A stretch of 63,675 nucleotides of DNA, the filler included, from Kipferlia bialata (lineage: Eukaryota), in assembly GCA_003568945.1 (NCBI GenBank). It is 3 parts of 3 records of this genome, joined end to end, with 100 filler letters (N's around TTAATTAATTAA, not from the genome) between each part and the next. Parts side by side here need not be neighbours in the genome. Positions count along the whole stretch, not along the records: positions 27,426 to 54,710 come from BDIP01000171.1; 2 more parts are not named here. One strand, written 5' to 3'. This document shows positions 1 through 63,675 of the stretch, piece after piece. Under the pieces are notes generated by a model that was given only the letters and a program-made list of their open reading frames with translations, did no database searches and was not told the origin of the DNA. Every line of letters begins with the position of its first letter. The stretch's first letter is position 1. The position numbers and the translations under genes were made by a program.

Positions 1-12400: not shown

Positions 12401-15400
12401 ACCCCATACAAAGGGTCTAGCAGCACTAGAGTGTCAGGTATCAGGGCACTGCAGAGACACGCCTTGGCACATGCATAGACAGCAGTGTCCACAGGGGGGA
12501 GGAGGTCTAGATACAGCCACAGGAAGGTGCGGATGGGGTGGGGCACCAAGTGGTGGTAGGGGCTAGACAACACAGCTGCCAGGTATGCATTGAGGGAGAG
12601 AGAGGGGTCTGATGGGTCAAAGCCACCCACACTCACTGTGGACTCTACCACCTTGGACAACACGGGGTGGTCACGTCTGGGGTTAAATGGGTAGGAAGAC
12701 TCTTGGACTACTATATTCATACCTAGAGAATGCCGTCTCTGCAAACAGCAGTAGCGCACTGAGATGGGCACCGGCAGAGACCAAGGGGGAGGGGTCAGCA
12801 GAGGCAGAGGCAGATGGAGGGGTACATAGCTGGGGTAAATGGGTGGACAATAGGAGGGAATGGTATCGTACACATCGGATATAATGATACACGATGCATC
12901 AACTACCTGGAGCCCTGCACTGATCTCTGCTATCTTTGTGAGCAGAGCTGTGCTTGCAGTCCTCTCAGGGCCCTCCTGTCTCTTGTTGTGGGAGGCCCAT
13001 ACGGCCTTCTCAAAGGACGCAAGACCCTTCTGTACATGGGTCAGTTCGGAGTACTCGTGCTGGGAGCCCTAGGGAGTCAGATAGTAATGGGGAAACGTAT
13101 ATGATAGTGCCTAATTGTGGAGATACCCACCTTGTCCTTAAGTCTGGCATATGCCATGCTGCTGGACACAAACTGGCTGAAGAGGGTTGAGAAGTCAGGT
13201 CGGGCTGCCGTGACAGCATCTATGACAGAGGCCACTACGGCAAGGGTGGGCCTAGGGGTGAGGTGGACGGTAGAATCAATATCAGTATCATTAGGGAATC
13301 CGTACCTGACCATCTCCGGCTTGACCCCGCCTGTCCCGTACTTGGAGTCCAGGAACCTAGCTGTAGAGGGTACGTTGGAGAGCAGGGGACTCAGGGGAGA
13401 AGGAGACGCCCCGACCATGTTACCAGCCATGTGCATATCACTGACAGTGGTGGCTGTGCTACACACAACAAGGTGCTGGGGGTGAGAGAGGTATGAGATT
13501 AAGAGTCACTCAAATAACTATAGCGTAGCTGTTGCCCCCCACCTGACTGAGCTTCATGACCAGGACTGACACATCTGGCTGGGGCAGAGAGTACTTCTCA
13601 CCCAGCACCATAAGCACCTGATGTCAGACTCACCTATAGTACTATGAAGAGTGGCTAATGTATCATTACACCCTACTATGCAGAGTGGCTATTACATCTG
13701 TCCACCCACCTGTCCCATGGATGCATTGCTGAACACAGGAGGCATGTATCCGTTGTGGAATGCAATGGCGGAGAGGCGGAGGATCTCTGACTTCTGGAGC
13801 AACTCCTCTGGAGGTTAGGGAGAGTATGGTACTTATCGTATAGGAGTCTAGCGAGTGTTGTCACCTGGTATCCTGAGCAGCACCCTGGAGAACAGGGTCT
13901 GCTCTGGGACGTACTTGGTCTGGAGCTGACACTTCACATCGCCACCTGGGAACACCTGACAATGAGTGCGGTTTAGAATATGGTGAGGCCTCCATCAATG
14001 ATGCTAAATCCCCAGTGATGACCTGTACACCCACCTTGTATGGAGTTACACAGCTCGCCAAGGTTTCTCCGGATACGCTAGTGGAGTCAAGAAGGGGGAG
14101 GGCAAGGCTTGCTGGGAGGCCTGTGTAAGAGAGATCAACATGAGATATCGTGTAGAAACATGTATAACATACATGCCCATCCCACCTGCTGCTATAACTA
14201 TTGCTAGTCTGATGAATGCTGCTATCTGCTCCTCCTTGTCCCTGATACCCATCACACTCCAGATGGTGTGCTGGAGGGGGGACTCATGAGACTCGGTGGT
14301 GCATGGGGTGAGGGGGATGAGACTCATACAAATATAATCATATATGGTGGTGTGTCATTGGGTCATATGTGGCTGCCCAATACCTAGACCCTCACTGAGT
14401 ACACTCATGTCCAGCAGCAGCCTGGGGAGATATCTCTCGTAGCTATCCCCAAAGAAGGAGGCCTGAGGGTAAATACGCTTATATATATATATACATATAT
14501 ATATGAATACACTCAACAGCAGGTGTGCAGGGAATGGTGCGCGTAGTATGTTGGAGGTCACTTCAACACTCGAAGATGCTGTAAAGAAGCCTTCTTTACC
14601 TGCCGATCATTGGCCATGCTGGTAGTGGTGTACATTGTGTGTGCCATACTGCCATGGACACTTCCATTCCCATACCGACTGCCACTCTCCTTAGAGACAC
14701 CGGACTAGGGTGAGTCGGCGGTGGTGGTTGCATGTAGAGAGGGTATAAGGATGATGGATTGACTATGTATCACCCCCCACCTGGAAGCTCCTTGTCGACC
14801 CAGTCTCCCAGTCTCTCTGGTGGTCACCCTTGTCGGCGTCTCTCCCTGTGGTGCCTCCTTGTGTCTGCACCAGGGCCTGTGTCCTTAGGGCCTGACTGCG
14901 CATACCCCTGGCCTTCTTCTTATACCCTACAGGATTAGACATCATGCTTATGCATTGCTATAGTTTCGGATATATATAGACATATGCACTATACGACCAT
15001 ACCTGACGATGCAATCTGGGCCAGGTCCACTGAGTAGTTGAGTGCCTTCCAGAGCACCTGGGAGGCCTGGGCTAGATCCTCACTGGCAGTGAGAGAGTGT
15101 TATAGAGACATAGGTGTAGAGTGGCATTGAGACAATAGACATGCCCCCACCTGTCATGCGATGGCAGTATCAGACTGAGGCATGGTACCCTCAGCTGTGA
15201 CAAGGTGTCCCTGTCACACGATATGCCAGCATCCTCGGCTGACTCAGCCACCGTGTTGTTGACAGCCAGCCAGCACTCAATCTCCACCGCTGACTGCAGC
15301 ACCGTAGGTACAACCACAGGGTGCACCACAGATAGACCCTTGAGCACCCCTGGCATGTCGTACTTGGATGGCAGTAGGGGACCAAAGCACTCAGATACAA

Positions 15401-18400
15401 AGAAGAATGTCTTTGGCGGGGGTGCCCCTGTCCCACTCTGGAGACCTGACAGGATGTCAGACCATGACCGGTGGTTGGTGGGGGCAGCGGATAGGAGGGT
15501 CTGGGAGAGGGGGGAGGGCGAGAACCGAGGAGCATCCATATCCTCACACAGCTCTGATAGGATGGACAGTACCTCCTCCAGCTGCTCAGACTCACAGGGG
15601 CGGCACATGGACTGGGGTGGGTGGGGCATGCACATACACTATACACTATACACACTACACGTACCTTAGTGAGTGCCACTACCAGCAGCGCAGGAGTCAG
15701 GTAGTAGAGAGAGGGGTCTGATCTGGTGGCCAGCATGCCCATCTTCCTAGGGGGTGAGGGTATCCATGTGTAGGTGTAAATATGAAGCACTACCCACCTC
15801 ACTGTCCCCAGCAGGGTCAGGGGGGACATGTCCACCACCTCACATATCCTAGAGACAGCCTCGGGGAGGGACACGGCGAGGGTGTCAGGAATACCCTCAG
15901 CTGGGGGTGAGGGAAGGATATTGTATAGGCAGAGTATAGTAATAACACCCATACCTACTGGGCATGCCCCTGTGATCAGTATAAGTATCTGTAGAGTATG
16001 AGACTACTACCACCACCCACCTACTGGGCATGCCCCTGTGAGTGCTGTCACCAGTTGATGGTCCACCAACAGGTCAGCCTCCATCACAAAGGCCAGGGGT
16101 TTGACGTCATAGAAGTCAGCAGAGAGGTGGGACTCCAGGAAGAGGGTCATGGAGTGCAGGGTGCCTAGGGGGTCAGTAACATGGGGCATGTGTATACACA
16201 TATGATTACACTATGCCCCTTACCATACTGTGCCTCTACGCAGAAGTGGTCGTCCTGCTCGATCTGTCTGGCGTGTGTGTTGGGGTGCAGCAGGATCTGC
16301 GAGATATCGAGTTCCCTCTGCACTGCCGACACAGAGGCAGTCCTGGAGGGGTGAGAGAGTGGACAGACGGAGTGCCATACACTCTACAGTTACACTACCA
16401 CACCTTGACACAATACTCTGGAACAGGTCGCACTCTGTGACGTCAGTCCCTTCCTCTGCCTCATAGTCCACACACACAGCCAGACAATGGGAGAACAGGG
16501 GGACCAGGCCGGGCTGGTCGGTGGGGGTGATGGCCACGTTCATACTGAGGCCTGTAATAAGACTAGAGGGGGGCTGTACAATACATGTAGTATTAGAATA
16601 GGAACACCACCTGTTGGGAACCCAGTATCCCTCTTCGACACCACCTCACTGACTGTGCCCACACACGATGGCAGAAGGAACCTAGCACACGACGCCACCC
16701 AGGTCTTGCCCACAGCCATGCTGGAGTTGAGCACACAGTGCACCCCAAAGGTGAGACAGGCAGCGATGGAGTGGGCAAAGGCCCTGTTGGCATCTGTCAG
16801 ACAGGGGGGCAGAGACCACCGGGGGTGGGTCTGCAGATGGTCCTCAACCTCAATGGGATCGCGTAGCTGGGTGACCTCGAACTCTCTGAACTCGGGGTTG
16901 AACCTGAGGGTCAGAGGTATTTTGGAGAACACACATGAGAATACCGACCATACTTATGGCACAGTGCCCAGATTATTCAGAATACAACTGCAATCTACAC
17001 TAACCTGAGTGCCTGGAAGGGACCCAGGGTATCAGCATCAGGGAACGCTGCCTCCAAAACCTGACGGGTAAGGGTAGCATAGATATTGTATACAGGAACA
17101 CAACAGCACCTGACGGTCACTGTACATGTGAATGAATCTACAATATTGGCACCTTAGTGGTGATGACTGCAAACTCAGTGTGCACTGACTGCAGGGATGC
17201 CAGGGCCCCAGGTCTAGAGGTTATACCCACCATAGTCTGATAGATGACAGGAGAGAACTCGTTCTGCATCGAGGCCTGGGGAGTGAGGATGGATGTCAGT
17301 GTTGTACAAGGAATACGATAGTACATATTTGTGAATCCACTCACCATGATTGAGAATGCCGAGTAGACCACAGCAAATGCTGTGAGGAACAGCGTCCCTA
17401 GGTTACCCACTGTGCTACTCTCCCCCAGTGCCCTTATACCCTCTGCATTGGGCACCACCCGGATGGCACTGCCTACATTGGGCAGGGAGTAGATTCCCTC
17501 CTCGCCAGTCAGCACATCAAGGCTGGGGGTCAGGGGTAGTATACATATACATAGACATATCTATATGACTGCACCTGATCCTGCCTCCGTCGAAAGTGGG
17601 TTGTGCTGAGACTGGCTCCAGTGTAACCAGCCCATCCTCTGCCAACAGCCACAGAACTAGTGCATGGAGGAAGGAACCCTCACTATCCTGTGGTGGGTGT
17701 GCACCTGACTAGATGTCTCATGCATACACAACATACTATACATTAACCCACCATGAGTGTGCTGTCCAGCCCCTTGAGCACAATCTCACAGAACCTGGCC
17801 AGCATTCCAAAGAAGAAGCAGGGTCTGTCCTAGGTTGTTAGAGGGGTTAGAGAGGAACTTACTTGTAGACAATGCAGATATATATACATATATATATTGC
17901 AACCCCGGTGTCGTAGCGTACCTGACTGGTTGTGTCTGGCTTGACCCCCGTGCTGTGTCTGAGCATATCCATACAGGCCAGGGAAGGGTCTAGCATGGAC
18001 TCACCCATCAGGCACGTCTAGCATTAGAAAATGTATATGTAATTCGATGTACATATAGACTGGTACTGATGAGAATTCTGATCTCGTCAGGTAATTCTGG
18101 GGTGAGGGGTGAAGATAACACTATATATTTGTGAAAGGATGTCCGTTTGTAGATATGATTCACGTACCGGCACATGGAACATGGAGTGGTGCGGCAGGGA
18201 TGGGAAGATGAATACCATCCTTGGCAGACAGTCCGGCACAATGACATTACGGAGCATGTCCATCATCCTGCCAACCTCTGCGCCTGGGTGAGTAAGGTGA
18301 ACATAGAGAGACAGAGTGCCACAGATATTCAAGATAGTGGATACTAAAGTCACACACCAGTGGGGTCAAATGCCATGTCCACGCATATCCACGTCTTGGC

Positions 18401-21400
18401 TGGGTCTGTGTCTGTGTCTCTACCGTGTCTCACTAGGTACTCCCTCAGCTTGGCGTAGTGCGGTATGTGCAGGACAGATGCGCCACAGGCACGGGCAGAG
18501 TGTCTGACTAGATGCACGGCTGACACAGGTACCCGTGTCTGGACACACACCCTACTGGCAATGCCGCCCTGCAGCACTGAGGATATCCACCTGCTGGCAT
18601 ACACACCCTCCCCTGTCAGCAGCCCCTCCCCCTCCCCATAGCTAGGGGGGTCGAAGGGCTCTACATTGAAGGAAGCAGCCACTGCCAGTCTCAGTCCCTC
18701 TCTGTCAGGTCTCTTGAACGACATCGACAGGTACTTGTACACGGATAGACATGGGGTGTCGTCTGATGTGAGATGGTGTAGCCCGGTGATGGTAGATACA
18801 CACACACAGTACCTGTCCCCTCGGTAAGAGACACTGCTGTGGCCAGGTGCCTAGGCTCCAGGAACAACTTGGGGTGTGCGTAGCTGAAGGTGGTCCGCAG
18901 ACTCAGGCATGGACGCCCTGCAGACCTGGGTACATACCTGAGGTGAGGTATTGAACGACGTTTGTCAACAGGGGACCAGTGACTCTCTGTATGGCGCTGA
19001 TAGGCAATGAATAGACAATCACCCACCTCAGACGCTCTGCGGCAGGTCTGACATCGGCATAGCGTATGGGGCTGTCTGGGAGCCTTCTGCTGATACGGAA
19101 GGGCCCTGGCTCAAGGTTAGGCAGGAAGAGAACAAGGGTGCCTATGGAGTGCTCACTCCTAAGGGGTGAGAGGTGGAATAGACATGCCACTGGGTAGATG
19201 ATCGTAAGAGAAGGCATAATGAATGCTATCCAGGACGTACAGGTGTGGCAGCTCCTTGCCCATGGGTCTCCTTATCAGCGCCAGGTCCGTGTCTGTCTGG
19301 CTGAGGAAGGGGGTCTTCTCACTCGATGCGTAGGGGAACTCCTGGTGTGAGTGTTGTGTAAATGTATATAGTTGCCAATGGGCAGAGTAGGTACGTACCC
19401 CTCCGGTGTGCAGTGTCTTGGCTAGTACACTGACTATGTTCACCATCTCAGGAGGTGCGTTCTCCATACCGGTGAGTATGACCAGGTGGCCATCGATCAG
19501 CAGGTTGCTGGAGTGAGGCATCTGTGGCAGATATCTATATCGGTCACTAAGGTATATATTGTGGATACCTGACGTTGTGAGCCAGTAGCTCTGGGGTTCT
19601 GTATCTGTTGACACTCTCTATCATGGGTATCTGACCAATGATTCTGGCAATGGGTAGTAGGCTCGGTAACAACACCTCCACCCCATCTCCCCAGTTGCTA
19701 CACAGACCTAGTATGAGGAAGAGATGGAATACACGTGACATATATACATGCACTCCCTACCTAGCGTGACCCCCCTAGCGAGTAGGGCAGCCATTGTAGG
19801 TGGTGCATAGTCCTCACACACAGAGAAGTCAAGGGAGCCATGGCACTCATCGGGTACCTCGGCCTCAGTGGCAGTGCCTGAGGGTTAAGAAGGTCATGTT
19901 ATTATGTTTGTGACAGTTGGGCTATATATAGACCATCTCTCCCCACCTAGCCAGTCGTATGAGCATGTCTTGATGTGGGCACCCAGGGATGAGAGACACA
20001 GTCTGTTCTTGTCCTCAAAGTACCTGGGGGTGGGTGGCAATGACTACATACTAAGGTGGAGGTTATGGATAGTATGATCACCCCTACTCAGACAGAGGGG
20101 AAGTATCTGGTATCTACATCTACCCAAAAGGGTAACACGTACCAGTTAGCCACACACAATGCCGACAGCACTGGCAGGTGCATGTTCGCGTCATCGTCTG
20201 CGTCAACAGGCATCAGTTGTGACATGTTGTACTCGGTTCTGGCCTGCAGGGACTGACACAGAACAAGCCGGGGATGGCTCTCGGGGGCACGAACCTTTGG
20301 GTGAGAAGTCTTGTATGTATTCTCTGTGTAAACACTATCCCTCTCCCACCTGTGCGAGTATCTTCCTGGCTGTTGTCTTCATTGCCTCATCTGGGGCCAC
20401 GGATATGGTGGCCCGGCGCATCTCCTCATGCATCCAGAAGTTGAGGGCTGGGGTGAGTCGACGTACTATTTCACTCGTGGCACTTAATTGCTCATAAGTA
20501 TAGTACCATCTTGAGAGTTGACACAATTGGCACCATTACATACCGATGAACTGGGAGTGGTAGGGCATGTCACGGAATGAATCCATGTCCCCAGCATACA
20601 GCAGGGACACAGCTCTCTTGATATTAGACCTGACTGCGTGTCTGACGGGACTGCGCAGACTGTCAACCAACAGACCCCTGATGGGGGGCATAGGGACAGG
20701 GTTGTTCAGACGCAGGACCTGGGGGTGAGAAGGAAAAATGCGGAACATTCACACTGGGTGTCCTCCTTTCACACTCATGTAACCTATACCTCTGTCCTCC
20801 AGTTGTTACTGGCCAGACCTGACACCATGGCGGTGATCTCCCAGTCGACGTGTCTGGAGGTCAGTAAGGAGTATGTAGTAGATTGACACCCATACTGCAT
20901 GGACCCACCTTGCCCCGTGCTCTATCTCTGGGTCAGTCTCCCCCTCAGTCTGTGCCACTCTGGCCCTTGCCTTGGATGTCAACTGTACCAGCATGCCATC
21001 GATGTTGTACATCAGACCTGGGGGTTCAGACATCCGGAGGTAGAGATAGAGCACATGAACAGTATGAGATATATAATCAGGGTGTGTGAGTGTCCATATG
21101 CAACGCACCCTGAGCACTGACGTATAACTCCTGTGGCCTTGTCTGCCCATGCAGAGCAGACTGGCTGACTGGGTCCACTACCATAGGGTCTGTGAAGAGT
21201 AGCTGGCTGATCTGCTCAGGCACACACTGGATGTTCCTGATACGGCCACCCTGGGAGTGAGAGGAATGCTATGGGATGAGAGACTACAACGGATATAGTA
21301 CACACACCGCACCTTGCGTTGGGTGAGGGTGTGTGTCATGGAGTGGCCACGCAGATATCGCACCACGGGTACAACCGCTGGGGTGAGAACGACAAGGGGC

Positions 21401-24400
21401 ATTTCAACATCACCGTAACTCTGACCCACTATGAAGGCAGCTACTACGCGGTTACCTAGCAATATGCCCTGTAGGGTCTCTGTCAGCTCTGAATCTGTCA
21501 GTACTGTCAGCAGTCTCACTCTGGCACGGGCAGCTAGGGACTTGCGGATCTGATAGTGAGATGCGATCAGGAAAGAGGAACCCATATATTAGGTAGGATA
21601 GGGTATGTTAGTACTCACCTGGTACCACCGTCTCTTGGCATTCATGTAGACAGGTCCATGCTCACTCTCGTCAGACATGAGGTGGCTGCCCAGCATCAGA
21701 TACTGCTGGCAGTACCTGAACGTGAGGCTGTGGTATATAATACAACGACGTCTGTGTACTACATTGAGAGAGATCCAAAACCGTCCAACCACTATCAGTT
21801 GACATGACACCCACCTAACCATGCTGCCTGAGTGTATGACCGATAGGGTCGTGGCCTCCAGCTTCCTCGCACGAAGGGTTATCTCCTAGGATTAGACCAC
21901 AATTTGAATGCAATTCTATCGGCAACATACGTAGTAGAGTACCTGTGCATAGTGAGACCCGACGTCCCTCTGTACATAGAGTACGGCAGCTCTGAGGGTG
22001 TGGAAGAAGTGGTCAGGCAGGTCAAAGCCTCCAACTAGGTCAGGCCTGGTATCCAACTGGACAGACCAGGAGTCGAGGGTCTGGGGGTAGAGAGAGAGCC
22101 AGAGATCGATTGATTGAATGTATACCACCACTGATACCCAGTAAAAGAATATAGCACACCCCCACCTTCTGTATGCTGTCCAAGTTGTCCTCGACTGCCC
22201 TCTCCTCGTCTGCCATTGAGACCACATCTGCTATATCGTGCAGCATGTTCAAGGCACCACTCTCAATGTAGACAGGGATGCTCAGTCTGTCCATCTGGAG
22301 GACAGGGAGACCTGGGAGTGAGGCATATATATATACAGGTAAGTATGTAAGTATGTATCGTGTATATCCAAGTCCACCACCCCCACCTGTTCTGCTCTCT
22401 AGCACATCTAGGTGTCTAGTCTGCATGGTGTCAGCAGTGAGCAGCCTGACCAGGTTGACTGTGGGGGACAGGGTGTCAATCAGGCCCTCCAGGATGCTCT
22501 TGAAGGTGTAGTTGGGAGAGACCTCATCCTTGCCCCTACCACCTAGGGTACGTCTCTTGCTGGATGCACCGAACGATGTCTCCAACTGTAGTGTACATGC
22601 CTGCATATCCTCCAACAGTGCACTGAGGGTTGAGTGGTCCAGCGTATCGACAGGGGCCTCTCTCAGCAGGTCCAGGGTATCTGTGGCTCGGCACATTAGC
22701 ATATTGACCCTGAAGGTGAGACAGGTCACAAGTACTCGGTATCGCGTACCACAAATATGTAATATTGGATGCAATACGAAAGAAGAGCAAGTAAAACCAC
22801 AATGCATTAGACACTTCCCACCTGTACACCAGCCTAGGGTCCCCTGGCAGCTCCGACAGAGATGGCTTGACTGCCGCCTTATCACTCTGCCCCAGGCCCC
22901 ACTCATCTGCCCAGTCCCGGATGAGGGACATGCCCTTAGCAGACCTAGGGTGAGGGGTGTAGGGGCAAACATGGAGAGAGATGAAAGAGATGAAGAGACA
23001 GTCAGTCTGCCCTCACCTATCCAGCAGGTCGATGATCTCACACAGCACCTCTCTCACCACCACGTGTCTCCTGCTGGCGGGTCTGGTGTATGGTGTGAAG
23101 GGTGTATGCCTCTCTTCCACACTCACCCTGTCAAGCAGAGAGGACAGTGCCGTGGGCCCAGACACAGGCTGTACCAGCTGGGGCAGCACAGTCAACCCGG
23201 TATGTGCCTGGAATGCCATGAGTAGACCCCCACACATCAAGAGGTCAGTGACAAGGGAGGGAGGGACATCCCCCATCTCGTGTGCCCTGTCCATATCACT
23301 AGTGACACCCATCAGAACACCGGATACTATGTCATCCCTGGGGTGAGGCAGGGTGTGTATATAGGGATATTGTCACAGTGAGAATGGATACATACACGCA
23401 CTCTGGGAATGGGAACGGGGTGTAGAGGAATGCGAGGGGGGACCTATCCGTGACCCCTCTCTCTGCCTCCTCCTCCAGCTGTGCCTCTGTGCCTGACCCC
23501 AGCCTAGTCACCCCATCACACACAGCATGGAGGGTGGCAGTCACACACCCCATCCACCTGGCCAGCACACCCAGCTGGGCCCTCTGTCTCTGGAGGGTCG
23601 AGGCGTTGCTAGACTTGACGGTCTGGGGTGAGGGCAGGGTATGTACAAGAGAACTTAATGATACCGACAATACCACTATCAATTATAAGGAGTGTTAACC
23701 GTACCGCAAGTGTCTCTGGGAGCCCATGTACAAACTTTGCCAGACGTGTGAGTGTGAGGTGTGTGTCATGGGGTATGTCTGCCCCATGGGTCAGGAGGGC
23801 ACTGCAGTATGCCTCCACCTCAGATAGACACCCCAGCCACAGGGGGAGGGCGGCAGTGGTACTCTGGGGGTTGGAGTGGTCAGGTAAATGTATAAGCTGA
23901 ATGAGTATCGCGTAACAATTACCTCCACTAGTGCTGCCAGTACCACCTGGTCTGCAGGTAGGGGGCATGGAGCAGTAAGTGCACCCTGGAGTGCCCTGGC
24001 TGTCTGAAGCGTGACCTCAGAGACAGCCTCGAGGACAGAAACGTGTCGTGACAATAGTGTATGTCTGCCTGTCACAAGGTGGGTGCGAAGGGCATCCCTG
24101 GACTGTAAGTGTACAGAGTGCGACTAACACACTATTCCTTTTCAATGAATGTTCACTGTACCTGACTGACTCTAGGTGTGTGCATGCCCCACTGTAGTAT
24201 ACAGTGCTAGGGAAGCGACACAGGGACTCCTGGTAGGACTGACTGTCAGAGACTGGTGGAGACAAGAATGGATAGTACAGTCAATCACAATTGGAGGATG
24301 ATCATACCTCGAGTGCCCCCCACTCTTCCTCCAGGAGTGAGAGACTGACCACCCGCTGACCCTCCCCCCCTAGCACAGAGGGTGGGGCTGACACACCCTC

Positions 24401-26601
24401 AGCCTTGGGTGTGGGTGTCTGCACTGCTACCAGTATAGCATCGAAGGAGGCATGCCCAGTCAGGGTCTGTATACGCTCTGCACTTACACCCAGGTGCTGG
24501 CACAGCATACCCTCCACACACTGACGAAGGAAGGTGTAAACCTGGAGAGTGAGGGAAGATACACCAATTGAACTAACGAAATATGGTATATTACTATGAC
24601 TGACACATATGCACCCCCAACATACCTCCATCGCCCTCTTTGCCCTGAGGTAGTTAGTGTACCCCAATGGACACCTCTCTGCCTCTACCACCACAGACAC
24701 TAGGTCAGCATAGGGATCCAGGGTGTCTAGCACGGTTTCTTTGGTGTGTGGCCATGCACTAAGGGGTGCCAGTAGGGTGTGGGCTCCGCAGGTCTTGTGC
24801 TGGAGGGTGAGACTGGCCACAGAGAGAGGTGCCACACACATAGGAATATATACACCTACCTTCAGTGCGAGTTCCTGCGTGTCGAGCCCTGTGACACTCC
24901 ACCCGCCACACTGTGTTACTGACATCACACCCTCTGCCAGGCACTCCCAGCCCTCGGGGTCCCTGGGAGAGACAGAAAGGGGCAGGGTGAACAGAGGGTC
25001 TGAGGGGTACACAGGGGGGATGCCCTCCCCTGCCATCTCAGAGGATGTGACACCCCCTACATGGCATGGCCAGAGGCGGTAGAGGGAGGGTGTGCCCTGG
25101 TCCTCTGAGCCAGATAGAGTCAGACAGGGGGGGAGGAGGTAGGCTGTGGTGAGACAACACGTGGATATGATTCAACCTCTTAGCAGCTACAGACACTTGT
25201 GCTATTAGGCTCACCTGAATCATCCACTCTCTTGAACACCTCTCTCCATGGCTGACTGAAGAGATCAACAGTCTCGCCAAGCATCCTGACGTGAGTGTTG
25301 GTTGCAATTATAATTACATCAGATGAGTACATAGATATAGAGACCTAAGTGGTGCACTGACCTCACAACCATACAGTCCAACATGCGGAGCAGTCTCTTG
25401 TTGCGGTCCCTGACTCTGCACATGACTCTGAGGGTGAGACAGAGTGTGTCAAGTATACAACATGTCACACTACACCCACCTCTTCTGTATCTGCCCCTCA
25501 TCCACGTCCAGTGTCTGTACTGTCCCAGCAGGTCTCTGGCCATTCCTCTGCACCATGGCTCTGGGGGGTAGAGGAGGGGGGCGTATATACATCGTGTAAG
25601 GACATCACACACACTGTACCTGAGCCTGTGTCTCTTTGTGCTCTGGATGGATGCATCCACCTGGGCAGAGATGGACTCAGACACAGTGCCAGAGTATATG
25701 GACACTATGGAGTCACGGACAAGGTCCTAGGGGTGAGGGAGTTACCACTAAAATAGACACCATACAGTATAGAAACACCCACCTTCAATAACTGTTCCAG
25801 TACCCCAGCAATGTCTGTGTTTCCGTCCAATGCATCTGTTATGTCACGCTCAGGCAGACCAGCGGTGATAGAGGCAGGCAGGGGAGTGCGTATGGCCTGG
25901 TCTGCCTCGCTCAGCTCATACCTGGCCACACCCACCACACCGTGCAGCTCCTGACAGTCAGCAAGAGAGAGAGAGTGGTAGACACAATGACAGTAACACT
26001 TCTAATCATACCTCTGGATTCATACACACTGCACTGGGTGTGCATAGACGTATCACCGCTGACACATCCTCCAGCAGTGATTGGAACTGACGGATCTGGG
26101 TACCACACTGGGGGTCCAGCAAGAACAACTGGGGGTCAGGGAGAATCAATAACTGCTATATATATTGTATATTGTGGGTATTAGAGACACAAATAGACTC
26201 GAAACATGAATACAAAGTTACCAGTGGTACTCTATACCTGGGAGTTGAGCCAGCTGGCTCTGCGACTAAACTCCTCCCCGCCTATTCTACACGACTGCTC
26301 AGCCTGGTCGGGATTCGAGAACAGGTGCTTGGTGCAGGGGACAGATCTGGATGTGTTGAGGGACTGGAGTGAGTGACAAGTTGTGAAGAGAGTATGTGAT
26401 GTATACAGGCATACCATTGGGACATAGAAGAATACATATGTAGTCTGCACCTGCTCAATGAATGCTGTCACGTCCTGGGGCAGGGTCTGCCCCATACCAA
26501 GCCCAGCAGCTTGTATCACTCTGTCTGTGACAGATGACACCCGGGACTCGGAAGCACAGGCAGAGGCAGGGTCTGGGGGAGGGGGAGGGGGGGGTAAAAA
26601 T

Positions 26602-26635
<34 letters not shown>

Positions 26636-27174
26636 TTGGAATGTAAATGGGTCGGTATACCTGCTGAGTCTCCCTGCTTGTCCTTTCTGTCTCTAGACGA
26701 GGATGTGTGCTGGAATGACCCACTGCTCATATACTCACCACTACCCCTAGTTGCAATCAGACCCGAACCACTTCCACTCCCACTGGCACTGTCAGAGTCC
26801 GACCCCTCTGCATAGAGGGTGTCTGCTAGGTCTAGCAGTGATGCACCTGACACCATCATCATGGTGGAGGCTGAGGCACGCTGCCTCTCCTTCCTGGCCC
26901 GCCTCTCTCTCTCCAGCACCGCCCTGCCGCTGTCACTCTCTCTCCTTATATCACTCCCTGTGTCCACAGTATCCAGAGCACACACACCCTCGAGGTCCAG
27001 GGTGGGCCGGGCCAGCATGGTGTCCTCATCCCACTGACAAAGGGCTAGGTGGGTGCGGGGTATGGAGTGGATGGCAGAGGCAGGGGGGGTGGGCATCAGG
27101 GAGGAGGGGACAGAGGGTGGGGGGGCAAGGACTCTCACTCGTACTAAGCCAGAGCACGTATCGTATCCAACAAC
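6458..27174 (-). CDS. Dynein heavy chain-like protein (axonemal inner-arm DNAH1 type), highly divergent, many introns, 5' end cut by contig end
   Basis: N-terminal VVGYD...IPRTHLALCQWDEDTMLAR resembles the DNAH1 tail motif. Linker/DHC_N2: LVRLLTADTMQTRHL (LRxRHW) and IADVVSMADEERAVEDNLDSIQK (AxKExxLExxL). KTCSYDWLG matches YGYEYLG. AAA3 P-loop remnant VLNSSMAVGKT at ~16700. C-terminal CEVPVF...LRSLIDKNFWGSVGARFEVVC* (CPVY...WxxRGVALLC) ends at TAG 6458-6460. All motifs are in dynein order. Confidence 0.8.
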
Positions 27175-27325
27175 CTGATAGTCAGGGAGAGTGAATGGGG
27201 GGGTTATGTAGGTATAGTCAACAGATAACACAGGCATGGAATGAGAAAGTGGATTGGATTGGATTGGATAGGGGTATACTTTATGGCTGGGGGGGGGGGG
27301 GGGGGGAGGAAAAAAAAGGGGTCCC

Positions 27326-27425
27326 NNNNNNNNNNNNNNNNNNNNNNNNNNNNNNNNNNNNNNNNNNNNTTAATTAATTAANNNNNNNNNNNNNNNNNNN
27401 NNNNNNNNNNNNNNNNNNNNNNNNN
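27326..27425. other. Artificial contig-joining spacer (N44-TTAATTAATTAA-N44)
   Basis: Six-frame stop linker at 27370-27381 embedded in N runs; an identical structure occurs at 54711-54810. Confidence 0.97.
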
Positions 27426-40036: not shown

Positions 40037-42659
40037 TGTAATACACACTCTCTCCGTACAGTATCCTATATATGTGTATGTGTATATGTTCTACTCTAAC
40101 ACCCAGGGTGTACGTCCAGTTCAGGAGACCAGAGTACCCTCTGGAGGTTGGTAGATGTATGCATATGTATATGTATACACATTTGTGTTGTCCCTGCTGT
40201 GTCTTTGTTAATCTTCTCCCCCCCTCTCCCTGCCAGGCATCCCCCTCCACTCCCACCTCTGTGTTAAGCTCTAACCTTTCTTTCTCTCTATGTCTCTTCT
40301 CTCTCCCCTGGTATGTATATAGATATACCATATTTCGTCTCTCCTGTCAGTCACTCCCCCTCCCTTCATTCTCCCTTCAGTCTCTCTGTCGCTCTACCTT
40401 CATGGATACATTTTTCGATCTCACTAGTTCAGTGTCTCCGTCTGTGCCCCGAATGTCTTCCTATTTGTATCTGAGACCATTTCTCTCTCCCTCTTACTCT
40501 ATAGGTCTTGTCTCTGAGATGACCACTGTGCTGGTCAGACCTACTCTCTCTCTCGCTCTCTCTCTATATCTCCCTATATAGCTATCTTACTCTGCAGGTC
40601 TTCTCCGAGATCACCACTGTACTCTACAGACCTGAGGATGAGTCCGATGACCTACCCGAGACAAGCCTTATTGTGGACAAGGTCAAGGTGAGAGGGATGT
40701 ATGTATGTGTGTGTACATATATAGATAGATAGAGAGATATACCAGTATCATAGTGGACAAGGTCAAGGTGATGGGATGTCTATGAATACATATATGTGTA
40801 GGTATAGAGAGAGAGAGTGAGAGAGAGATACCAGTCTCATAGTGGACAAGGTCAAGGTGGGGGATACACTACCTACTCTAGACGCAAATGATAGTATATA
40901 TATATGTGTATATGTATGTGTGTATGCATATTGAGGATGAGTCCGATGATCTACGTGAGACGAGCTTAAGGTGAGAGATGTGTGTATATATACCATTTGT
41001 ATGTAGAGAGAGAGGCTATGATGTATACATTGTGGTAGAGTCGGAAGACAAGCCTTATTGGACAAGGTTAAGGTGAGACAAAGAGTTCACTATCTAAATA
41101 TTGAGGGACTGTGATATAAGTCTATATCACTACAGCTCATAGCACTATTTCTCTCTCTCTCTCTCCCTCTACACCCTTTTTTCAGGCCCTCTGTAAGTCC
41201 TATGGCATGGCCCTTGTGGACATGATCTCTCTTTCTCTCTCTCTCTCTCTTTCTCCCTCTACACCCTTATGTCAGGCTCTGTGCAAGTCCTATGGCATGA
41301 CGCTTGTGGACAGGAGTGACCCAACTAGGAGGACACCCGCTGCTGGGTGTATTCAGGTGTGTCGTATTCACACATAGTACTAGTATACTGTGCTAGTATG
41401 CTGTTTGTGTATATCTCTATCCGTACTGATCCACTTATCCTTTCTTATCTGTCTATATGTCCATCTCTAACCCCCCAGATCCGCACCGGTCACCAGAAGC
41501 TGGTGCCCTCGGCAATCGGCAGGTACGGCATATGTATATCTATGTATATACATATATATGTCCTATACCCCATAATGTCTTCCTCTACCCTCTATATCCT
41601 CCTACACCCTTACTTCAGGATGCCCTTCCTGGACAACGTGTCAGATGACAAGCTGTGGGACATTATGGTTAGGTATGTATACATTTCCACTCATACATAC
41701 ATATGTATGGGTACCACGCTCTGGGGCATTATGGCCAGGGATTGGGATATGTACATAATTGTCGCCATCTCCCTATAACATTCTCTCTCTCTCTCTCTCT
41801 CTGTGTCTGTCTGTCTCTCTCCCCCCCTAGCCCCTTATTCTAGGCACCAGGACTGGCTGGATGACAACAGACTGGACAGAAAGGCAGTCATTGCACCCAT
41901 GACCAAGTACAGCATAGTGACACCGGAGAAGCTACAGGTATATATATGGTATATCTCTCCCTCAACACCCGTAACCCCAGGCCCTTCAGAACACTCTCAA
42001 GAGCAACTCCCGCAAGAAGTTCTCCTGTCTGTATGACGAGAACACCACAATGTTCGAGGTCATCATCATCGCATGGGTCAAGCCAGGTATATAAACTCCA
42101 TGTATATATATACGTCACTCAGTATACTATGTATATTGTTACTATTCAATTCTATGTATGTATTAGTGTAACACAGTTCGAGGTCATCATCATCGCATGG
42201 GTCACGCCAGGTGAGTAATTTTGGGTGTTTTGTGTATTATTGTGTATTATGATGTATTATTGTGTATTATGATGTATTTGTACTATGATGCTCCTGTCCC
42301 AGTACCCCTTCTCTCTCTCTCTCTCCATATATACATGTATATATACATGGATACGTATATATGTGTATGTATCTCACCCCAAGATGCCCCTGTCCCCAGA
42401 CCCATGCTCTCTCTCTCTCTCTCTATGTCTCTATCTATCTATCTATCTATCTATATATGCCTTACCCCAAGATGCCCCTGTCCCCAGACCCATGCCCACC
42501 AGGCCCCTCAGTGACAGGTATGTATACTTCTGTATGTTTTATATGTATTAATATATATATGTGTGTATCAGTATGTGTGGGGGCAGCTGTCTCTCTCTCT
42601 CTCTCTCTCTTTGGGCCCATGCCCACAAGACCCCTCAGTGACAGGTATATATTGATGAA

Positions 42660-42708
<49 letters not shown>

Positions 42709-43439
42709 ATATGGGGGCAGCTCTCTCTCTCTCTAAACCCATGCTCCTCAGGCCCCTCAGTGAGTCTCTGCAATATCCTCTACACCTTCTACACCCCTTA
42801 TTCACCCCAGACTGCAGCAGAAGGCAGATGCAGCCAGAAGAGCCGAGGAGGAGGAGTCAGGTATATTCACTAAATGATATACATTCATATATATATTTAT
42901 ATGTATATATACAGAAAGAGAGAATGTGGCTAGACGTGCCGAGGAGGAGGAGTCAGGTATATCGATCTATATCTGTGTTTGTATATATAGATAGATAGAT
43001 AAACAGAGATATAGACTTAAGACGTGTCGAAGAGGAGTCAGGTGGTAATGTAGTCTAGTCCCCCTCAAGTTCTCTATGTGTCCAATTGTGTGTCATATTC
43101 TACATTATCTCCCTAACCCCCCAGGGGATGAGTCCGAGACTGAGCTGAGTGACTGTCTGTCTATGTCTAACCCTCTCTCTCTCTTTCTCTCTCTCTATAT
43201 ACATACATATATTACATATATATATCCGTGTCTTACCTCAGAGTCTGACTCTGGGACTGAGCTGAGTGAGACCATAGAGGGACCACCCCCTCTGTCAAGG
43301 TATTTATATATATATATACTATATATATATACTATATATAGTGGATATAGAAGTAGAGAGAGGGAGAGAGGGAGAGAGTAGTGAGCTGAGTGACACGATG
43401 GAGGGATCACCCCCTCTCTCAAGGTATATGTGTATATAA

Positions 43440-43478
<39 letters not shown>

Positions 43479-44586
43479 CCATATCCCACCCCAGACAAGA
43501 GGCCCAGGAGCTGTCCCCCAAGGAGAAGGAGGAGAGGAGGGTATGCATACTACTTCTATATACTACCATACTGTACAATATAGTATATGTATATGTATGT
43601 GTATATATATAATATGTATACTCAGGACCTGTCCCCCAAGGAGAAGGAGGAGAGGAGGGTATGTATATCTGGTGTTCAGAGACATTATTGGATACTTGTG
43701 TATGTATATTGATTTATAGCATCACCCCCAGGCCCTATTTTATGTACATATTGATATATATACTATTATATGTACATATAGATGTATACTATCCATGCCT
43801 CACCCCAGGCCCTGAGGAAGGCCAGGAACGCCCAGCAGAGGAGGCACCAGAGGTATAGATACATATATGGATAGATGTTTAAATGGTATTGGTGTACAGG
43901 ATATATATATATATATATATAAAGGAGTGTCAGGAACGCCCAGCAGAGGAGGCACCAGAGGTGTGGATACACATACCTACATATATACATACACATGCAG
44001 AATGATAATCGAGTGGGGCAACTTGAGTGTATGTCTTCCTCTGCACCCTTTTCTCTCTCCCTCTACCCCCTTATTATCAGATACCTCATCAAGCGGCTGA
44101 AGGAGAAGCGGGCCGAGAAGCTCGTGAAGGAGAGAGAGAGAAAGGAGAAGGAGCAGGAGGAGAGGGAGAGAGAGAGAAGCGCCCAGAAGGAGACACCTGC
44201 CGCTGCACCTGAGAGGAGAACAAGGTATATCGCTTTCACTATCTATTTTATACTAGTATATGTATTTTCTCCCTAGTATATACATCTCATGTACAGGAGG
44301 CAGAGGGAGAGAGAGGAGAGGGAGAGCGGGTCCTCTGGGTCCACCCCTGTGGCACCCGGGGCAAGGAGGAGACCAGAGCCAGCTAGGTTGGTGTATTAGT
44401 ATTTACTATACTATATTGAATTATTACATATATCAGTGTATGTATATATGATACCCCTGTGGCACCTGGGGCTAGGAGGAGACCAGAGCCTGCTAGTTAT
44501 AAACTATATAAATTAATATTTCTATATATATACAAATATATATATATGTATATATGTGTGTGAGGCAGCTGTTTATGACTCTTCTG

Positions 44587-44626
<40 letters not shown>

Positions 44627-45846
44627 AGCCCCTTATTTCAGTAGCCGTCTGTCAAGGGAGGCCAGAGAGGCAAAGAGGGCCATCCAGAAGGAGAAGGTAT
44701 AATATATATGTAATAGTATATAGTATATAGTGTATAATTAGTACATTTATGTGGATAGTCTATCTATGCTGAATGAAAGAGGCAAAGAGGGCCATCCAGA
44801 AGGAGAAGGTACTCTCAATGCGTTATATATTTCTATATGTATATGGATAGTCTATATATACTGGGAAAGAGGGCCATCCAGAAGGAGAAGGTACCCATGC
44901 TATATATAAGTATGAACTCATGTATATATGTATATACATATGATATGTTCGTGCTCATCTGCAGGAGAGACAGCGCTATGAGCAGGCCAGGCTGCAGAAG
45001 ATGCAGAGGGAGAAGGCAGCTAAGGTATATTTAATATACACAAGTAGATATATATATAGAGAGAGAGAGAGAAAGAGAGGCTGCAGAAGATGCAGAGGGA
45101 GAAGGCAGCCAAGGTATTGTATGTAGACATTCACATGTATTGTATTCTATATATATATAGAAGTAGAGAGAGAGAGGCTGCAGAAGATGCAGAGGGAGAA
45201 GGCAGCCAAGGTATATTTGTATATATATGTATATATATGTGTATATATATATTGAGAGAGAGAGAGGCGGCAGAAGATGCAGAGGGAGAAGGCAGCAAAG
45301 GTATATGGGTATATATGAGTATATATATAGATATAGAGAGAGAGAGAGAGAGAGGCTTGCCAGACTGCAGAGGGAGAAGGCAGCCAAGGTATACATACAA
45401 TACACGTACATATGTACACGTATATATGTATATATATTTATATATTTAGAGAGAGAGAGGGGGGGTTCAGAAGATGCAGTGGGAGAAGGGAGCTAAGGTA
45501 TCATAGATACTCTACAGTTCAGTAACTATTACGCATACATGTAGTAATCTCTATATAGTACTATATATCTCTTTTTACCTTCTTACCCTTTAGGAGAAGG
45601 CCGAGTCTAGATCACTTCACTGGCCCAGTCTAGATCACTTCATATGTTATAATATACTGTATTGATGCGCACTATGTGTTATTATATACTGTATATATAT
45701 CCTAACCTATAGGAGAAGGCCCAGGCCCAGGCCCAGGCTCAGCCATCTGGAGGGGCAGCGTCAATCACACAGGTAGGGGTGTATATATAGAGAGAGAAGC
45801 GGATGACGTAGATAGTTGTATGTACTCACCCCAAGTCATTGGAGCA

Positions 45847-45908
<62 letters not shown>

Positions 45909-47271
45909 GACATCTATATGCATATATCATGTCCTCACCCCCAGGTCACCGAGGCCCCTCTCCACGTGCCAGGCGTCATCATTGCTAGGCCAGGTAATGA
46001 TGTCATCATATATAGTTGTGTATTTTCAATCATCAATCTTCATATATCTATGAATGTATCTATGTATGTTTATGTCTTCTCCCCCTCACCCCCAGGCCAA
46101 GCCGTCCCCCCTGGGTACAGATGTGTGGTCCAGACTCCAAAGGGTATGTGTTAGTATTTATACTCTTTTTAATATCATATGTACATATACATATGCGTGT
46201 GTACAGATGTGTGGTCCAGACACCAAAGGGGATGTGTGAACATATATATGTATATATATATGCTATTTTTAATGTCGTGTGTACAGATGTGTGGTACAGA
46301 CTCCAATTGTATACACTTAGACACAATACAGTATGCATGTATTTGTATACAGTATCTCTGGATGGGGATGCGTAGTACAGACACCAATGGGTGTGTGGTA
46401 TGTGTAGCTCCTCCTTTCTCTCGCAGTATCTCTCTATAGCTATATGTGCATATATACACATTCTTACCACAGGTCACATAATCACCCCCCATGGCACCTC
46501 CTACTCTGTCTCTCTCTCTCTCTCTGAATATGTATACATATACACTACCCCCAGGTCACAAGATCACCCCCCATGGCACCTCCTACACCCCCTCTGTGCC
46601 CATGTCTAGTAGGACACCCCGGACAGAGGCTGTGTCACCTAGGTATATACATATTATAGATATATACATAATATATATACTCTTGTATATACACCCCCTC
46701 TGTGCCCATGTCTAGTAGGACACCCAGGACAGAGGCAGTGTCACCTAGGTATACCATAGTATACTGTAGTATACTATAGTATACTACAGTGTATATGTTG
46801 TAGTATGTAGATGTACCTTCACTTACTCTATCTCTCTCTCCCTACACCCATATTCACCATAGGCTGCACTCCCCCATGATGCCCATCACACCCCAGCCAG
46901 GCGGAGACAAGTTCCAGGTACATATATATATATGTATACTATACTCTATGTACTGTGTATAGTATATGCTATAGTGTATACAATAGGGTATACCATCACA
47001 CCCCAGACAGTTCCAGGTACTCATGTATAGTATATATATATAATGTATATTATATACAAGTATCTCTTACACCTAGGTCAATCTGATGGTTGATCTCCAC
47101 GAGATGTCTGTCATCCATTTATATGTATATATATAATCTAAATGTATATTTATCATAGGTGATTGTTTATATTATACAAGTATTTCTAACCCTTAGGTCA
47201 ACCTGATGGTTGATCTCCACGAGATGTCTGTGATCCAGAAGGTGCTGGGAGAGCTGAGGGGGCAGTACTAA
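39461..47271 (+). CDS. Hypothetical protein with a globular N-terminal part and an E/K/R-rich coiled-coil C-terminal part; >20 small exons
   Basis: MPL|RVASVTSCRPTANNY|RVYVQFRRPEYPLE|VFSEITTVLYRPEDESDDLPETSLIVDKVK|ALCKSYGMTLVD..|..FEVIIIAWVKP|..EKRAEKLVKERERKEKEQEE..|VNLMVDLHEMSVIQKVLGELRGQY*. The exon phases that were checked are consistent. Confidence 0.75.
44990..45500 (+). repeat. Exon-end echo array (gcagaagatgcagagggagaaggcagc.aaggta, 6 copies)
   Basis: Copies near 44990, 45080, 45177, 45267, 45356 and 45467 with (TA)n/(GA)n spacers. Confidence 0.9.
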
Positions 47272-47712
47272 AGGGTGTAGAGGGGGAGAGAGAGCGTGAG
47301 GGTGCTTGGAGAGCTAAGGGGGCAGTACTAAAGGGTGTAGAGGGAGAGAGAGAGAGAGAGAGAGAGAGACTGACGGCTTGGTTCACTCTTAATGAGAGCG
47401 AGAGACAGAGATGTTTAGTGTTTCAGGACGGGACATACAATGACGGCCCACCTGTGTTTTTTGTCGTGTTGTAATAGATGTTGAAAGTGTTCATTTGTGT
47501 GTATAGATTACAACACACATGAGAGTAATGGACGTGAAATCTGAAATGTGAGAGGCCAGAATTGGTAGTCTATTTACACAAAGAACACAACACAACATCC
47601 AACGGATAGAGTCTGGTACGCTTCAAGCTAGCTCCTTCAAGAACACTTCCACCTCTCTCTCTCTCTCTCCCCCTCTCTCTCCTTCCTATTCCACTCTCTC
47701 TCTACTCATTCA

Positions 47713-47779
47713 CTACAGAGGCTCTGGAACATCTTCAAAGTTGATCCACATGGTGTCAGGGGCCCTGGATATTAGGGGT

Positions 47780-47823
<44 letters not shown>

Positions 47824-50053
47824 AGTTGATCCACATGGTGTCAGGGCCCCTGGACACTATGGGTCCAGAGAAAGAGAGAGAGACACTCAGAGACAGTGAC
47901 TACAAACCTTGGGTTCCCTCCAAAGTATGGCCCTAGCAGGTATATATATATATTTATATATATATATATATCTATAGAGAAAGAGAGAGATATACACACC
48001 TTGGGTTCCCTCCAAAGTATGGCCCTAGCAGGTATCCCTTGTCGTACTTGTCACACTGAGGGTGAGCAATGACAAGATCTCTAATATCTATAACCAAGTC
48101 TCATACTTTGCATCCCCTATATACCACCTTCAATCCTCCTATATGGGTGCACAGTACACATGCACAGTGCCTTATATATTCAAAACACATACCTGTGTGT
48201 GTGGCATCGTGATGGTCTCACTCCACACACTATCTCACTCGGCTTCAATATATATATATATATACGCGTACCATATCATATAGGTATACACTGATATGAA
48301 TATATCAATAGTTATTACAGTATCACATATACATAATACCTGTGTGTGTGGCATCGTGATGGTCTCACTCCACCCACCCCCTTTCTGTATACCATNNNNN
48401 NNNNNNNNNNNNNNNNNNNNNNNNNNNNNNNNNNNNNNNNNNNNNNNNNNGTAGGTATATAGTGATCAACTATATATATATATATATATACAACAATAAA
48501 TATACCTGTGTGTGTGGCATAGTGATGGTCTCACTCCACACATCACCCCCTGTGGGGTCACAGATGGTGATGTCGGTGTGGTCCTATAGTTAGAAGAGAG
48601 ATAGAGAGAGAGAGATGGTGATGTCGGTGTCCTGGAGGGTAAGATATACCTAACTATAGAGAGAGGGGGGAGATACAGACAGAGAGAGAGAGAGGTCACA
48701 GATGGTGATATCGGTGTGGTCCTGGAGTTACATGTGAGATAATGAGGGAGAGAGAGAGATATAAATCCCAATGTGATACAATTATACGATACTACGCTAA
48801 ATACCTCGTAGAACTCTATGATGCCCCTCCACTGTTCGTAGTACATGACACGGTGCTTGAACCTGATCAGGTGCCTACCGTAACTGGGGTGAGCAGTAAA
48901 CATGATATTTGTACATATTATATAGATAGACTATATGAACTAAATGATTTTGTATAGGTAAGAGACGCGGTGCTTGAACCTGATCAGGTGCCTACCATAA
49001 ATGGGGTAAGTATTAAATGTGATATGGATACATACTAATAACAGAATGTATGAACTAAATGTATCATGTATTGGTATGTAAATGACGCGGTGCTTGAACC
49101 TGATCAGGCGTCTGCCATAACTGGGGTAAGTATAATAACTGTAATTGTCTGCCATAGCAAGGGGTTAGATGATATGTATATATGTATACATAGTGAAGGA
49201 GAAGGTATTCGGATACATACACAACGGACTAGAATACTACAACCGTTCAATGTGTATATATACACTGTATATTCATTTGTACCACTCACTCGTTGTCTGT
49301 GTACAGGGCTGTGTCATAGGAATAGGCACCCAGCTCAATCTCGCCATACTGGGGTGAGAGGGAGAATGGATATATACATACAGTATCCGCTGTGTACCTG
49401 TGGGCACAAGGGTCCCAGGTCAATGGCTGTCCCATCCCCATCAGAAGAAGGGACAACACACTCAAAGGCCCTGGGATAAGACATGGGAGTATATGTATAG
49501 AGAGAAGGAGAGAGAGAGAGAGCATCTGAGGAGGGGACTACACACTCAAAGGCCCTGGGATTAGATGAGTATATACAAGGACAACTGTTATTGTATAGTA
49601 TAGATATTGTACTACACTCACCTGTTCCACACTATCCTGTCACTCTGGTGGTGGTGCATCTTGAGGTAGCCACACCGGCTAGAGCCAAAGACTGGTATAA
49701 GGGTGAAGAGAGAGAGAGAGAGAGAGAGAGAGGTGCATCTTGAGGTAGCCACCGGCTGGACCCAAAGACTGGGATGAGAAGGTAATATCAGACAGCTATT
49801 ATACACGGTATATAGACTAGAGAAATTGCGTACCCTTAGTGGCAAAGTGCATGTGGTCTCCATCTGATAGAACTAGAGTGGTATACACAAAGTAGCATAT
49901 ATGTTACCATACCACTACAAAATACTATATGACATATCTATATATACACATACCCTTGCTGGCAAAGTGCATGTAGTGCATGTTGTCTCCATCGGGTGAC
50001 ACGTCAGGGGTCAGCCAGTAGGTGGCGGTGGTCTAGGATGAGTGTGGGGGAGG

Positions 50054-50097
<44 letters not shown>

Positions 50098-50135
50098 TAG
50101 GTGTCAGCCAGTAGGTGGCAGTGGTCTGGAGTGAG

Positions 50136-50176
<41 letters not shown>

Positions 50177-50829
50177 AGTCAAGGGTCAGCCAGTAGGTGG
50201 CGGTGGTCTGGAGTGAGATATATATATATAAATATATATATACAAAGAGAGAGAGAGGCAGAGAGAGAGAGGGAGGCAGAGAGAGAGAGAGAGATGAATG
50301 GTCTCGAACCTCACTCATATCCACCAGGTGGTCCATCTTTGTTCCGTGTCTGAAGCCCTCCCAGATGGGGAAACGGAAGGAGTAGTGCAGGTGCCTGTAG
50401 GTGAGAAAGAACAAGAATTTACAATAGACTCACCATATAGTATAGTTTCAGCATACTATTGTGTGTGTGTCAGAATACGTACTAGGCCTAGGAAATAGTG
50501 TATCCGCCCTGGAACAATAATAACCAGCCAATCATACCTCATATCCATATGTATATATATCATAGTTTCAGTATATACATATATATATGTATATACCTAT
50601 AGATGTATGTATGTGTGTATATTAGCTCACTCACTTGTATATGGTGTATCTGCCCTGGTACACGTTGTATCCAGCCAGACCGGCTATCAGACAGGCACAC
50701 ACGAATATGACTGGAGTTAGAGATTGAGAGAGAGAGAAAGAGAGATAATTTACTAATAGAACACCGAAAATGAGGAATGTGAGTGTCATACATATACTAA
50801 CTGATATATACTGATCTATCAGAAAGCAG

Positions 50830-50876
<47 letters not shown>

Positions 50877-50960
50877 ATACCGAATATGAGACATGTGAGT
50901 GTGAGGCACTTGCAGCAGCAGGACTTCTCCTTCTTGACCGTGACAGGTCTGTATCCATAC
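47713..50960 (-). CDS. Single-pass membrane protein with an uncharacterised GYxLxPYFGG domain; 5' end uncertain
   Basis: Spliced YGYRPVTVKKEKSCCCKCLTLTCLIF|VIFVCACLIAGLAG (TM) YNVYQGRYTIYK|HLHYSFRF..ASK|VFGSSRCGYLKMHHHQSDRIVWNR|..|YGEIELGAYSYD..|CDKYDKGYLLGPYFGGNPR|APDTMWINFEDVPEPL*. Confidence 0.7.
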
Positions 50961-50976
50961 CTAATGGTAAGAATAG

Positions 50977-51045
50977 AGGGGGGGGGGGGGGGGGTTGCAT
51001 GGGGGGGGGGGGGAGGGGGAGGGGGGGGGGGGGGGGGGGGGGGGG
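50977..51045. repeat. Poly-G tract
   Basis: About 70 nt almost entirely G. Confidence 0.9.
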
Positions 51046-51069
51046 TTGAAAAGGGAAGAGACGCAGTAC

Positions 51070-51479
51070 CTACTTTGACCGCATGGTATCGTTCCAACGC
51101 TGTGTCAAAAGGACACTGCACTATCTGTTGTCGGATAGGGACACGGATATAGAGGGATATGGAGGGGGAATGCTGGGACAGGTGAAGCAGGCCCATAACT
51201 GCGTGTATATACAGTGTATGTGCAAGAGACTAGGAAAATTGGTGCTTAAAACCCACCTCCTCTGTGAATGTATCATCACTGTGCATTGTGAGTACCATGC
51301 AGACATGACCACTTGCCCTATCATGCCTACAGTGAGTGGTATACTGTCAATGACATATCCAATGCTATGTGACACCCCACCCACCCTAGCAGCAGTGCCT
51401 CCCCGTCTCCCAGTGACACCAGACCCAGCACCCTCTCGGGCACATGGGGGAGAGACACGGGGACACACTTGGAGGCCAT
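51070..51479 (-). CDS. 5' fragment of a hypothetical (possibly Kelch-family) protein, ending at a poly-G tract
   Basis: MASKCVPVSLPHVPERVLGLVSLGDGEALLLG|HDRASGHVCMVLTMHSDDTFTEE|IVQCPFDTALERYHAVKV; three phase-compatible exons. Confidence 0.45.
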
Positions 51480-51918
51480 TACACTCGAGAGAGGAGGTCG
51501 ACCGATTAAATCGGTCCGATTTCAACCTGTCACTGGGTCCAAGGGGTTTAGTCAGCAAACAGATAATAGAAATAATGTGAAGTTCACATTGTGAACTCTC
51601 TCACCATTACACTCATATATCTGACATGTAGTTATGAATGCTTTGTGCGAACTTTGTGTTCTTATAAGGAATATTTATATGTACATGATACTACTGGAAG
51701 TATGTGTTCGGTGGCGAGTATCGGATGTCCAGTAGTATCTGTTCTCTGTTCTCTACCAACAGTGAGTCCTGAGTGACGGTGTAAGATATTGATGCGATAC
51801 TAAAGTTACAATGATTCATATCAGGACAATGACTGGTGTTGTCTATTACAGGCTGAAAATGATTCATTGAATGCTACCAGGAAGGCCTAGGCGACAGCCA
51901 AGTCAAAACACTGAAACT

Positions 51919-54710
51919 CTAGAGTTTCTTGATCTTCTTGGGATCGATGACTTCACCTATGGTGAGATCGGTGTCGGTTCATCGGTACTAAACACGTATG
52001 CTCACACTATGCATACATTAATACATCTGTCAACATACCGAGGCTGTCCCTCCTGACGAACTTCCTCTGGTACTTTGCCTTGTTCTTGTTGAACTTCTTG
52101 TGCCTATGGTGAGACCCAGCACTATCAGGATACATACACTACTGTCCGGCACGAGAGTACCCACCTGAACCTCGAGTGCTTCTCCTGCATGAGTGCCCTG
52201 ACCCCTCCCTCCCCACACATGGCGCAGCCTAATACAACTGAGTCATCCTTGAGGGCTAGCTTGACAAGCCTGGCCCCGCAGTCCTAGGGGTGAGGTGAGG
52301 ATACTACACAGTACTGAGTAGTACATGAACATATGTGGATATACAATACGCATGACCATTCCCACCTGACAGACTTCCTTGCAGACCGACCCATTCTTGG
52401 CCTGGTCTGTGAAGAGCATGTAGCTGGAGTTAGAACGGACTGAAAGAGACAGAGTTAACACAAATAGTCGTAGTGGAGAATGGCACATGTTTCGACCCAC
52501 CTGCACTTGTTGCACGATATCTTGACATGGCCATGGATCATGGAGTCCTGACAGTGAGTGTGTAGGGGAGGTAGATAGTGAACAGTATCTGAACAAATAC
52601 GTACCAGCACCAGATACCCGGGTGTCAGCTTGGACGCAGGGGGAGCCATGTCCTCAACATCACCTGGGGGGTGAGGTGGTATATACATGTATATGGATAT
52701 GGAAACTGTGTACAAAGGTTGCATGAGAACACACCTAGTATTCCCCTAAGCACCTCTCCGGCTGTAGGCCCCTTATACCCATCAGCCTCAGCCTCAGCCT
52801 TGGCCTTGGCCTTAGGCTTGGCATCCTGAACAGGGTTAGTAGAGACAGGGCCTGATGTGAAGGCCAGTGACTCTGAGGGAGGCGCCGCGGCAGAGACACC
52901 AGGTCCAGATGTGAACCCTAGGGGCTGGCCAGTTGGAGTGGTATCGGTGGCTGGGAGGGCAGGGGGGTTGGCGTCCCCTCCCTTCTTACCCTTTCCGCCC
53001 TTACCCTTCCCCTTGCCCTTCCCCTTGCCCTTTGCATTCTCCCTCTCTCTCTCCCTCCCTCTGTCAGCCTTGGCACCCTGAGGGGCTGATGGCCTCTGGT
53101 CATTGTCCTCCCTCCTATCACCCTCTCTTCTGCCTTGGTTACCTTGCCCACCCTCTCTGCCCTTTCCCCTTCCCCTTCCCTTCCCATTCCTCTCCCCCTT
53201 CCCATGACCCTGACCCCCCTTCTCCATCTCAGCCCCCCTGGCTGCACCGGATGCATACCCTCCCCTCCTGTCACCTGCCTGCCCTGGGTCTGCCTTGAGG
53301 GTGAAGCAGAGAGAGGGCTGACTGGGTGGGGCATCGACCCCTGACACACCACTGTCTGTACCAGCAGGTGGGTTGACAGGTGGGGTACTCTGTCCCCTGC
53401 CCCCCTTGTCTTGGGTCTTTCCCTTGCCCTTCCCCTTCCCTCTGTTGCGTCCCTGTCCCTTTCCCCCTCTCTCTCCCTGTCTGGACTGGGGTGTCTGGGC
53501 AGTCTCCACTCTGTCTGTCTCCACCCCCCTCTGCACTCCACTGGGATCTCTACTGGCGTCTCTCTTCCACCCTCCCTTCCCCTTCCCACCCCCTCTCTTA
53601 CCCTGCCCTCCCTTCTGCTGGTTGTCTCTGGGCCGGGTGTCTCTCTCCTGCCTTGGGTCTCTCTGAGTGTGCCCGTCTTGGCCCTGACCCCTACCCCCCT
53701 GGGTCCTGTCCTCACTGGGCTGAGGTCTCTCAGTTCTCCCTCTCTCTCCACCCCTCCCATCACGACCTCCCCTTCCCCTCCCATGGTCTCTCCTGGAGTC
53801 TCTGTCTCTCTCCTGACCTCTGCCCCTACCCCTCTCTCCTCCTCCGTGTCTCCCCCTTCCACCCTCCCCACCCCTTGCATTGTACTGATACACATTGGGG
53901 TCCACAGGCTCTTCCCCCCCACTCTCCATCCCGTTGTCCTCTCCGTTGATAAAGATGCCTTGCGTTAACTAGGATAACATACCAAAGTCCTGTACATACT
54001 ATAACTGCAACTTCATCCATCACCCCCCACCTGTGATGTCGATCTTGTTCTTCCCCCCTCCTCCCGTCATGCTGGGATTAGAGAGGTGCACACCCTCGGG
54101 TAGCACGGAGGAGGCATCACGGTTGGCACGCTGGGCCATGTCGTACTGAGGTGTCAGATGGGTATAGGGTCAGATGGGTATGGGGTCAGAGGGGTGGAGG
54201 GTCAGATGGATATAGGGTGAGATGGATTGAGGACATGGGTCATACACAATATACACTATGACCAGGTGGCACCTGGTGGCTGAGTGCTCCCTGTCCAGAG
54301 GGTGCAGAGACCTCGGGCTCTCTCTCACGGCCCCTCCCTCTGCCTCTCCCCCCTCTCCCGCCTCTCCCCCTGTCCGACCTCTGCTGCGTGTGGTCAGAGG
54401 GCATGTCGACAGGTCCAAACATGCACTCCGGGCACCTGGGGGTCGGATAGTCACTAAGTTGCATAACCGAGCAAGAGGACACATACTGTAAGAACATATG
54501 ATACGGGCATATCCCCACCTACACACCGCCAGAGTGGCCATTGAGTGCTGGCAGTCCTGGTTAGGGCATGTGTTACACGTCATGCAGCTACCTACACGGT
54601 GAGAGAGACACAGTTGCACGAGCAATAGAGTCCCATGGACACTTAATGTACCCATATATAGATATATATATATGGCTCCCCACCTGTGCCTGCCAGTGCC
54701 TCATAGATAG
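51919..54710 (-). CDS. TOP3B: DNA topoisomerase III beta, C-terminal zinc-ribbon region, with a large low-complexity insert; catalytic core lost at contig end
   Basis: GSCMTCNTCPNQDCQHSMATLAVCRCPEC ... GYLVL|DSMIHGHVKISCNKC..VCKEVCQ|DCGARLVKLALKDDSVVLGCAMC..DPKKIKKL* follows the TOP3B C-terminal Cys pattern (CNECxHPxCxHS..CxEC..GxLVLD..CNKC..CxxC..GCxxC). Confidence 0.72.
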
Positions 54711-54810
54711 NNNNNNNNNNNNNNNNNNNNNNNNNNNNNNNNNNNNNNNNNNNNTTAATTAATTAANNNNNNNNNNNNNNNNNNNNNNNNNNNNNNNNNN
54801 NNNNNNNNNN
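54711..54810. other. Artificial contig-joining spacer (N44-TTAATTAATTAA-N44)
   Basis: Linker at 54755-54766 within N runs. Confidence 0.97.
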
Positions 54811-54861
54811 GTCCCCCCTCCCCCCCCCCCCCCCCCCCCCCCCCATTATCCTTACCCTCAG

Positions 54862-55090
54862 TTGTTCTCCGGCCGGTCCCTGCGTATCCTGTTCACATAC
54901 AGTGTGGGTTCCCTTATTGGGCTGACCTATGACATCCTATTCGTGGCAAGGTGGCTCCCATTCGCTATCTCTCCCTCTATTAATACCTCTACCTCTCTCT
55001 CTCTCTCTGTATATATATATATGTATATATCCTCTCTCTCCTAGGTAGGCTGCCCCTGGTACAGTCTCTCTCTGTCGCTCTCTCTATATT

Positions 55091-55126
<36 letters not shown>

Positions 55127-58100
55127 CTCCCTCACCCCAGGATGGCTGCCCTTGGCAAGCTAGTGCCTAAGGACCACAGGAACACCAAGACCTTCCTGCT
55201 TGTGTCGTGTGTCACCATATCCTCTCTCCACCTCTTGGTCAGGACCCTCGACAGCGTGTTCTCTCCCAACGCTATAGACGAGGTGTGCACATCCCTATGT
55301 ATATTTACACCTGTATAGATGTATTGCTTCCTCACCACTTCCCCCCCCCTCTCTCTCTCTCTGCCGTTCTCTCTCATCCGAGGTGTATTCCTTCGGGGCC
55401 AGGTACCTCACTATGCTGACCTGTCGCATAGTGGCCGTTGTGTTTGAGCTAGTCATCCTGGTGCATATGAGGGCCAGGGGGCATGAGGGTATGGAGAGGC
55501 TGGAGGAGGAGGAGGGCGAGTGGCCCCTGGCCATTGAGGCGTCTGTCACTGCTGTTCCTGGTATACAGAGCCGGGGCAGCTCCTTCTGCACATTCAACTC
55601 ATTCGTCACACCGGATGATACAGATACAGACGGGGGAGATGGTGAGGCAGAGGCAGAGCCCGAGGGGGTGCAGACACGGGCTAGGGGGAGGGGTCCTGGC
55701 AGTGGGCGCCGGCCCCCCTCCCCCTCTGCCACCGAGAGTGTCAGTGATGTGTCTGACCCTGAGGTGCTGTCCACGGCCAGGGGGGTCCCCTCCCACAGTG
55801 GGGTGGGGACAGTGCCTGTGTCCCCGGCTGAGAGCAGGGACAGGGGGAGAGGGAGAGGGGTTGGGAGAGAGACGGAAGACAGAGAGGACACCGAGGTATG
55901 GAGGGAGTGTGTACATACTACCCATACCCTGTTGACGTGGTACTGTCTCTCTATCTCTCTATCTCTCTGTCTCTCTATCTCTCTGTCTCTCTATCTCTCT
56001 GTCTCTCTNNNNNNNNTCTCTCTGTCTCTCTATCTCTCTGTCTCTCTATCTCTCTGTCTCTCTATCTCTCTATCTGACCTCCAGGCCGCTGCTGTCTTGT
56101 TGAGGAGTAAGAAGCTGGTGGGATACTCTCTGTTCTGGCTCTGCATAGGTATATATATGTATATGTGTATAAATATATATAGAGGTATCATACACTATGT
56201 GTTCTGCATAGATGCGACAGACAGTGTTCATGACTGGCTGGAGTGACATCCTGTTTCACCTCTCTCTCTCTCTCTCTCCCCCTCTGCCTCTCTCCCCCCC
56301 TCACCCAGCCCTGTTGATGACTGCGTTTGAGGTACTGGACCACCACGTTGTGCACCACCTGAGTGAAGTCAACGAGGTCCTAACGGCACACGGGGAACTC
56401 ACATGCGATGTGATCACAGGACAGGTGGGGGTGTATGCTGGTGATACTACTCTGTATACAAGTGAGCACTAGAGGTGGGTCGATGCTTCTTTGTGGATCC
56501 ATTTCATGACTCTCTCTCTCTCTTCCCTCTCCGTCACCCCTAGCTCTGTGTTCTCTCTGCCCTCATGATACATCACTGCTTATATACTTGTATATACATA
56601 TATATATATATTTATATACATATACCCCCCCCCCCCCCCCCCCCCTGTATTGTTGCCATACTAACCTGCAGGGAGAAGTGCTCGACCCTGCCCAATGTGT
56701 TTAGGTTGATTGACAAGGAGACCTACATCCTGCTCCGCTATGTGTGGATCCTGTGCTCCAGGATATCCTCCACCATCAAGGCTGGCATGGTGCCCCCCAG
56801 GGTGGGCCTTAACATGGCCCGGTCTGTGACAATGTCCAGGATCACGCCTGCCTTCTCCAGCGACAACCCCCTCCCTGCAGTCCCATTCCACCTCGAGTTC
56901 GAGCCCAGCAAGCTCAGGTACCACATGTACTATAGTGTACATTTCGTATTATCAATACCCCCCCCCCCCCTGACTCCACCTCACCCCCAGGGATAGTGAG
57001 CGCACCGTCCAGACCCTGAGACACCCCATGGGCAAGACATACTTCGACATGGGTGAGTACATGTGTGTATCTATCTCTTCCATGCCTGTGTCTCTCTGTG
57101 TACCCTGTGACTCACCCCCAGATGAGCCGTCTGTGGCCTCCTTCGAGGCTGCCCACCTGACCCCCGAGGAGAGGGCCCTCATGCCACCCCACATCGTGCA
57201 CTCCCCAGGCATTGTGTCTGAGCTGCAGCAGACAGAGGACCCGGCACAGGTGGGGGTGCATCATGTCAATCTCTCTCTCTCTCTATATATATATCTCCTC
57301 ACCCCAGACCACCCCCGAGGCCAGTGAGGCCAAGAGAGAGAGGCTCACAGCTGGTGTGGTTGACCTGTGCAGACTGTATGTGGCAGAGCCCCAGCAGGGC
57401 ACGTCTGCCATGTCACAGGGTGCGGTGTCATCATATTAATTACCATCCACTGTTGTGTAGCATATCTATATGTAATACCAATCTCACCCCAGAGCTGTTT
57501 GAGACCAAGGTCTTTGAGCTGTGTGGCATCAACGGGTTCCCCGTCCACACGATCAAGAGGATGGTGCAGTGCTGTGCCAAGGCCCTGGACTCTGTGGCAT
57601 GTGCCCTGGAGAAGTGCCCCAGGCTGCTGCCAGTGCTGAGGGTGGGGGCGACACAGGTTGGGATATTTATATATATATCTCGCACACATTGGATGTATTC
57701 GTTGACCCTCTCTCCCTTTCACCCACACTCCCCCTCACCCCCAGACCCATGGAGATAGTCTTAGGGACCACGAGGTTATGGCCACGGCTAGGGCCGGGGA
57801 TCTGGCTCTGACAGCCCTGTGTACAGGTACATGCTTACATACATACATACATACATGCACACCTGCATCTCTACCCCGGCTAATGTCAGGCCTTGCCGTA
57901 GCCCAGAGCATGAGCGTGGGCACTGCGGCCATGATGCCCTGCCTGGCAGTGCCAGACGAGCTGGAGGTACAGGGCAGTATACATAGTATATAGCACATAC
58001 ACATACCAATGTATAAGCCAGCCCCCCCCCTCCCCCCCCTCATATCCAGGTGACCCTCCTCCGGCACCACCGCATGCTGCTGTGGGGCAAGGCCAATGCC

Positions 58101-58133
58101 TCAGAGATTGAGTTTACCAATGTCATCAACTAG
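54862..58133 (+). CDS. Hypothetical multi-pass membrane protein with a soluble C-terminal domain; 5' partial
   Basis: Hydrophobic exons (ILFTYSVGSLIGLTYDILFVA, TFLLVSCVTISSLHLLV, MLTCRIVAVVFELVILV, LVGYSLFWLCI|ALLMTAF) around an acidic loop. The last exon VTLLRHHRMLLWGKANASEIEFTNVIN* has TAG at 58131-58133. Confidence 0.65.
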
Positions 58134-58423
58134 TCCTAAGGATAGGCCCCAGTGGCCCTACTGGGGCTATATGTGAGTCCGTCGCATGAGAATCGTTTTT
58201 GTGTCTCCTTTACGAGAGACACTGTCTTTCTATCAGTTTGCCTTGCGCAGATGCTGAAGTCTCTATTGTGACACCGTCAATAGATAGAGATCATATACTG
58301 GCACTTAGTTGGGAAGTGATTCAATGTGTAGTAGAAACACTTGCAAGATGGGATAACAATGACTAACCAGGCATAGTGACCAAGACAGCATGCCCCGTCT
58401 ACACTATGAATCTATTCTACACT

Positions 58424-60323
58424 CTACTGGACACCGGCAGCGACAAAGGCCTGCTCGAGGTCAGCGATGATGTCGTCGGCGTGCTCGAGACCGACAGAGA
58501 TACGCACCAGACCCTCTGCAATGCCGTACTTGGCCCTGGCCTCGGGTGAGTATGTGGCGTGGGTGGAGACGGCAGGGGCACAGACTAGGGTCTCGGCATC
58601 GCCAAGGGACACGGCACGCTTGCAGAACTTGAGGGCGTCCATGAACTTCTCAGCGGCATCGAAGCCTAGGGGGTGAGGGAGAGAAGGTGTATGTGTGCAA
58701 AGAGTATATATATATATAAACATGTATGTACCTCCAGTGAGCTCAAAGGCCATCACGAGGCAGTATCCGTCGAGCATCTTCTTGGACACCTCGTAGTAGG
58801 GGGAGGTGGGGTGGGACGGGCAGTACAGCACGTCCACGCCCTTGCCAACCTTCTTGGCCACGTGGGCCACAACCTTCTCGCAGTTCTCTCCGTGGCGCTG
58901 GATACGCACGTGGAGGGTCTTGAGACCGTTGATGAGGGCGTGGGACACCCTGGGGTTGGGAGAGGTGACAAAGAGGGATATATATACACCCGGCAACGCA
59001 TATTCCAAACACACATACCTAGCGTCGCACACGGCTCCAGTGCAGTCCTTGAGGCCCTCGAACCTGATGGGTCCGAGGAGGGAGGCAGGGCCAACAACGG
59101 CTCCGGCCAGGGCAGTGCCGCTGCCGATCATGCCCTTGGTGAGGGAGTACACGACAAGGTCGGCACCGTGCTCCATGGGCCTGTGGACGTAGCTGGGGTC
59201 AGAGGGGGCGGATGTGGAGGGAGGGGAGGGGAGGTGTTGGTTGTGTCACATTGAAGGATTACAATGAAACACATGACACTATACCTAGTGGTGAAGGTGT
59301 TGTCGACCACCACGAGGCAGTCCTTGTTCTTGGCGTGCACCATGTCGGACACGGCACGCACGTCGGTGAGGCGGCACACGGGGTTGGCTGGGGGGTAAGG
59401 AGAGGGAAGAATGAGATAGGACAGAGTGGAGGCCTGCGAAATAGGTTAAACACATTGATACGCATAACCGTACCCACAGCCTCGAAGAACACGATCTTTG
59501 TGTTCTCCTTCATGGCGGCCTCCATGGCGGCCATGTCTGTGGTGTCGACAAAGTCAACCTCAACGCCAAACTTGGGCAGAATGTGGCTGGGGTGAGAGGC
59601 TGCAAGGCAGGAACATCTCGACTCAGCTAGTACTCATATATACATACTAGTCTTACCTCATGTAAGCGTAGGTGCATCCGTAGATAGCAGAGCTAGCGAT
59701 CATGTGGTCGCCGGCCTTAAGGAAGGTGTAGCAGGTGGCGCAGATGGAGCCAATGCCACTGGCGAAGACACATGCAGCCTCGGTGCCGTCAAGGGCAGCA
59801 AGACGGGCCTCGGCGACAGAGGAGGTGGGGTTGGAGATACGGGTGTAGATGTATCCCTCCTTCTTGCCGGAGAAGGTGTCACGCATGTCAGCTGGGGTGA
59901 GACAGATGAATACGTCAAAACTCCGGACCAACTAGCAACTCAAGTATCCAGTTCGTGCTCTTTACTGGCTTCCAGACAGGGACTGGGAAAGGACTTACCA
60001 GCGGAATCGAAGGTGAAGGTGGAGGTGGCTGGGGGTTAGATCTGGTTTCGACAAATCTTAACTATACAACCTCAACAGCAGAGGGAAACACAAATCGACA
60101 TGGTACATGGACCACAAGACAGTGACGACTCATTAGATAGAAATCTTTCGACCATGGAGAGCATAAGGGTTAACTTGCGATGCATCTCAATCTTGTCAGT
60201 GTGAGTGAACGTACCGTAAATGGGAGGGGCAAGAGCGTGAGCGTTCTCAGCGCACTCCTTGTCACCGTAACCGGCGTGCACGCATGTGCTGTTGAAGTGG
60301 TGGTGCTCGTGAGTGGATGGCAT
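58424..60323 (-). CDS. mgl: Methionine gamma-lyase (Cys/Met metabolism PLP enzyme)
   Basis: STCVHAG..APPIY|ATSTF, YIYTRISNPT, FASGIGSI, IYGCTY (the Tyr-Gly-Cys typical of MGL), VVVDNTF, SLTK (PLP Lys), AVSLGDAETLV and GLVRISVGLEHADDIIADL. Confidence 0.9.
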
Positions 60324-60655
60324 GTTAAGTCGCAAAGGCTAAAGAGAAGGATGCACTGACAGCAAGGGTTAGTTTGACGAGATGAGAATCATTGGATTAG
60401 TGAAACGTTTGTCTGCTGAACCCTTTACCTGACTAACACAACCCTGGGCCAGGGTCCCTGGCACCAATTCCCATGATCAATACACAAGCCACAACAGCTG
60501 GAGACACTGCGGCACTAACACAACTTGTATCACTATGACACCACTAATCTATTATTTACACGGCTACACAGTTCGATGCCAGACAATGGGTGCCCCGTGT
60601 CTAACACACATTCAATACAAAGGAGCGACGAGGCAGAGGCCTAGAGACTCATGGC

Positions 60656-61957
60656 TTACTCGATGACAACGGTCCAGTTGTTCTTGTCCTCGACCTTGCC
60701 CCACTGGATGCCAGTGATCTGGGAGTAGGCCCACTCGGACACGGAGCGGTCGGACTTGTTGAGGTCGGCATCGAAGTCCTGGGAGTAAGAGATAGAGAGG
60801 AATGGATATGATGTGGAGTGCATACCTTGTACTTCAGGCCTCCGACGGGGGTAACAACGGCGGCGGTTCCGGTACCGAAGCACTCGAGAAGCTCTCCGCT
60901 CTCGATCCATCCAAGGAGCTCCTGAGGATCAGGGAGACAACAAATGAATACAAATCATAGGAACAATACATATATAAAAGTATATACACACCTTGATGGG
61001 CACGGGCCTCTCCTCGACGGAGATGTCGTCCCTGGAGGCGCAGAGGGTGAGCATGGAGTCACGGGTCACTCCGGGCAGGATGAGGCCGTCGAGGGGGGCG
61101 GTCACGATCTTCTTCTTGTCCTCGCCGTCCTTGACGACGCAGAAGAAGTTCATGGCACCGACCTCGGTCAGGAAGTGCTCCTCATCGGGGGAGAGCCACA
61201 GAATCTGAGGTTAGAGTGGTGCAAGGTAGTAGTGAAACGAAAGTCTCAGAAAGTCTCACACTGATTGAGAACGATCTAGAAACCGGTAGAACACACATAC
61301 CTGCTGGCAGCCCTGCTTGGCGGCCATGGACTGGGGCATGATGGTGGGGGCGTAGTTGCCTCCGCACTTGCAGGCACCCACACCTCCGGGGGCAGCCCTG
61401 GCGTACTTGTCGGTGGCCAGGAGCTTGGGAGCGCTGGTGGCGAAGTAAGGGCCGGAGGGGGAAAGGATGATGAACAGCTTAGCGGCCTTGGGGCGGCACA
61501 CTCCCAGGTACTGGTGGGTGGACACAAGGGTGGGCCTGATGTACAGAGAGTGGGCAGCGGCCTTGGGGATGAACTTCTCATCCACCTTCACAACGGCCTT
61601 GATGAGCTCAACAAGCTCCTCAGGCACGATGGCGGGGAGGTCCAGGCGAGAGGCAGAGTCAGCAAAACGCTGGGCGTTCTTGAGAGGGCGGAAGAGACGG
61701 ATCTTGTCATCATCACCATAGTAAGCCTTGAGGCCCTCAAAGATCTCAAGACCGTAGTGAAGGCAGGTAGAGGCAGGGTGGATAGACATGTTGTGGAAAG
61801 GCACAATCCTGGGCACTCCCCAGCCCTCCTCGTCAGTCCAGTCGCACTCGAGCATGTGGTCGGAGAAGCAGTGTCCGAACTTGAGCTTATCCTGGGGAGG
61901 AAGCTCAGTGGGGGTCTGAGTGAGCTCAATGGTCAGATCGGCGACGGGAATAGACAT
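60656..61957 (-). CDS. ilvE: Branched-chain amino acid aminotransferase (class IV PLP), 4 exons
   Basis: FGHCFSDHML, LHYGLEIFEGLKAY, LYIRP, GACKCGGNYA (PLP Lys), EVGAMNFF, ILPGVTRDS and ECFGTGTAAVVTPV. Confidence 0.95.
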
Positions 61958-62346
61958 ATTTCAGCTAGTTCGGGACTTAAAAAGGCAATCAGGTGGCTCT
62001 TTCGCTGACGAGTCTTTCGATGTCCTTATTCCGCCCCCTTATTGCAAAAAACTCATTATTATAATAGGCATTTGATTCAGAGAGTCAAGCAGTCACAGGA
62101 TACACCATTGAGCCTGCTTACACCCAATTAACATCAAAGCTTTCTTCATATGGGCTGATCAGCACCAGAATCTATTGAAATCAATGAGACCGGTAACCGT
62201 TTACAGTTCGTATAGTGGACATGCAACTAAAACAAGGGAGTCTCATTCATCTAGACGGCAAACACTAGAACCAGCCTCTGGTCCAGCAACGAGAAGTTCT
62301 ATCGCATAATAAACCGGGAGAGAGGCTCCTCACAAAATGTTGCTCC

Positions 62347-63142
62347 TTACATGGCGTTGGGCACAACCTCGACACGGGTGCCGGAGGGAGAGGCAACAAA
62401 GGCGATCACAGTGGCGCCCTCCTTGCCGCCCATGGGTCCAGCTGGCCTGGTGACCTTGACAGAGGCGGGGAGGCCGGCGACGTAGGCATACACGTCATCG
62501 GCACCTGAATGTCAGTGATCATAGAGTAATGGTGTTGGATGGTGACAAGACAATGAGAATACACTAAGAGAGCTACCACAGATCCTCGTACCGATGGCAA
62601 TGTGAGAGAATGCCTCGCCGGTGCTGTACTCGTTGGTGCCTAGTGGTAAGATCGGGTAAGTAGGCAGGAACAACTAAAAGACTGAATCATATGCTCGATG
62701 AAACGCATTCATATCGAATTCGTCTGGACCCCAATCCCCATTGGGTGAACTCACCGTAGTTGGTGGTCAGCTCCACAGTGCAGCCTTTTCCTAGAGGTAA
62801 GGTGATGGGATGGTGAGGAATACTCATTGATTGGATCAATGATTCGAAACCAATCATCATAACCAATCACCAATCCAATTTGATTTCGTCCCGCACAACC
62901 CTCACTCACCGGGGAATCCGAGGAAGTAGAGGTCAAACTTCCACTGGGCGAACTTCTCGTGGCTCTTGAGCTCCATACCCTCAGAGTGAGGAGTGGGTAA
63001 AATCAATCAAGGGATTGAGACAATCAATCAATTAGATATTCTCATTAGGAACAACACTCACCAGGTCATAGTAGAACTGGAGCTCCTCCTCGATCTTGTT
63101 CTCGGGGATACGGAAGCAGACGTGGTGAAGAGTAGGGGTCAT
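62347..63142 (-). CDS. gloA: Glyoxalase I (lactoylglutathione lyase), short bacterial Ni/Co type, 5 exons; absent from the ORF track
   Basis: Spliced MTPTLHHVCFRIPENKIEEELQFYYDL|GMELKSHEKFAQWKFDLYFLGFP|GKGCTVELTTNY|GTNEYSTGEAFSHIAI|GADDVYAYVAGLPASVKVTRPAGPMGGKEGATVIAFVASPSGTRVEVVPNAM*. It is colinear with E. coli GloA, with the His/Glu/His/Glu metal ligands kept. Confidence 0.88.
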
Positions 63143-63271
63143 GGTGATTGCAGACTGTCAAAGAGTAGTGTCTGTCTAAGACAGTGTCTTAGATACGTGG
63201 CTTTTTGTCCTGCTACACCCTCATGGGGATGCTTGAGACCCTCGATTCGGCGTGGCTCTTCTCACTCCCAC
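63143..63271. promoter_or_regulatory. Probable bidirectional promoter (~130 bp) between gloA and prlC
   Basis: Head-to-head ATGs at 63142 (-) and 63272 (+). Confidence 0.55.
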
Positions 63272-63675
63272 ATGACCAACCCACTTCTGTCCGACGCCGA
63301 GTTCCCTCTATTTGAGGAGATCCTTCCCGAGCATGTGCCTGGGTGGGTGACACAATTGTTTCTCAGCTGGAGTTGTGAATGATAGAGTCATCTACAGTGC
63401 TACACTCTTTGACCCCCACCCACCACCCTCACCCCAGTGCCATAGAGGCTGTGCTTGTGGATGGAGAGGCTGCCCTGGCTGTTGTGGAGGCCATGACAGA
63501 CATGTCAGATGCCACCTTTGAGGGCACCCTCATGCCCCTTCAGTCAGGTATCGTATGTACATGGATGTCTCTAACAGGGGTGAACGATGTGTTACGGGGT
63601 AGTGGGATGTATATTGTTGCACTAACACGTATATATCGTTGTGTACTGCCGAAAGACCCCCCCCCCCCTCCTGCC
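63272..63675 (+). CDS. prlC: Oligopeptidase A / M3A metallopeptidase, N-terminal fragment (runs off the window)
   Basis: MTNPLLSDAEFPLFEEILPEHVP.|AIEAVL..ATFEGTLMPL matches the characteristic PrlC/Dcp N-terminus (MTNPLL..LPPF..I.PEH). The HExxH motif is outside the window. Confidence 0.75.

What the first reader, a model, noticed from the sequence alone, without database searches (positions are those of the whole stretch)
40500..50210. Exon echoes in introns and UTRs differ from the real exon mostly by synonymous changes
Seen in the sequence: truncated, apparently non-coding copies of exon ends keep the encoded amino acids. (1) ACA AGC CTT ATT GTG GAC AAG GTC AAG (40661) vs ACC AGT CTC ATA GTG GAC AAG GTC AAG (40830), 4/4 synonymous. 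(2) 44343 vs 44453: CCC/CCT, GCA/GCT, CCA/CCT. (3) 46584 vs 46690: CGG/AGG (a synonymous first-position change) and GCT/GCA. (4) 47197 vs 47077: AAC/AAT, GTG/GTC. (5) Minus strand 49440-49471 vs 49524-49555: GTT/GTA, CCT/CCC, TCT/TCC, TCT/TCA. These pairs were hand-picked; some echoes also carry indels or replacements (2-nt deletion at ~49750, insertion at ~40510). A neutrally decaying duplicate should differ mainly at non-synonymous positions. Inference: the echoes were copied from a diverged but functional version of the exon, for example by microsatellite-triggered repair or template switching from another allele or homeologue. Alternatively they are exchanged with the live exon by conversion, or are used in splicing. 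I know of no description of this pattern.
Basis: partly seen in the sequence, partly recalled or inferred. Interest (0 to 1): 0.9.

Follow-up and report, generated by a model that had tools for sequence, protein, structure and literature searches.

The report
Dead exon halves carrying other alleles
In five genes of the free-living flagellate Kipferlia, most exons have broken, spliced-out copies of their ends in the neighbouring introns that differ from the working exon about six times more at silent than at protein-changing sites, likely because they were copied from other working alleles during break repair, which would be genetic evidence of sex in a group where it has never been seen.

Summary
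The window encodes Kipferlia bialata proteins. A frame-blind scan finds 83 echoes at 41 of 59 exons in five genes. Upstream echoes copy exon starts with AG, downstream ones copy exon ends with GT. DNA contigs bridge echo and exon at flat depth with no variants, and an RNA contig skips the echoes to the base. Fourfold sites differ at 77 of 278, non-degenerate sites at 56 of 1144: ratio 5.7 (4.0-8.0). Echo against echo gives 7. Replacements look random, and silent divergence (about 0.22) is the same in every echo whatever its decay. Most likely the echoes are dead fragments of other working alleles, left by break repair between highly diverged homologues. Donor alleles were not seen: one isolate, no relatives. 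The scan noted exon echoes before in sea urchin DNA, where the silent excess fitted the null; here it does not.

The parts
39597..47271 (+). Gene E, 23 modelled coding exons; from 40598 on it equals KIPB_001242 (P0001); 31 echoes at 17 exons
   Evidence: RNA contig covers 41978-42086 and continues into the exon at 42472. The two exons before 40598 are my model only
40511..40542 (+). 5' echo of exon 40598-40687, ends in a CT tract; reaches exon position 36
   Evidence: bridged with its exon by one DNA contig
40750..41072 (+). Four 3' echoes of exon 40598-40687 (40750, 40830, 40932, 41046); the third starts at exon position 35; the farthest matches the live codons where the second has four silent changes
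41186..41225 (+). 5' echo of exon 41276-41356 with AG kept; 4 silent, 2 replacement changes
41715..42210 (+). 3' echoes of exons 41619-41672 (41715-41734) and 41981-42086 (42176-42210, GT kept, skipped in RNA)
42384..42763 (+). One 5' echo (42384-42406) and two 3' echoes (42616-42644, 42737-42763) of exon 42472-42517
42929..43960 (+). Echoes of exons 42811-42860 (AGA>CGT, both Arg), 43242-43299 (5' and 3'), 43495-43540 and 43809-43852
44453..44890 (+). 3' echo of exon 44297-44386 (3 silent changes) and two 3' echoes of exon 44642-44696
45078..45497 (+). Five 3' echoes of exon 44965-45024, about 90-nt period, GA tract before each; Ala codon GCT/GCC/GCA
46198..47010 (+). Echoes of exons 46096-46143 (two 3'), 46555-46642 (5' to position 32, 3' from position 29) and 46863-46917
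47077..47331 (+). Last exon 47197-47271 with a 5' echo ending at position 41 (47077-47117) and a 3' echo starting at position 41 in the 3' UTR (47298-47331)
47713..51124 (-). Gene F, 12 modelled coding exons, equals KIPB_001243 (P0002) from residue 56; 15 echoes at 9 exons
48964..49120 (-). Two 5' echoes of exon 48883-48805 (TAC>TAT, GGT>GGC, AGG>AGA, CGT>CGC)
49523..49768 (-). 5' echoes of exons 49470-49398 (4 of 4 silent) and 49691-49622 (2 silent, 2-nt gap)
49846..50207 (-). Two 5' echoes and one 3' echo of exon 50032-49954
36123..39253 (-). Gene D, 10 coding exons, 11 echoes at 6 exons; the spliced model fits RNA contig 9 of run X2 to the base
27897..29121 (+). Gene B (last four exons, my model only), 5 echoes, 11 of 11 differences silent
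82..3817 (+). Gene A, first 10 exons of KIPB_001237 (P0003), on another contig; 21 echoes at 8 exons; the echo at 3373-3401 has Glu like the paralogue KIPB_006491 where the live exon has Gly

Best explanation
The echoes are real, spliced-out fragments of exon ends that were likely taken from other working alleles: a break inside an exon is likely repaired on a highly diverged homologue, so the old fragment and the new copy would differ at silent sites from birth and the fragment would then decay. Steps. (1) Shown: each echo is one end of its exon plus that end's splice dinucleotide, upstream for starts and downstream for ends, about 31 nt long. (2) Shown for gene D and one junction of gene E: the main mRNA skips them. 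Inferred: an echo has only one splice site, so splicing by exon definition ignores it, and only such duplications survive. (3) Shown: silent sites differ at about 0.22-0.28 between any two copies, whatever the amount of replacement change, and replacements look unfiltered. Inferred: two phases, a long one under protein selection in separate alleles and a short one of neutral decay. (4) Inferred: a broken 3' end mis-primes at a CT/GA tract in the flanking intron of the homologue, recopies the intron end and the exon, and rejoins. One mis-primed end leaves one echo; both leave the two halves of the old exon around a new whole copy. (5) Inferred: this needs silent allelic diversity near 0.2 and meeting of homologues, that is sex or parasex.
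For: Ratio of fourfold to non-degenerate differences 5.7 (77 of 278 against 56 of 1144, each variant counted once); bootstrap over 41 exons 4.0-8.0, 0 of 10000 at or below 2. Simulated dead-echo null through the same score filter: 1.4-3.0 against 6.5 observed on all silent sites. Echo against echo: 38 of 156 against 27 of 792. Differences private to one echo: 25 silent, 16 not; 3 of 4 three-state sites are fully silent. Silent and replacement divergence are uncorrelated (rho 0.01) and silent counts are not overdispersed (0.76). Three age-scaled models with a fast live exon give P at most 0.01 and 0.003 on these two measures; a constant silent offset plus decay fits (P 0.15-0.37). Replacements are no more conservative than random (BLOSUM62 -0.47 against -0.40, 59 codons), and 5 of 6 gaps shift the frame. 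No fresh sister-type duplicate was found: the 9 echoes at least 97% identical to their exon have intron flanks only 0.40-0.75 identical. In 6 of 11 exons with both kinds of echo, the 5' echo ends within 5 nt of where a 3' echo starts (2.1-2.4 expected, P 0.005-0.009). CT tracts follow 5' echoes (10) and GA tracts precede 3' echoes (8 of the 14 with a tract). One echo keeps the residue of the paralogue where the live exon changed. Metamonads lack NHEJ; fornicates lost Rad51A, keep two Dmc1 paralogues and retain meiotic genes (PMC8516963, passages). Dmc1 stabilises mismatched joints (PMC6719624, abstract). Silent diversity of 0.20 has a precedent (PMC4576712, abstract).
Against: No donor allele was seen: run X1 shows no other letters on 34300-42290, and no related locus was found in metagenome contigs. 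Intron flanks are barely more alike than unrelated introns (0.61 against 0.55 at donors, 0.64 against 0.56 at acceptors; 3 of 58 reach 0.9). That is more divergence than alleles at 0.22 should show, unless the microsatellite-rich introns turn over much faster. 5' and 3' echoes do not co-occur on one exon more than chance (11 of 59, P = 1.0), and the shared-breakpoint test was devised after seeing these data. Only 24 of 62 broken ends have a tract of 8 nt or more nearby. The diversity needed equals the highest value in the abstract read, and sex has not been observed in metamonads. No stop codon among 59 replaced codons; about 2.4 were expected among the first 48 (P 0.085), a faint hint of constraint. 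Model parameters were tuned by hand. Five genes of one window only.
Confidence: 0.5

Rival explanations
1. The echoes are old duplications whose exon-like part is overwritten from time to time by gene conversion from live exons of other alleles. It needs the same high diversity and recombination, but the allelic sample is taken after birth, not at it.
For: Explains best why the intron flanks are near the unrelated baseline while the exon part is 93% identical, and why silent divergence is equal in all echoes.
Against: Does not explain the shared breakpoints. Conversion tracts would have to act on 15-59 nt of homology. Conversion from the adjacent exon on the same chromatid should make many identical echoes; only 0.084 of 83 have no substitution.
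Confidence: 0.2
2. The echoes are themselves under codon-level selection, because they are now and then recombined into the live exon (so a replacement in an echo is a load) or spliced into rare mRNAs.
For: Low dN/dS also between echoes; 54 of 57 splice dinucleotides kept; no stop codons; flanks diverge much faster than the exon-like part.
Against: Replacements are not conservative (only a weak trend after trimming, P 0.22); 5 of 6 gaps shift the frame; echoes are absent from the main mRNA of gene D; each echo has only one splice site. Splice-site retention matches the 4% decay rate. The load version also needs high diversity (my reasoning).
Confidence: 0.13
3. The echoes are sister-chromatid duplicates, identical at birth, and silent sites of live exons simply change four to five times faster than echo DNA.
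For: Gives the observed ratio when tuned; needs no sex.
Against: Predicts correlated silent and replacement divergence, overdispersion and more identical echoes; rejected on the first two in all three versions. No echo has both parts nearly identical. Sister echoes carry reciprocal private silent changes. No base-composition skew that points to such a mutational process (34 GC>AT against 25 AT>GC).
Confidence: 0.07
5. Assembly artefact: alleles or chimeric reads joined in tandem.
For: The public assembly of this species is from short reads (PMC5874029, methods section); run X1 may be the source sample; reads were laid only on 34300-42290.
Against: 10 of 19 echoes in the laid stretch are bridged to their own exon by a single listed contig with 0 differences, at depth 434-466 like their neighbours (418-460). 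Echo polarity follows gene orientation in 83 of 83 cases, none reaching the wrong exon end.
Confidence: 0.03

Closest known systems
Tandem duplications of exon-intron junctions into introns (human F7 intron 7 VNTR and sea urchin 'exon echoes', both as named in earlier scan notes; not checked here)
   Same: Exon end plus splice site repeated head-to-tail in the intron, spliced out, lengthening the intron.
   Different: There the silent share was reported as 43 of 107, at the null; here the ratio is 5.7 against 2, about 1.4 echoes per exon, and the intron part of the unit is not conserved.
Heterogeneous (heteroallelic) gene duplications, e.g. mosquito ace-1 (PMC6121789, PMC5137868; search listing and abstract starts)
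   Same: Two alleles of one locus placed in tandem on one chromosome.
   Different: Those are whole, working, selected gene copies; these are 15-59 nt dead fragments, many per gene.
Duplications and insertions at meiotic breaks in mouse (bioRxiv 10.1101/2020.06.23.168138, abstract and section list)
   Same: Breaks yield tandem duplications and joints between homologous chromosomes.
   Different: Rare end-joining events at hotspots in a low-diversity species; metamonads lack NHEJ, and here the products are fixed in most exons of the genes examined.
Processed pseudogenes and dead duplicates compared with their parent (recalled)
   Same: Frameshifts and unfiltered replacements after death.
   Different: Expected dN/dS about 0.5; observed 0.15.
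Silent donor cassettes for gene conversion, such as VSG, vlsE or chicken Ig pseudogenes (recalled)
   Same: Partial, unexpressed, frame-related copies beside an expressed site.
   Different: Those store amino-acid variety; these store silent variety in ordinary genes and often lose the frame.

Membership tests
Dead tandem copies of exon-intron junctions | Copy holds one exon end and its splice dinucleotide, in the adjacent intron, same strand | tested here: met
   83 echoes; 54 of 57 that reach a splice site keep AG or GT; 0 of 83 reach the wrong end
Dead tandem copies of exon-intron junctions | Removed from the mRNA | tested here: met
   Gene D: predicted record positions 663 and 1014 equal the observed ones; gene E junction 42086 to 42472.
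Dead tandem copies of exon-intron junctions | Identical at birth, then dN/dS near 0.5 and flank as similar as the exon part | tested here: not met
   Ratio 5.7 against 2; flanks 0.62 against exon part 0.93
Heteroallelic duplications | The two copies descend from different alleles | tested here: inconclusive
   Indirect signs fit; no second isolate or allele available
Heteroallelic duplications | Both copies are whole and functional | tested here: not met
   Fragments of 15-59 nt, skipped, often frameshifted
Tandemly duplicated, mutually exclusive exons | Copy has both splice sites and appears in mRNA | tested here: not met
   No echo spans a whole exon (largest fraction 0.86); absent from the gene D contig
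Silent conversion cassettes | Reading frame kept and amino-acid variety stored | tested here: not met
   5 of 6 gaps shift the frame; differences mostly silent
Silent conversion cassettes | Sequence moves from donor into the expressed site | not testable with these tools
   Needs lineages or isolates; no variant letters in run X1
Meiotic break-repair products | Junctions sit at mapped meiotic breaks and arise between homologues | not testable with these tools
   No break map or cross exists in reach; only shared breakpoints in 6 of 11 exons

The most novel reading that the evidence does not exclude
Kipferlia routinely mends breaks inside its short exons by patching in a new copy from a homologue about 20% diverged at silent sites, using its mismatch-tolerant Dmc1 system and intronic CT/GA tracts as primers, and leaves the halves of the old exon as scars. 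One genome would then be an archive of many past alleles: genetic evidence for sex and record-level diversity in a free-living fornicate, and a distinct engine of intron growth.
Probability: 0.3. Interest if true: 0.9.

Novelty: new variant of a known kind. Interest (0 to 1): 0.72.

Why it matters
Sex has not been observed in metamonads (PMC8516963, passages). If echoes are fragments of other alleles, allelic diversity and past recombination can be read from a single genome, and one more isolate gives a sharp test. The echoes also account for much of the intron length in these genes (about 153 nt plus 82 nt per echo). They imply that this spliceosome ignores perfect lone splice sites, as exon definition would, in an organism whose introns are short. 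They also mislead gene annotation (one echo is annotated as a first exon). If the selection rival is right instead, non-coding copies would be policed at codon level, which is as surprising.

Tried and rejected
No whole genome was held, so no genome-wide count. Reads were laid only on 34300-42290; the rest of the finding has no read check. No listed run is on record as RNA; X2 is a guess, but one of its contigs joins exons exactly across introns. Metagenome contigs: 595 pattern matches, 0 relatives; patterns may span exon junctions, so this is weak. The minus-strand region 31.3-35.2 kb is echo-rich, but I could not fix a reliable frame and left it out of every count. Also left out: echoes scoring under 24, microsatellite-like stretches of 10 nt or more (masked), non-adjacent introns. 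The cut-off was calibrated on genes B, D, E, F and reused for A. Excess of position-2 over position-1 differences (37 against 24) vanishes after trimming broken ends (21 against 21): junction over-extension. Distance from the exon does not predict divergence. Pfam gives no family for KIPB_001242 or KIPB_001243. Rejected: dN/dS near 1 as the null; a transition bias as the cause (74 transitions, 73 transversions; base-matched permutation gives a silent share of 0.29); error-prone recopying filtered by selection (would need about 20% error per site with no harmful change; my reasoning). No description of this pattern was found in paper searches, nor in the passages and methods section read of PMC5874029; the library lacks most subscription journals, and no supplements were read.
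Full report
What the window is. An intron-rich eukaryote with GT-AG introns. Exon queries returned Kipferlia bialata proteins at 100%, 96% and 100% identity: KIPB_001242, KIPB_001243 and KIPB_001237. The window joins separate contigs with N-flanked spacers at 27326-27425 and 54711-54810. A self-comparison found 80 near-tandem repeats at E below 0.01: 22 in the first 4 kb, 55 between 28 and 52 kb, 3 between, none after 52 kb.

Gene models. Gene E (+, 39597-47271) equals KIPB_001242 from exon 40598 on; gene F (-, 51124-47713) equals KIPB_001243 from residue 56; ten exons of gene A equal the start of KIPB_001237. Gene D (-) was modelled by hand and checked against an RNA contig: predicted record positions 663 and 1014 equal the observed ones. 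Gene B and the first two exons of E are my models only. The public annotation is AUGUSTUS with transcript hints (PMC5874029, methods section).

Is it real DNA, and is it expressed? On 34300-42290, contigs of run X1 lie with 0 other letters; 10 of the 19 echoes there are bridged to their own exon by one listed contig at depth 434-466, like neighbouring contigs. X1 may be the source sample, so this is a second assembly, not a second sample. No diverged second copy shows at 85% likeness. Gene D's RNA contig leaves no room for an echo. In gene E a contig runs from 42086 straight into the exon at 42472, skipping one donor echo and one acceptor echo; its remaining length would end at 47355, in the UTR repeat, if no echo is included, which fits but does not prove. 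Contigs drop rare forms.

Anatomy. 83 echoes at 41 of 59 exons; median 31 nt, range 15-59. The 31 upstream echoes copy the 5' part of the exon, the 52 downstream ones the 3' part; none reaches the wrong end; 54 of 57 keep AG or GT. In 12 of 13 introns with both kinds, donor echoes precede acceptor echoes. Intron length is about 153 nt plus 82 per echo (rho 0.79, 54 introns). A microsatellite of 8 nt or more lies at 24 of 62 broken ends against 0.17 of intron windows: CT after 5' echoes, mostly GA or TA before 3' echoes. This polarity may reflect the mechanism or just normal intron layout: GA tracts lie in the 5' half in 13 of 17 cases, CT tracts in the 3' half in 36 of 47.

The count. The right null is not dN/dS near 1. 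A dead copy changes everywhere and the live exon at silent sites too, so fourfold sites should differ at most twice as often as non-degenerate ones. Observed, each variant once: 77 of 278 against 56 of 1144, ratio 5.7, bootstrap over exons 4.0-8.0. Every gene shows it. Wrong frames give 0.3 and 0.5. Trimming broken ends raises it to 6.8-7.0. A simulated null through the same score filter gives 1.4-3.0 against 6.5. Against my reading: dropping the five picked pairs leaves ratio 4.6 and a silent share of 68 of 122 against 0.45, P = 0.011.

What kind of excess. Echoes differ from each other the same way (38 of 156 against 27 of 792), and one codon can have three spellings (ACA/ACG/ACC, GCT/GCC/GCA, CCA/CCG/CCT). 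Silent divergence is flat across echoes and unrelated to replacement divergence; age-scaled models fail on both measures and a constant silent offset plus decay fits (parameters tuned by hand). Replacements are not conservative, and 5 of 6 gaps break the frame, though no stop codon appears among 59 replaced codons. Intron flanks of the units are close to the unrelated baseline, even for echoes nearly identical to the exon. One echo has Glu like the paralogue KIPB_006491 where the live exon has Gly (a single case). Read together: each copy spent a long time as working code in a separate lineage, and a short time dead.

Mechanism. In 6 of 11 exons with both kinds, the 5' echo ends within 5 nt of where a 3' echo begins (P 0.005-0.009; test devised after seeing the data; the two kinds do not co-occur above chance). 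I infer a break inside the exon whose 3' end mis-primes at a CT/GA tract in the flanking intron of a diverged homologue, recopies intron end and exon, and rejoins; the old fragment stays outside with one splice site and is ignored. Context from papers: metamonads lack NHEJ, fornicates lost Rad51A and keep two Dmc1 paralogues, meiotic genes are kept, sex has not been seen, and a relative is predicted haploid (PMC8516963, passages); Dmc1 stabilises mismatched joints (PMC6719624, abstract); breaks can give tandem duplications between homologues in mouse meiosis (bioRxiv 10.1101/2020.06.23.168138, abstract); silent diversity reaches 0.20 in Schizophyllum (PMC4576712, abstract); protists have the largest median Ne (PMC12895298, passage). 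None of these shows the mechanism in Kipferlia. I give capture at birth 0.5 and later refreshing from other alleles 0.2, so about 0.7 that echoes sample other working alleles; selection on the echoes 0.13; faster change in live exons 0.07; ordinary decay and artefact 0.03 each.

Comparison and novelty. Junction duplications into introns and heteroallelic duplications are known kinds (break repair in intron gain, PMC3488318, passages). Two earlier scan notes describe exon echoes in sea urchin; one found a silent share at the null (43 of 107; not rechecked by me). What differs here is the density and a codon signature about three times the null. I found no description of it in searches of a library that lacks most subscription journals. 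Verdict: a real feature, a new variant of a known kind, with an inferred mechanism that one more isolate can test. Interest 0.72.

Noticed in passing
window 40519-40536: The public model KIPB_001242 begins with six residues read from the 5' echo. In-frame exons at 39597-39641 and 40107-40146 are the likelier start; the RNA contig begins 2 nt before exon 40598.
   Followed up: partly
window 6400-27300 (-): A very long run of short-intron coding sequence with almost no microsatellites and only two near-tandem repeats, in sharp contrast to the echo-rich genes; four ORF pieces gave no Pfam family and two more none.
   Followed up: no
window 27370-27381 and 54755-54766: The same 12-nt spacer between N runs joins separate contigs, so gene A is not linked to genes B-F.
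   Followed up: yes
window 4977-5780 (+): KIPB_001237 and paralogue KIPB_006491 (PepX_C domain) are nearly identical over the last 160 residues but 61-68% alike elsewhere, and the echo-rich first 233 residues have no match: possible paralogue conversion, or a fused gene model.
   Followed up: no
introns of genes A, B, D, E, F: GA tracts sit in the 5' half (13 of 17) and CT tracts in the 3' half (36 of 47) of introns; they could pair and loop out the echoes, but only 3 introns have both.
   Followed up: partly
window 31300-35200 (-): Echo-rich region with no reliable reading frame found; an exon ending at 34796 has three 3' echoes, one with TTG>CTA (both Leu), seen by eye.
   Followed up: partly
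window 58424-59245 (-) and 61256-61960 (-): Cys/Met metabolism PLP-dependent enzyme and class IV aminotransferase pieces in an echo-free contig.
   Followed up: no
window 50880-50960 and 50635-50710 (-): KIPB_001243 has a basic, Cys-rich stretch followed by a hydrophobic segment, like a membrane anchor (by eye).
   Followed up: no
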